From Bacilli bacterium (GTDB lineage: Bacteria; Bacillota_I; Bacilli_A; RFN20; CAG-826): a stretch of 64,000 nt of DNA. Positions 1-64,000 of this stretch are shown here, in pieces. The stretch spans positions 8,314-72,313 of the forward strand of contig JAKSHZ010000006.1 in the NCBI GenBank assembly GCA_024399115.1. Reading direction: 5' to 3'. Position 1 is the stretch's first letter; each line of letters starts with the position of its first letter. The notes below the pieces were generated by a model, which saw only the letters and a program-made list of their open reading frames with translations, made no database searches and was not told the DNA's origin. A program made the position numbers and the translations under genes.

Positions 1-2066
1 GTTCTCCTGGTGCTAGTGGTATCATGGCTTTAGGTAATATTCTTGCTGGTAAAGTCAACCCATCAGGTAAAACAGTCGATTTAGTTTACACAAACTATAA
101 AGATGACCCAACTTGGCAAAACTTCGGTGGTAACTTCACTGATGGCGGCGATACTTATACTTCAGGTTCAGGCGCTCCAACAGACTACCACGTAGTTGAA
201 TACGAAGAAAACATCTATATGGGTTACCGTTACTACGAAACACGTGGTAAAGATGACGCTGCTTGGTATAACCAAAACGTCGTATTCCCATTCGGACATG
301 GCTTAAGCTATACAACTTTCTCTCAAGAAATCACAAATAAAACTGACTTAGAAGCTGCTGCTTTAACTGCTAATGGTAAATTTGATGTTACTGTTAAGGT
401 TAAAAACACAGGTACTAAAGCTGGTAAAGATGTAGTTCAACTTTATGTTGAAGCTCCTTACACAGCTGGTGGTATCGAAAAACCATATAAAGTTTTAGCT
501 GGTTTTGGTAAATCAGAAATGTTAGCTCCAGGTGCTGAAGGTACAGTCACAGTTTCTGTTGATCCATATTACTTCGCATCATTCGATAACCATGATCGTA
601 ACGGTGATGGTTTCAAAGGCTACACATTAGACGCTGGTAACTATGTCTTCCACTTAGGTAAAGATTCACACACTGATATCGATACATTTACAAAGACATT
701 AGGCTCAACAGCTAATATTGATAAAGACCCTGTCACAGGTAAAAACGTCGTACCTCTCTTCGATAACGTATCAGAAGGTATGAAAGAAGAATTAAAACGT
801 AGTGATTTTGCTGGTACAATGCCACACACAATCACTGACGATGAACGTAAAATCAACAAAGCATTCTTAGATAAATTAAGAGCATATGAATCAGGTAACA
901 CTGATACATATACAACAATGCCAACTATGGGTGCTGATTTAACAGTCAAATTCAAAGATTTAGTCGGTTTAGAATATAACGATGCTAAATGGGACGAATT
1001 CTTAAATCAATTAACATTTGAAGAAATGTTAGCATTATTCAATGAAGGTTGTTACTCAACAACAGCTATCACAAGAAAAGTCAATGGTGAAGACTATGTC
1101 CTCGTTCCAGGTACTTTATCTGCTGATGGTCCTACTGGTCTTGTTTCATTCTTAGCAAACATGGTTCCAGGTACACAACCTGCAATTTATGATACTTGTT
1201 ACTACTGTTCAGAATGTTTAGTTGCTCAAACTTATAACGTTGAATTAGCAAAGAAACAAGCTCACGCTATTGGTAACGAATCACTCATCGGTAACGAACG
1301 TGGTGATGGCTTATCATACCCAGGATGGTATGCTCCAGGTGTCAACTTACACCGTTCTCCATTCTCAGGACGTAATACTGAATACTATTCAGAAGATCCA
1401 TTACTTTGTGGTAAATTCGCTGCAACAGTTATCGCTGGCGTCCAAGAAAAAGGTGTTTACGCTAACGTTAAGCACTTCGCATTAAACGATCAAGAAACTC
1501 ACAGATCAGCTTATGGTATTGCTACTTGGGCAGATGAACAAGCAATCCGTGAATTATACTTAAGATCATTCGAAATCGCAGTCAAAGAAGGTAAATCAAA
1601 AGGTTTAATGACTTCATTCAACCGTATTGGTACTACTTGGGCTGGTGGTGATTACAGATTATGTACAACAGTCCTCCGTGAAGAATGGGGCTTCGTTGGT
1701 TCAGTCATTTGTGACTTCCACACAGATACATACATGGATAGTAAGCAAATGTTATACGCTGGTGGCGATCTTAACCTTTGTTCAGAAGCTACTTGTAAGT
1801 TAAAAATTGGCGGTGGTGATAACCAAGTCCAAAAAGATAGCGCTAAAGACGCTAACTTATTAAGAAAAGCATCACATAACTTACTCTACTGTATCGCTAA
1901 TTCAAATATCATGAAAGCTGACATTCTTGGTTATAGAAACGCTGTTTGGTCAAATGTCTTAACAGGTGCTACAATCGGTGTCGGTGTTGGTGTTGCTGGA
2001 TGGGGCGCATGGGCAATTCTCTCATCACTCTTAAAGAAACCAAAAGTAACTGATATTGCTGAATAA
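1..2066 (+). CDS. Glycoside hydrolase family 3 (beta-glucosidase/xylosidase-like), 5' end outside window; permuted domain order and C-terminal membrane anchor
   Basis: The reading frame stays open to base 1 (..PGASGIMALGNILAGKVNPSGK), so the ATG at 24 is internal. FPFGHGLSYTTF and the Fn3-like block KVKNTGTKAGKDVVQLYV come first. A GH3 N-terminal-type catalytic module follows (GRNTEYYSEDP, KHFALNDQETHR, EEWGFVGSVICDF). The protein ends in a hydrophobic helix, GATIGVGVGVAGWGAWAILSSLL-KKPK. Confidence 0.85.
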   Translation, partial: SPGASGIMALGNILAGKVNPSGKTVDLVYTNYKDDPTWQNFGGNFTDGGDTYTSGSGAPTDYHVVEYEENIYMGYRYYETRGKDDAAWYNQNVVFPFGHGLSYTTFSQEITNKTDLEAAALTANGKFDVTVKVKNTGTKAGKDVVQLYVEAPYTAGGIEKPYKVLAGFGKSEMLAPGAEGTVTVSVDPYYFASFDNHDRNGDGFKGYTLDAGNYVFHLGKDSHTDIDTFTKTLGSTANIDKDPVTGKNVVPLFDNVSEGMKEELKRSDFAGTMPHTITDDERKINKAFLDKLRAYESGNTDTYTTMPTMGADLTVKFKDLVGLEYNDAKWDEFLNQLTFEEMLALFNEGCYSTTAITRKVNGEDYVLVPGTLSADGPTGLVSFLANMVPGTQPAIYDTCYYCSECLVAQTYNVELAKKQAHAIGNESLIGNERGDGLSYPGWYAPGVNLHRSPFSGRNTEYYSEDPLLCGKFAATVIAGVQEKGVYANVKHFALNDQETHRSAYGIATWADEQAIRELYLRSFEIAVKEGKSKGLMTSFNRIGTTWAGGDYRLCTTVLREEWGFVGSVICDFHTDTYMDSKQMLYAGGDLNLCSEATCKLKIGGGDNQVQKDSAKDANLLRKASHNLLYCIANSNIMKADILGYRNAVWSNVLTGATIGVGVGVAGWGAWAILSSLLKKPKVTDIAE

Positions 2067-2083
2067 TTTCTAATAAAAAAATC

Positions 2084-2112
2084 GACTCCAATGTAAATTG
2101 GGGTCTTTTTTT
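2084..2112 (+). terminator. Rho-independent terminator after GH3 gene
   Basis: GACTCCAAT-gtaa-ATTGGGGTC stem-loop followed by a T7 run, 18 nt after the stop codon. Confidence 0.7.
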
Positions 2113-2121
2113 GTCAAAAAA

Positions 2122-2155
2122 AGCCTATTTCTTGAAAAAAATAGGCTATTTTATT
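2122..2155. terminator. Second hairpin (possible second or bidirectional terminator, or a leader structure)
   Basis: AGCCTATTT-n8-AAATAGGCT stem flanked by an A-run upstream and a T-rich tract downstream. Confidence 0.4.
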
Positions 2156-2169
2156 AGAATATTGAACAT

Positions 2170-3906
2170 ATGAAAGAGATTAAAGCTAAGTCATTTATTT
2201 CTTATTATAAAAAGTATATCGGGGTATTTATTACAGTATTACTCGCTAGTTTAGTCATGGCTTTACTTTCAGTAATGTATCCAATTATCACTAGAAAAGT
2301 ATTTAATGAATATATAAAAGCTACTCCAGTAGATATTAAACCAATTATTTATTCTGGAATTATTCTCGTTGTTATTTATATTGCAAGATTTGGTCTTAAA
2401 TTATACGTAGATTACTTCGGACATAGTGTTGGTACTGATATGCAAAGTGATATGAGAAGAGATCTTTTTGAAAAATTTGAAAGACTCCCAATGCAATATT
2501 ACGATAATCACGAAACTGGCGAACTTATGTCTAGATTGACTAACGATTTACAAGATATCAGTGAATTAGCTCACCACGGCCCTGAAAATATATTAATTTG
2601 CGCGATTACTATCCTTTCGAGCTTGGTTTATCTTCTTACAATCAATGTTATTTTAGCTTTAGTTCTTTTAGGAATGATTCCTATTTTATTTATCATTTCT
2701 TTTACAACTCGTAAGAAACACTTAAGAGCATATGGCGAAAGTAAGAAATTTATTGGTGGAATTAACGCTCAAATCGCTTCATCTATCTCAGGAATTAGAG
2801 CAACAAAAGCATTTAATAACGAAGATTTAGAGATGGCTCATTTTGACACCGCTAATCATAATTACGCTAAATCTAGAAAATTAGTCTATAAATACATGTC
2901 AATTTTCCATTCTTCAAATAATTTTGTTATTGATCTATTTAATGCCGCAGTAATTATTGGTGGTGCATTATTAACCGCTACAACTAATATTTTCTCAATT
3001 GAAGACTATTTAGCATTCGCTATTTCTGTTTCTTTATTTACTAACCCAATTAATACATTAGTTCAATTCACTGAACAATTAACTGATGGTAAAGCAGGAT
3101 TTAACAGATTTAGAGAAATCATGAACACTCCTGATGATAAAGAAAAAGAAAACGCAATAAAAGAAATTGAATTAAAAGGTAACATTCAATTTAAAAATGT
3201 TAGCTTTAATTACATTCAAGATGAACAAATTTTGAATGACGTATCTTTCAATATTGAGCAAGGAGAATGTGTTGCATTAGTAGGTTCAAGCGGTGGTGGT
3301 AAAACCACAATTTGTCACTTAATTCCTAACTTCTATCACGTAGAAGATGGCCATATTTTCTTTGATGGTATTGATATAAACGACATATCATTTAAGGGGT
3401 TACGAAACAATATCGGTATAGTTCAACAAGACGTATTTTTGTTCTCAGGAACTATCAGAAGTAACATTCTTTATGGTAACTTAAACGCTACTGATGAGGA
3501 AGTTTTAGAGGCTGCAAAGAAAGCAAATATTTACGACTTTATCATGTCTCTTCCACACGGTTTAGACACTAGAGTTGGGGAACGTGGAGTACGTCTTTCT
3601 GGCGGTGAAAAGCAAAGAATTAGTATCGCTAGAATCTTCCTAAAAGATCCTTCAATTCTTATTTTAGATGAAGCTACAAGCGCTCTTGATAACACTACAG
3701 AAATCGCAATTCAGAACTCATTAAACGAACTTATGAAGGGAAGAACTTGCGTAATTGTTGCTCATAGATTATCAACAATCAAGAACGCAAATCGCATCTT
3801 TGTCATCGAATCAGGTAAGGTAATTGAAAGCGGAAATCACGAAGAATTGATCGCGAAAAACGGTCGATATAAAGTGCTTTACGACCAACAATTTAAGCTT
3901 AATTAA
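2170..3906 (+). CDS. ABC exporter, fused permease/ATPase (type I, MsbA/LmrA-like half transporter)
   Basis: N-terminal 6-TM region. Walker A GSSGGGKTT, Q-loop VQQDVFLF, signature LSGGEKQRISIAR, Walker B ILILDEATSALD, H-loop VAHRLST. Confidence 0.9.
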   Translation: MKEIKAKSFISYYKKYIGVFITVLLASLVMALLSVMYPIITRKVFNEYIKATPVDIKPIIYSGIILVVIYIARFGLKLYVDYFGHSVGTDMQSDMRRDLFEKFERLPMQYYDNHETGELMSRLTNDLQDISELAHHGPENILICAITILSSLVYLLTINVILALVLLGMIPILFIISFTTRKKHLRAYGESKKFIGGINAQIASSISGIRATKAFNNEDLEMAHFDTANHNYAKSRKLVYKYMSIFHSSNNFVIDLFNAAVIIGGALLTATTNIFSIEDYLAFAISVSLFTNPINTLVQFTEQLTDGKAGFNRFREIMNTPDDKEKENAIKEIELKGNIQFKNVSFNYIQDEQILNDVSFNIEQGECVALVGSSGGGKTTICHLIPNFYHVEDGHIFFDGIDINDISFKGLRNNIGIVQQDVFLFSGTIRSNILYGNLNATDEEVLEAAKKANIYDFIMSLPHGLDTRVGERGVRLSGGEKQRISIARIFLKDPSILILDEATSALDNTTEIAIQNSLNELMKGRTCVIVAHRLSTIKNANRIFVIESGKVIESGNHEELIAKNGRYKVLYDQQFKLN

Positions 3907-3931
3907 TTAGGATTTCGGTCCTAATTTTTTA
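3907..3931 (+). terminator. Rho-independent terminator
   Basis: TTAGGA-tttcgg-TCCTAA hairpin directly after the stop, followed by T6. Confidence 0.65.
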
Positions 3932-4057
3932 TTTGCGCTAATTTTTTACTGTTTTGCTTAACGATTCTAACTATATTTATTAATAAATATACATTTACTA
4001 AAAAACTACTAACGATTTCAAAATATCTAAAAACTATACATATAAATATAATATATA

Positions 4058-4090
4058 AATCCTATTAATAGGATTACCCGATGCTATAAT
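4058..4090 (+). promoter_or_regulatory. Candidate promoter with palindromic operator upstream of the SPFH gene
   Basis: Perfect 18-bp palindrome AATCCTATT/AATAGGATT (4058-4075) lies over the expected -35 position of an extended -10, TGcTATAAT (4082-4090). This is about 24 nt upstream of the ATG, and a GAAGGA SD follows. Confidence 0.4.
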
Positions 4091-4113
4091 AAAACCAGAA
4101 AGAAGGAAAAAAT

Positions 4114-5073
4114 ATGGGACCACTAGAAATTATTCTAATCATCCTCGGAGTAATCTTATTAATCGGTTTAATCTCAAATATTAAGATTGTTCCACAAGCT
4201 CATGAATACGTTGTTGAATTTTTCGGAAAGTACAAAAGAACATTAAAAGCAGGTATCCACCTCACAGTTCCTCTAGCAGAAAAAGTTTCCAAAAGAATCA
4301 CAATGATGGAGCAAATCATGGACGCCCCTCCTCAACCAGTTATTACTAAAGATAATGTCACTATGCAAATTGACTCAGTCGTTTACTACAGAGTTTACGA
4401 TTCTAAGTTATACGCATATGGCGCTGTTAATCCAGAAATCGCTTTAGCAAATTTAACTGCAACAACATTAAGAAACATTGTTGGTGAACTCGATCTCGAT
4501 GGAACACTTACTTCAAGAGATTTAATCAACGCAAAGATGACAGAAATCATCGACAAAGCAACTGATGAATGGGGCATCAAAGTTACTCGTGTCGAATTGA
4601 AGAACATCATTCCACCAAAAGAAATTAGAGATGCGATGGAAAAGCAAATGAAAGCAGAACGTGATCGTCGTGAAACTTTATTACAAGCTGAAGGTCATAA
4701 ATCCGCAATCATTACTAGAGCAGAAGGTGACAAACAAGCTGCTATTCTCCAAGCTGAAGGTGAGAGAGATGCAAGAATCGCTAGAGCAGAAGGTGAAGCT
4801 AGAGAAATCTACTTAAAGAAGAAAGCTGAAGCTGATGGTTTACAAGAACTCATCAAAGCAGGCATCACACCAGAAGTCTTAGAATTAAAACGTTTCGAAG
4901 CTCTTGAAAAAGTCGCTGACGGACAAGCAAGTAAGATTATCGTTCCTACAGACGCTGTTGAAATGGTAAAGAAAGATGTAATTTTCGCAGAATCAGCAGG
5001 CGTAGGGGATGTCACAAAACAAGGCAAGAAGAAAGCTGAACCAAAATCAGCCGACCCTTGCTGCGATAAGTAA
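4114..5073 (+). CDS. SPFH/band-7 (stomatin/prohibitin-like) membrane protein
   Basis: N-terminal TM (LEIILIILGVILLIGLI), SPFH core (VPQAHEYVVEFFGKY, ITKDNV, LRNIVGEL) and an AEGE/AEGEA-repeat coiled coil. Ends in ..ADPCCDK. Confidence 0.85.
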   Translation: MGPLEIILIILGVILLIGLISNIKIVPQAHEYVVEFFGKYKRTLKAGIHLTVPLAEKVSKRITMMEQIMDAPPQPVITKDNVTMQIDSVVYYRVYDSKLYAYGAVNPEIALANLTATTLRNIVGELDLDGTLTSRDLINAKMTEIIDKATDEWGIKVTRVELKNIIPPKEIRDAMEKQMKAERDRRETLLQAEGHKSAIITRAEGDKQAAILQAEGERDARIARAEGEAREIYLKKKAEADGLQELIKAGITPEVLELKRFEALEKVADGQASKIIVPTDAVEMVKKDVIFAESAGVGDVTKQGKKKAEPKSADPCCDK

Positions 5074-5092
5074 TTAATCAGTAAAACCAAGA

Positions 5093-5116
5093 AGCCGGGA
5101 ATTTCCCGGTTTTTTC
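5093..5116 (+). terminator. Rho-independent terminator
   Basis: GC-rich hairpin CCGGGA-att-TCCCGG followed by T6. Confidence 0.75.
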
Positions 5117-5216
5117 TTGTTTTTGATAGAAAACAACATTTTTTTTGCCTCTTTTTTAAGAGTGACAAAAATTTTAACTTTAATTTTATTCTTATTTATA
5201 GAATAATATATCCACT

Positions 5217-6182
5217 ATGAAAAAAGAAAACCCTGCAAAAAAATTCGAAAAATGTTTAGATATCTCAGATAGATGGGATTTATTTTTTACTGAAAGAGCT
5301 TCTTATCCTCTTGCGGTAATGTTTAATAAAATGGGATGTTCCCCAAACTTTGTAACTATTTTAGGTGGAGTATTCGGCGTCGCTGGTGCTGTTTTATTCG
5401 CTTTTAATAATTTAGTTACTACAATCATCGGTATTGTGATGGTTATTTTATACGCTATTTTAGACTGCGCTGATGGCCAAGTCGCTCGTATGTCACATAA
5501 AGGTTCTTTATTTGGCAGATGCGTTGATGGTGCAGTTGATAGTGTTGTTTATATCGCTATTTATTTAGCTTTAGGCTTTAGACTTATGCCTCAAACTATT
5601 CCTTTCACAGACGTAGTTTGGAGTTGGTGGATCTTTATTCCAATCGTTGCAATTGGTGCATATTTCCACACAAGTCAAAGTAGAATGGCTGATTATTATA
5701 GAAACGCTCACATGTATTTAAGTGCGTCTGAAAGAGGAAACGAATTATCTAACTCAATCGACATGCAAAAAATCATGGATGCTGAAAAGAAAGGTTCTTT
5801 CAAACGTTTTGTATATTCTACATACACTGACTACACAAAAGCACAAGAAAGAGCTACACCTAAACTTCAAAAGTTATTAGGTTTAATTAGAGAAAATGGT
5901 GGAGTTATTCCTGTAGAAGTATCTAGTTACTATAGAAGAGAGTCAAATAAGATCGCTCGTTTAGCTAACTCATTAGTATTTAATGTTAGAAGCTATGTTT
6001 TATTTGCGCTTTTATTAATTGGCATTGAAGTTTGGATTTTACCTTTCATTATTTTGGTTCTTGAACCAATTAAGGTATTTTTAATCGTTAAATACGAAAA
6101 AATCGCTGCTAACGCAACAGTAATTATGGAAGAAACACTCAAAAATAAAGAGACAGTAGATGAAAAAAGAGAAGAAATTTAG
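5217..6182 (+). CDS. CDP-alcohol phosphatidyltransferase family protein
   Basis: Exact match to the family signature DG(x)2AR(x)8G(x)3D(x)3D in DCADGQVARMSHKGSLFGRCVDGAVD. Multi-TM protein. Confidence 0.8.
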   Translation: MKKENPAKKFEKCLDISDRWDLFFTERASYPLAVMFNKMGCSPNFVTILGGVFGVAGAVLFAFNNLVTTIIGIVMVILYAILDCADGQVARMSHKGSLFGRCVDGAVDSVVYIAIYLALGFRLMPQTIPFTDVVWSWWIFIPIVAIGAYFHTSQSRMADYYRNAHMYLSASERGNELSNSIDMQKIMDAEKKGSFKRFVYSTYTDYTKAQERATPKLQKLLGLIRENGGVIPVEVSSYYRRESNKIARLANSLVFNVRSYVLFALLLIGIEVWILPFIILVLEPIKVFLIVKYEKIAANATVIMEETLKNKETVDEKREEI

Positions 6183-7290
6183 TATCGGTAACTTCTTTAA
6201 GAAGTATTACAAATATATTTTCTTGGCTATTGGTATCACTGGAATCCTTGTAATGGTTCTTACAAGTGATTTAGGTGGAGTTCAATGGTCTCTTTTTGCT
6301 ACATCAGATTTTGCGCTTTTACTTGCAGAATGTTTTGGTGTTTGGTTCTTGATTTATGTCTTACACACAATTACATATAGAATCATTCTTGAAAAAGAAG
6401 GAAAAAATATTGATTCATTCCATCTTTTTAAGATCACAATGACTGGTTTCGCTCTTAATAATGTCACTCCAGCAGGTTTAATTGGTGGAGAGCCTTATAG
6501 AATTATGGAGCTCAAAAAATACGTTTCTACTGAAAAGAGTGCTTCCGCAACATTCTCTTTTACAGTTTTATACGCAATTGGTCATTTAATGCTTTGGGAT
6601 GCAGGATTTATCACTTATATCTTCATGGGAATGCCTGGTTCTGCAGTTATTGATATCTTAATGATTATTACAGGTGGATTTAATGTAATTGCAACATTCT
6701 GCCTTATCTTCTTAAGAGTTAATATTGTTTATCCATTCATGCATTTATTAACAAAATTACCATTCATTGGTAAGAAATTAGTCCCATTAGTAGAGAGAAA
6801 CGCTGCAACTTTTAAAGAAATTGATAATTTAATCAACACATTCCATAAAAAATGGCTTAAATTCTTTACGGTTTTACTCATCCAATTCGGAACTAGATTA
6901 TTAGAAGCTTTGGAATATTTCTTAATCATCAGATTCTTCGTAAATGGCGTTGCTACAATCACTTACTGGCAAGGATTATCAGTTATGGCAACTTGCTCAT
7001 TAATTGGTAACTTATTATTTATTATTCCAATGCAAGCTGGTTCTAGAGAAGGTGGTATGGCTATCGCGCTTCACTTCTTATTTGGGGATGATCTAGTTTC
7101 AACAATCGCTGTTCCAGTTGGCCTTGTTTACCGTGTTAGAGAATTCACATGTACTTTAATTGGTATTATCATGGTCGCCGCAACTAGACGTATTAGAAAA
7201 GAAAAGGAAATCGCTGCTCCAGTTGAAACAGTTGAAGTAGTTGAAGAAGAAAAACCTTCTGAAGAAAAGGTAGAAATTGAAGAAAAATAA
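6160..7290 (+). CDS. Flippase-like / lysyl-phosphatidylglycerol-synthase TM-region family (UPF0104-like) membrane protein
   Basis: About 8 TM helices. The motif NNVTPAGLIGGEPYRI resembles the conserved G-G-E-x-x-R block of this family. Overlaps the previous gene by 23 nt. Acidic C-terminal tail. Confidence 0.6.
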   Translation: MKKEKKFSIGNFFKKYYKYIFLAIGITGILVMVLTSDLGGVQWSLFATSDFALLLAECFGVWFLIYVLHTITYRIILEKEGKNIDSFHLFKITMTGFALNNVTPAGLIGGEPYRIMELKKYVSTEKSASATFSFTVLYAIGHLMLWDAGFITYIFMGMPGSAVIDILMIITGGFNVIATFCLIFLRVNIVYPFMHLLTKLPFIGKKLVPLVERNAATFKEIDNLINTFHKKWLKFFTVLLIQFGTRLLEALEYFLIIRFFVNGVATITYWQGLSVMATCSLIGNLLFIIPMQAGSREGGMAIALHFLFGDDLVSTIAVPVGLVYRVREFTCTLIGIIMVAATRRIRKEKEIAAPVETVEVVEEEKPSEEKVEIEEK

Positions 7291-7291
7291 T

Positions 7292-7414
7292 ATGGATAAC
7301 GAACAAAGAAAAATCGTAAATAAAAGAATGCTATTAGGCATTTTATTCGCAGGTCTTGCTGCATTAGTAATCGTTGTTTTATCTTTTGGAACAACCGCTT
7401 TATTAGGAAAATAA
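7292..7414 (+). CDS. Unannotated 40-aa single-TM micro-protein (MDNEQRKIVNKRMLLGILFAGLAALVIVVLSFGTTALLGK)
   Basis: The ATG is 1 nt after the upstream stop (TAA-T-ATG). Basic N-terminus plus one hydrophobic helix. A hairpin terminator follows. The ORF is below the ORF-track size cut-off. Confidence 0.4.
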   Translation: MDNEQRKIVNKRMLLGILFAGLAALVIVVLSFGTTALLGK

Positions 7415-7443
7415 GTCGTTTTTAATCAGAAATATGCTATTTA

Positions 7444-7473
7444 GGTTCTACTTTTATGTAGAATCTTTTATTT
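7444..7473 (+). terminator. Rho-independent terminator
   Basis: GGTTCTAC-ttttat-GTAGAATC hairpin followed by a T-rich tract. Confidence 0.55.
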
Positions 7474-7598
7474 ATTAATTGTAAATGAAATATCTAGGTG
7501 CTAATGTATAAATATAATTTATAGTTGGTATTTCATAACAATAATAGGTACAAATTATAAAAAATAAATTTTTACTATTTAATTTTAGAGGAAACATT

Positions 7599-8123
7599 AT
7601 GTACAAAAACAGATTAGCTAATTTTGAAACTTATTACAAACACATGGGTAATTATGAAGTTGAAACTTCTTTAAGTGTTTACGAAGTCTACATTGAACTC
7701 GCTAAAGATAAAGACGGTAACTTCATGAAAAATAGAGACGGTAGTGATAGATACTACGCTCTTGATGACGCTAGCATTTCAACATTAGATTCTGATAAAT
7801 TAGTCAAAGTCATTAGAGAAGGCTTCTACAAAGACGTTTTCCAAGTTAACGGAGAATACGTTGAAAAAGTCGAAAGAAATGGCAAAAGAGCTTACTATCG
7901 AGTAGAAGAAGATGCTTTAACAACATTAGCTGCTGGTACAAAAGTTGTTGCAAGAAATGGCACATACAGAGTTCCAAGCGAAGTTGGCTATGTCTTAATG
8001 GATGAAAGAGATATCGAACATCCTAAGATGGTCGCAGTTAGAAAGTTCAAAACTGATGATCACAAAGCTGAAGCTGAAAAAATCGTTAAAGGCAAAGCTC
8101 ACAAAGACGAAAATAACGACTAA
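7599..8123 (+). CDS. Hypothetical soluble protein (174 aa) with an internal duplication
   Basis: AGAGGA SD 7 nt upstream, own terminator. No TM or signal peptide. Two related segments, RDGSDRYYALDDASISTLDSDKLVKV and RNGKRAYYRVEEDALTTLAAGTKVVA. I recognise no family. Confidence 0.75.
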   Translation: MYKNRLANFETYYKHMGNYEVETSLSVYEVYIELAKDKDGNFMKNRDGSDRYYALDDASISTLDSDKLVKVIREGFYKDVFQVNGEYVEKVERNGKRAYYRVEEDALTTLAAGTKVVARNGTYRVPSEVGYVLMDERDIEHPKMVAVRKFKTDDHKAEAEKIVKGKAHKDENND

Positions 8124-8126
8124 GAC

Positions 8127-8153
8127 GAAGCGGAATTATCCGCTTTTTCTTTT
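8127..8153 (+). terminator. Rho-independent terminator
   Basis: AGCGGA-atta-TCCGCT hairpin followed by T5CT4. Confidence 0.7.
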
Positions 8154-8284
8154 ATTTAATACATTAATATTCTACTAAACGCTCATTTAGTGAATATATA
8201 TTTATTGCAAAATAATATAAATTTATAAGCCTTTGACTTATAATGTTTTCAGTTAATCAATTTTTAGGAAGGAGAAAAGCATAG

Positions 8285-9049
8285 ATGTACCCAGATTTAT
8301 TTGGAATTCCAGATTTTTCTTACACATTAATGATTGTTATCGGTGTTATTGCGTGTTTAATTTGCTTGGTTGTCTTCCTTAAAAAGAGAGGTTACAAGAA
8401 AAACACAATCATCGATATTCTTGCATGTACTTTATTTACAATCGCAATCGGTGTAGTGGGTGCAATTATATTTCAAAACGTTTACGATTTAATCTCTGAT
8501 CCAGCAAACTATCATTTCTCATTCAAAATGACTTTCTATGGTGGATTAATTTTTGGAATCGTTGCTTTTATCCTCTTATTTAACTTCTATGTTAAGAAAC
8601 ATAACAACATTAGAATTAGAGAAATTGCTTATATTGCGCCACTTTGTATCACATCAGCTCATGCTTTTGGTAGAATTGGTTGTCTTTTAGCTGGATGTTG
8701 CTATGGTGCTGAATCTCATTCTTGGGTTGCTATCGATTTCCCTGGATTAGGTGAAAGATTACCTACTCAATTATTTGAAGCAATTTTCTTATTTGTTCTT
8801 TCAGGCGTATTAATCTATTTGATTTTTAAGACTAAATTCAAATGGACATTACATTTATATTTAGCAAGTTACTCAATTTTTAGATTCATTATCGAGTTCT
8901 TTAGAGATGACGCAGCACGTGGTGGAACGTTATTTGGATTATACCCAAGCCAAGTAATTTGTATCGTTGTTTGGATTGTATTTGTTCCATCTTTATGGGC
9001 GTTAAAGAAATTTGTATTCTACCCAATTCCTGAAGATGAGCAAAAATAA
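8285..9049 (+). CDS. lgt: Prolipoprotein diacylglyceryl transferase
   Basis: Polytopic membrane protein with Lgt-type blocks: YGGLIFG, GRIGCLLAGCCYG, PTQLFEA, FRFIIEFFRDD. Strong SD GGAAGGAG. Confidence 0.8.
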   Translation: MYPDLFGIPDFSYTLMIVIGVIACLICLVVFLKKRGYKKNTIIDILACTLFTIAIGVVGAIIFQNVYDLISDPANYHFSFKMTFYGGLIFGIVAFILLFNFYVKKHNNIRIREIAYIAPLCITSAHAFGRIGCLLAGCCYGAESHSWVAIDFPGLGERLPTQLFEAIFLFVLSGVLIYLIFKTKFKWTLHLYLASYSIFRFIIEFFRDDAARGGTLFGLYPSQVICIVVWIVFVPSLWALKKFVFYPIPEDEQK

Positions 9050-9770
9050 ACTTTACGACATATTAATCATAATTTTATTGTACATTGGATTATCGTGTAT
9101 TCCTTTTGAATTAGTCAAAATTGATGCGATTTTTATTAAATTATTCCATATTTTGGCTCAAATTCTTATATTTGTCTTTACTGGATTAGTATTTAGAAAA
9201 AGTTCATTAAAATTAGAAACCAAAACTCATAACAGCAAGAACATCCTATACTTTTTGCCTGCTTTTTTAATTTGTTTTTCTAATTTTTTCACACTTTTTG
9301 ATCCAAACAACTCACTAACTTTTTCATTCGATTTTGTCTTAATTTTACAAATCGTTTTCTCAATATTAGTTGCGTTTAATGAAGAAATTATCTTCAGAGC
9401 TTTGTTATTAGGAAACTTATATGAAGACAAAAAACCATTAGTTAGAATCGTGATTGCTGCAGGAATTTTTGCTGCATGTCACTTAACTCATTTTATTTCA
9501 ACATTTGATCCTTCTGAGTTAGTCGTAGTGGCATATTCATTCGGAATTGGTTTAGTTTTAGGCATGATGTATTTATATACAGGTTCATTAACACTCGGAT
9601 TTGTTTTCCATGCTTTATATAACATTGTTAATAATGATTTAGCTAACGAATGGATTTCATATAACAACGGTTTTACAAGTTTTTACACAATTAATATTCT
9701 TGTAGCGTTAGTTGGAATTGCATACTTATTCGGAATTTACTATTACAAATTTAGAGAAATAAAATCGTAA
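9036..9770 (+). CDS. CPBP-family intramembrane glutamic endopeptidase (CAAX protease/Abi-like)
   Basis: Motifs EEIIFRALLLG (EExxxR), FAACHLTH (FxxxH) and FHALYN (HxxxN). The ORF-track start at 9012 is TTG, and I prefer the ATG at 9036. It overlaps the lgt 3' end either way. Confidence 0.75.
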   Translation: MSKNKLYDILIIILLYIGLSCIPFELVKIDAIFIKLFHILAQILIFVFTGLVFRKSSLKLETKTHNSKNILYFLPAFLICFSNFFTLFDPNNSLTFSFDFVLILQIVFSILVAFNEEIIFRALLLGNLYEDKKPLVRIVIAAGIFAACHLTHFISTFDPSELVVVAYSFGIGLVLGMMYLYTGSLTLGFVFHALYNIVNNDLANEWISYNNGFTSFYTINILVALVGIAYLFGIYYYKFREIKS

Positions 9771-9835
9771 TTTTTCTGTAAATTGATGTTTTTAATTAGA
9801 CAATAACTATCCTTTTGATATAATCAAAGTACATT

Positions 9836-10324
9836 ATGAAAAAATTAGATGAAATTACAAAACTTAAATTAATTTATAGCGGTGAGTTAGTGGTGTTCGC
9901 CATCGTATTTTTAGTTTTAGGAATCTTACAATTGACTGGAGTTATGTCTCCTTCAACAAAATTTTTAAATGTTTTTAAATACATTACATTAATTGGCGCT
10001 GCTTACTTTTTATACGATATTGTTTCCGCTATTATGAACCCAAAAAAGAGAGCTAAAGTTTGCTGGCCAGATAAAATCTCAACATGTTTTATCCCTCCAT
10101 ATTTAGCAGTAGTTGATGTTTTCTTATTTGCGAAAAACGAATTTGTAATAAATAATGCGAGACTTTTTATCGGGCCTTTATTTATCGCAATCTCGCTTGC
10201 TTATCTATTCCAAGGAATCTATCACTGGTACAAGCCTTTACCAGAATTATTCGAAGATGATGAGCCTAAACAAGAAGAAAAACCAGTAGAAGTAGTAGAA
10301 GAAAAAGACGAAAAGAACAGCTAA
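9836..10324 (+). CDS. Hypothetical 4-TM membrane protein with acidic C-terminal tail
   Basis: Hydrophobic helices and the tail ..EDDEPKQEEKPVEVVEEKDEKNS. No SD. An extended -10, TGaTATAAT (9816-9824), ends 11 nt before the ATG. Confidence 0.7.
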   Translation: MKKLDEITKLKLIYSGELVVFAIVFLVLGILQLTGVMSPSTKFLNVFKYITLIGAAYFLYDIVSAIMNPKKRAKVCWPDKISTCFIPPYLAVVDVFLFAKNEFVINNARLFIGPLFIAISLAYLFQGIYHWYKPLPELFEDDEPKQEEKPVEVVEEKDEKNS

Positions 10325-10449
10325 TAACTGCTCTTTTTTAATGAAAAAGGCTAAAAATTGACATTATTTAGAGTTTTATATCGAACAGAAGGAACTTCTT
10401 TCAATGAAAGAAAAATATAAAAAAGTTTTTATAAAAATCAGAAATTCTA

Positions 10450-10480
10450 TATAATGTATGCACGTCTAATATATTAGATG
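10450..10480 (+). promoter_or_regulatory. Candidate -10 box plus palindromic operator upstream of the MFS transporter
   Basis: TATAAT (10450-10455) is followed 9 nt later by a perfect 14-bp palindrome TCTAATA/TATTAGA (10465-10478). It lies within a 261-bp intergenic region. Confidence 0.3.
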
Positions 10481-10585
10481 GTTAAAATTTTTGAGAAAAA
10501 TGGGTCATGTTAATTTATTAACTAACTCAAGGATATATAACGAAAATAATTAAGGAATTTATTGAAAGTATAGGAGAAGAAACTT

Positions 10586-11956
10586 ATGGAAACTAAACCC
10601 TTAAAACTTAATACCAAAAGAACAATCATTATTGGTTTCGCGTTCTTTGGTATCCTCATGTTATGGCAAGTCTATAACACTTATTGTCCATTATTCTTAA
10701 CTGACATTTTAGTCAACAAGTATGGTGGAAAAGACACAGATTACCAATACATTGTTGGTGTTATGATGGCTTTAGACAATTTGTTTGCTTTATTTATGCT
10801 CCCATTATTTGGTGCGTTATCAGATAAAACAAACACAAAATTCGGCAAGAGAATGCCTTACATCGTAATCGGCACAATTCTTTCCGCAATTGTTTTCCCA
10901 CTTATCGCTGTTATGTACACAATTGGATCTCTTGTTGGTGTCATCGTTATGATGTGCTTAACACTTATCTTCATGCAAATGTATCGTAACCCAGCTGTTG
11001 CTTTAATGCCAGATATCACACCAAAACCTTTACGTAGTAAAGCAAACGCATTTATTAACGTTGTTGGTTATGTCGGTGCTATTTTAGGTGGTGCAATCGC
11101 AATGGTTATCCCATTCAAGAGTTATAAAGGTAACCCAGGTGGATTACTCATCCCATTCATCGTTTCATGTGTCGCAATGATCGTCACAATCGTCATTCTC
11201 TTCTTAAAAGTTAAAGAAAATCAAATTCACGTTGAAATGGCTGATGATATGAAACGTGGTGAAGAAGAAAGTGAATTAGAAGAAAAAATCGTAGTTGATG
11301 CTCCATTAACTAAGAAAAACAAAATCTCATTAATCATCATCATTGTTGCAGTCTTCTTATGGTTCGCATCATTTAACTCAGTTGAAACATTCTGGTCAAG
11401 CTATGGTCAAAACCACTTAAATATTTCTAATTATTCATTATTCACAATCGTATTAACTGTTGCTTCTTTAGCAGCATTCATTCCTGCAGCTATCGTCGCA
11501 GATAAAATTGGTAGAAAATGGACAATCGTTATTGGCTTAGGTCTTGTTATTATCGCCTTAATGCTCATCTCATTTGTCACAAAATCACCAGATACATTCC
11601 TTAAAGATGGTGTTGTTTACAACAAAACCCCATTTGCTTTATATCCATTCTTCGCAATTTGCGGTGTTGGTTGGGCGTTCATTAACTGTTGCTCTTATCC
11701 AATGGTCGTTGAACTTGCACATGGTAAAAATGTCGGTAAATACACTGGTTTATATTACGCAGCAAGCATGGCTGCTCAAACATTAACTCCAATCGCTGCT
11801 GGTTTATTAGTTTACAAACAAGGTGCTTGGGATATCTTATTCGTTTACGCAACATGTGTTATGGCTGCTGCATTAATCGTATTTATCTTCGTAAATAACG
11901 TTAAAACTAAAGCAGTTAAGATTAAGAAAGGCTTCGAAGCTTTCGATCAAGACTAA
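10586..11956 (+). CDS. MFS transporter (GPH/sugar-cation symporter-like)
   Basis: About 12 TM helices with a central charged loop. GKRMPYIVIGT after TM2, typical of GPH/SLC45-like carriers. AGGAGA SD. Confidence 0.75.
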   Translation: METKPLKLNTKRTIIIGFAFFGILMLWQVYNTYCPLFLTDILVNKYGGKDTDYQYIVGVMMALDNLFALFMLPLFGALSDKTNTKFGKRMPYIVIGTILSAIVFPLIAVMYTIGSLVGVIVMMCLTLIFMQMYRNPAVALMPDITPKPLRSKANAFINVVGYVGAILGGAIAMVIPFKSYKGNPGGLLIPFIVSCVAMIVTIVILFLKVKENQIHVEMADDMKRGEEESELEEKIVVDAPLTKKNKISLIIIIVAVFLWFASFNSVETFWSSYGQNHLNISNYSLFTIVLTVASLAAFIPAAIVADKIGRKWTIVIGLGLVIIALMLISFVTKSPDTFLKDGVVYNKTPFALYPFFAICGVGWAFINCCSYPMVVELAHGKNVGKYTGLYYAASMAAQTLTPIAAGLLVYKQGAWDILFVYATCVMAAALIVFIFVNNVKTKAVKIKKGFEAFDQD

Positions 11957-11959
11957 ATT

Positions 11960-12913
11960 ATGCCTGCATTTTTTACTCATTACACATTTGTAGAGAAAAA
12001 CACTGGTCATGAAGATCCTTATGCATCTATTCGTGCATTAGGAGGCCAAGGCCCTGATGTTTTCTTCTTCTATGGATATTCTTTAAGAAAACGTGAGAAT
12101 AAGTCCCAAAAACGTTATTTTGGTACACACATTCATCACATCAATATTTCTGATGCCTATTCATTCCTTTTAGAGTACGCAAATAAGCAAGAAGATAAAG
12201 AAATGTTGAACTCTTATTTAAAAGGATTATTCATGCATTATGTAATGGATAGAAACTGTCACCCATATATTTTCTATAGAACTGGATTCGCTACTGATCC
12301 AGAAAATAAAGAAGAAGCAAAGAAATACATGAATATTCATGTTCGCTTTGAAAGTATTCTTGATACAGTCTACGCAAAGAGCAATAAAACATTCATTAAG
12401 CCTAAAAAATGCGTTAAATCTAACGAAAATTGGGTTAAATCTGTTTCAAAAATGTTCTTTGAGTTAGCAAAGCATCTCAACTATGAATACGTAGATGAAT
12501 TAACTTTCTATAACGCTTATAAGGACATGTTATTCGTTGAATCAGTTTTATATTCTCCTTTAGGAGTTAAGAAATTCTTTGCGAATTTATTTATTAAAAA
12601 CAATTTCATCAACTGCATGATGTCACCTGCTAGAAGTAAACCATACGAAAAATATGACGTTACGAATTTATCAAATTCTGAATGGAAAGACTGTATTACA
12701 GGTGAAATTAGAAAAGAATCTTTCTTAGAATTAGTTGAAAACGCTAAGAAAGAACTTCCAAAAGTTGATGAATTAATCAAAAAAGCTTCATTAAATGAAG
12801 ATATTAAAGAAGATATGGTGAATTTTATTCATAATATCGATCATGATGGATTTATGGTCAATGCGACTAAATCTCATTATCAAAATTTCTTAGATACATC
12901 GGACACAAAGTAA
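11960..12913 (+). CDS. Hypothetical metal-dependent hydrolase, possibly zinc-dependent phospholipase C-like family
   Basis: His-rich blocks (MPAFFTHYTF, GGQGPDVFFF, GTHIHHIN, HYVMDRNCHPYIF) resemble the uncharacterised Zn_dep_PLPC-like bacterial proteins. Starts 3 nt after the MFS stop. Confidence 0.4.
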   Translation: MPAFFTHYTFVEKNTGHEDPYASIRALGGQGPDVFFFYGYSLRKRENKSQKRYFGTHIHHINISDAYSFLLEYANKQEDKEMLNSYLKGLFMHYVMDRNCHPYIFYRTGFATDPENKEEAKKYMNIHVRFESILDTVYAKSNKTFIKPKKCVKSNENWVKSVSKMFFELAKHLNYEYVDELTFYNAYKDMLFVESVLYSPLGVKKFFANLFIKNNFINCMMSPARSKPYEKYDVTNLSNSEWKDCITGEIRKESFLELVENAKKELPKVDELIKKASLNEDIKEDMVNFIHNIDHDGFMVNATKSHYQNFLDTSDTK

Positions 12914-12914
12914 T

Positions 12915-14147
12915 ATGCAAAAACCATTAGCAGATATTCTTAGACCTACAAAGATAGAAGACATGGTGGGCCAAACTCACTTAATAAGTGAAGGCTCATT
13001 ATTTCGTCGTGTAATTGAAGGCGAAAAGATTCCTAATATGATCTTCTATGGTCCTCCAGGAATTGGCAAGACTACATTAGCTAATATTATCGCTTTAAAA
13101 GCTAATATGACTTTATATAAGCTTAATGGCACTAATTGTGGAACTGATGATATTAAAGAAGTTATTAATCAAATTGGTGATGTTTTTAATCAAAACGGAA
13201 TCCTTTTATACTTAGACGAAATTCAATATTTAAATAAAAAACAACAACAATCCTTATTAGAATTTGTTGAAAATGGCGATATTACATTAATCGCATCAAC
13301 AACAGAAAATCCTTACTTCTATGTTTATCCAGCTTTACTTTCTAGATGTAGTGTCTTTGAATTCAAGGCAATTACAAGCGAAGAAATCGCGAAAGGATTA
13401 ACACGTGGCGCTAAAGCGTTAAAGGTCAAAATCGAACCAGAAGCACTAAAGATTTTATCTTTAAGTGCAAATGGCGACATGAGAAAAGCTCTCAATTCTT
13501 TAGAGTTTATTTCTAGTGGAATTGAAACATCAAAAATCACAGTAAACGACGTAAACGAAGTAATCCAAAAAGGGAATATTTCTTATGATCGTGGTGAAGA
13601 TAGACACTATGATAATTTGAGTGCTTTAATGAAATCTTTACGTGGTAGCGATCCAGATGCTGCTGTTTTCTACTTAGCAAAAATGCTTGAAGCTGGTGAT
13701 ATTATCGCTGCTTCTCGTAGGTTATTATGTAGTGCATCAGAAGATGTTGGATTAGCCTATCCTCAAATTATTCCTATTGTAAAAGCTGCAGTTGATACAG
13801 CTCTTCAATTAGGATTGCCTGAAGCTCGTTTACCATTAGTTAACGCAGCAATTTTAATTGCAACTGCACCAAAAAGTAATAGCGCTTATATGGCTTATGA
13901 TGCTGCTTTAAGTGATATTCACCAAGGTAAAGGAATTAATGTTCCTAGATGTCTCCAAAACACACATTATGATGGTGAAGATGCAGCTGTTAAAGGCCAA
14001 AATTATAAATATCCACATAACTATAAGAATCACTGGGTAAAACAACAATACTTACCTGATGATATTAAAGATAGAACATACTATGTCTATGGAGATAATA
14101 AGTTCGAAAATACATTAAAAGAGTATTGGGGAAAGATTAAAAAGTAG
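12915..14147 (+). CDS. rarA: Replication-associated recombination protein A (AAA+ ATPase RarA/MgsA)
   Basis: GPPGIGKTTLA Walker A, LYLDEIQYLNK Walker B, MgsA C-terminal block YDNLSALMKSLRGSDPDAAVFYLAKML. Confidence 0.9.
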   Translation: MQKPLADILRPTKIEDMVGQTHLISEGSLFRRVIEGEKIPNMIFYGPPGIGKTTLANIIALKANMTLYKLNGTNCGTDDIKEVINQIGDVFNQNGILLYLDEIQYLNKKQQQSLLEFVENGDITLIASTTENPYFYVYPALLSRCSVFEFKAITSEEIAKGLTRGAKALKVKIEPEALKILSLSANGDMRKALNSLEFISSGIETSKITVNDVNEVIQKGNISYDRGEDRHYDNLSALMKSLRGSDPDAAVFYLAKMLEAGDIIAASRRLLCSASEDVGLAYPQIIPIVKAAVDTALQLGLPEARLPLVNAAILIATAPKSNSAYMAYDAALSDIHQGKGINVPRCLQNTHYDGEDAAVKGQNYKYPHNYKNHWVKQQYLPDDIKDRTYYVYGDNKFENTLKEYWGKIKK

Positions 14148-14186
14148 TGAGTAATATTTATATTAAAACTACTAAATAACTACTAT

Positions 14187-15095
14187 ATGGATACTTTGAA
14201 ATCTTTAATGGACAAACATGAATTTGAACTAGTTATCAAACTCACAGAGAAATCTAATGATGTTGATTCTATCTTTTATCGTATCTCTGCTTTATTAGGA
14301 ATTGGTAAACCTGAAGAAGCTCTTAATACTTTAAAAGAGCATCACAATTTACTTAGAAAAAACTTATATCTTTTAATCAAAGTTCATATGGATTTGCTTA
14401 TTATTTTAGGTAGATTCGATGAAGCTTATGAAGAACTCGATTATTACAAGAATTTACCTTATGAATCTCAACAAGTCGAAGAACTTTTATCTAGTATGGT
14501 TGGACACATTAGATCAGAAGAAAAACAAGCATATAAACATGTCTCAGTTTCTGATGATGAAGTTAAAAGTAGGTTATTGAGTAACGACCAAGTAAGCGTA
14601 ATTTCTGCTTTAGGAATGGTGGGAGAACGCGGCGTTATTGGCTTTATTAATGAAGTTCAAAAAGTCATGGTTAACTTCCCATTACAGAACGTTAGAACAT
14701 ACGCTTTATTGCTTTTAGTCTCAAAGAAAGTTGATGGCGAATTTAACTTTAAAAGTGGTACAGGAATCATCTCGGTTAATCCATCAAAAATCAAACCACC
14801 TTTCGTAGGTAATCCATTTAATAGAATTTGTAATAGAATGATTTCAGAATTCAGAAATCCAACAATAAGTGACAATGCAATTGAGATTTTCTCGCAATAT
14901 ATAATGGATATTTATCCAGAAGAAGTTAAAGATTCAGACGAAGATGTAATCGCAGCGTTATACGTACTCAGTTGCGAAATATTGCAAATCAAAGATTCAA
15001 TTCCTTTAGATAAATATTGCGAATCGCATAACGCAATCCTAGAAAATTCTAAAAAACTATTCGAAAAATTCAAAAATTTGTTAGAAAAGTTATAA
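14187..15095 (+). CDS. Hypothetical protein with TPR-like N-terminal helices
   Basis: Helical-repeat-like N-terminus. Sits immediately upstream of tig, the position held by the TPR protein YsoA in B. subtilis as I recall. Confidence 0.7.
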   Translation: MDTLKSLMDKHEFELVIKLTEKSNDVDSIFYRISALLGIGKPEEALNTLKEHHNLLRKNLYLLIKVHMDLLIILGRFDEAYEELDYYKNLPYESQQVEELLSSMVGHIRSEEKQAYKHVSVSDDEVKSRLLSNDQVSVISALGMVGERGVIGFINEVQKVMVNFPLQNVRTYALLLLVSKKVDGEFNFKSGTGIISVNPSKIKPPFVGNPFNRICNRMISEFRNPTISDNAIEIFSQYIMDIYPEEVKDSDEDVIAALYVLSCEILQIKDSIPLDKYCESHNAILENSKKLFEKFKNLLEKL

Positions 15096-15100
15096 AAATG

Positions 15101-15131
15101 AGGCTCAGAAATTATTTCTGAGTCTTTTTTC
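15101..15131 (+). terminator. Rho-independent terminator
   Basis: 12-bp stem AGGCTCAGAAAT/ATTTCTGAGTCT (one G-U pair) followed by T6. Confidence 0.8.
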
Positions 15132-15160
15132 TTGATAAATACTAACTATTCTTATAGAAT
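15132..15160 (+). promoter_or_regulatory. Candidate sigma-A-type promoter for tig
   Basis: TTGATA (15132-15137), 17-nt spacer, TAGAAT (15155-15160). It is 32 nt upstream of the tig ATG, with an AGAGG SD. Confidence 0.55.
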
Positions 15161-15192
15161 AAAACACGCTACAAATTTAGAGGTTTTAAATA

Positions 15193-16467
15193 ATGGAAAG
15201 AAAAGTAAATTTATTAGAAAATTCTCGCGTTGAAGTTATTGTAAACGTAGACGTAGAATCATGGAAAGCTGCTCAAGAAAAAGCTTTCGCAAAATTAGCT
15301 GCTAACGTATCAGTTCCTGGCTTCCGTAAAGGTAAAGCTCCATTAAATATGGTTAGAGGTAAAGTTGATCCAGCTAAAATTATGGACGAAGCAATCAATA
15401 GCTTATTACCAGTCGCTTACAAAGACATTTTAGATAACGAAGATATCAAACCATTCGGTCAACCAAAAGTCGATGTCACAAACATCAATGAAAACGGTAT
15501 CGAATTAAAATTTGAAATCGTCACAATGCCAAAAATTAAATTAAGAGAATATAAAGGCTTAAAAATTGGTAAAACAGTCGTTGAAGTTACAGACAAAGAT
15601 GTCGATGACGCAATCGATGCATTAAGAGTACGTAACGCAACAGTCGCTGTTAAAGAAGGCGAAGCTGCTAAAGGCGACATCGTCGTTATGGACTTCACAG
15701 GTAGAATTGACGGCGTTGAATTCGACGGCGGTAAAGCTGAAAACCACGAATTAGAATTAGGCAGTGGCCAATTCATCCCAGGTTTCGAAGATCAATTAGT
15801 CGGTGTTAAAGCAGGCGAAACAAGAGTAGTTAAGGTTCAATTCCCAGAAAACTACACACCTGAATTAAAAGGTAAAGACGCAGAATTTGAATGTGTCGTT
15901 CACGAAGTCAAAGAAAAGAAACTCCCAGAACTCAATGATGAATTCATCGCTGATATCAAAATGCCAGGCGTTTCAACAATTGACGAATTAAAAGCAAAAC
16001 AAAAAGAAGAAATCCAAGCTAGAAAAGAAAATGATGCAAAGAGAGAATACCTCAACAAAGTTTTAGATTCTGTCGTTGCAGCATCAGAAGTTTCAATTCC
16101 TGATGAAATCGTCCAAAATCAAGCTAATATGCACAAGCAAGATATGGAAAAGAGAATGGAACAATCTGGTTTCACACTTGAACAATATTTACAAATCCTT
16201 GGTCAATCACAAGAAGACTTTGAAGCTCAATTAAAAGCAGATTCAAAGAAAGAAGTTGCAAATTTCTTAGTCTTAGAAGCTGTTGCAGCTGCTGAAAAGT
16301 TAGAAGTTAGTGATGAAGAATTAGATGTCGAAATCGCTAAGATTGCTGACCAATACAAGATGAGTGTTGAAGATGTTAAGAAAGCACTCAGCAAACAATT
16401 AGAAGAATTCAGACATAACATCAAAATGAACAAAGTCGAGGACTTATTATATAAGAATAACGACTAG
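15193..16467 (+). CDS. tig: Trigger factor
   Basis: GFRKGKAP ribosome-binding signature, FKBP-type PPIase core (GDIVVMDFTGRIDGVEFDGG, FIPGFEDQLVG). Confidence 0.95.
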   Translation: MERKVNLLENSRVEVIVNVDVESWKAAQEKAFAKLAANVSVPGFRKGKAPLNMVRGKVDPAKIMDEAINSLLPVAYKDILDNEDIKPFGQPKVDVTNINENGIELKFEIVTMPKIKLREYKGLKIGKTVVEVTDKDVDDAIDALRVRNATVAVKEGEAAKGDIVVMDFTGRIDGVEFDGGKAENHELELGSGQFIPGFEDQLVGVKAGETRVVKVQFPENYTPELKGKDAEFECVVHEVKEKKLPELNDEFIADIKMPGVSTIDELKAKQKEEIQARKENDAKREYLNKVLDSVVAASEVSIPDEIVQNQANMHKQDMEKRMEQSGFTLEQYLQILGQSQEDFEAQLKADSKKEVANFLVLEAVAAAEKLEVSDEELDVEIAKIADQYKMSVEDVKKALSKQLEEFRHNIKMNKVEDLLYKNND

Positions 16468-16481
16468 TAAGGAGGTAAAAT

Positions 16482-18815
16482 ATGGCTGAAAAAGCACAAA
16501 AATTAACTCTCCCATTGTTAGTCACTAGATCTAAAGTTATCTATCCTAACAACTCACAAGTCATCGCAGCAGGTCGTTCCTTCTCTGTTAAGGCAATCGA
16601 AGCTGCAAGAAATCAAACTGATTCATTATTATTCGTTGCATGTCAAATAAACAGCAACGATGAAACACCAACAGAGGACCAAATTTACAAGATTGGTTCT
16701 CTTTGTCGTATTATCTCCTACACAGTTAGAGGCGCAGAAGTAAGAATTCGTGTCGAAGTTGTAGAGAGAATTCAAATCGAGAGAATTTCTGAAGATCCAG
16801 AAGGTTTTATTACTGCAACTGGTTTCGTAAATCGCATTCCTGATCCAGATTACGTTACAAATAGTTCAATTATTAAAGCAATTCACAATTCTTTAGAGTC
16901 AGTCCCTCAATTAGTTGCTGAAATGCCTAAGAGCATCGCAAATGTTCTTGCGAGCAGCGATTCAGCAATTAACGTTTGCTTTGCAGTCGCAGAATTCATT
17001 TCAGGAACTGCTGAAGACAAACAAAAAATCTTAGAATCTAAGACAGCTGAAGAATTGATGCAAAGAGTTCTTCTCCTCATTTCTGGAGAAAAACAAAAGG
17101 ATGAAATCGAAAGAAACATCCAAAATTCAGTTCGTGAAGCTAGTGAAAAGAGCCAAAAGGAATATTTCTTAAGAGAAAAATTAAAAGCTATTAAGAAAGA
17201 ACTTGGCGAAAATACAGAAGATAAGAATTCACCTGAGACAATTTTAGAAAAACTCGAGGCAAATCCTTATCCTGAATACATCAAAAAGAAAATCAAAAAC
17301 GAATTAAAGAAATACGATATGATGCCTCAAGGCTCTCTCGAAAGTGCTTTAATTCAAAGCTATGTCGACGTTTTAATGTCAATGCCTTGGTTTGAAAAAA
17401 CTGAAGATGATAACGACTTAAATCATGTCGAAAAGATCTTAGACGAAGACCATTTTGGTCTTGAAGTTCCAAAGAAGAGAATTATTGAGTATTTAGCGGT
17501 TAAAAAGTTAACTGGTAACTTAAAATCTCCAATTCTTTGTTTCTATGGTCCTCCAGGAACAGGTAAAACTTCATTAGGTAAGTCAATCGCTAGAGCTTTA
17601 GGAAGAAAATTCTTCAAAGCATCTTTAGGTGGTATCTCTGATGAAGCTGAAATTAGAGGCCATAGACGTACTTATGTTGGATCAATGCCTGGAAGAATTA
17701 TCCAAGGTATGAGAAAAGCTGGTGTTACTAACCCAGTATTCTTACTCGATGAAATTGATAAACTTGCATCTTCTTATAAAGGAGACCCAGCAAGTGCAAT
17801 GCTCGAAGTTCTTGATCCTGAACAAAATACACAATTTAACGATAATTTCGTTGAAGAACCATATGATTTAAGCGATGTTTTATTCATTTGTACTGCAAAC
17901 TACCTCGAAAATATTCCTGGTCCATTAAGAGACAGACTTGAATTAATCGAACTTAACTCATATACAGAAATCGAAAAAGTTCACATCACAAAAGACCATT
18001 TGATTTCAAAACAAATCGAAGCAAATGGTTTAACACCAGAACAAGTTAGCTTCACAGATGACGCAATTACATTCATCATCCGTCACTATACAAGAGAAGC
18101 TGGTGTCCGTGACTTAGAAAGAAAGATTGCTTCATGTATCAGAAAAGTTGCAGTTGCAATCGTTAAAGATCCATCAATCGAACACATCGAAATTAATGAA
18201 GAAAAAGTAAGAGAATTCTTACTTGCACCAATCTTTGAAGATAGTAAGAAAGAAGCAAAACCACAAGTTGGTGTTGTAACTGGTCTTGCATATACTCAAT
18301 TTGGTGGTGATATTCTTCCAATCGAAGTTAATTACTTCAAAGGTAAGGGTTCATTAGTTTTAACTGGTAAATTAGGCGATGTTATGAAAGAATCTGCCGC
18401 AATTGCGTTAGATTATGTCAAAGCAAACGCTGAAAAATACCATATTGATAGTGAAATTTTCGTTGGAAATGATATTCACATTCACGTTCCAGAAGGTGCT
18501 GTACCAAAAGATGGCCCAAGTGCTGGTGTCGCAATTACTACAGCAATTATTTCATGCTTAAGCCATACTCCTGTTAACCCAGATGTTGCTATGACTGGTG
18601 AAGTTACTTTAAGAGGTAACGCATTACCAATCGGTGGCTTAAGAGAAAAATCTTTAGCAGCTTTACGTAGCGGAATTAAAGCTATTATCGTTCCTAAAGA
18701 TAATAAGAAAGATGTCGATGAACTTCCAAAAGAAGTTAGAGAATCTCTCATAATTAAGACAATGGAAACAGTAGATGATGCTGTTGAATTTGCATTATTA
18801 AAACAAAATGATTAA
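16482..18815 (+). CDS. lon: ATP-dependent Lon protease
   Basis: LON N-domain, AAA+ module (GPPGTGKTS, FLLDEIDK), proteolytic domain PKDGPSAGVAITTA with the catalytic Ser. Strong SD AAGGAGG. Confidence 0.95.
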   Translation: MAEKAQKLTLPLLVTRSKVIYPNNSQVIAAGRSFSVKAIEAARNQTDSLLFVACQINSNDETPTEDQIYKIGSLCRIISYTVRGAEVRIRVEVVERIQIERISEDPEGFITATGFVNRIPDPDYVTNSSIIKAIHNSLESVPQLVAEMPKSIANVLASSDSAINVCFAVAEFISGTAEDKQKILESKTAEELMQRVLLLISGEKQKDEIERNIQNSVREASEKSQKEYFLREKLKAIKKELGENTEDKNSPETILEKLEANPYPEYIKKKIKNELKKYDMMPQGSLESALIQSYVDVLMSMPWFEKTEDDNDLNHVEKILDEDHFGLEVPKKRIIEYLAVKKLTGNLKSPILCFYGPPGTGKTSLGKSIARALGRKFFKASLGGISDEAEIRGHRRTYVGSMPGRIIQGMRKAGVTNPVFLLDEIDKLASSYKGDPASAMLEVLDPEQNTQFNDNFVEEPYDLSDVLFICTANYLENIPGPLRDRLELIELNSYTEIEKVHITKDHLISKQIEANGLTPEQVSFTDDAITFIIRHYTREAGVRDLERKIASCIRKVAVAIVKDPSIEHIEINEEKVREFLLAPIFEDSKKEAKPQVGVVTGLAYTQFGGDILPIEVNYFKGKGSLVLTGKLGDVMKESAAIALDYVKANAEKYHIDSEIFVGNDIHIHVPEGAVPKDGPSAGVAITTAIISCLSHTPVNPDVAMTGEVTLRGNALPIGGLREKSLAALRSGIKAIIVPKDNKKDVDELPKEVRESLIIKTMETVDDAVEFALLKQND

Positions 18816-19386
18816 TTTTAAAAACGCTAACTTTGTTAAATCTGCATCAAAACAGTCAGAAAGACCTGATGGTGGACTTCCTGAAATTTTGGTAGTAGGT
18901 AAAAGTAACGTTGGAAAATCTACTTTAATCAACTCGCTTTCTTCAAGAAAAAGTCTTGCGTTTACCTCATCAAAACCAGGACACACTAAATTACTTAATT
19001 ATTTTAATATAGATAATAAGTTCTACTTAGTAGATGCACCTGGATATGGATATGCAAAAGGCGGAGTTGATTTAGATGCTTTATTTGGTGAGATGATGGA
19101 AGATTATTTCACAGATAACTCATTATTAAAAGCAGTACTCATTTTGCTCGATTCTAGACGCGAAATCGACGAATCTGATAAAGAATTAATCGATTTCGTA
19201 ATAGAAACTGATATTCCTTATTACTTTGTAATTACTAAGGCTGATAAGGTAAATCAAAGTGGAAAAGCCGCTTTGCTTAAAAGAATTAAACAAGCAAACT
19301 TCTCAACTGAACGAGTTTTATATACTTCAAAGCTCGAACCAAGAAGTTTAGACAAGCTTAGACAAGTTATTGAAAAAATAGTTTAA
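18808..19386 (+). CDS. engB: Ribosome-biogenesis GTPase EngB/YsxC
   Basis: G1 GKSNVGKSTLIN, G3 DAPGYG, G4 TKADK. Overlaps the lon stop by 8 nt. Same lon-ysxC order as in Bacillus. Confidence 0.9.
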   Translation: MINFKNANFVKSASKQSERPDGGLPEILVVGKSNVGKSTLINSLSSRKSLAFTSSKPGHTKLLNYFNIDNKFYLVDAPGYGYAKGGVDLDALFGEMMEDYFTDNSLLKAVLILLDSRREIDESDKELIDFVIETDIPYYFVITKADKVNQSGKAALLKRIKQANFSTERVLYTSKLEPRSLDKLRQVIEKIV

Positions 19387-19399
19387 TCTTGTATAATTT

Positions 19400-19604
19400 A
19401 TATCGATTCCGATGAAAAAGAGGAGTAATTAAGAATATTTCTCATAGAGAGCTGGGGATGGTGGAAGCCTGGTAGAGATACTTAATGAAGGTCGCTTTGG
19501 AGGAATAGTTACCTAAACTAAATTAGGAAGATTAAGTGCGGAGAAATCCGAACTAAGGTGGTACCACGTTAATAGCGTCCTTAGAAATAAGGGCGTTTTT
19601 ATTT
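19400..19604 (+). promoter_or_regulatory. T-box riboswitch leader (valine-specific) with terminator/antiterminator
   Basis: Extended -10 TGTATAAT at 19390-19397. Stem-I elements (AGAGAG, GGTGGAA). Candidate specifier GUC followed by a purine at 19491-19494. T-box sequence AACTAAGGTGGTACCACG (19551-19568). Terminator CGTCCTTA-gaaa-TAAGGGCG plus T5 (19576-19600), directly upstream of valS. Confidence 0.85.
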
Positions 19605-19619
19605 TAGGAGGAAAAATCT

Positions 19620-22208
19620 ATGTTAGAAAAACGTTATGATCCTCATCAAGTTGAAGAGGGAAAATACGAAAATTGGAAATCTAAAGGTTATTTTACTGCT
19701 GGTGATAAGAGTAAGATTCCTTTTACTATTGTAATTCCTCCACCAAACGTTACAGGTAAATTACATATCGGACACGCTTGGGATACAACAATCCAAGACA
19801 TTATCGCTCGTTATAAGAGATTACAAGGTTTTGATATGTTATATCTCCCTGGTATGGATCATGCTGGAATTGCAACTCAAGCAAAAGTTATGCAAAAGTT
19901 AGTTAATAACGGCATTGATGTAACAAAAATCTCAAGAGAAGAATTCTTAAAATGGGCTTGGGCTTGGAAAGCTGAATACGCAGATAACATCCATAAACAA
20001 TGGGCTAAGATGGGTATTTCATTAGACTACACAAGAGAAAGATTTACTCTTGATGAAGGTTTAAACTACGCTGTTAGAACCGTTTTCGTTAACCTATATA
20101 ATAAAGGATTAATATACCAAGGCGAACGTATTATCAACTGGGACCCAGTCCAACAAACTGCTCTTAGTAACGTCGAAGTTATTCACCAAGATGACCCAGG
20201 ACAAATGTTCTATTTCAAGTATCCAATCGTTGGAGAAGATGATAGCTTAATCGTTGCAACAACTCGTCCAGAAACAATGTTCGGTGACGTCTGTGTTGTT
20301 ATCAACCCTAATGATGAAAACTTAAAACAATACATCGGAAAGAAGGTTATAAATCCAGCTAATGGTGATGAGATTCCAGTCATCGGTGATGAATACGTTG
20401 AAATTGGCTTCGGAACTGGCGCTATGAAATGTACTCCAGCTCACGATCCAAACGACTTTATCATCGGTAAGAAGTATGGTTTCGACATGCCAATTATCTT
20501 TAATAAAGACGCTACAATGAATGAAAAATGTGGCAAATATTGTGGTTTAGACCGCTTTGAATGTAGAAAACAACTCGTTGAAGACATCAAAGCAGCAGGC
20601 AACTTTGTTAAGACAGAAGACATCGTTCACCCTGTTGGACATAGTGAAAGAAATAACTGTGTTGTCGAACCTATGTTAAGTAAGCAATGGTTCGTTAAAA
20701 TGCGTCCTTTAGCTGAGCAAGCATTAGCTAATCAAGATAGCGAAATGAAGGTTAATTTCGTTCCTGAAAGATTTGAAAAAGTTTTCACTTCTTGGATGGA
20801 AAATGTTGAAGACTGGTGTGTCTCTCGTCAACTCTGGTGGGGACATAGAATTCCAGCTTATTACAACAAACATACAGGTGAAGTTAAAGTCTTAATGGAC
20901 CCACCTGAAGATATGGAAAACTGGGAACAAGAAAGTGACGTTCTTGATACTTGGTTCTCAAGTGCTCTTTGGCCTTTCTCAACATTAGGTTGGCCAAATA
21001 ATACAGAAGATTTAGAAAGATATTTCCCAACAGACTGCTTAGTCACTGGCTACGACATCATCTTCTTCTGGGTTTCAAGAATGATTTTCCAATCTCTTGA
21101 AATGACAAAGCAAAGACCATTTAAAAACGTTGTTATTCATGGCCTTGTCCGTGATGAATTAGGCAGAAAAATGTCAAAATCTCTCGGAAATGGTGTTGAT
21201 CCAATGGATGTTATTGAACAATATGGTGCAGATGCACTCAGATATTTCTTAACAACTAATTCAACTCCAGGACAAGATATGAGATATATCGAAGAAAAAG
21301 TCCAAGCTGCAAGTAACTATATTAATAAGATTTGGAATAGTGCACGTTACGTTCTTTCAATCTTACCTGAAGATTTCGCTCCAGAAGCTTTATCTAACGA
21401 AAAATTCTCTCCATTAGACCAATGGATCATCAACCGTTTAGAAGAAACAATCAAAAACGTTACTGCTAACATGGATAAATATGATTTCAACGCTGCTAGT
21501 GGACATTTATATAATTTCGTCTATGACGATTTCTGTGGACAATACCTCGAAATGAGTAAGGTTGCGTTAAGTAGTGATGATGAACAAGTTAAATCAACAA
21601 CTTATCAAGTTCTCTACTTTGTCTTAAAGAACATTATTCTCTTAATCTATCCATACACTCCATTCGTTGCTGAAGAATTATACTTAAATATCCCAGCACA
21701 CGAAGAAAGTGTCATGTTAGAAACTTACCCAACTTACAATAAGTCAATCATTAATGATTCAACTGAAAATCAAGTTAATCTCTTATTCAATATGATTAAA
21801 GATGTAAGAAACTACAAGATTGAGAATAAATTAGCTCCAAACGCTAAACTTGAACTCAAGATTGTTCTTAAATCTAGTGTATTTGATGGTTTCTTAACTT
21901 ATTTAAAGAGATTTACATTCTCGGATGTAGAAATTGTTGACGCTTTAGAAAACTCTGGCGATATCAGCGTTTATGACATTGGTAGCATGTTAATTAAAAA
22001 CGAAGCAGGCAAGGAAGACTTGATGAAAAAACTTGCAAAAGATATCGAAACTATCAAGTCAGAGATCTTCCGTTGTGAAAAAATGTTAGGTAACCCTGGA
22101 TTCGTCCAAAAAGCACCTGCAGAGAAGATCGCTCTTGAAAAGAGCAAGTTAGAACAACACAAGAAAAATCTTGCTGAACTTGAAGCAAAATTATCTGCTT
22201 TAAAATAA
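19620..22208 (+). CDS. valS: Valine--tRNA ligase
   Basis: Class I motifs PPPNVTGKLHIGHA (HIGH) and KMSKSLGN (KMSKS), editing domain, C-terminal coiled coil. Confidence 0.97.
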   Translation: MLEKRYDPHQVEEGKYENWKSKGYFTAGDKSKIPFTIVIPPPNVTGKLHIGHAWDTTIQDIIARYKRLQGFDMLYLPGMDHAGIATQAKVMQKLVNNGIDVTKISREEFLKWAWAWKAEYADNIHKQWAKMGISLDYTRERFTLDEGLNYAVRTVFVNLYNKGLIYQGERIINWDPVQQTALSNVEVIHQDDPGQMFYFKYPIVGEDDSLIVATTRPETMFGDVCVVINPNDENLKQYIGKKVINPANGDEIPVIGDEYVEIGFGTGAMKCTPAHDPNDFIIGKKYGFDMPIIFNKDATMNEKCGKYCGLDRFECRKQLVEDIKAAGNFVKTEDIVHPVGHSERNNCVVEPMLSKQWFVKMRPLAEQALANQDSEMKVNFVPERFEKVFTSWMENVEDWCVSRQLWWGHRIPAYYNKHTGEVKVLMDPPEDMENWEQESDVLDTWFSSALWPFSTLGWPNNTEDLERYFPTDCLVTGYDIIFFWVSRMIFQSLEMTKQRPFKNVVIHGLVRDELGRKMSKSLGNGVDPMDVIEQYGADALRYFLTTNSTPGQDMRYIEEKVQAASNYINKIWNSARYVLSILPEDFAPEALSNEKFSPLDQWIINRLEETIKNVTANMDKYDFNAASGHLYNFVYDDFCGQYLEMSKVALSSDDEQVKSTTYQVLYFVLKNIILLIYPYTPFVAEELYLNIPAHEESVMLETYPTYNKSIINDSTENQVNLLFNMIKDVRNYKIENKLAPNAKLELKIVLKSSVFDGFLTYLKRFTFSDVEIVDALENSGDISVYDIGSMLIKNEAGKEDLMKKLAKDIETIKSEIFRCEKMLGNPGFVQKAPAEKIALEKSKLEQHKKNLAELEAKLSALK

Positions 22209-22274
22209 AAATTTTCAGAAATTTTGTAAAAAATTCAAAAAATGCCCCCTTATTAATAGTAAGGAGGTTTTTTT

Positions 22275-22457
22275 ATGACTTATAGAGAATTAAGCCTTGA
22301 AGAGTGTATGAATATCACTCCAGGCGAAGCTATTACCATCGCGAGTATCATGGCGATGATTTTAGCTGCAGTAATGGCGGTAGTTGTTTATCGTCTTTAT
22401 CGTGCTTCCAAAGGTACAGTCACCATCCCAGGTGGATGGAAATTTGACTGGAAGTAG
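22275..22457 (+). CDS. Small single-TM membrane protein (60 aa), unknown function
   Basis: Strong SD AAGGAGG 8 nt upstream. One helix (ITIASIMAMILAAVMAVVVY) and the basic/aromatic tail RLYRASKGTVTIPGGWKFDWK. Confidence 0.65.
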   Translation: MTYRELSLEECMNITPGEAITIASIMAMILAAVMAVVVYRLYRASKGTVTIPGGWKFDWK

Positions 22458-22466
22458 GTAAGTATT

Positions 22467-23150
22467 ATGCATAAGAAGTGCGAAATTCCAGATATTGATA
22501 TTCCAAACAAAAAGGCGATTAGATTCGGTATATCTACTCTTAATGATGCCGAACTTTTAGCAATCCTTCTTGGAGTGGGAAGCAAGGATTTAGAAGGATT
22601 GCGACTTGCTAATAATCTTCTTGCGGATTCTTTAACTATGTTTAATTTAGCAAGTAAACCTTATCAATACTTCATGCAGTTTAAAGGAATTTCTAAAAAA
22701 AAGGCTCTAAAATTATGCGCATGTTTTGAAATAGCAAGTAGATATGCACGTAGAAAACACATAATTTTAGAGTCGACTTATGCGATCGATTCAGAGTTTT
22801 TATATGAGCGTTACTATAGCAAAATGGCTAACTTGGATAAGGAGATTTTTGTCTTGGTGGTCTTGAACAAAAATCGAAAAATTATTCACGAGAAAACGCT
22901 ATATAAAGGCACATCTGTTGGCTTAAGTCTATCTCCTGTGGAGATATGTCGTGCAATTATGTTGGAAAAAGGCTATTATTTCTATGTGATTCATAATCAC
23001 CCAAACGATTCCCTTTTTCCAAGCGAAAACGACTTAATTTTTACAGATGAATTATTAAGAGTTTCCAAAAAATTCGGGTTTATTTTATTAGATCACTTGA
23101 TTATCGGACAAAGTGGATATTATTCTTTACTGAATAAAAAAGAAAAATAA
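22467..23150 (+). CDS. radC: RadC-family JAB/MPN domain protein
   Basis: N-terminal HhH-like AELLAILLGVGSKD. JAMM motif HNHPNDSLFPSENDL. Confidence 0.85.
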   Translation: MHKKCEIPDIDIPNKKAIRFGISTLNDAELLAILLGVGSKDLEGLRLANNLLADSLTMFNLASKPYQYFMQFKGISKKKALKLCACFEIASRYARRKHIILESTYAIDSEFLYERYYSKMANLDKEIFVLVVLNKNRKIIHEKTLYKGTSVGLSLSPVEICRAIMLEKGYYFYVIHNHPNDSLFPSENDLIFTDELLRVSKKFGFILLDHLIIGQSGYYSLLNKKEK

Positions 23151-23152
23151 GT

Positions 23153-23181
23153 TTGCACCATAATATTATCTATGATATATT
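23153..23181 (+). promoter_or_regulatory. Candidate promoter for the rplU-prp-rpmA operon
   Basis: TTGCAC (23153-23158), 17-nt spacer ending in TGa, TATATT (23176-23181). This leaves a leader of about 100 nt before rplU, possibly an L21-leader-type autoregulatory RNA. Confidence 0.5.
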
Positions 23182-23284
23182 ACTAACGTTGTTGCCTCAC
23201 TAGCTACAACCGCATAGAAAAGGTTTTCAAAGATTTATCTACCTTCATAGCGAGTACTTAGTGAAGAAAAGAAGGAGGCTAATT

Positions 23285-23593
23285 ATGTACGCAATTATTG
23301 AAACAGGCGGAAAACAACTTCGTGTTGAAGTAGGCGAAAAAATCTACGTTGAAAAGATCGAAGCTGAAGTTGGTTCAACAGTAACAATCGACAAAGTTTT
23401 ATTTGTTGGTGGCGCTTCTGCAAAAGTTGGTAAACCATATGTTGATGGTGCAACTGTTACAGCTAAAGTTGAAAAACAAGGTAAAGAAAAGAAAATCCGC
23501 GTCTTCAAATACAAAGCAAAGGCTAACGAACACAAAACTATTGGTCATCGTCAACCATACACTTGCTTAGTTATCGAAGCTATTAACGGTTAA
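23285..23593 (+). CDS. rplU: 50S ribosomal protein L21
   Basis: [17 protein letters not shown].. is the canonical L21 N-terminus. AAGGAGG SD 7 nt upstream of the ATG at 23285. The ORF-track start at 23261 is a GTG that would run through the SD. Confidence 0.95.
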
Positions 23594-23597
23594 TCAA

Positions 23598-23927
23598 ATG
23601 ATTAAAATCAAAATCTGTTACATAAATAAGGAATTCAAATCTATTGAAGTTAAAGGTCATGCAAATGCTGGTCCTTATGGTCAAGACATTGTATGTTCTG
23701 GTGTTAGCGCTGTCGTATTTGGTGGCTTAGCTAATATTAACGATGAAGAGAATTACTCTTATGAAATGGATGAGGAAAAAGGATATTTCTATATCGAAAG
23801 TAAGGGTAGCAATTCTGAACACGATAAAGTGGTATTAGAAACTATCATTAAATCGGTAAAAAAGATTGAAAGTGAGTATCCTAAAAACGTTCACATCGAT
23901 GAACAAGAAATGAAAGGAAACAATTAA
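23598..23927 (+). CDS. prp: Ribosomal-processing cysteine protease Prp (YsxB family)
   Basis: [21 protein letters not shown] contains the His/Cys dyad context of Prp. Located between rplU and rpmA. Confidence 0.85.
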
Positions 23928-23928
23928 T

Positions 23929-24210
23929 ATGAATTTTAAATTAAATTTACAATTCTTTGCTTCTAAAAAGGGTGTTGGTTCCACAAAGAACGGCCGTGAT
24001 TCAGCTGGTCGTAGATTAGGTGCTAAAGTCGCTGATGGTCAATGGTGCCATGCAGGTAGCATTATCTATCGTCAAAGAGGTACTAGAATCTATCCAGGTG
24101 CTAATACTAAAAAAGGAAAAGATGATACTATTTTCGCTTTAGTAAACGGTATTGTTAAATATACTCGTGAAGGCAAAGACAAAACAGTAGTAACTGTTGT
24201 TGCAAAGTAA
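23929..24210 (+). CDS. rpmA: 50S ribosomal protein L27 (with cleavable N-terminal extension)
   Basis: [25 protein letters not shown].. has the Firmicutes-type propeptide and Prp cleavage context, followed by the conserved L27 core. Confidence 0.95.
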
Positions 24211-24232
24211 GTCTTAAGCAAACAAAGATTAT

Positions 24233-24267
24233 AAAGACCACAATTAATTTTGTGGTCTTTTATTTTT
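24233..24267 (+). terminator. Rho-independent terminator
   Basis: Perfect 10-bp stem AAAGACCACA/TGTGGTCTTT with an 8-nt loop, followed by TATTTTT. Confidence 0.85.
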
Positions 24268-24297
24268 CATTATATTATAATAATGACCGGAGAAAAT

Positions 24298-25584
24298 ATG
24301 CCTACATTTATTGATCGTGCTGTTATTGAAGTCAGAAGTGGAAAAGGTGGCGATGGTGCCATTGCTTTTAGACGTGAAAAATTCGTAGCTAAAGGTGGTC
24401 CTGCTGGCGGTAACGGTGGTCGTGGTGGCTCTATCATTTTTAGAGCAAACTCTCACATTAATACATTATTTAATTTCCGTCATAGTAAAACATTCATCGC
24501 AAAAGATGGTGAAAACGGCGGAATTAAAAATCAATATGGACACGCAAGTGAAGATGTTATTGTTGATGTCCCACTTGGAACTGTCATTTTCGAAGAAAAA
24601 GACCATGTATTCTTAGGCGATTTAGTCGAAGAAGGTAAAACTATCTGCGTTGCTAAAGGCGGACGTGGAGGTCGTGGAAACACTTGTTTCAAGAGCTCAA
24701 CAAATAGAGTTCCAAGAATCGCTGAAAACGGTGAACCAGGTATTAGAAAAAGATTAATTCTTGAATTAAAGATGCTCGCTGATGTCGGTTTAGTTGGTTT
24801 CCCAAGCGTTGGAAAATCTACTTTATTATCAGTTGTCAGTGCTGCAAAACCTGAAATCGCTGATTATCCATTCACAACAATCGTCCCTAATTTAGGACTT
24901 GTTAGCGCAAAAGATGGCCGTAGTTTTGTTATGGCTGATTTACCAGGACTTATTGAAGGTGCTCACTTAGGAAAAGGCTTAGGCTTAACATTCTTAAGAC
25001 ACATCGAAAGATGTAGAGTTATTATCCACGTTATTGATATGTCTGAAAATGGACGTGATCCTTACGAAGATTACAAGGCAATTCTTAATGAATTAGATTG
25101 CTATGGATTCGGTTTAAATAAACGTCCAAGCATCTTAGTTGCTTCAAAAATGGATGAAGAAGGCGCTGCTGAAAGATTAGCTGAATTCAAAAAGAAAGTT
25201 GATCAAGAAATTATTCCAATTTCAGCAATTAGCGAAGAAAATATCGACTTATTAATCTATAAAACTGCAGATTTAATTGAAAAAACTCCATTATTCCCAC
25301 TTTATAGTGAAAACGAAGAAGAAGTTCTCGACCATAAAACATACAAACTCGAAGATGAAGAAGAATACTTCTACATTAAACGTATTGATGCTCATACTTG
25401 GCAAATCTTGGGTGACAAGATGATTAAGTTCTACAAGATGACTAACATTACTACTGATGAAGGTATGATGGTCTTAATGAGCAAGATTAGAAAACTTAGA
25501 ATTGATGATAAATTAGAAGAACTTGGCGCTGAAGATGGCGACACAGTTATTCTTGATGACTTCTCATTTGAATACGTGAGGTAA
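24298..25584 (+). CDS. obg: GTPase Obg/CgtA
   Basis: MPTFIDRAVIEVRSGKGGDG Obg fold with Gly-rich repeats. G1 GFPSVGKST, G3 DLPGLI. C-terminal OCT domain. The ORF-track start at 24250 is a TTG inside the terminator. Confidence 0.95.
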   Translation: MPTFIDRAVIEVRSGKGGDGAIAFRREKFVAKGGPAGGNGGRGGSIIFRANSHINTLFNFRHSKTFIAKDGENGGIKNQYGHASEDVIVDVPLGTVIFEEKDHVFLGDLVEEGKTICVAKGGRGGRGNTCFKSSTNRVPRIAENGEPGIRKRLILELKMLADVGLVGFPSVGKSTLLSVVSAAKPEIADYPFTTIVPNLGLVSAKDGRSFVMADLPGLIEGAHLGKGLGLTFLRHIERCRVIIHVIDMSENGRDPYEDYKAILNELDCYGFGLNKRPSILVASKMDEEGAAERLAEFKKKVDQEIIPISAISEENIDLLIYKTADLIEKTPLFPLYSENEEEVLDHKTYKLEDEEEYFYIKRIDAHTWQILGDKMIKFYKMTNITTDEGMMVLMSKIRKLRIDDKLEELGAEDGDTVILDDFSFEYVR

Positions 25585-25589
25585 TTATT

Positions 25590-26330
25590 ATGACTTTAGA
25601 ACAATACATTGATGAAATCGTTTCTTTCTTAAAAGGATATATTTCAGATAAACCATTCATTAAAGGTTACGTCCTCGGCGTTAGCGGTGGCGTTGACTCT
25701 TCTTTAGCAGCTGTTTTAGTTAAAAAAGCAGTCGGTAAAGAAAATATGATGGGAATTTTAATGCCTATTGATTCTAATATTAAGGATTTAGAAGACGGAA
25801 TCGAACTTTGTAAATCAATGGACGTTCCTTATAAAGTAGTAGACGCTACTGAAACTTTTAAATTATTTAAATCTACAATTGAAACAGCTAGTGGTGAACT
25901 CGATCGTTCAACATTAGGAAACTTAAAAGCAAGAATGAGAATGTCAGTTCTCTATGCATACGCACAAAAACATGGTTATTTAGTTGTTGGAACTGATAAC
26001 GCTGATGAAAAATATACAGGATACTTCACAAAATATGGTGATGGTGCTGCAGATATTTTACCAATCGCGCATCTCCTTAAAGGCGAAGTTGTTAAAGCAT
26101 GTAAAATCCTTGGTGTTCCAACAAAATTAGCAGAAAGAGTCCCAACTGCAGGACTTTTCGAAGGCCAAACTGACGAAACTGAAATGGGAGTTACTTACGC
26201 AGAACTCGACGCATACCTTTTAGGTAAAGAAGTAAGCGAAGATGCAAAAGCAAAAATTGAAAGACTTCACAAAGTCAGTGAACACAAAAGAATCCCAATT
26301 CCTACTCCAAAAGAATTTGATAGAGACTAG
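25590..26330 (+). CDS. nadE: NH3-dependent NAD+ synthetase
   Basis: PP-loop SGGVDSS. About 246 aa, single-domain NadE. YFTKYGDG block. Confidence 0.9.
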   Translation: MTLEQYIDEIVSFLKGYISDKPFIKGYVLGVSGGVDSSLAAVLVKKAVGKENMMGILMPIDSNIKDLEDGIELCKSMDVPYKVVDATETFKLFKSTIETASGELDRSTLGNLKARMRMSVLYAYAQKHGYLVVGTDNADEKYTGYFTKYGDGAADILPIAHLLKGEVVKACKILGVPTKLAERVPTAGLFEGQTDETEMGVTYAELDAYLLGKEVSEDAKAKIERLHKVSEHKRIPIPTPKEFDRD

Positions 26331-26332
26331 AA

Positions 26333-26425
26333 ATGAACAAAAAATACACAAACGTAATTATTGGTTTAGCTACTGGTCTACTAACTATTCTACTTATTAT
26401 CTTATTTATAATAATTAATAATTAG
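26333..26425 (+). CDS. Unannotated 30-aa single-TM micro-protein (MNKKYTNVIIGLATGLLTILLIILFIIINN)
   Basis: The ATG is 2 nt after the nadE stop. Its stop TAG lies inside the ruvA SD (TAGGAGG). Basic N-terminus plus one hydrophobic helix. Below the ORF-track cut-off. Confidence 0.35.
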   Translation: MNKKYTNVIIGLATGLLTILLIILFIIINN

Positions 26426-26433
26426 GAGGAATT

Positions 26434-26988
26434 ATGATCAGTTTTTTGAAAGGTAGAGTAGATTCTACCACAAAAGAAACTGTAGTAATCGACGTAAATA
26501 ACATAGGCTACTCGGTCTATGTCTCAAAACCATCTTCGTTTAATATCGGAGATGAAATAAAACTTCTTACATATAATATTCAAAAACAAGAAGATAGCTA
26601 TCTTGTTGGTTTTCTAACCCCTGAAGAAAGAAACTTATTTTTAACATTGATTAAAATTCAAGGCATAGGAGCGAAAACTGCTTTGGCTATGCTTTCAGTT
26701 GGTACTCCTCAACAACTTATCTACGCGATCAATCATGAAGATATCAAATATTTAAAGTCGCTACCTTTGGTAGGATATAAGACTGCTAGACAAATTATTC
26801 TTGAATTAAAAGGGTATTTTGTTGGACCTGAGGAAGAAGAACCAGATGATGTAAACGATGTAAGAAGTGCGTTAATCGGTCTAGGTTTTAGACCAAATTC
26901 CGTCGATTCTGCAATTAGAAAAATTTATATTGAAGGGCTAGAAAAGGATGAACTTTTAAAGCTAGCTCTTAAGGAGGTTAGAAGCTAA
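26434..26988 (+). CDS. ruvA: Holliday junction helicase subunit RuvA
   Basis: MISFLKGRV.. OB domain, HhH pair (IQGIGAKTALAML, LPLVGYKTARQIILEL), C-terminal domain III. Confidence 0.9.
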   Translation: MISFLKGRVDSTTKETVVIDVNNIGYSVYVSKPSSFNIGDEIKLLTYNIQKQEDSYLVGFLTPEERNLFLTLIKIQGIGAKTALAMLSVGTPQQLIYAINHEDIKYLKSLPLVGYKTARQIILELKGYFVGPEEEEPDDVNDVRSALIGLGFRPNSVDSAIRKIYIEGLEKDELLKLALKEVRS

Positions 26989-27980
26989 TGAAGAAGGTTT
27001 CTAGCCCAAAAGTAGTCGATAATGACTTATTTTTAAGACCGAAAACATTACAAGAATATATCGGTCAAGAAGAGTTAAAACGAAATCTAGGAATTTATAT
27101 TGGAGCAGCAAAATTCCGCTCCGAAACACTAGATCATGTTTTACTTTATGGTCCTCCTGGATTAGGTAAAACTACCTTAGCAAATATCATCGCAAACGAG
27201 ATGAATTCTAAATTAGTTTTAGCTAGTGGACCAAGTATTGAAAGACCAGGAGATTTAGCAGGAATTTTATCAGAATTAGAGGCAAATGATGTCCTATTTA
27301 TTGATGAAATTCATCGTCTTCCTCACTCAGTAGAGGAAGTGCTTTATAGTGCGATGGAAGACTTTAAACTTTCTATCCTGATTTCTAGAGAAAATTCATG
27401 TAAAACTATCACTTTAGAATTGCCTCCATTTACTATAGTTGGAGCAACCACTAAACCAGGTAGTTTATCCTCACCTTTACGTGCTAGATTTGGCATAGTA
27501 GAGAAGATTAACTTCTACAAAGTAGAAGAATTAGCAAAAATAGTGGAAAGAACCGCAAAATTTTACGGATTTTCTATCGATAAAAAATCCGCTATAGAAA
27601 TAGCAAAAAGAAGTAGGGGAACACCACGAATTGCGAACAGAATTTTTAGACGTGTTAGAGACTTCGCTCACTACCAAAATCTGAACAAAATAACCATCGA
27701 AAATACCCTTGAAGCATTCAAAAATATCGGTATAGATGACATAGGTTTAGACTCTGTAGATATTAAGTATCTTCAAACTTTAATTGTGAGGTTTAAAGGA
27801 GGCCCGGTTGGGCTTGAAACTCTGTCTAGTTATATAGGTGAAGAACCAGAAAATATTGAGCAAGTTTATGAGCCATATTTACTCAAACTTGGGATGATCG
27901 ATAAAACGATAAAAGGACGGGTTGCAACTAAGCGAGCAATCGAACACTTAAAATCTCTAAAAAATGCAGGACTTTTTTAA
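26988..27980 (+). CDS. ruvB: Holliday junction helicase RuvB
   Basis: LRPKTLQEYIGQ, GPPGLGKTTLA, FIDEIHRL, TTKPGSLSSPLRARFG, RGTPRIANR. ATGA overlap with ruvA. Confidence 0.95.
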   Translation: MKKVSSPKVVDNDLFLRPKTLQEYIGQEELKRNLGIYIGAAKFRSETLDHVLLYGPPGLGKTTLANIIANEMNSKLVLASGPSIERPGDLAGILSELEANDVLFIDEIHRLPHSVEEVLYSAMEDFKLSILISRENSCKTITLELPPFTIVGATTKPGSLSSPLRARFGIVEKINFYKVEELAKIVERTAKFYGFSIDKKSAIEIAKRSRGTPRIANRIFRRVRDFAHYQNLNKITIENTLEAFKNIGIDDIGLDSVDIKYLQTLIVRFKGGPVGLETLSSYIGEEPENIEQVYEPYLLKLGMIDKTIKGRVATKRAIEHLKSLKNAGLF

Positions 27981-28060
27981 GTCATATATTGAATTAATTC
28001 AATAAATATAGTATTGTATAAAGCGACTATGAATAGCGCACACGCGCTGGAGGTATATAT

Positions 28061-30706
28061 ATGCGTAGAATTTGGGCTCACATTATTATAGCTATTACTA
28101 CTTTTGTAATGATGGTAGTTACTTTTACTGCTGTCACAAACAGATTAAACGTTGGCATGGATTATGCAAATGGTAAAACACTTACATTCCACGTCACAGA
28201 AAAGACAGATAATGGTGAAAATAATCCAAAAGATTTTGTAGACGGATCACTTCAAGAAGTCGCAGACATCATGGAAGAACGTCTCAATACAGCTGAAATC
28301 GAAGGCTTTGACGTAGCTCCATTCGGAAAAGATTTAATTAAAGTTACTCTTTATCAAGACTCAGTCGACTATTCCCAAATTAAAGAATATTTAACATTCA
28401 ATGGTTCTTTATATCTTTATTCTTATGACTCAGAAAAAGTTGACCACTTCGTTAGTGCTGAAGCTTTCGTAAATGGTGATAAACCAGCTTACTTAACTGA
28501 CACAAACGATGTTTACCCAACAATTAACATTCCTGTTGATATCACAAACGAAGATTATAAAGCGGTCGTTTCTGGTGCTGTCAACTCTGCTGATATCACA
28601 ATCAAAGAAGAATCAGAAGAAGGTGCTGGCGATGCTGAAACAGCAAAATTCATGTACTTAGTTTATAACTTTGTTCCAGGTCGTGATTCATTCGAAGATG
28701 ATAACTTCCAAAACTTAGTTTTATTAAGATTCCAAGTTAAAAACGACGGTACAGATGATACAAAAACATTCGACTATTTCGTCGATGGTGATGTTTACGC
28801 TTTAAGTACTGTTTTAAACATTGGTGACGAAGAAGGTAAAGTTGATACAGCAAACATTGCTGTTGCTTGGAAAAACGGTACATTCTATAGAAACTTATTA
28901 AATGCTGGTGCATATGAATTTGACGTTACATGTATCAACGAAGAATCAGCTCCTGCAAAAATTGAAAGCTTATACAATTTAGGCAAAAACCAAACAGTTT
29001 TCACAAGCTCAACATTCATTGCATTTGCTTGTGCAATCATCTTAACTTCATTAATCTTAATCGTTTTCTATAAATTCGGTGCTTTAAGTATCGCAACAAC
29101 TACAACAGTTTCAGTCTTCTTAGGAATTTTATTCCTCATGATTTTCGGTACTGAATTTAACTTATTCGCTGTTGTTGGTTTAATCCTTGTTGGATTCGCT
29201 TCATTAGCAAGTGGTTGCTTATACTTAAATAAATTTAAAGATGAAGCATATCGTGGACGTTCTGTTAAGAAAGCTAACACAGAAGCAAGCAAGAAAAGCA
29301 CATTAATCGTTACTGATATTCATGTTGCTTTAGTTATCCTTGGTGCTTTCAATTACTTAATTGGCGGTGCTTCTATGAAGAGCTTCGCTTTAGTAACTGT
29401 TTTAGGCGGAATCGCTGGTTTAATCTTAAACTTAATCGTATTCAAAGCATTTATGTGGTTAGACACTAACGCTGCATATACACAAGGCAAATACAATATG
29501 TTCGGCGTTGATCAAAGCAAAGTTCCAAGCTTAATTAACGAAGAAAAACAAACATATTTCGGTGCTTATGCTGATAAAGATTTCACTAAGAAATCAAAAT
29601 TAGCTTCAATCATCTCATTTGCCTCATTTGGTGTTGCTTTAGTTGCAATGTTAACATTCGGTATTGTCAAAGGTTCTGTTTATAACAATCCTTCAAAACA
29701 ATACGATAACGAAATCTTCTTCAAGATTGATAACGAAAATGGAATCGACTTATCAGTCGTTTCAAATAATATTTCTTCTGTCTTAGACGAAGTTAAACTC
29801 GATCAAGCTGGTACAAAATCATTATCAAGTGTCTTTGATGCTCCAGTCTTAGTTGATTTCGACGTCTTAGAATATGATAATTCAGAAGAAAACCCATACG
29901 TTAATCACTGCTATGTTGGTTACTTAGTAAAAGCGAACGCTGCAGTTCCTGAAAAAGTTTATTATAACGGTACAGAATACAATATCGCTGATTTAGGTAC
30001 AGATGATGTTGTTACTAACGATATCGTTAATAAAGTTTCTTCATACTGCTTAAATGTTGAATATGCTTCAGGCTCATCAACATCAAAATCAAATTTAAGT
30101 GTTGGTAGAGTATTCATTGCTACAGGTGCTGCTTTATTAACTACAGCATTATACTTATTAGCAAGATTCAAACTCTCTAGAGGTTTAGCTGCTTGTGCTA
30201 CAACATTAATCGGCGCTACAGTCGTTGCTGGCTTATTATCATTACTCTATTTCATCCCTGCAACAAATACTGCTGTAATTGGCGCTGTCGTTGCTGAATT
30301 CTTATGTTTCGTATTCGCAATCCTCTTTATGGATAAAGAAAGAGAATTAGTCTTAGATGATAAGAAACATGATAATTCTTACGAAAATAGAAACGAAATC
30401 ATGAAGAAAGCTATTTCATATGGCTTTGGTGATATCTTAAATATCGCAATCGTTGGTTTATACCTCGGAATTAACTTCTTTGGATTTGGTCCTAGTGGTA
30501 TGAGCTGGATCTCAGTACAAATCATTATTGCTGTTGCAGCTGCATTTGCATTAGCAATGTTCGTCTTAGGACCAGTCAGCCAATTCTTATTCAAGAAATT
30601 CGCTAATGTCGGTAAGGCTAAGCCAAGAAAAGCTAAAGCAAAATCAAGTGCTAAAGCAAAGAGTGCTGAACCAGAAGAAGCAATCTTCATTGGTATTAAC
30701 GACTAA
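28061..30706 (+). CDS. secDF: Probable fused protein-export membrane protein SecDF (divergent)
   Basis: Topology is TM, about 300-aa external domain, 5 TM, TM, about 150-aa external domain, 5 TM. Sits at the same position as B. subtilis secDF (after ruvAB, before recJ). The sequence is very divergent, so the call rests on architecture and synteny. Confidence 0.6.
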   Translation: MRRIWAHIIIAITTFVMMVVTFTAVTNRLNVGMDYANGKTLTFHVTEKTDNGENNPKDFVDGSLQEVADIMEERLNTAEIEGFDVAPFGKDLIKVTLYQDSVDYSQIKEYLTFNGSLYLYSYDSEKVDHFVSAEAFVNGDKPAYLTDTNDVYPTINIPVDITNEDYKAVVSGAVNSADITIKEESEEGAGDAETAKFMYLVYNFVPGRDSFEDDNFQNLVLLRFQVKNDGTDDTKTFDYFVDGDVYALSTVLNIGDEEGKVDTANIAVAWKNGTFYRNLLNAGAYEFDVTCINEESAPAKIESLYNLGKNQTVFTSSTFIAFACAIILTSLILIVFYKFGALSIATTTTVSVFLGILFLMIFGTEFNLFAVVGLILVGFASLASGCLYLNKFKDEAYRGRSVKKANTEASKKSTLIVTDIHVALVILGAFNYLIGGASMKSFALVTVLGGIAGLILNLIVFKAFMWLDTNAAYTQGKYNMFGVDQSKVPSLINEEKQTYFGAYADKDFTKKSKLASIISFASFGVALVAMLTFGIVKGSVYNNPSKQYDNEIFFKIDNENGIDLSVVSNNISSVLDEVKLDQAGTKSLSSVFDAPVLVDFDVLEYDNSEENPYVNHCYVGYLVKANAAVPEKVYYNGTEYNIADLGTDDVVTNDIVNKVSSYCLNVEYASGSSTSKSNLSVGRVFIATGAALLTTALYLLARFKLSRGLAACATTLIGATVVAGLLSLLYFIPATNTAVIGAVVAEFLCFVFAILFMDKERELVLDDKKHDNSYENRNEIMKKAISYGFGDILNIAIVGLYLGINFFGFGPSGMSWISVQIIIAVAAAFALAMFVLGPVSQFLFKKFANVGKAKPRKAKAKSSAKAKSAEPEEAIFIGIND

Positions 30707-30714
30707 AAAATTAT

Positions 30715-30738
30715 GGCTACTATTAAGTAGCCTTTTTT
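30715..30738 (+). terminator. Rho-independent terminator
   Basis: GGCTAC-tattaa-GTAGCC hairpin followed by T6. Confidence 0.7.
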
Positions 30739-30742
30739 GTAT

Positions 30743-32293
30743 ATGAAAGATTTATTTAATAGATTATTAGAATATTATTCAATTACAGAAGATGAGTTTA
30801 AAGAATTGAATAAGGATGTTAACCCACAATCCTTTATCAATACTTATCGTTTTAATAATGTAAAAGATGCAGTTATTTTAGTAAACGACGCAATTAAATC
30901 TAATAAAAAGATTCATGTCTATGGAGACTATGATGCAGATGGAATTATGGGAACTTCAATTCTTGCAAAAATGTTCCAATATTTATCTTATGATGTCACT
31001 TTTTACATCCCAAATAGATATAAAGATGGATATGGAATTAACTTAAATAAAGCTAAAGAAATTGTAGAAAATGGGGTCGGTTTATTAATATGTGTTGATA
31101 ATGGTGTAAGTGCCGTGGAACCAATCGCATATTGTAGAGAACATGGTGTAGATGTCTTAGTCTTAGATCACCATGAAGTTCCTGAACATATTCCTAATGC
31201 AAACGTGATTTTGCACCCATTTTTATCAAAATTGAGCGAATTTTCGACTAGTGGGGCTTCTGTAGCTTTCCTATTTTCAGTCTATATGTTAAGAAGATTT
31301 GACAAGTATCTTTCTACATTAGCTGCTATATCAATTATAAGTGATATGATGCCTTTAAGAGGTTATAATAGAGACCTTCTTAGAATTGTATTCCCTAGAT
31401 ATGTTGATGGGGAATTTTACCAAATCGATTTACTTAAAGGCAATGAGAAGTTCGATGAAACTTCTATCGGTATGTCAATTGCTCCAAAAATTAACTCAGT
31501 AGGTAGAATTGTTGAAGATAATTCTGTTTCTGATATCGTAAAGTATTTCATTAGTAATGATAATGATGAGATATTATCCTACTTTTCGTGGATTTCTGAA
31601 CTCAACGAACAAAGAAAAGAAGCATCAAAAATCTCTGGCGATAGTGTAATTTCAGTTAGTGAAAATGACTTTGGAATTGTAGCGTTAGTTGAAGAAAAAG
31701 AAGGACTTATCGGATTAATCGCTAATTCTTTATTAAATAAATATAGAAAACCTTCAATCGTTTTTACATATAACGCTGAACAAGATCTTTTAAAAGGAAG
31801 CGCTCGTTCACTAGATGGATTTAATGTCGTAGAAGCATTTAACTCACTTTCAGATTTAATGCTCGCTTTCGGTGGACACTCATTAGCAGGTGGTTGTTCA
31901 ATTAAAAAAGAGAATTTCCCTGAATTTAAAGAAAGATTTAATAACTTTGCTAAAGAACATCCTATTGTAGAGGTGGAAAAGCCAAGCATTCCTATGTCAA
32001 TCACTGAAGTTAGTTTCGAAAACTATGAATTAATTCAAAAATTCGGACCATTCGGCGAATCTTGGAAAAAGCCAATTTTTAATTTATTAAATATCAGAGT
32101 TGGATCGTTAAGATACTCAAAGGACGAAAAACATATCATCACCCAAATTGGAACTAACAGTAAAATTACAGGTTTCAACTTCTCAAAAGATTCATTAATG
32201 GGTAAAGATAGTGTAAATTTACTCGGAAGTTTAAGAATTTCCACATATAAAAACGTCAAATCTTTAGAATTTTTAATTTCAGACATAAAATAA
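30743..32293 (+). CDS. recJ: Single-stranded-DNA-specific exonuclease RecJ (short form)
   Basis: DHH-family motifs HVYGDYDADGIMG, CVDNG, VLDHHEV, then the DHHA1 block GGHSLAGG. The ORF-track start at 30737 is a TTG inside the terminator T-run, so I use the ATG at 30743 (no SD). Confidence 0.85.
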   Translation: MKDLFNRLLEYYSITEDEFKELNKDVNPQSFINTYRFNNVKDAVILVNDAIKSNKKIHVYGDYDADGIMGTSILAKMFQYLSYDVTFYIPNRYKDGYGINLNKAKEIVENGVGLLICVDNGVSAVEPIAYCREHGVDVLVLDHHEVPEHIPNANVILHPFLSKLSEFSTSGASVAFLFSVYMLRRFDKYLSTLAAISIISDMMPLRGYNRDLLRIVFPRYVDGEFYQIDLLKGNEKFDETSIGMSIAPKINSVGRIVEDNSVSDIVKYFISNDNDEILSYFSWISELNEQRKEASKISGDSVISVSENDFGIVALVEEKEGLIGLIANSLLNKYRKPSIVFTYNAEQDLLKGSARSLDGFNVVEAFNSLSDLMLAFGGHSLAGGCSIKKENFPEFKERFNNFAKEHPIVEVEKPSIPMSITEVSFENYELIQKFGPFGESWKKPIFNLLNIRVGSLRYSKDEKHIITQIGTNSKITGFNFSKDSLMGKDSVNLLGSLRISTYKNVKSLEFLISDIK

Positions 32294-32342
32294 GTGCTTT
32301 TCTGTTTACTTTAGTAGTAAAAAGAATTAAGATTTTGGACGT

Positions 32343-34145
32343 ATGCTATTCAGTAAGTACTTAAACAAATATTATCTCAAATATATTATCTTCTACATTC
32401 TCGGTGTTGTAGCCTTGATTGCAGTCGATTACATCCAATTATTCATCCCAGAATTCTTAGGACAATTAGTTGGAATTTTTGACGCTGCCGGAAAAACTGG
32501 TACATTTACTCCAGAAATGACTTCAGATGTCATTCGTATTGCTCTTTACACAATCTTAATTGGTGTTGGTTTAATGGCTGGTAGAATGCTTTGGCGTTTC
32601 ACTTTATTCCACGCAAGTCATAAGATTGAAGCAGATTTACGTCATGATATGTTCGTAAAAGCTGAAAAACTTTCAGTTGAATATTTCCATAACAACAAGG
32701 TTGGAAATATCATGTCTTCTTTTACTAACGATATTGAAACTTTACAAGAATATCTTGGTTTTGGTGTTGTTATGATGGTTGACGGTTTTGCCCTCAGCTT
32801 AATGTGTATCATTAAGATTTTTGCATTATCATGGCAATTCTTAATTTTATTATTAATTCCAATGATTTTAATCGTCATTTGGGGTCTTGTTGCTGAAAAA
32901 ATCATGTCTAAAAAGTGGTTTGAAAGACAAGAAGCATACGATCACTTATATGATTTCACTCAAGAAAGCTTTACAGGTATCAGAGTTATCAAAGCCTTTG
33001 TTAAACAAAGACATCAATTAAGAGCATTCAGTAAAGTCGCTCACAATAACAAAGATGTTAACGTTAAATTTGCAGTTATTTCTGTTGGATTCGACGCATT
33101 TATTGAAATTGTTATCGGTTTATTATTTGCAGTTATCCTTGGATTTGGCGGTTACTTAGCATTAACTGGTAACGTTGTTAAATTCCTCGGATTAAAATTC
33201 TTAATTGCTCCATCTGATTTAGTTGTATTAATCGGTTACTTTGATACATTAATTTGGCCACTTATCGCTATGGGTCAAATCGTCGCTATGTATTCAAGAA
33301 GTAAAGCTTCATTAACTAGAATCGAAATCTACATGAACGCTCCAGAAGATATTCAAAACTGCGAAAATCCTGTCGTTCTTGATCCAAAAACTGTAAAAGG
33401 TAAAGTTGAATTTAAGAATTTCTCATTCAAATACCCAAGCAAAGATAAAGAATACTTAAAAGACATCACATTAACAATTCAACCAGGCGAAAGCATTGGT
33501 ATCGTTGGTAGAATCGGTCGTGGTAAAACAACTTTAGTTAACTCATTACTTAGAATCTATAACATCCAAGAAAATGCCGTTTTCATTGACGACGTTGATG
33601 TTATGAAAGCTGATTTAGCATCTTTAAGAGAAACAGTTGCTTATGTCCCTCAAGACAATTTCTTATTCTCTGATACAGTAAGAGGAAATATCGCTTTTGC
33701 TGATTTATCTTTAGATGACGAAAAAGTTAAAGCTGCTGCTGATTTTGCATGTGTTGGTAACGACATTGAAAACTTTAAAGATGGTTATGAAACTGTAACT
33801 GGTGAACGTGGTGTTACTCTTTCTGGTGGTCAAAAACAAAGAATTAGTATTGCTAGAGCATTCATCAAAAATAGCCCAATTTTAATCTTAGACGATAGTG
33901 TTTCTGCTGTTGATGTTAAGACAGAAGATACTATTTTAAAGAATATTAAGGAGCAAAGAGCTGGCAAAACTACTTTAGTAGTTGCTTCTCGTGTTTCTAC
34001 TGTATGTCACTTAGACAAAATCATCGTTTTAAGCGAAGGTCGCGTCGAAGCTTTTGACACACACGAAAACTTATTAAAAACTTCTCCAACTTACGCAAAG
34101 ATGGTTTATCTCCAAGAGTTAGAGAAAGAAGTGGAAGGGAGGTAA
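32343..34145 (+). CDS. Heterodimeric ABC exporter, subunit with degenerate ATPase site
   Basis: 6 TM plus NBD. Walker A GRIGRGKTT and a canonical signature LSGGQKQRISIAR. Walker B is ILILDDS (Asp in place of the catalytic Glu) and the H-loop is VVASRVST (Ser in place of His). Confidence 0.9.
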   Translation: MLFSKYLNKYYLKYIIFYILGVVALIAVDYIQLFIPEFLGQLVGIFDAAGKTGTFTPEMTSDVIRIALYTILIGVGLMAGRMLWRFTLFHASHKIEADLRHDMFVKAEKLSVEYFHNNKVGNIMSSFTNDIETLQEYLGFGVVMMVDGFALSLMCIIKIFALSWQFLILLLIPMILIVIWGLVAEKIMSKKWFERQEAYDHLYDFTQESFTGIRVIKAFVKQRHQLRAFSKVAHNNKDVNVKFAVISVGFDAFIEIVIGLLFAVILGFGGYLALTGNVVKFLGLKFLIAPSDLVVLIGYFDTLIWPLIAMGQIVAMYSRSKASLTRIEIYMNAPEDIQNCENPVVLDPKTVKGKVEFKNFSFKYPSKDKEYLKDITLTIQPGESIGIVGRIGRGKTTLVNSLLRIYNIQENAVFIDDVDVMKADLASLRETVAYVPQDNFLFSDTVRGNIAFADLSLDDEKVKAAADFACVGNDIENFKDGYETVTGERGVTLSGGQKQRISIARAFIKNSPILILDDSVSAVDVKTEDTILKNIKEQRAGKTTLVVASRVSTVCHLDKIIVLSEGRVEAFDTHENLLKTSPTYAKMVYLQELEKEVEGR

Positions 34146-34150
34146 TTTTT

Positions 34151-35944
34151 ATGGCTGTTCAAGATATTGAAAAATTACAAGGCGATAGAAAGATTCCTAC
34201 AAAGGAAATGCTCCCTAGAATCTTCAAATACTTAAAACCAGAATTAGCTAGCGTTATTTTCGCATTAATTTTATCTTTCTTAAACGTTGCATTATCTGTT
34301 GTTAACCCAATGTTTATGCAAGGCGTTATCGATGAAGTTACTGGCGTTGCTAGAACATTTAGTTTCCTCGGCTCATTAACTTCTACTCAATATGTTATTA
34401 CGTTAGCAGTAACTGGATTTGCGCTTACTGTCCTTGGACAAGGCTGCTTATTCTTAGAAAGCTATGTCCTTAATAAATCAGGCCAAAAAGTCGTTTATTC
34501 ATTAAGAATGGAGGTTTTTGAGCACATTCAAAACATGTCTCAAGATCAACTTAATGAAATGCCTGTTGGTAGCTTAGTTACTAGAGTTGCTAACTATACT
34601 GCTTCACTCAGTGAATTGTTCACAAACATCCTTGTTAATGCATTAAAGAACATCATTACAGTTATTGGTGTCTTTGTAATCATGCTTACAATCGAACCAT
34701 TATTAACATTAATTATGGTTGGTTTCTTAGTAATTATCTTCATTATTTCGTTCGTATTTAGAAACATCGTAAGAAAGATTTTCACAAAAGAAAGACGCTA
34801 TGTTTCAGACATGAATACATTCTTAAATGAAAACCTTTCTGGTATGAAAATCATTCAATTATTCAACCAAGAAAAGAGAAAAGAGGATGAATTCTTTGTT
34901 AAGAATGAAAACATCAGAAAGAATAGAAATAAGATCATGTTAGCATTCGGAATTTACCGTCCATTGCTTTCATTCCTTTACTGTTTAGCTATGGCTGCAG
35001 TCTTCTATTTCGGTATGACTTTCAAGCTTTCTCCAGGTTCTGTTCTTGCGTTCTACTTATATATTAATAAGTTCTTCCAACCAATCCAAAACCTCGCTGA
35101 TCAGCTCAATGGTATCCAAAGAGCTATGACTGGCAGTGAAAGACTCTTTAACCTACTTGATGTCAAACCAGCAGTTAAAGATTTACCAGATTCAGTCGAG
35201 ATTGATTCTATCGAAGGTAAGATTGAATTTAGAAACGTTTGGTTCGCTTACGAAAAAGAAAACTGGATCTTAAAAGACGTTTCATTCACAATCAATCCAC
35301 GTGAAACATGTGCCTTTGTTGGTGCAACTGGTGCAGGAAAAACAACAATTTTGCAATTAATCGTCCGTAATTATGAAGTTCAAAAGGGTGATATCTTTAT
35401 TGATGGCATCAATGTTAAAAACATTAAGATCGACTCTTTACGCAAGACTATTGGACAAATGCTCCAAGATGTCTTCTTATTCACTGGAAACATCAGAACA
35501 AACATTACCCTACATGATGAATCTTATAACGATGATGAAATCATGGAAGTTTGTAAATATGTTAACGCAGACAGCTTCATTGATAAGACTGAAAAAGGCT
35601 TAGACGAAGAGATTATTGAAAGAGGCGAAAACTTCTCTCAAGGACAAAGACAACTTCTCTCTTTTGCAAGAACTGTTTTAGCAAAACCTAAACTCTTAAT
35701 CCTTGATGAAGCTACAGCAAACATTGATACAGAAACTGAAGTTTTAATTCAAGAAAGCTTAGAAAAAATCAAAAATATCGGCACAATGTTAGTTGTTGCA
35801 CATAGACTTTCAACAATTCAAAAAGCTGATCAAATTATCGTTCTCCAAAACGGTGAAGTTATCGAAAAAGGTAACCATCAACAATTACTCAAAAATAAAG
35901 GTTATTACTACAAGTTATATCAAGTCCAATTTGCGGACAAATAA
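34151..35944 (+). CDS. Heterodimeric ABC exporter, subunit with consensus ATPase site
   Basis: 6 TM plus NBD. Walker A GATGAGKTT, Walker B LLILDEAT, H-loop VVAHRLST. The signature is non-canonical, FSQGQRQLLSFAR. GGGAGG SD 5 nt after the partner's stop. Confidence 0.9.
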   Translation: MAVQDIEKLQGDRKIPTKEMLPRIFKYLKPELASVIFALILSFLNVALSVVNPMFMQGVIDEVTGVARTFSFLGSLTSTQYVITLAVTGFALTVLGQGCLFLESYVLNKSGQKVVYSLRMEVFEHIQNMSQDQLNEMPVGSLVTRVANYTASLSELFTNILVNALKNIITVIGVFVIMLTIEPLLTLIMVGFLVIIFIISFVFRNIVRKIFTKERRYVSDMNTFLNENLSGMKIIQLFNQEKRKEDEFFVKNENIRKNRNKIMLAFGIYRPLLSFLYCLAMAAVFYFGMTFKLSPGSVLAFYLYINKFFQPIQNLADQLNGIQRAMTGSERLFNLLDVKPAVKDLPDSVEIDSIEGKIEFRNVWFAYEKENWILKDVSFTINPRETCAFVGATGAGKTTILQLIVRNYEVQKGDIFIDGINVKNIKIDSLRKTIGQMLQDVFLFTGNIRTNITLHDESYNDDEIMEVCKYVNADSFIDKTEKGLDEEIIERGENFSQGQRQLLSFARTVLAKPKLLILDEATANIDTETEVLIQESLEKIKNIGTMLVVAHRLSTIQKADQIIVLQNGEVIEKGNHQQLLKNKGYYYKLYQVQFADK

Positions 35945-36008
35945 TAATCTTTACACTTAATCTTTATTTTATAAAGAAAATGCCTTAAGATATATAAGGT
36001 GTTTTTTT

Positions 36009-38216
36009 ATGGCAGAAAAGGTATACAAAATTAATGGTGGTTATCCACTTCATACATTCGAAGATGTTGAAGACATTTACTTTTCTTATATCCGCAACAA
36101 AAAAGACAGAGATTTAATCAAATCAGCTTATAAATTCATCCTTAAAAAGCATGATGGCCAAACTCGTAGAAGTGGTGAACCTTATTATCATCACTTAATC
36201 GAAGTTGCCTACATTTTAGCTGAATTAAGATCAGGTCCTTCTACAATTTGTGCAGGTTTATTGCACGATGTCGTTGAAGATACAGATGTAACAATTGAAG
36301 AGATTCAAAAAGGTTGGGGCAAAGAAGTTGCTAAAATTGTCGACGCACTTACAAAAATTCAAAGATTAAAATTAAGTAAAATCACAGCTGAAGAATTCGA
36401 AGCAGAAGATCATAGAAAAATCTTCTTAGGAATGGCTAAAGATATTCGTGTTATTATCATCAAACTCGCTGATAGATTACACAATATGAGAACATTAGCA
36501 GTTCTTTCAGATGAACGTAAACTTGCTATTTCAAAGGAAACATTAGAAGTTTTCGTTCCAATCGCTCACCGTTTAGGTCTTGATAAATTAAAGAGTGAAC
36601 TCGAAGATTTATCGCTTAAATATGCTGAACCTGAAAAGTATCAAGAGATTGCATCTTTATTAAAGAAGAAACAAAAAGTCTTATTAAAATCTCTCGAAAG
36701 CTTAAAAAAGAAAATTGCTGATATCTTATTTGAAAGCAATATTCCATTTGAAATCTCAGCTAGAGTTAAATCAATTTATTCAATTTATAGAAAAATGTAC
36801 GTTAGAGGACATCAATTTGATGAAATCTACGATATTCTCGCTCTTAGAATTATCACCAAGACAGAAATTCAATGTTATGAAATTCTTGGTTTAATCCATA
36901 AGACATACACACCAGCTCCAGGCAGATTCAAAGATTACATCGCAATGCCTAAATCAAACATGTATCAATCATTACATACAACAATTGTTGGTGGCGATGG
37001 AAACTTCTATGAAGTCCAAATCAGAACTAGAGAAATGGACGAAATCGCTGAAAGTGGTGTTGCTGCTCACTGGGCATATAAAGAAGGAACAGGTTATAAC
37101 CCTGCCGTCGAACAAAAAGAAATCGAGAACAAATTGCACTGGTTTAGAGACTTTGTCTCAATGTCAGAAGAAAACCAAACAGCTACTGAATATATGGATA
37201 GCTTAAGTAAGGACGTTTTCGATAGATCAATTTACGTCTTCACTCCAAAAGGTAGAGTAGTTGAACTTCCTGTTGGTAGCTGTCCAATCGATTTTGCATA
37301 TAGAATTCATACAAAAATCGGTGATTCTACAGTTGGTGCTTTAGTAAATAAGACTATGGTTCCTCTATATACAGTTCTCAAAACTGGCGATATGGTCGAA
37401 ATTAAGACAAGTAAAACACAAGAAGGACCATCTGAAGGCTGGCTTAAATTCGTTCAATCAAATACTGCTAAAAACCAAATCAAAAAGTACTTAGCAAAGA
37501 AGAATGAAGCATTACTTAGAGAAGAAAAAGTCTCAAAAGGTAAGCAAGCCCTTATCGATGCATTTAGAGATAGAGGCATCGATGAAAAAGGAATGTTGGA
37601 ACATGTCAACAATCCTGAATTATTTAAAGAATATGGCGTTGAAACAGTTGACGATCTCTTCTATCAAGTATTCCAAAGAAATCCTACAGCAAGTGCAGTT
37701 GTTGACTTCTTAGGAATTAAAAAAGAAATCGTTATTCCAACTATTTCAGATAAAAAACCAAGTAGATACGATAACTCTCCTGTTTATTGTAACGGTGCAG
37801 ATAATATTGCAATTACATTGGCAAATTGCTGTACACCAATCCCTGGCGATCCAATAATTGGCTATGTTACAAAGGGAAAAGGTATTAGTGTCCATAGAGC
37901 CGATTGTCCAAATATGGCAAATGAAGGCGAAAGATTAATCGATGTTTTCTGGAAAGAAGGACTCGAATCTCAAACTTATCCAGTTGATATCGTCATTGAA
38001 TCAAGCGATAGAAATAATCTTCTTGTTGATGTTATGCACACACTTACAAATAATCACATCAACATTAAGAGCATCTCTGCTAAGTCAAACGCTCAAACAT
38101 TGACTGCAACTATTTCTTCAACAATCATGATTCAAAATAGCAAAAAATTACAAGATATCTTCGCGGTTCTCCATGGTATTCCTGGAGTCTTCGAAGTTAG
38201 TAGAGTAATCCATTAG
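36009..38216 (+). CDS. relA: Bifunctional (p)ppGpp synthetase/hydrolase Rel
   Basis: HD hydrolase domain (YYHHLIEVA, LHDVVEDT), synthetase domain (RVKSIYSIYRKM, YQSLHTTI), TGS, and C-terminal ACT-like domain. Confidence 0.92.
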   Translation: MAEKVYKINGGYPLHTFEDVEDIYFSYIRNKKDRDLIKSAYKFILKKHDGQTRRSGEPYYHHLIEVAYILAELRSGPSTICAGLLHDVVEDTDVTIEEIQKGWGKEVAKIVDALTKIQRLKLSKITAEEFEAEDHRKIFLGMAKDIRVIIIKLADRLHNMRTLAVLSDERKLAISKETLEVFVPIAHRLGLDKLKSELEDLSLKYAEPEKYQEIASLLKKKQKVLLKSLESLKKKIADILFESNIPFEISARVKSIYSIYRKMYVRGHQFDEIYDILALRIITKTEIQCYEILGLIHKTYTPAPGRFKDYIAMPKSNMYQSLHTTIVGGDGNFYEVQIRTREMDEIAESGVAAHWAYKEGTGYNPAVEQKEIENKLHWFRDFVSMSEENQTATEYMDSLSKDVFDRSIYVFTPKGRVVELPVGSCPIDFAYRIHTKIGDSTVGALVNKTMVPLYTVLKTGDMVEIKTSKTQEGPSEGWLKFVQSNTAKNQIKKYLAKKNEALLREEKVSKGKQALIDAFRDRGIDEKGMLEHVNNPELFKEYGVETVDDLFYQVFQRNPTASAVVDFLGIKKEIVIPTISDKKPSRYDNSPVYCNGADNIAITLANCCTPIPGDPIIGYVTKGKGISVHRADCPNMANEGERLIDVFWKEGLESQTYPVDIVIESSDRNNLLVDVMHTLTNNHINIKSISAKSNAQTLTATISSTIMIQNSKKLQDIFAVLHGIPGVFEVSRVIH

Positions 38217-38225
38217 GAGGGACTT

Positions 38226-39632
38226 ATGAGTATTATAGGAGTTAAAGGAACACACGATGTATTCGGTAGCGAATCATGTGAATTCTCATTCGTAGAGAAT
38301 GTCATGAAACGTATTTGTGAATTCTTTGCATTCAGCGAGGTTAGACCTCCTGTTTTAGAACACTCAGAATTATTCATTCGTGGTGTTGGCGAAGGTAGTG
38401 ATGTTGTCAGAAAAGAAATGTACACCTTTGATGATAAAGGTAACAGATCACTTACATTAAGACCTGAATTCACAGCAGGAATTGCACGTTTAATCGTTCA
38501 AAACAAATTAACAAACTTACAAGAATTACCTATCAAAATGTATTATTGCGGTCCAGTCTTCAGATATGAAAGACCACAATTAGGTAGATATAGACAATTC
38601 AACCAATTCGGTGTTGAATGTGTCGGACATAGTAACCCAGTTGCTGATGTTGACGTTATCTCATTAGCATACACAATCCTCCAATCTTTAGGATTAGAAA
38701 ACGTTACTATCAAAATCAACACACTTGGCGATGAAGAAAGCAGAAATAACTATAAGGTCGCACTTAAAGAATTTTTCGCAAAACATATCGACAAAATGTG
38801 CCCAGATTGCAAACAAAGATTAGAATTAAACCCACTTAGAATTCTCGACTGTAAAGTTCCAGAAGATCAAGAAATCGTTAAAGACGCTCCAAAAATGAGC
38901 GATTACTTAACAGAATCTGCAAAAGAAAAATTCAAATTCGTCCTCGATCTTCTTGAAAGTATGGCTATCCCATATGAAGTCGATGATACTTTAGTAAGAG
39001 GATTAGATTATTACTCAGATACAGTATTTGAATTCCATTATAAATCAAGCAAGGGAAATAACTATGGCGCAATCGGCGCTGGCGGTCACTACGATAAATT
39101 AATTAAAGAAGTAGGTGGCCCTGATGTTCCAGGCGTCGGATTCAGCTTTGGAGTTGAAAGAATCGTTTCAGTTCTTAAAGATGATGAATTATTCCCAGAA
39201 GATATTTATAACGGCTTAGACTTCTACGTAATGCCAATGGGAGTTAAATCTCAAGCTTCTGCAGTTGCTGTTGCTAATGCAGTAAGAATGAATGGCTATT
39301 CAGTAGATATGTGCTTAGACGATGTTAAATTAGGTAGCATGTTCAAAAGAGCTGATAAGAAACACGCAAAATTTGCAATTATTATCGGTGAAAATGAAAT
39401 TGCTAATAGCAAAGTTGTTCTTAAGAACCTTAGAACTCAAGAACAACTCGATGTCGATATCTCAAATTTAAGAGACACAATCGACGAATTATTCCACGAA
39501 TGCGAATGTTGCTGTGGAGATGACTGTGAATGTGAATGCTGCGATGGTGACTGCGATTGCGATTGCGATTGTGACCACGATGCTGACGGACACAAATGTT
39601 GTTGCCACAACCACGATAAAAAGGAGAACTAA
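38226..39632 (+). CDS. hisS: Histidine--tRNA ligase with 45-aa Cys/Asp/His-rich C-terminal extension
   Basis: Class II motifs (LRPEFT, YYCGPVFRYERPQLGRYRQFNQFG, GGHYD, GFSFGVERI) and an anticodon-binding domain ending near ..LRDTIDELF. The tail HECECCCGDDCECECCDGDCDCDCDCDHDADGHKCCCHNHDKKEN follows. Confidence 0.93.
   Translation: MSIIGVKGTHDVFGSESCEFSFVENVMKRICEFFAFSEVRPPVLEHSELFIRGVGEGSDVVRKEMYTFDDKGNRSLTLRPEFTAGIARLIVQNKLTNLQELPIKMYYCGPVFRYERPQLGRYRQFNQFGVECVGHSNPVADVDVISLAYTILQSLGLENVTIKINTLGDEESRNNYKVALKEFFAKHIDKMCPDCKQRLELNPLRILDCKVPEDQEIVKDAPKMSDYLTESAKEKFKFVLDLLESMAIPYEVDDTLVRGLDYYSDTVFEFHYKSSKGNNYGAIGAGGHYDKLIKEVGGPDVPGVGFSFGVERIVSVLKDDELFPEDIYNGLDFYVMPMGVKSQASAVAVANAVRMNGYSVDMCLDDVKLGSMFKRADKKHAKFAIIIGENEIANSKVVLKNLRTQEQLDVDISNLRDTIDELFHECECCCGDDCECECCDGDCDCDCDCDHDADGHKCCCHNHDKKEN
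39552..39575 (+). repeat. Hexanucleotide tandem repeat (TGCGAT)x3 plus TGTGAC inside the hisS tail
   Basis: Read directly: tgcgat tgcgat tgcgat tgtgac, encoding (CD)4. Flanked by related TGTGAA/TGCGAT units. Confidence 0.9.
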
Positions 39633-39633
39633 T

Positions 39634-41367
39634 ATGGAGAGAACTTGTAGAAATACTGAATTATCCATAGCTAATGTTGGCCAAACAGTTACTCTTGTTG
39701 GCTGGGTTAGTAGAAAAAGAAATCTCGGATCAATCTTATTTATTGATTTAAGAGACCGTTCAGGAATTATCCAAATCTACGTTAAAGAAGGAATGGAAAT
39801 TCCAGATGTTAGAAGTGAATATGTCATTTCTGTCACAGGTGAAGTTGCAAAAAGAGCGCAACCAAACCCAAAAATGAAAACAGGTGATATCGAAATTATC
39901 GCTTCAAAAATTGAATTAGTTAACACAGCTAAGACAACTCCTCTTTTAATCCAAGATGATACAGATGCTTTAGAAGAAGTTAGATTAAAATATCGTTACT
40001 TGGACTTAAGAAGACCTTGCATGCAAAAGATTTTCGATATTCGTGACCAACTCAAAATGATCACTCACACTTATTTACATAGTTTAAATTTCTGTGAAAT
40101 TGAAACTCCAATGTTATGTGCATCTTCTCCAGAAGGCGCTAAAGAATACTTAGTCCCATCTAGGTTACATCACGGTAGTTTCTATGCTCTTCCACAATCC
40201 CCACAAATGTTTAAACAATTATTAATGGTCGGCGGATTTGAAAGATATTATCAAATTGCAAGATGCTTCAGAGATGAAGACTTACGTGCAGATAGACAAC
40301 CAGATTTCACTCAAATCGATATTGAAACATCATTCTTAGATCAACAACAATTCTTAACAATGATGGAAGAATTAATCAGAAGATATTTCAAAGAAATCGT
40401 TAACTATGATGTTCAACTTCCATTACGTCAAATGACTTATAAAGAAGCAATGGAAAGATTTGGTAGTGATAAACCTGATACAAGATTCGGTTTTGAACTC
40501 CATAACTTAAAAGAAGTATTCAAAAACACAACTTTCGAAGCTTATATATCAGCAGAAGCAATTCGCGGTATCTCAATTGACGGCGTCGCTGATAAAACAA
40601 CTAGAAAGACAATTGATGAATTAACTCTTGAAGCAAAGAAATTCGGTCTTGGTGGTTTAGCAGTTATTAAGAAAGAAAACGGTGAACTCACAGGTTCATT
40701 CGTTAAATTCTTAAGTGATGACGAAAAGAGCGCGATTATCTCTACATTCGAACTCAAAGATAATGACATCGTTATCATTGCAGCAGGTAAAGATAACAGA
40801 GTAACTCCTCTCCTTGGCGCATTAAGACTTAAATACGCTAAATCATTAGGATTAATTAAACCAAATACATATGACTTATTATGGGTCGTTGACTTCCCAA
40901 TGTTTGAAAGAGATGTCGAAACAAATTCAATCGTTGCAACTCATCACCCATTCACTCGTCCAAGAGACGAAGACTTAAAATGGATGGATGAAGATCCTAC
41001 TCAAATGCTCTCATACGCATACGATATCGTTATTAATGGTTATGAAGCAGGTGGTGGTACACTCCGTATCTACGACCAAAACGTACAAAAGAAGATCTTC
41101 AATATCCTCGGACTCAGTGACCAAGAAGTTCAAGATAAATTCGGTTACTTTGTAAACGCACTCCAATATGGAACTCCTCCACATGCTGGTATGGCATTTG
41201 GATTAGATAGATTGACAATGATTTTAGCAGGAACAGAAAATATCCGTGACGTCATTGCATTCCCTAAAAACTTAGCTGGCGTATGCCCTATGTCAGGAGC
41301 ACCAAATCAAGTTACAAGACAACAAGTTGAAGATTTGGGAATTAAATTTATGAAAGAGGAAGAATAA
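39634..41367 (+). CDS. aspS: Aspartate--tRNA ligase
   Basis: MERTCRNTEL.. start with an AAGGAG SD, 1 nt after the hisS stop. OB-fold N-domain, class II motifs (FRDEDLRADRQPDFTQID, GLDRL), bacterial GAD insertion. The ORF-track start at 39514 is an out-of-frame read of the hisS tail. Confidence 0.95.
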   Translation: MERTCRNTELSIANVGQTVTLVGWVSRKRNLGSILFIDLRDRSGIIQIYVKEGMEIPDVRSEYVISVTGEVAKRAQPNPKMKTGDIEIIASKIELVNTAKTTPLLIQDDTDALEEVRLKYRYLDLRRPCMQKIFDIRDQLKMITHTYLHSLNFCEIETPMLCASSPEGAKEYLVPSRLHHGSFYALPQSPQMFKQLLMVGGFERYYQIARCFRDEDLRADRQPDFTQIDIETSFLDQQQFLTMMEELIRRYFKEIVNYDVQLPLRQMTYKEAMERFGSDKPDTRFGFELHNLKEVFKNTTFEAYISAEAIRGISIDGVADKTTRKTIDELTLEAKKFGLGGLAVIKKENGELTGSFVKFLSDDEKSAIISTFELKDNDIVIIAAGKDNRVTPLLGALRLKYAKSLGLIKPNTYDLLWVVDFPMFERDVETNSIVATHHPFTRPRDEDLKWMDEDPTQMLSYAYDIVINGYEAGGGTLRIYDQNVQKKIFNILGLSDQEVQDKFGYFVNALQYGTPPHAGMAFGLDRLTMILAGTENIRDVIAFPKNLAGVCPMSGAPNQVTRQQVEDLGIKFMKEEE

Positions 41368-41369
41368 TT

Positions 41370-43316
41370 ATGACAAACATCGACAAATTATCAATTGCAA
41401 CAATTAGAAGTTTAGCGATCGACACAATTAACAAAGCAAAATCAGGTCACCCTGGCATGGCTTTAGGTAGTGCACCAATTGCATACACATTATTCACTAA
41501 ACACTTAGTTGCAGCTCCAAGTGATTCAACTTGGTTCAATAGAGACCGTTTTGTTCTCTCAGCAGGCCACGCATCTGCATTACTTTACAGCATGTTACAC
41601 CTCTGTGGATACAAAGTCTCAGTGGATGATATGAAATCATTCAGACAATTAGACAGCAAAACTCCAGGTCACCCAGAATTCGGTTGGACTGATGGTGTTG
41701 ATGCTACTAGTGGTCCTTTAGGACAAGGTATCTCACAAGCTGTTGGTATGGCAATTGCTGAAACAATGGTCAACGCCCAATATCCAGAAGCATGCAATCA
41801 CTACACATATGCTTTATGTGGTGATGGCTGTTTACAAGAAGGTATCTCACAAGAAGCTATCTCACTTGCTGGACACTTAAAACTCAACAAATTAATCCTT
41901 TTCTATGACGCAAATAACGTCACTCTCGATGGTGGCTTAGACCTCTCATTCTCAGAAGACGTCAAAGCAAGAGTCATCGCAAGTGGTTGGAATGTTTTAG
42001 AAGTTGAAGATGGTAATGACATCGACGCAATTGATGCTGCTATCGTTGAAGCTAAATCAAGTGACAAACCAACTATGATTATGGTTCACACAGTTATCGG
42101 CTTTGGTAGTGCTAAACAAGGTACAAATAAAGTCCACGGTAACCCTTTAGGTGATGAAGATGGTAAGGCTGCAAAATTATCTTATGGCTTCGATCACGAT
42201 AACTTCTACGTTCCAGAAGAAGTTTATGAAAACTTCAAAAATACATTCATCGCTCGTGGTGAACAAGCAAAAGCTGTCTATGAAGCAAAAGTCGCTGCTT
42301 GGAAAGATTCTAACCCAGAAGCATATGCAAGTTTCGTAGATGCTTGCAAAGCAAAGAAATATGATGTTGAATATCCTGAATTCGTTGCAGGTAGCTCAAC
42401 TTCATCACGTGTTGCTAGTGGAAAAGCCCTTAACTTCTTCATGAGCAAACTCTCTAACTTATTCGGTGGTTCTGCTGACGTCGCGGGTTCAGTTATGACT
42501 AAACTTGATAATGGTAGCAACTACTTCGTCGATAATAGAGGCGGACATAACTTAAACTGGGGTATTAGAGAATTCGCAATGGCAAGTGCTCAAAACGGTA
42601 TGCTTTTACACGGTGGTGTCAGATCTTATGTTGGCTGTTTCTTCGTCTTCTCTGACTATATGAAACCAGCTATCAGAATGGCAGCATTAAGCCATTTACC
42701 AGCAATCTACTTATTCTCACACGACTCAATCGCTGTTGGTGAAGATGGTCCTACACATGAACCAATCGAACAATTAGCAATGTTAAGAAGTATTCCTAAC
42801 GTTGACACAATTAGACCAGCTGATGAAAGAGAAACTTACGCTGCATGGAACGCTGCTTTAGATAGCGAAAAACACCCAACAGCATTAATCCTTTCAAGAC
42901 AAAACTTACCTTTATTAGAAGGTTCTTCTAAAGAAGGTGTTTACGCTGGTGCTTATGTTATCTCTAAAGAAGCAAAGAAACCAGAATTCATTTTAGTAGC
43001 TACTGGTAGTGAAGTTAGCTTAGCAGTTGACGCTCAAAAATTATTAGCAGCTGATGGAATCGATGTTAGAGTCGTTTCAATGCCTTGCTGGAGCTATTTT
43101 GATGCTCAATCAGCAGACTACAAGAAATCAGTCTTCTGCTTAGATAGAGATCACATCGTTTCAATCGAAATGTTATCTTCATTCGGTTGGGATAAATATG
43201 CAGCACATCACGTTTGCTTAGATTCGTTCGGTAAATCAGCACCTGCTAAAGACGTTATCAACGCATTTGGCTTCACAGCTGATAAAGTCGCTGCGTTCGT
43301 TAAAAACATTAAATAA
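41370..43316 (+). CDS. tkt: Transketolase
   Basis: SGHPGMALGSAP, GDGCLQEGISQEA (TPP motif), EDGPTHEPIEQLA. Confidence 0.95.
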   Translation: MTNIDKLSIATIRSLAIDTINKAKSGHPGMALGSAPIAYTLFTKHLVAAPSDSTWFNRDRFVLSAGHASALLYSMLHLCGYKVSVDDMKSFRQLDSKTPGHPEFGWTDGVDATSGPLGQGISQAVGMAIAETMVNAQYPEACNHYTYALCGDGCLQEGISQEAISLAGHLKLNKLILFYDANNVTLDGGLDLSFSEDVKARVIASGWNVLEVEDGNDIDAIDAAIVEAKSSDKPTMIMVHTVIGFGSAKQGTNKVHGNPLGDEDGKAAKLSYGFDHDNFYVPEEVYENFKNTFIARGEQAKAVYEAKVAAWKDSNPEAYASFVDACKAKKYDVEYPEFVAGSSTSSRVASGKALNFFMSKLSNLFGGSADVAGSVMTKLDNGSNYFVDNRGGHNLNWGIREFAMASAQNGMLLHGGVRSYVGCFFVFSDYMKPAIRMAALSHLPAIYLFSHDSIAVGEDGPTHEPIEQLAMLRSIPNVDTIRPADERETYAAWNAALDSEKHPTALILSRQNLPLLEGSSKEGVYAGAYVISKEAKKPEFILVATGSEVSLAVDAQKLLAADGIDVRVVSMPCWSYFDAQSADYKKSVFCLDRDHIVSIEMLSSFGWDKYAAHHVCLDSFGKSAPAKDVINAFGFTADKVAAFVKNIK

Positions 43317-43357
43317 TTATTTAAACTACATTTAGACTTTTAAAAGGAGTTTCACTT

Positions 43358-43774
43358 ATGGCAATTACACGTAATCAATCACACTTTATTATCATGACAG
43401 TCATCTATGATGAATTGGCAGATTTCGTAATGGGTGGCGGAAACGCAAGTAGAAATGCCAACGAATTAATCGAAGAAATTTGTGAAACTCCTTTCGATCA
43501 AGTCGACCCTTATATCAAAAGAAGTGTTGCTTTAACAATGCAACATTACGGAGACATTGTTGCTGCTTTCCAACCTTTATTAGTTAACTGGAAGTGGGAA
43601 CGTCTCCCTTTATTAACACAAGCTATTCTTTTAATGAGCTATGCTGACTTCTATTACGTTGAAAAAGTTGATAAGAAAATTGTTATTAATACAGCAGTTG
43701 ATCTTGCAAAAAAGTACATCGAAGAGAAGCAAGCAAAGTTCATTAACGCAATCCTTGATGGAGTATTAAAATAA
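43358..43774 (+). CDS. nusB: Transcription antitermination factor NusB
   Basis: About 138 aa, all-helical. C-terminal FINAILDGVLK block. Position upstream of xseA as in Bacillus. Confidence 0.85.
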   Translation: MAITRNQSHFIIMTVIYDELADFVMGGGNASRNANELIEEICETPFDQVDPYIKRSVALTMQHYGDIVAAFQPLLVNWKWERLPLLTQAILLMSYADFYYVEKVDKKIVINTAVDLAKKYIEEKQAKFINAILDGVLK

Positions 43775-44904
43775 TGTCTCTAACAAGAGTTGTTTACAGT
43801 GTTTCTGAAGTTAACAGATATATCAAAAACGTTGTAAATAATGACCAAAACCTTAGATTTTTATCGGTCAAAGGTGAAATTAGCAATTTAAAATATGGTG
43901 CTAATGGTCATGTTTATTTTTCTTTAAAAGACAAAGAGAGTATCATCTCAGTTTGTTTATTTTCTACTTATGCTGCTAAGCTAAAATTCACTCCTCAAAA
44001 CGGAGATGAAATTATTGTCCTAGGAAGTATTGATGTCTATCCGGCAAGAGGTAGCTATCAACTTATCGCAGTCAATGTAGAACAATCCGGAAAAGGTGAT
44101 ATTTTATATGAACTCGAACAACTTAAAAAGAAACTTGCTTTAGAAGGATTGTTCGATGCTTCTAGAAAAAAGCCAATCAATTTATACCCTAATGCAATTG
44201 GGGTTATCACAGCAGCAAATAGCGCTGCAATCAAGGATATTATTTTTAATATCAAAAGAAGATATCCAATCGCGGATATTTATTTCTTTCCTAGCCAAGT
44301 TCAAGGTGAAAATGCTCCTAAAGAATTACTTCAAGCATTTAACCTATCTCAGAAGTATCCATTAGACACAATTATCATTGGTCGTGGTGGTGGTGCTAGT
44401 GAAGATTTAGGCGCATTTAATGACGAAACTTTAGTAAGAGCAATTGCTGAAAGTAAAATCCCAGTTATCGCTGCTATTGGTCACGAAATTGACTCTACAT
44501 TAGTTGATTACGTCGCTGATAAACGAGCAAGTACTCCTACTGGAGCCGCTGAACTTGCAACTATCGATAGAAGAGAATTAGAACTTCATTTCCAAGATGC
44601 TCTAGACGAAATGAAACAATGTCTTAGAGATACTGTTGAAGTTCAAAAAGAAGAAATTGAAAACGCTAAGGAAGATTTAGATCGAATGATTCAAGATAAA
44701 ATTGAACTTCTAAAGCAAAAAGTTGAACTTAGAAATGAACAATTATCTTCTTTATCACCAACAGGAATTCTCAAAAGAGGCTATTCAATCACATTAGATG
44801 AATCTGGAAAGCCAATTACAAATGCTAAAACACAAAAAATAGGAAATAAAATTAGGACTATTTACTATGATGGTGAAACTATTTCTAAAGTAGAAAAAAT
44901 ATGA
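43774..44904 (+). CDS. xseA: Exodeoxyribonuclease VII large subunit
   Basis: N-terminal OB fold (YSVSEVNRYIKN..VKGEISN..GHVYFSLKD), catalytic core (GRGGGASEDL, IGHEIDSTL), C-terminal coiled coil. Ends with TGA. Confidence 0.9.
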   Translation: MSLTRVVYSVSEVNRYIKNVVNNDQNLRFLSVKGEISNLKYGANGHVYFSLKDKESIISVCLFSTYAAKLKFTPQNGDEIIVLGSIDVYPARGSYQLIAVNVEQSGKGDILYELEQLKKKLALEGLFDASRKKPINLYPNAIGVITAANSAAIKDIIFNIKRRYPIADIYFFPSQVQGENAPKELLQAFNLSQKYPLDTIIIGRGGGASEDLGAFNDETLVRAIAESKIPVIAAIGHEIDSTLVDYVADKRASTPTGAAELATIDRRELELHFQDALDEMKQCLRDTVEVQKEEIENAKEDLDRMIQDKIELLKQKVELRNEQLSSLSPTGILKRGYSITLDESGKPITNAKTQKIGNKIRTIYYDGETISKVEKI

Positions 44905-44917
44905 TAAAAAAAGCATT

Positions 44918-46939
44918 ATGAAAAAAATATTGAATAAAATATTAATTAATTCCTCACTGTTGCTCTTTTTTTCGAATACTATTATTTTTGATTCTTTAGG
45001 TTTTAGAAAGACCGAAGAACACGGAATTCAAGAACAAGCTCTATTTTCTGGTTTTTATGTTCAAGGAAATGATCATAACACTGACACTCCACAATTATCT
45101 CCACCCGGAAATAGCATTTTACGTTTCAATATAGAAAATCGAAATTACACATTTCTAAGTGCTAATTTACAAAATAATAATCTTTATGAACAAAAATTAT
45201 ATTCTGAAGATTTCTTAAATTATACTTATGAGGAACTCGATTATAGCATATATACAGATTCATATAATAATTTCAAACCATCTGTCGAAGTAGGGCCAAA
45301 AGAAAGTCAAATATGCAGCACTTGTAAAATAAGGGCATATTACTATAATGTTCAATCTTTTTTTGGGCGAGTTGCCGTTATGTATGATTTCACTGGTTTT
45401 CTAGTGGGAGAAAGTTTACTATTAACTGCTGCTCACGGATTATATTTGGATGTAACATCTGGAATATTCGATGATGGAATACAAAATTATTATTTCCCTG
45501 GTAAGATTGAAATTTATGGTGCGATTGGTCTTACTGATGTTTGGGGTTCCGAATATCCATATTATGCTCTTGCAAAAGAAATATTTTTAGATTCTGAATT
45601 TATAACAACCAGAGCTATTAATGCAGATTGGGCCCTTTTGCGATTAGACAAACCATTAGGCAAAGAACTTTCGTATAGGGTTTTAATACCTGAATCTGAG
45701 AATTTCGACTCATTAAAAATTATTGGTTATCCTTCTTGGAATCAAAGTTTTGAAAAAGTTGATGCTTCTAATAGCGTTATATTATCCAATTACGGACAAT
45801 TCCGTTATGACTCAAATACTCAAGAAGGTATGAGTGGTTCTCCAATATGCTCTCTTTATGAAGACGAATATATCGATAGTTATGTAGATAGAAGCAGATC
45901 TATCTCATCTTTGTTATCAAGATGTGCAATTGGGATGCACATATCTTATGATTACGAAAATCATTATGGTTTTGGTCTACGCTTTTCTTATACATTGACT
46001 GAATTGGTTGAACTCTTGAACAAAAGATACCGACCTGAATCTATAAATCTTTTAAATGAAATCACTCATGCTTCATCAGCACATAATAATTTTTTAAGCG
46101 AAGACTATTTTTACAATATTGATTTTTCAAACACAACAATTGGTTCTGATAGCATTTTTTTTGGCGACTCTGCTTTAATTACTTTGTCTTTTAATTTTCC
46201 CATTAAAAGTGTGGTTTTAAATTTTGACAATACATCTCCAATTTCAAACGAAAAAAAGATTTATTATGAATTAAATAATAATCAAATTGAGTCAAGTATT
46301 GGAAACACGTATTCGCATATTTTATTTCAAGAACCTATCTTTTCTTTTACCATTCATTCGAGTTTTTCTTCTCAACTTAATCTTTTTTCAGTGATTCCGA
46401 ATTGGAACTATATCCCTTATGAAAGCTATTTTCCAAACTATAATAATTCAGAAATATCAATAGGAAGCAACAACAATTGTGTCTCATATGCGCTTAATAA
46501 TCTTTTAGGAAATATACAATACAACGAAAATAATAGTTTGGGCTTAACAGCTAATATTTTTAGACCATACGGAATTACTCCATATTCTGTTTTTAATGCC
46601 TTTGAAACCAAATTAGATAGTCTAAATCGTAGTATAAGAATTATTCCTATTAAAAAATTTGATAAATGTACTCACGGCGGATACAAAATTTGTATTTTAA
46701 CAGATAATTTTAACTACTATCATTTTCTAAGACAAAATTCAAATGGCGATTGGTCTCATTTTATTATAAATACTGGTGTAAGTAATTTAGATAGTCTGGG
46801 AAATATTATTGTCGATCCAGAAAATAGTATAATATGTAATTTTTCTAACGAACGAATATATATTGAAAGCCTTGGTCGTAATTATTATGATGTTTCGTTT
46901 AATCTTACAACATTAGTTGGATATTATGAGGTATACTAA
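44918..46939 (+). CDS. Secreted or membrane-anchored trypsin-fold (S1B/V8-like) serine protease with about 300-aa unknown C-terminal region
   Basis: N-terminal signal/anchor (KILINSSLLLFFSNTIIF). Catalytic triad contexts LLLTAAHG (His), ADWALLRLDKPLG (Asp), TQEGMSGSPI (Ser). Asn/Ser/Tyr/Phe-rich composition with frequent ATA, AGG and CGA codons. Confidence 0.7.
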   Translation: MKKILNKILINSSLLLFFSNTIIFDSLGFRKTEEHGIQEQALFSGFYVQGNDHNTDTPQLSPPGNSILRFNIENRNYTFLSANLQNNNLYEQKLYSEDFLNYTYEELDYSIYTDSYNNFKPSVEVGPKESQICSTCKIRAYYYNVQSFFGRVAVMYDFTGFLVGESLLLTAAHGLYLDVTSGIFDDGIQNYYFPGKIEIYGAIGLTDVWGSEYPYYALAKEIFLDSEFITTRAINADWALLRLDKPLGKELSYRVLIPESENFDSLKIIGYPSWNQSFEKVDASNSVILSNYGQFRYDSNTQEGMSGSPICSLYEDEYIDSYVDRSRSISSLLSRCAIGMHISYDYENHYGFGLRFSYTLTELVELLNKRYRPESINLLNEITHASSAHNNFLSEDYFYNIDFSNTTIGSDSIFFGDSALITLSFNFPIKSVVLNFDNTSPISNEKKIYYELNNNQIESSIGNTYSHILFQEPIFSFTIHSSFSSQLNLFSVIPNWNYIPYESYFPNYNNSEISIGSNNNCVSYALNNLLGNIQYNENNSLGLTANIFRPYGITPYSVFNAFETKLDSLNRSIRIIPIKKFDKCTHGGYKICILTDNFNYYHFLRQNSNGDWSHFIINTGVSNLDSLGNIIVDPENSIICNFSNERIYIESLGRNYYDVSFNLTTLVGYYEVY

Positions 46940-46943
46940 AAAT

Positions 46944-47906
46944 ATGGATAAAGCAATTGTTTTTTTAATACTCATTTCTACAACTCTTTGTTCATGCTCT
47001 GGAAACACGAACTCCAACAATCACAATATCGAATGTGATGAAGATTCTCAAATCAATGAAACACTAGATACTAATAAAGAGGACAACAAAAACGAAAACA
47101 ATTCATCAATTGAGTTACATAACTATATTCAAGGATATCCTTATAAAGTCGGGGATCAATTTTATTTAGATAAGGATTATTCAGGTACATCTGCAAATGA
47201 TTTTATAGAAATGGCCATGAGATACAATTACTCTCCGTCCATTAATTCTTTCTTTTCCTTAAATAATTATGATTCGAACTCTTTTTGCTGCTCTGGTAGA
47301 TTTTATTCTTTTTCGTATAACAATTACGATATTTTTGCAGAAAGTAATAACAATTTAATTAATACATATAAAAAAAGCATTAAAAAGAAATTTACAGAAA
47401 AAGAAGCAATTGAACTTGGTTTTTTTTCTAAAAAAAGAACTATCACTAATCCAATTTATTACGATTTTAAAAAAGTTGCTGAATCTACTGAAATTTCTTG
47501 GATTTCAAATTATAAAATGGAACTAAATTTGGAAAATATAATGCGATTTGGAGCGTGGGATTCGCTTATGTGTTTCCTGGATAGAGGTCCTGAAAGATCT
47601 TATCGAAATGGTTTAAATTTCTGTGTATGGCCAGCTATTTCTATCTATTCTGATGACTTATCTGAAGTTATTGGAGTGAGTTTATATACATATGAATTTA
47701 ATAATTTTTTGACATTTTTGAAACAAGACGGATATAGTAATACATTTGATTTTGAATATTTTTCATCACAAATTTCCTATTGTCAGGAAAACAATACCAA
47801 CTTTGGAAGAGCTGCCTTCTATTTAACTCCAGAAATTTTTGAAGGACCGGGCGATAAGATTTTTTATGAACTAATGTATCCTAATTTAAGAGATTTAAAG
47901 TTATAG
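46944..47906 (+). CDS. Putative lipoprotein, unknown function
   Basis: MDKAIVFLILISTTLCSCSG.. is a signal peptide with a lipobox-like L-C-S-C. A GAGG SD lies 11 nt upstream of the ATG at 46944; alternative starts are the ATG at 46926 and the TTG at 46917. An Asn/Asp-rich linker precedes a globular region. I recognise no family. Confidence 0.6.
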   Translation: MDKAIVFLILISTTLCSCSGNTNSNNHNIECDEDSQINETLDTNKEDNKNENNSSIELHNYIQGYPYKVGDQFYLDKDYSGTSANDFIEMAMRYNYSPSINSFFSLNNYDSNSFCCSGRFYSFSYNNYDIFAESNNNLINTYKKSIKKKFTEKEAIELGFFSKKRTITNPIYYDFKKVAESTEISWISNYKMELNLENIMRFGAWDSLMCFLDRGPERSYRNGLNFCVWPAISIYSDDLSEVIGVSLYTYEFNNFLTFLKQDGYSNTFDFEYFSSQISYCQENNTNFGRAAFYLTPEIFEGPGDKIFYELMYPNLRDLKL

Positions 47907-55750: not shown

Positions 55751-56896
55751 TTAAATTCTCCCTAAGTTATCACTTACAAATACGCCTTTTGGAGCGCAAA
55801 TTCTGATAACTTGACCAAGTCCTTTAAACAAGAAGAATCCAAGTCCCTCGAAAGCGATTTCGTGAACTTTTCCATCTTTCTTGAATTTAAATTCAAATAC
55901 ATCGAAGTCCAAAAGTGTAATGAAGTTGTTAGAAACGGGTCTAACATCCTTTGTATTCATATTATTTTTGAATGATTCGTCAAATTTCTTTGCGGAAACT
56001 CTCTTAGTTTCAACACCACTAGCGCAATAGAATCTATAGTTAGTTAATTCACCTTTAACAATTTCTAATCCAGCGACAGATCCAATTTGAACTGCATCGC
56101 CAGTTTTTAAAGTGTTTGTATGGTATGTAATTGAGTCTTTTGGTGTGATGATGTTAGAAACATTCTTTTCTACCTTTGAAAGAATAGATGAGTTAATACT
56201 TAAATCAGGAAGTTCATATAATCTCTTATTATTAATAAGAGGAATGATTGTTGCTTTTAAGTTCTTATTGAGCCAAATAATGTGAACGTTTTCATTACTT
56301 TGGTTAGAATAACTCTTAAGATAAGCACTAATTAAAGTAGATTTTCCTGAGTTTTTGTTACCGATCAAGAAAACATCGCGTTCTCTATAATCTCCAGTTG
56401 CAACATTTTCGTTAAAGAATTTTATTGCTTTATCCATGGATTTATCATTTTTTCCGACGAAGAAAATTTCTTTTGGAGTCAAATGATATTGTTCAAAGAC
56501 TTTTTTGATAAATTCTTCCATAACTTCTTGTTTGAAAGAACTACCAAATAATGTTTTCTTAGTTCCTACAACTGCGAAATCTCTTCCTTTGAGCATTCTA
56601 ACGATTTCTGGATCAATTAATCCAGAAAATGTGAAAGAATCTATTACATAGATAATGAATGTTTCTTTCTTTGGAAGTGTGTTGAAATATGAGACGATAG
56701 CTTCGTCATCGTGACTTGATTCAGCTCTTTGGTTAATAGTTTGAATTGCTTGATAGCAATCGTTACAATAAACCGCTGTGATTTCTCCTTGAGCAGATAA
56801 AATTTCAGGGCTAATATAGCCTTTTTCGTTTGGTTTTGTTGATTGCAAAGCAGTACCGCAACGAATGCAACGTAATACTTTTTTACCTTGTGCCAT
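55751..56896 (-). CDS. yqeH: YqeH-type circularly permuted ribosome-biogenesis GTPase homologue with degenerate G3/G4 motifs
   Basis: N-terminal Zn-ribbon CIRCG...CNDC and P-loop GNKNSGKST. The NKxD position reads GTKKT and the DxxG position reads ELPD. Position between yqeG and yhbY as in Bacillus. Confidence 0.75.
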   Translation of the reverse strand: MAQGKKVLRCIRCGTALQSTKPNEKGYISPEILSAQGEITAVYCNDCYQAIQTINQRAESSHDDEAIVSYFNTLPKKETFIIYVIDSFTFSGLIDPEIVRMLKGRDFAVVGTKKTLFGSSFKQEVMEEFIKKVFEQYHLTPKEIFFVGKNDKSMDKAIKFFNENVATGDYRERDVFLIGNKNSGKSTLISAYLKSYSNQSNENVHIIWLNKNLKATIIPLINNKRLYELPDLSINSSILSKVEKNVSNIITPKDSITYHTNTLKTGDAVQIGSVAGLEIVKGELTNYRFYCASGVETKRVSAKKFDESFKNNMNTKDVRPVSNNFITLLDFDVFEFKFKKDGKVHEIAFEGLGFFLFKGLGQVIRICAPKGVFVSDNLGRI

Positions 56897-57413
56897 ATTT
56901 TTCCCTCCAATCTACTAAGAGACCTTTTTTATTTAAATGTTTTCTAATTGGTCTATCAAACAATCTATTAATACGTGTTACTGGTTGATCTTCTTTAACT
57001 AACTTTTCAGTAAGAATTGTTCTTATTTTTGCTCTTTTTCCAGCAATGACATCTGTCATTAGTTGATCGCCAACTAACATAATGTTTTCCTTACTCCAGC
57101 CTTTTTCCTCAATAAATTTATTAATTTTTCGAGCGAATGGCTTTCCAGTACTCCATGTAAACTCAACTCCTAAGCCATCAGCGTAAGTCTTAACTCTTTC
57201 GTATTTGTTATTAGATAACACCACTACGTTAATTCCGGCTTCTTTAAACTTATTTATCAAAGCGATTGCTTCATCAGTAGGAGTTTTTCTTTTGTAACTA
57301 TCAAGTGTGTTATCTAAGTCACAAAGAAGAATTGTTACACCATTACTTTTGAAGAAATCCGGTTCGATTTCATACAAGTTTTTAGCATGAGCAAATGGAA
57401 CGTATTTTTTCAT
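56883..57413 (-). CDS. yqeG: YqeG-family HAD phosphatase
   Basis: HAD motif I LLCDLDNTL, motif III KP, motif IV VGDQLMTD. I use the ATG at 57413; the ORF-track TTG at 57509 would read through the parC terminator. Overlaps yqeH by 14 nt. Confidence 0.8.
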   Translation of the reverse strand: MKKYVPFAHAKNLYEIEPDFFKSNGVTILLCDLDNTLDSYKRKTPTDEAIALINKFKEAGINVVVLSNNKYERVKTYADGLGVEFTWSTGKPFARKINKFIEEKGWSKENIMLVGDQLMTDVIAGKRAKIRTILTEKLVKEDQPVTRINRLFDRPIRKHLNKKGLLVDWREKYGTR

Positions 57414-57466
57414 GCTATTACTATAACATATATAAAAGTCTATATTAAAGACTTTTGCTAGGCGTA

Positions 57467-57498
57467 TAAAAAACAGCAGTATCAAACCGCTGTTTTTT
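57467..57498 (-). terminator. Rho-independent terminator after parC
   Basis: On the minus strand: AACAGC-ggtttgatact-GCTGTT followed by T4, preceded by an A-run. Confidence 0.55.
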
Positions 57499-57513
57499 AA
57501 GTTTTCCAATTGA

Positions 57514-60159
57514 TTAGTCGTCTAAGTCGTCAAACATTGAAATTTGTTCGAATTTCTTTTCTTTGGCTGGCTCTTCTTCAACTCTTGGTTCGTTATCTAC
57601 GTTAGTCTCTTCTACTTCGCTAGAATCAGATTCCCCTACTTCTTCAGCAGGTTTTTCTTTAACTACGATTGGGTGAGAAATTGATTTATTATCAATCTTT
57701 TCTAAGCCAATTGTGTAAGCGTTAACAACTAGTGTCTTAGCAGGAGTTTCGATATTCTTTTTAGCGTTTTTAGTCGCATCAGTTAAGTAATAGTTATCAA
57801 CAGAGAATTCAAAGATTTCTTGATTAGATAAATATAATGAGAAGTAATTGATGTCGCTTCTTGTATCGATCTTACAAGCTGCAACAACTGTATGCTTGTC
57901 ATTTTTGAATGAAGGAACGATTTCCATTGTCTTACCTAAACGTTGTGTTTTTGTAAGTCTATTTGTGTCGATAATTCTATATGATGACTTATCTGTGAAG
58001 ATGACTATCTTGCTATATTCTTCTTCATCAAATGCCATTAAACATGCTGCTGAAGTAGAGTTCAAACCATTGATAGATTTAACGCCACCAGCTTTACTTC
58101 CTAAGATGTTTAATTCGTTCTCATTAAACAAGCTTCCATGTCCATCTGCAGTTAAGATAAATAAATCAGAATTGCCTGTTAAAGTTTCAATTCCTACGAT
58201 TTCATCGCCAGAAAGTAACTTCATACATCTAACTGGACGTGAATGTTTGTCTGCGTCAAGTTGGTCAACACACATTCTCTTAATTTGTCCAAATTTAGTT
58301 AAGAATGCGATATATAAGTCGTGTCTAAATTCACTGAAAATGATACCTTTTACAATCTTTTCACCAGGAGACAATGTTGCGAATTGATTTAAGTGTGCGC
58401 CTTCATCTTTCCACTTTGTGTCTTGCATCTTATGAACTGGAACAGTGACATAATTTCCTAAAGAAGTAAAGCAGACTAAGTAATCAGTTGTGATACCTAA
58501 ACCACTACTAACAAGGACGTCACCTTCCTTAACTCCAGGAAGAGCTCTTTCGCCACTACCTTTATATGATTTAAGTGAGGAACGTTTTAAGTAACCATCT
58601 CTAGTAAGAGCGATCATGACTTCTTCTTTTGCGATTAAGTCACGCTTATCAACTTCAGTAGAGCCTTCTTTTTCGATGATTTGAGTACGTCTGTCATCGC
58701 CATATTTTTCGGCGATTTCCTTTAAATCCTTAATTAATACGCGATTAAGTTTATTAGGATCAGCTAAAATTCCATTTAAGAATTCAATATCTTTTAACAA
58801 TGATTCTTTTTCTCTTTCTAAAGTTAATTCATCTGTATGAGATAACTTATAAAGAGGCATTGTAACGATTGCTTCAGCTTGTTCATTGCTAAGACCATAT
58901 CTAGCCATCAAATTCACCTTAGAATCGGCTTTATCCTTACTTTTCTTGATAATCTCGACTACATCGTTGATGTTAAGTGACGCTAAAATCAAACCTTCGA
59001 CGATATGGAGTCTATCTGTAGCTTTATTTAAATCGTATTGACTCTTTCTAGTTACGACATCAACTTGGTGTGCAATATAAGCGTCAATATAATCTAAAAG
59101 ATTAAGTGTCTTAGGTCTTCCGTTAACGATTGCAACCATGTTTGCAGAGTATCCGCAAACAAGAGAAGTTTTGTTCATTAAATACTTCAAGAGAAGATCG
59201 CATTTTGCGTCTTTCTTGCAATCGATAACAATTCTAATTCCCTTCCAGTCAGATTCATCACGAACTTCAAGCATTCCATCAACTGCTTTTGAGTGAATAA
59301 TTTTATCGATTTCGTATACTAATTGAATCTTAACAATTTTGTATGGGATTTCAGTAATTACGATTTGTTGATTATCTTTATTTGAGATGATCTCACATTT
59401 ACTAGAAAGTTCGATTCTACCTCTACCTGTGAGATAGATATTTTTGAGTCCATCTGAGTTATAGATATATCCTCCACCAGGGAAGTCAGGACCTTTAACA
59501 ATTTGCATCAAATCTTCAATTGTTGAAGTCTTATGAGAGATACGATAAATTGTAGCCTCAATTACTTCACGTAGGTTATGAGGTGGGATTTCAGTTGCTA
59601 AAGCAACTGCAATACCTTCAGTACCATTAACAAATAGGTTAGGGAACCTAGAAGGTAAAACGATAGGTTCAAACTCAGTGTCATCGAAGTTAAGTTGCAT
59701 ATCAACTGTCTTCTTTTCGATGTCTTTAATTAACTCATTTGAGAGTTCACTAAGTCTACTTTCTGTATAACGGTAAGCAGCTGGAGAGTCGCCGTCGATA
59801 CTACCATTATTTCCTTGGAAATCAATGAGTGGATATCTAACTTTCCAGTCTTGTGACATACGTGCTAAAGCTTCATAAATTGAAGTGTCGCCGTGTGGGT
59901 GATAAGTACCCATAACAGCACCAACAGTATGTGCACATTTTCTAGTTGGTTTATTGAATACGTTGTTTGATTTATACATCGAGAAGATGATTCTTCTTTG
60001 TACAGGTTTTAAACCATCACGAACATCTGGAATAGCTCTATCTTGGATGACATATTTCGCATAAGTTGCGTATCTATCCCCCATGACCTCTTCCATTGGT
60101 TCGACGGAAATTTTTTCTTCAATTACTTCTTCAGGAGTTACAATTTTCTTCTTTGCCAT
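57514..60159 (-). CDS. parC: DNA topoisomerase IV subunit A (GyrA/ParC family)
   Basis: DGLKPVQRRIIFSM (Gln as in Gram-positive ParC/GrlA rather than the GyrA His). Active-site AAYRYTESRL. No GyrA-box (QRRGGKG) seen in the C-terminal domain. Acidic C-terminal tail. Follows parE. Confidence 0.8.
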   Translation of the reverse strand: MAKKKIVTPEEVIEEKISVEPMEEVMGDRYATYAKYVIQDRAIPDVRDGLKPVQRRIIFSMYKSNNVFNKPTRKCAHTVGAVMGTYHPHGDTSIYEALARMSQDWKVRYPLIDFQGNNGSIDGDSPAAYRYTESRLSELSNELIKDIEKKTVDMQLNFDDTEFEPIVLPSRFPNLFVNGTEGIAVALATEIPPHNLREVIEATIYRISHKTSTIEDLMQIVKGPDFPGGGYIYNSDGLKNIYLTGRGRIELSSKCEIISNKDNQQIVITEIPYKIVKIQLVYEIDKIIHSKAVDGMLEVRDESDWKGIRIVIDCKKDAKCDLLLKYLMNKTSLVCGYSANMVAIVNGRPKTLNLLDYIDAYIAHQVDVVTRKSQYDLNKATDRLHIVEGLILASLNINDVVEIIKKSKDKADSKVNLMARYGLSNEQAEAIVTMPLYKLSHTDELTLEREKESLLKDIEFLNGILADPNKLNRVLIKDLKEIAEKYGDDRRTQIIEKEGSTEVDKRDLIAKEEVMIALTRDGYLKRSSLKSYKGSGERALPGVKEGDVLVSSGLGITTDYLVCFTSLGNYVTVPVHKMQDTKWKDEGAHLNQFATLSPGEKIVKGIIFSEFRHDLYIAFLTKFGQIKRMCVDQLDADKHSRPVRCMKLLSGDEIVGIETLTGNSDLFILTADGHGSLFNENELNILGSKAGGVKSINGLNSTSAACLMAFDEEEYSKIVIFTDKSSYRIIDTNRLTKTQRLGKTMEIVPSFKNDKHTVVAACKIDTRSDINYFSLYLSNQEIFEFSVDNYYLTDATKNAKKNIETPAKTLVVNAYTIGLEKIDNKSISHPIVVKEKPAEEVGESDSSEVEETNVDNEPRVEEEPAKEKKFEQISMFDDLDD

Positions 60160-60161
60160 AA

Positions 60162-62105
60162 TTATTTTACCTCCTTAATGAATGTATCAACTTTGTTGAA
60201 GTCGACATTTTCTTCAACCCATTTTTTACGAATTGATGTGTCTTTTCCCATCAATACTGCGACACGTTTTTCAACTACGAATGGATCGTCGATATCAACT
60301 TGAATTAATAATCTAGTTCTTGGATCCATTGTTGTTTCTTTAAGTTGAATAGCGTCCATTTCACCAAGACCTTTATATCTGGATACTTTGTATCCACCAC
60401 CAACTTTTTTCTTAGCAGCTTCAAGACCTTCATCATCCCAAGCATATTCTTGGATAACGCGTTTTCCATCTTCCTTATAGACTCTATAAAGAGGTGGAAC
60501 AGCGATATAAACGTGTCCTGAAGTAATTAACTGTCTCATGTAGTGATAGAAGAAAGTTAATAAAAGAGTTTGAATGTGAGCACCATCAGTATCAGCATCC
60601 GTCATGATGATGATCTTGCCATAATGGATATCTTCAATATCGAAGCTTTGTCCAAAACCAGCTCCGATAGTATTAATGATTGTTGCAATTTCTTCGTTAT
60701 GGAGTAATTTTTCCATAGAAATTGAATCTGTATTAAGAGGTTTACCTCTCAAAGGAAGGATAGCTTGGTGTAATCTATCTCTACCTTTTTTAGCAGTACC
60801 ACCAGCTGAATCACCCTCAACAATGAAGAGTTCGTTTTTTGAATATTCTTTACTTTGAGCTGGAGTTAACTTGTCAGAAAGGATAACTTCTTGTTTTGCT
60901 TTCTTGCTGCTTCTTGCTTCTTCTTTAGCTTTACGAGCAGCCATTCTAGCACTTGCACTAGCGATACATTTATTAATAAGTTGAACCGCTAATTCTTTAT
61001 TTTCGGTTAAGTAATATGTGAATTTATTGTTAATGAAATTTGATACGATTGCAGTAGCTTCTGGAGTACCTAATTTACCTTTTGTTTGGCCTTCAAATTC
61101 GAGATATTGTTCTGGAATTTTTAAGGAAATAACTGCGGTAATTCCTTCTCTAATATCACTACCTTCAAGCTTCTTTCCACGTAGTAAAGAGTTAGCTTCT
61201 GCGAAGTCATTTACGCACTTACCAATACCACTTCTAAAGCCTGATTCATGAGTACCACCATCACGAGTTCTTACGTTATTAACGTAAGAATAGATTGTTT
61301 CATTGTAATCTTCTGAGCAGAATTGAAGAGCGATTTCAACTCCAATTTGAGTAGCGTCATCGACTCCTTCAAAGCTTATTACAGGGGTTAAAGCGTTCTT
61401 ATCAGAATTCATAATTTGGATGTATTCGACAAGTCCATTTTCATAATAAAATTCTTGATTTTGACCAGTAGCTTCTTCGACTAAAACAAAGTGAACTCCC
61501 TTCATTAAGAAGGCACTTTCTTGAAGGTGATTTGCGATTGTATCCCACTTAAAATCTACTGTTGAGAAGATCTGTTTATCTGGTTTAAATCTAACAAAAG
61601 TTCCGTGTTTTTTTGTAGTTCCAACAACCTCAAGTTTAGTAACTAAGTTACCACCATTTTCGAATCTTAAGTGATAAATTTGACCACTTTGATATACGTT
61701 AACATCAAGCCATTCACTTAAAGCATTAGTGACTGCAGCACCAACACCATGTAATCCGGCAGCACTTTTATAAACAGCACTATTGAACTTACCACCAGCG
61801 TGAAGTTCAGTAAAAACGATCTCAACTGCAGGTCTTCCAGTTTCTTTATTAATGCCACAAGGAATACCACGACCTTCATCCAAAACAGAAAGCGATCCAT
61901 CTTTATGAATAGTTACTGTGATATATTTACCGAATCCGGAGAGAGCTTCATCAACTGCGTTATCAACAATTTCCCATACTAAATGATGTAGTCCAGTACC
62001 ATTTGAACTACCGATATACATTGCAGGTCTTTTTCTAACGCCTTCAAGGCCCTTCATTATGTGGATGTCATCGGCGCTATAACTAATATTTTTTTCTTCA
62101 GCCAT
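60162..62105 (-). CDS. parE: DNA topoisomerase IV subunit B (GyrB/ParE family)
   Basis: GHKL ATPase (LHHLVWEIVDNAVDEA, DEGRGIP, LHGVGAAV), Toprim (ELFIVEGDSAGG, IMTDADTDGAHI). AAGGAGGG SD. Confidence 0.8.
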   Translation of the reverse strand: MAEEKNISYSADDIHIMKGLEGVRKRPAMYIGSSNGTGLHHLVWEIVDNAVDEALSGFGKYITVTIHKDGSLSVLDEGRGIPCGINKETGRPAVEIVFTELHAGGKFNSAVYKSAAGLHGVGAAVTNALSEWLDVNVYQSGQIYHLRFENGGNLVTKLEVVGTTKKHGTFVRFKPDKQIFSTVDFKWDTIANHLQESAFLMKGVHFVLVEEATGQNQEFYYENGLVEYIQIMNSDKNALTPVISFEGVDDATQIGVEIALQFCSEDYNETIYSYVNNVRTRDGGTHESGFRSGIGKCVNDFAEANSLLRGKKLEGSDIREGITAVISLKIPEQYLEFEGQTKGKLGTPEATAIVSNFINNKFTYYLTENKELAVQLINKCIASASARMAARKAKEEARSSKKAKQEVILSDKLTPAQSKEYSKNELFIVEGDSAGGTAKKGRDRLHQAILPLRGKPLNTDSISMEKLLHNEEIATIINTIGAGFGQSFDIEDIHYGKIIIMTDADTDGAHIQTLLLTFFYHYMRQLITSGHVYIAVPPLYRVYKEDGKRVIQEYAWDDEGLEAAKKKVGGGYKVSRYKGLGEMDAIQLKETTMDPRTRLLIQVDIDDPFVVEKRVAVLMGKDTSIRKKWVEENVDFNKVDTFIKEVK

Positions 62106-62402
62106 ATATAACCCTCCTTGTGCAGTATTGTATTATAACCAAGTTTAGTCATAACTAAAAGTTAAAAAAGGCTCCCATTTTTAATAAAAAAGCGCAATAT
62201 ATTTCAAGAAATATATTAATTTCAAAAATTTTTTTCATTTTTGATTTATCAAATAAGAACAAAATTCTGAAATTCGTAAAAATTACTTAAAAAATGACGT
62301 TTCTAAAACATCAAAATCGAGTAGTTATATTAATATAAACAGAATTTTGTTCTAATTTTTTGAATATTTTTCTTATTCTTTTAACCTACATACACTACAA
62401 AG

Positions 62403-62431
62403 ACAAAAAGAAAAGCAGCTGATTGGCTGCC
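62403..62431 (-). terminator. Rho-independent terminator after yneF
   Basis: On the minus strand: GGCAGC-caat-CAGCTGC-type hairpin followed by TTTTCTTTTT. Confidence 0.65.
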
Positions 62432-62448
62432 TTCTAAATTTCGATATC

Positions 62449-62670
62449 TTAGCGTTGTGAATTAACGTTTCTCATGATTTCACGAACTTGTTTTTCACTT
62501 GGAGCTCTACCCATAGATCTAAACATAGCTCTAATCATTTTTTCATTAATTGGTGGGTTTTCTTTGAGTTGTTTTTGGAAGAGATGTCTTGTTACAAAGA
62601 AACCTGCTGCAGCACCTGCGATGAGGGCTAAAATGATGTACAAAACTAATTGCCAAACTTCGATTTGCAT
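62449..62670 (-). CDS. yneF: UPF0154 (YneF-family) small membrane protein
   Basis: 73 aa. N-terminal TM followed by ENPPINEKMIRAMFRSMGRAPSEKQVREIM, the conserved YneF core. Confidence 0.8.
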   Translation of the reverse strand: MQIEVWQLVLYIILALIAGAAAGFFVTRHLFQKQLKENPPINEKMIRAMFRSMGRAPSEKQVREIMRNVNSQR

Positions 62671-62672
62671 AA

Positions 62673-63245
62673 TTATCTTGCTGTCCTTTCTGCTCTTGAA
62701 TCGTATTCGCCGTTATCTGTACGGACGTTGACGACTTCTCCTTCTTCAATGAAGAGAGGAACTTTAATTTGAAGACCAGTTTCAACTGTTGCTGGCTTCA
62801 TTGGTTTGTTAACTGTATCACCTCTAACAGCTGGTTCACAAACTGTAATTTTGAGAGCCACCTTTGGTGGTAAGCTAATTCCTAAGATTTCTCCATCATA
62901 TGAAGTAATATCTACATTGCATTCAGTTACTAAGAAATTCATTTCCCATTGTAATCTGTCTTTACTGATTTCGATTTGTTCATAAGTTTCATTATCCATG
63001 AATACTAAGAAATCTCCTGAATCATAAAGATATTGCATTGTTTTCTTGTCTAATTTGATGTTTTCGACCATGTAACCAGAGTTACGTGCGATTTCATTAA
63101 TTGTGCCAGTTCTAACATTTTTAACTTTAACTTTAGCAACCATTTTTCTCATAGCTGTCTTATTTAATAAAATGTCTAAAACTTGATATAAATTGTTCTC
63201 ATCAATGAAATAGTTTCCAGGTCTTAATTCTGTAACGTTAACCAT
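62673..63245 (-). CDS. efp: Elongation factor P with non-canonical beta3-beta4 loop
   Basis: KOW-like domain I plus two OB domains (C-terminal GDTVNKPMKPATVETGLQIKVPLFIEEGE). The loop reads NKTAMRKM where canonical EF-P has KPGKG. Confidence 0.85.
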   Translation of the reverse strand: MVNVTELRPGNYFIDENNLYQVLDILLNKTAMRKMVAKVKVKNVRTGTINEIARNSGYMVENIKLDKKTMQYLYDSGDFLVFMDNETYEQIEISKDRLQWEMNFLVTECNVDITSYDGEILGISLPPKVALKITVCEPAVRGDTVNKPMKPATVETGLQIKVPLFIEEGEVVNVRTDNGEYDSRAERTAR

Positions 63246-63292
63246 TTTTGATAGTCCTTTCTTATTTTAGTCGTCTTTAGTATACCAAAAAC

Positions 63293-63925
63293 CTATCTGT
63301 TAAGAAATATATTCTTAACCTTTTCCTCTTTCATAGTAGTAAATCCTTCATGTCCTGGATAGACTTTTACGTCATCTGGAATGAGTTTTAACTTCGCTAA
63401 TGATTCCCTTAAAGGTGCTCTAGTTGAGGAAGGTAAATCAGTTCTTCCGATAACTCCTTTAAATAAAGTATCACCACTAAAAAGAAGCTTACTATTACTA
63501 AAGTAATAACAAACTGCTCCTTTTGTATGGAATGGAGTGTAAATTACTTTAATGTCTTCATCAAAAATTTTAATGATTTCATTATCAGAAACTGTAATAG
63601 GTTTTTTATTAATTACGCAATACTCATTCATGAGATTTGCGCAATTGTAGTCTTGATCAGTTAAACCAATTTCGTCATCGAATCCGATATATAAATCCGG
63701 ATTGAATCGAGCAATTAATCTATTTACTCCTCTCATATGATCAATATGTGAGTGAGTTAAAAGAATAGCTTCTAAGACTAATCCATTTCTTTCGATATAA
63801 TTACCTAAGTTATCGTTATCTGCGCTTGGATCAACAACAACGCATTTCTTATTATCTTTTATTATATAAGTATTAGCCTTTAAATCATCTCTATCATCAT
63901 AAATGAAAGGGACTACTGTGAGCAT
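63293..63925 (-). CDS. MBL-fold metallo-hydrolase (glyoxalase II-like)
   Basis: LTHSHIDHMRG (HxHxDH), later His/Asp ligand contexts (TPFHTKG, FSGDTLF, YPGHEG). Confidence 0.8.
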   Translation of the reverse strand: MLTVVPFIYDDRDDLKANTYIIKDNKKCVVVDPSADNDNLGNYIERNGLVLEAILLTHSHIDHMRGVNRLIARFNPDLYIGFDDEIGLTDQDYNCANLMNEYCVINKKPITVSDNEIIKIFDEDIKVIYTPFHTKGAVCYYFSNSKLLFSGDTLFKGVIGRTDLPSSTRAPLRESLAKLKLIPDDVKVYPGHEGFTTMKEEKVKNIFLNR

Positions 63926-63934
63926 ATTCTAATA

Positions 63935-63958
63935 AGAAAAAAATAGGCATTGCCTATT
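63935..63958 (-). terminator. Probable terminator of an upstream minus-strand gene whose last codons lie at the window edge
   Basis: Palindrome AATAGGCA/TGCCTATT followed on the minus strand by T7. A short open frame ending at a TAA (63973-63975, minus strand) runs off the window. Confidence 0.5.
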
Positions 63959-64000
63959 ATTTCTTTTTCTCCTTATGAAGAGTAACTTTTTTGCACTTGT

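What the first reader, a model, noticed from the sequence alone, without database searches (positions are those of the whole stretch)
39495..39632. Metallothionein-like Cys/Asp/His tail fused to histidyl-tRNA synthetase
The HisS core ends at about residue 423 (..LRDTIDELF), the normal length for bacterial HisS. The ORF then continues for 45 residues: HECECCCGDDCECECCDGDCDCDCDCDHDADGHKCCCHNHDKKEN. I count 15 Cys, 11 Asp and 5 His. The frame is intact and ends at a TAA only 1 nt before the aspS start, so the tail should be translated. I do not know of such a dense thiolate/carboxylate/imidazole cluster on any aaRS. It looks like a metal-binding (Zn/Cu/Cd/Fe-S) or redox-sensing appendage. Placing it on the histidine-charging enzyme invites hypotheses linking metal status to His-tRNA charging or to the adjacent Rel stringent factor; relA-hisS-aspS are nearly contiguous, with only 9 nt between the relA stop and the hisS start (1 nt between hisS and aspS).
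Basis: seen in the sequence. Interest (0 to 1): 0.6.

Follow-up and report, generated by a model that had tools for sequence, protein, structure and literature searches.

The report
Cysteine-rich metal-binding-type tail on HisRS
The only histidyl-tRNA synthetase of this uncultured gut bacterium really ends in a 45-residue tail that is one-third cysteine; a whole clade of related gut and rumen Bacilli has inherited and reshaped such a tail, it most likely binds zinc-type metal ions, and I found no paper describing it.

Summary
hisS (window 38226-39632, +) encodes a normal class IIa HisRS core (residues 1-423) followed in frame by 45 residues with 15 Cys, 11 Asp, 5 His and 5 Glu. Contigs from three other samples carry the tail with no indel. 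Three of its four variants are synonymous.

The tail is a lineage trait. In a one-genome-per-species sample of the same order, 33 of 50 HisRS carry a Cys/His tail, in four families. Among the 121 closest database homologues, 95 have at least 3 Cys. Length and sequence change fast, here through a (TGCGAT)n repeat, but composition and reading frame are kept. Cys plus acidic residues is the constant part; His is optional (44 of 121 tails have none).

The tail is predicted disordered and matches no Pfam, PDB or Atlas entry. The best reading is a SlyD-, HspA-, HMA4- or metallothionein-like multi-site metal-binding appendage. Its role is inferred, not shown.

The rel-hisS-aspS order is ancestral and is also present in tail-less relatives.

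This scan has already noted the same kind of tail in at least eight other genomes. I found no publication.

The parts
36009..38216 (+). rel (bifunctional RelA/SpoT homologue), upstream gene of the same tight gene row
   Evidence: Pfam HD_4, RelA_SpoT, TGS and ACT_4. Its stop lies 9 nt before the hisS ATG.
38226..39494 (+). hisS core: class IIa histidyl-tRNA synthetase, residues 1-423
   Evidence: Pfam PF13393 (4.8e-44) and PF03129 (1.2e-14). Best PDB match is 1qe0, E 6.7e-109. The AF2 core is mostly confident and the last helix spans 412-425. It is the only hisS in the assembly.
39495..39629 (+). Cys/Asp/His/Glu tail, residues 424-468 (15 Cys, 11 Asp, 5 His, 5 Glu; 16 acidic against 3 basic residues)
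   Evidence: pLDDT is about 30 for 426-468. No Pfam, PDB or Atlas match. No indel in three other samples, and 3 of 4 variants are synonymous.
39539..39587 (+). Hexamer/dodecamer tandem repeat (TGCGAT, 5.3 copies, at 39540-39571) encoding the (Asp-Cys)n block; it is the lineage-specific expansion that makes this tail about 13 residues longer than those of its two congeners
   Evidence: TRF. Codon alignment with L003 and L004. The (DC)n copy number differs among 82-88% identical homologues P0001-P0009.
39621..39626 (+). AAGGAG Shine-Dalgarno sequence of aspS, lying inside the last hisS codons (Lys-Lys-Glu-Asn), 7 nt before the aspS ATG
   Evidence: Sequence. Tails and tail-less C-termini of relatives end in similar Lys/Gly/Glu codons just before aspS. 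The function is inferred.
39630..39632 (+). hisS stop codon TAA
39634..41367 (+). aspS (bacterial-type AspRS with GAD domain), start 1 nt after the hisS stop
   Evidence: Pfam tRNA-synt_2, tRNA_anti-codon and GAD. In relatives the N-terminus aligns from residue 1 at this ATG.

Best explanation
The tail is an intrinsically disordered, strongly anionic appendage with many thiolate/imidazole/carboxylate sites. [quoted passage not shown] It most likely binds several soft or borderline divalent metal ions per chain and orders itself only when loaded. Zn(II) is the most likely metal; Ni, Co, Cd or Cu(I) are possible. From the stoichiometries of metallothioneins and SmtA, its 20 Cys/His ligands would hold roughly 5-7 ions (inference). 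It is not needed for catalysis, because several lineages lost it. It probably acts as a cytosolic metal buffer or reserve carried by an abundant essential enzyme, possibly also shielding HisRS from metal interference. Shown here: the tail is real, in frame, selected, clade-wide, specific to HisRS in this genome, and predicted disordered. Inferred: metal binding, which metal, and the physiological role.
For: Composition far beyond chance.

The frame and ligand-class composition are kept while sequence and length change. Tails occur in 33 of 50 HisRS of the order sample, in families f1, f4, f5 and f6. 95 of 121 closest homologues have at least 3 Cys, 90 have a CC pair and 43 have a CCCG motif. 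Replacements between congeners stay within ligand or acidic classes: C/H, E/D, K/E, N/C.

Population variants in the tail: 3 of 4 are synonymous against an expected 13% (P = 0.008), with no indels in three other samples.

On a quick ML tree all 33 tails fall in one 40-row clade (SH-aLRT 91), and the 10 rows outside it are tail-less. This fits one origin followed by losses.

AF2 gives pLDDT of about 30 for 426-468 next to a confident core, as expected for a segment that folds only around metal.

Known analogues use the same chemistry. The di-Cys motifs plus a His stretch in the plant HMA4 C-terminus give nanomolar Zn affinity (PMC6255694, title and abstract as listed). The His-rich GroEL1 tail binds Cu (PMC10170517). 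The SecA C-terminal tail carries a small metal-binding domain that modulates activity (PMC6620043). The SlyD and HspA tails are cited from my own knowledge.
Against: No metal-binding measurement exists. No Pfam metallothionein or other family matches the tail here or in relatives.

Tail presence does not track the metal genes I tested across 61 relatives. HypA is over the cut-off in 6 of 33 tail-bearing and 6 of 17 tail-less genomes. ZnuA is present in 8 of 33 and 2 of 17.

A pure storage role does not explain why the tail always sits on HisRS. Repeated losses (7 of 34 rows of family f1) show it is dispensable. No RNA or protein evidence of expression was available.
Confidence: 0.6

Rival explanations
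1. Regulatory switch. The metal or redox state of the tail changes tRNA binding or aminoacylation, for example when the polyanionic apo-tail occupies the basic tRNA-binding face of the anticodon-binding domain. Thiophilic-metal or oxidant stress would then lower His-tRNA charging and feed uncharged tRNA-His to Rel.
For: The tail starts directly after the last helix of the anticodon-binding domain. It has 16 acidic and 3 basic residues. It is fixed on HisRS across four families rather than moving to other proteins. The SecA C-terminal metal-binding tail is a precedent for autoinhibition (PMC6620043).
Against: rel adjacency carries no weight, because it is ancestral and present in tail-less relatives too. 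Tail length ranges from about 5 to 88 residues with no fixed spacing, which is awkward for a docking switch. No core Cys/His column co-varies with tail presence. Several lineages lost the tail.
Confidence: 0.15
2. Self-protection of HisRS. The tail scavenges transition metals locally, so that metal-histidine complexes or free metal do not inhibit the enzyme whose substrate is itself a strong chelator.
For: This would explain why HisRS specifically carries the tail. The genome has an ArsR-type regulator and P1B-ATPase pair, so it does face thiophilic metals.
Against: There is no direct evidence. Tail-less relatives live in similar habitats.
Confidence: 0.1
3. Iron-sulfur cluster or disulfide redox sensor rather than a Zn-type site.
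For: Dense Cys runs (CCC, CxC) in strict anaerobes. An aaRS with a 4Fe-4S cluster exists (Thermotoga TrpRS, from my own knowledge).
Against: There is no canonical cluster motif. Cys spacing is not conserved. Many tails are His- and acid-rich, which suits Zn or Ni better. No Fe-S Pfam hit.
Confidence: 0.08
4. Functionless low-complexity expansion produced by replication slippage at the 3' end of hisS and tolerated because it is disordered.
For: A hexamer tandem repeat lies in the tail. Copy number varies among close homologues. Losses are frequent.
Against: The Cys-encoding frame is always the one kept, although the repeat is open in all three forward frames. Cys reaches 23% of pooled tail residues against 1.5% in the cores. 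The trait persists across four families. Population variants are biased towards synonymous changes.
Confidence: 0.08
5. Codon-level device. Runs of His, Asp and Cys codons just before aspS stall ribosomes when charged tRNA is scarce and so tune the translational coupling of aspS, possibly replacing a T-box.
For: The aspS Shine-Dalgarno sequence lies in the last hisS codons and its ATG is 1 nt after the stop. No T-box precedes hisS in this window.
Against: 44 of 121 tails have no His, and Asp is only 7.7% of pooled tail residues. T-boxes precede hisS in four tail-bearing relatives, L019, L025, L026 and L027. L024 has a His tail with no aspS downstream. The RNA of the region folds no better than shuffles, z = -1.07.
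Confidence: 0.03

Closest known systems
SlyD C-terminal metal-binding tail (E. coli and H. pylori FKBP-type PPIase)
   Same: It is an unstructured C-terminal tail of about 50 residues rich in His, Cys, Asp and Glu. It is appended to a housekeeping enzyme, binds several Ni or Zn ions, and varies in length between species (my own knowledge).
   Different: The carrier is an FKBP/IF chaperone that works with HypB. Here the carrier is an aaRS. The genome's only FKBP domain lies in a 425-aa ORF at window position about 15660, which I take to be trigger factor from its size (not checked further). Tail presence does not follow HypA. This tail is far more Cys-rich (33%) than His-rich (11%).
Plant HMA2/HMA4 C-terminal extension (di-Cys motifs plus a His stretch)
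   Same: It has repeated CC dipeptides in an acidic, disordered C-terminal extension, with nanomolar Zn(II) affinity (PMC6255694, as listed). CC occurs in 90 of 121 HisRS tails.
   Different: The carrier is a eukaryotic membrane P1B-ATPase and there is no homology. Function there is tied to Zn transport.
Helicobacter pylori HspA (GroES) domain B and mycobacterial GroEL1 His-rich tail
   Same: A lineage-specific His/Cys-rich tail is added to an abundant essential protein and acts as a metal reservoir or handler (GroEL1: PMC10170517; HspA from my own knowledge).
   Different: The carriers are chaperonins, the tails are mainly His-rich, and each is restricted to one genus or family.
Bacterial metallothioneins (SmtA/BmtA) and metallothioneins in general
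   Same: About 30% Cys, CxC and CC motifs, no aromatic residues, and folding only around metal-thiolate clusters.
   Different: Metallothioneins are free-standing small proteins with fixed Cys spacing. No Pfam metallothionein model matches this tail or those of relatives.
SecA C-terminal tail with metal-binding domain
   Same: A flexible linker plus a small Cys/His metal site at the C-terminus of a housekeeping enzyme, which modulates its activity (PMC6620043).
   Different: That is a single conserved site with fixed Cys/His spacing (a detail from my own knowledge) and defined partners, not a variable multi-site tail.

Membership tests
Class IIa histidyl-tRNA synthetase (HisRS) | HisRS catalytic domain with class II motifs, plus the C-terminal HGTP anticodon-binding domain | tested here: met
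   PF13393 4.8e-44 at residues 10-313 and PF03129 1.2e-14 at 333-421. 1qe0 E 6.7e-109.
Class IIa histidyl-tRNA synthetase (HisRS) | It is the housekeeping copy, not a HisZ-like paralogue | tested here: met
   It is the only full-length match in the 91.5%-complete assembly. It sits in the conserved rel-hisS-aspS position.
Metallothioneins (Pfam families, including bacterial SmtA type) | Sequence match to a metallothionein profile with fixed Cys spacing | tested here: not met
   hmmscan at E <= 1 on the tail and on six relatives returns only aaRS domains on the tail-bearing proteins.
Metallothioneins (functional class) | Binds several metal ions in thiolate clusters | not testable with these tools
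   Needs ICP-MS and spectroscopy on purified protein.
SlyD/HspA-type metal-binding tails (functional class, not a homology family) | Disordered C-terminal extension rich in His, Cys, Asp and Glu on an otherwise complete housekeeping protein | tested here: met
   Composition. pLDDT of about 30 for 426-468. The core is complete at F423.
SlyD/HspA-type metal-binding tails (functional class, not a homology family) | Functional partnership with Ni-enzyme maturation (HypA/HypB) | tested here: not met
   G000 has hypB-hypA, but across relatives HypA is found in 6 of 33 tail-bearing and 6 of 17 tail-less genomes.
Iron-sulfur proteins | Recognisable cluster-binding motif or Pfam Fer4-type match in the tail | tested here: not met
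   No such hit. Cys spacing is not conserved among relatives.

The most novel reading that the evidence does not exclude
In a whole clade of anaerobic gut and rumen Bacilli, the HisRS tail is a metal- or redox-gated autoinhibitory switch. Loading, or oxidation, of its thiolates changes tRNA-His charging. This would wire thiophilic-metal or oxidant stress directly into translation and the Rel stringent response, a sensing route not known for any aminoacyl-tRNA synthetase.
Probability: 0.12. Interest if true: 0.85.

Novelty: new variant of a known kind. Interest (0 to 1): 0.55.

Why it matters
Aminoacyl-tRNA synthetases are among the best-studied enzymes. Their appended domains usually bind RNA or partner proteins. 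A metallothionein-like tail kept for a long time on the sole HisRS of many gut and rumen species points to an unexplored link between trace-metal economy and the translation apparatus in small-genome anaerobes. Zinc, nickel and copper are scarce in sulfidic gut habitats and toxic in excess. The question is easy to test, because full-length and tail-deleted enzyme can be made recombinantly. The tail could also serve as a natural, compact, genetically encoded multi-metal chelator.

Tried and rejected
Tail-only similarity searches all returned nothing: the word-indexed search of 5.8 G proteins, phmmer against 1.84 G representatives, PDB, ESM Atlas and Pfam. These methods are nearly blind to short low-complexity queries, so the blanks say nothing about novelty or about other carrier proteins.

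No RNA holder was listed for this stretch, so there is no expression evidence either way. Run X5, from a second study, covers only up to 39428 and says nothing about the tail. All laid runs are contigs, not raw reads, so rare variants are not excluded.

T-box replacement idea: rejected.

Co-occurrence with HypA or ZnuA: no association. FUR and ZnuA were not found in G000. Both congeners have ZnuA, so the G000 blank may reflect incompleteness (91.5% complete).

Whether tail-less relatives carry the tail on another protein: nothing was found in five genomes. The same query rang in only 3 of 5 tail-bearing controls, once on an Opp-type ABC ATPase. This test is inconclusive.

RNA structure in the tail region: z = -1.07. 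Promoter and terminator scan: at chance level. Core Cys/His columns co-varying with the tail: none.

The second-densest Cys/His ORF in the genome (contig C147) overlaps a large transporter gene on the other strand and is spurious.

The careful ML tree did not finish, so a quick tree was used. Tail columns were not removed from its alignment.

Full report
OBSERVATION. The ORF at window 38226..39632 (+) encodes 468 residues. Pfam finds the HisRS catalytic domain at residues 10-313 and the HGTP anticodon-binding domain at 333-421. The closest solved structure, S. aureus HisRS 1qe0, is 420 residues long and aligns to query residues 7-414. The enzyme is therefore complete at F423. Forty-five further residues follow in frame (window 39495-39629): 15 Cys, 11 Asp, 5 His, 5 Glu, 3 Gly, 3 Lys, 2 Asn and 1 Ala. 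The stop TAA is at 39630-39632 and the aspS ATG at 39634. The rel stop ends at 38216, 9 nt before the hisS ATG.

Cys is 1.42% of this genome's long ORFs, so 15 Cys in 45 residues has P = 4e-17. The tail is the densest Cys+His 25-mer among all 2684 ORFs of at least 100 aa in the 2.13-Mb assembly. The next candidate is a spurious ORF that overlaps a transporter gene on the other strand. The assembly holds only this one hisS.

NOT AN ARTEFACT. Thirteen public runs hold all or part of the stretch. I laid contigs from four of them. Three other samples of the same study bridge the whole tail with no gap: X2 record 6, X3 record 9 and X4 record 17. These contigs show four substitutions inside the tail. 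Three are third-position synonymous changes (C426, C430, A453) and one is D464N. Only 13% of all possible single-base changes in the tail are synonymous, so P = 0.008. This is a small sample, and these are contigs rather than raw reads. It still argues for translation in this frame under purifying selection.

A CLADE-WIDE TRAIT. I searched one genome per species in the same order (61 genomes) and read the C-termini of 50 HisRS.
- 33 of the 50 carry a Cys/His-rich tail: 27 of 34 in the window's own family, and 1/1, 4/4 and 1/1 in three other families.
- None of the 10 rows from three further families has one.
- The two congeners have 32-33-residue tails that share the opening H-E-C-C-C-G-D-D-C block and the closing D-K-K-E-N with this one.
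- Among the 120 closest proteins in the 5.8-billion-protein collection (62-88% identity), plus the query, tails run from 5 to 88 residues with a median of 25. Of these 121, 95 have at least 3 Cys, 90 have a CC pair, 62 have CCC and 43 have CCCG. Only 48 have at least 3 His, and 44 have none.
- Pooled tail composition is C 23%, E 22%, H 12%, K 11%, G 11% and D 8%. The cores have C 1.5% and H 1.4%.

Named records with the tail are all gut, rumen or faecal MAGs labelled "Bacilli bacterium" or "Bacillales bacterium". HisRS from cultured Bacillales and from Clostridia found by the same scan lack it. The one exception is a divergent "Clostridia bacterium" record, L038.

On a quick ML tree of the 50 proteins, all 33 tail-bearing rows lie in one 40-row clade (SH-aLRT 91). 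The 10 rows outside it are tail-less, and well-supported branches force at least 5 state changes. The simplest history is one gain followed by repeated loss and remodelling. Caveats: this is a gene tree from a quick search, it is midpoint-rooted, and the tail columns were not removed.

HOW IT EVOLVES. Tandem Repeats Finder reports 5.3 copies of TGCGAT at 39540-39571. This block encodes (Asp-Cys)n and is the roughly 13-codon insertion that separates this tail from those of its congeners. Homologues at 82-88% identity differ mainly in the copy number of the same unit. Other families show other repeat units. Length therefore changes by slippage. The repeat is open in all three forward frames, yet the Cys-encoding frame is the one always kept. 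Replacements between congeners stay within ligand or acidic classes: C/H, E/D, K/E and N/C. Selection appears to act on composition, not on exact sequence.

The last four codons (Lys-Lys-Glu-Asn) contain AAGGAG at 39621-39626, 7 nt before the aspS ATG. Tails and tail-less C-termini of relatives likewise end in Lys/Gly/Glu codons just ahead of aspS. I read the conserved ending as the aspS ribosome-binding site, not as part of the metal-binding unit (inference).

STRUCTURE AND DATABASE MATCHES. AlphaFold2 with a 38-sequence alignment gives a mostly confident core, with a last helix at 412-425 and pLDDT of about 30 for 426-468. The tail matches nothing in Pfam, even at E <= 1 and including six relatives. 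It also matches nothing in PDB, the ESM Atlas or the two large protein collections. These blanks are expected for short low-complexity queries and carry little weight. No in-frame start codon lies in or just before the tail, so here it cannot be made as a separate peptide.

1. Rel adjacency. tblastn finds rel upstream in 29 of 30 related loci and aspS downstream in 29 of 30. This includes tail-less loci. The gene order is ancestral and says nothing about the tail.
2. Histidine link. His is optional in the tails.
3. T-box replacement. This window has a T-box only before valS (19403-19585). Four tail-bearing relatives do have a T-box before hisS.
4. Codon or RNA device for aspS coupling. Asp is only 8% of pooled tail residues. 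One His-tailed hisS (L024) has no aspS behind it. The RNA folds no better than shuffles, z = -1.07.
5. Nickel-chaperone partnership, as for SlyD. G000 has hypB-hypA. No NiFe hydrogenase large subunit was found. The only FKBP match lies in a 425-aa ORF, which I take to be trigger factor from its size, so I see no SlyD. Across relatives HypA is present in 6 of 33 tail-bearing and 6 of 17 tail-less genomes.
6. Zinc uptake. ZnuA-type proteins occur in 8 of 33 tail-bearing and 2 of 17 tail-less genomes, which is no clear pattern. No FUR-family regulator was found in G000.
7. Co-evolving ligands in the core. None were found. C192, C195 and C209 are invariant in tail-bearing and tail-less enzymes alike.

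INTERPRETATION. Shown here: the tail is a real, translated and selected extension of the sole HisRS. It is disordered and polyanionic, with Cys and often His packed into it. It is inherited across at least four families of uncultured gut and rumen Bacilli, and it is dispensable in some lineages.

Inferred: it binds several soft or borderline metal ions. The same chemistry does this in the SlyD and HspA tails (my own knowledge). It also does so in the di-Cys/His C-terminus of plant HMA4 (PMC6255694), the GroEL1 tail (PMC10170517) and metallothioneins. My best guess for the role is metal buffering or reserve on an abundant enzyme (confidence 0.6 for metal binding as such). Rival roles are a metal- or redox-gated switch on charging, self-protection of an enzyme whose substrate is a chelator, an Fe-S or disulfide sensor, and a neutral slippage product. 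None of these can be separated without biochemistry. That the tail sits on HisRS throughout the clade is the one fact that a pure storage role does not explain.

NOVELTY AND EARLIER NOTES. Four full-text searches found no paper describing such a tail on HisRS or any aaRS. This scan has already recorded the same kind of tail on HisRS in at least eight other genomes, with the same reading. My results agree with those notes. They add the population-variant evidence, the aspS ribosome-binding-site explanation of the conserved ending, the Cys-over-His result, and the negative tests for T-box, HypA, ZnuA and rel linkage. One earlier claim, that cultured Turicibacter carries a tail, I did not test. 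I class the finding as a new variant (a new carrier) of a known kind of metal-binding tail.

Noticed in passing
window 19403-19585 and 19620-22208; 23198-23268: A T-box leader (108 bits) lies directly upstream of an 862-aa class I synthetase with the ValRS C-terminal arm (valS). A ribosomal protein L21 leader lies at 23198-23268.
   Followed up: partly
window 38799-38852 (HisRS residues C192, C195, C209): A C-x2-C-x13-C triad in the HisRS insertion domain is invariant in all 50 order-level HisRS, with or without tail. It is also present in S. aureus HisRS 1qe0. It may be a structural metal site of Bacilli HisRS and is independent of the tail.
   Followed up: partly
L005, L017; P0049, P0061, P0099, P0113: The longest tails of some relatives (about 85-115 residues) end in a conserved Cys module with the pattern F-P-C...C-P-C-G...C-[ED]-C...C-[KE]-C. 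It looks like a folded mini-domain rather than a repeat. It has no Pfam match.
   Followed up: partly
L116 4538-7074 (G000 contig C2): An ArsR/SmtB-family regulator with a Cys-rich insert lies 2 nt upstream of a 727-aa P1B-type ATPase with an HMA domain and a CPC motif. This is a CadC/CadA-like thiophilic-metal efflux pair.
   Followed up: partly
L137 1390-3480 (G000 contig C113): A hypB-hypA pair is followed by a ferredoxin-domain protein. HypB has no His-rich stretch, and no NiFe hydrogenase large subunit was found in the 91.5%-complete assembly. The nickel enzyme it serves is unidentified.
   Followed up: partly
window 39514-39633: The aspS reading frame is open through the hisS tail from a GTG at 39514. 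This is a by-product of the stop-free repeat. Homologues align from the ATG at 39634.
   Followed up: yes
window 36009-43316: rel, hisS, aspS and a transketolase gene are packed with 9-, 1- and 2-nt spacers, and no promoter or terminator signal rises above chance. They are probably one transcript.
   Followed up: partly
L038: A MAG labelled "Clostridia bacterium" has a 523-aa HisRS (40% identity) with a tail of about 100 residues that is Asn/Lys/Asp-rich and holds scattered CxC motifs. It is either an independent gain or a mislabelled relative.
   Followed up: no
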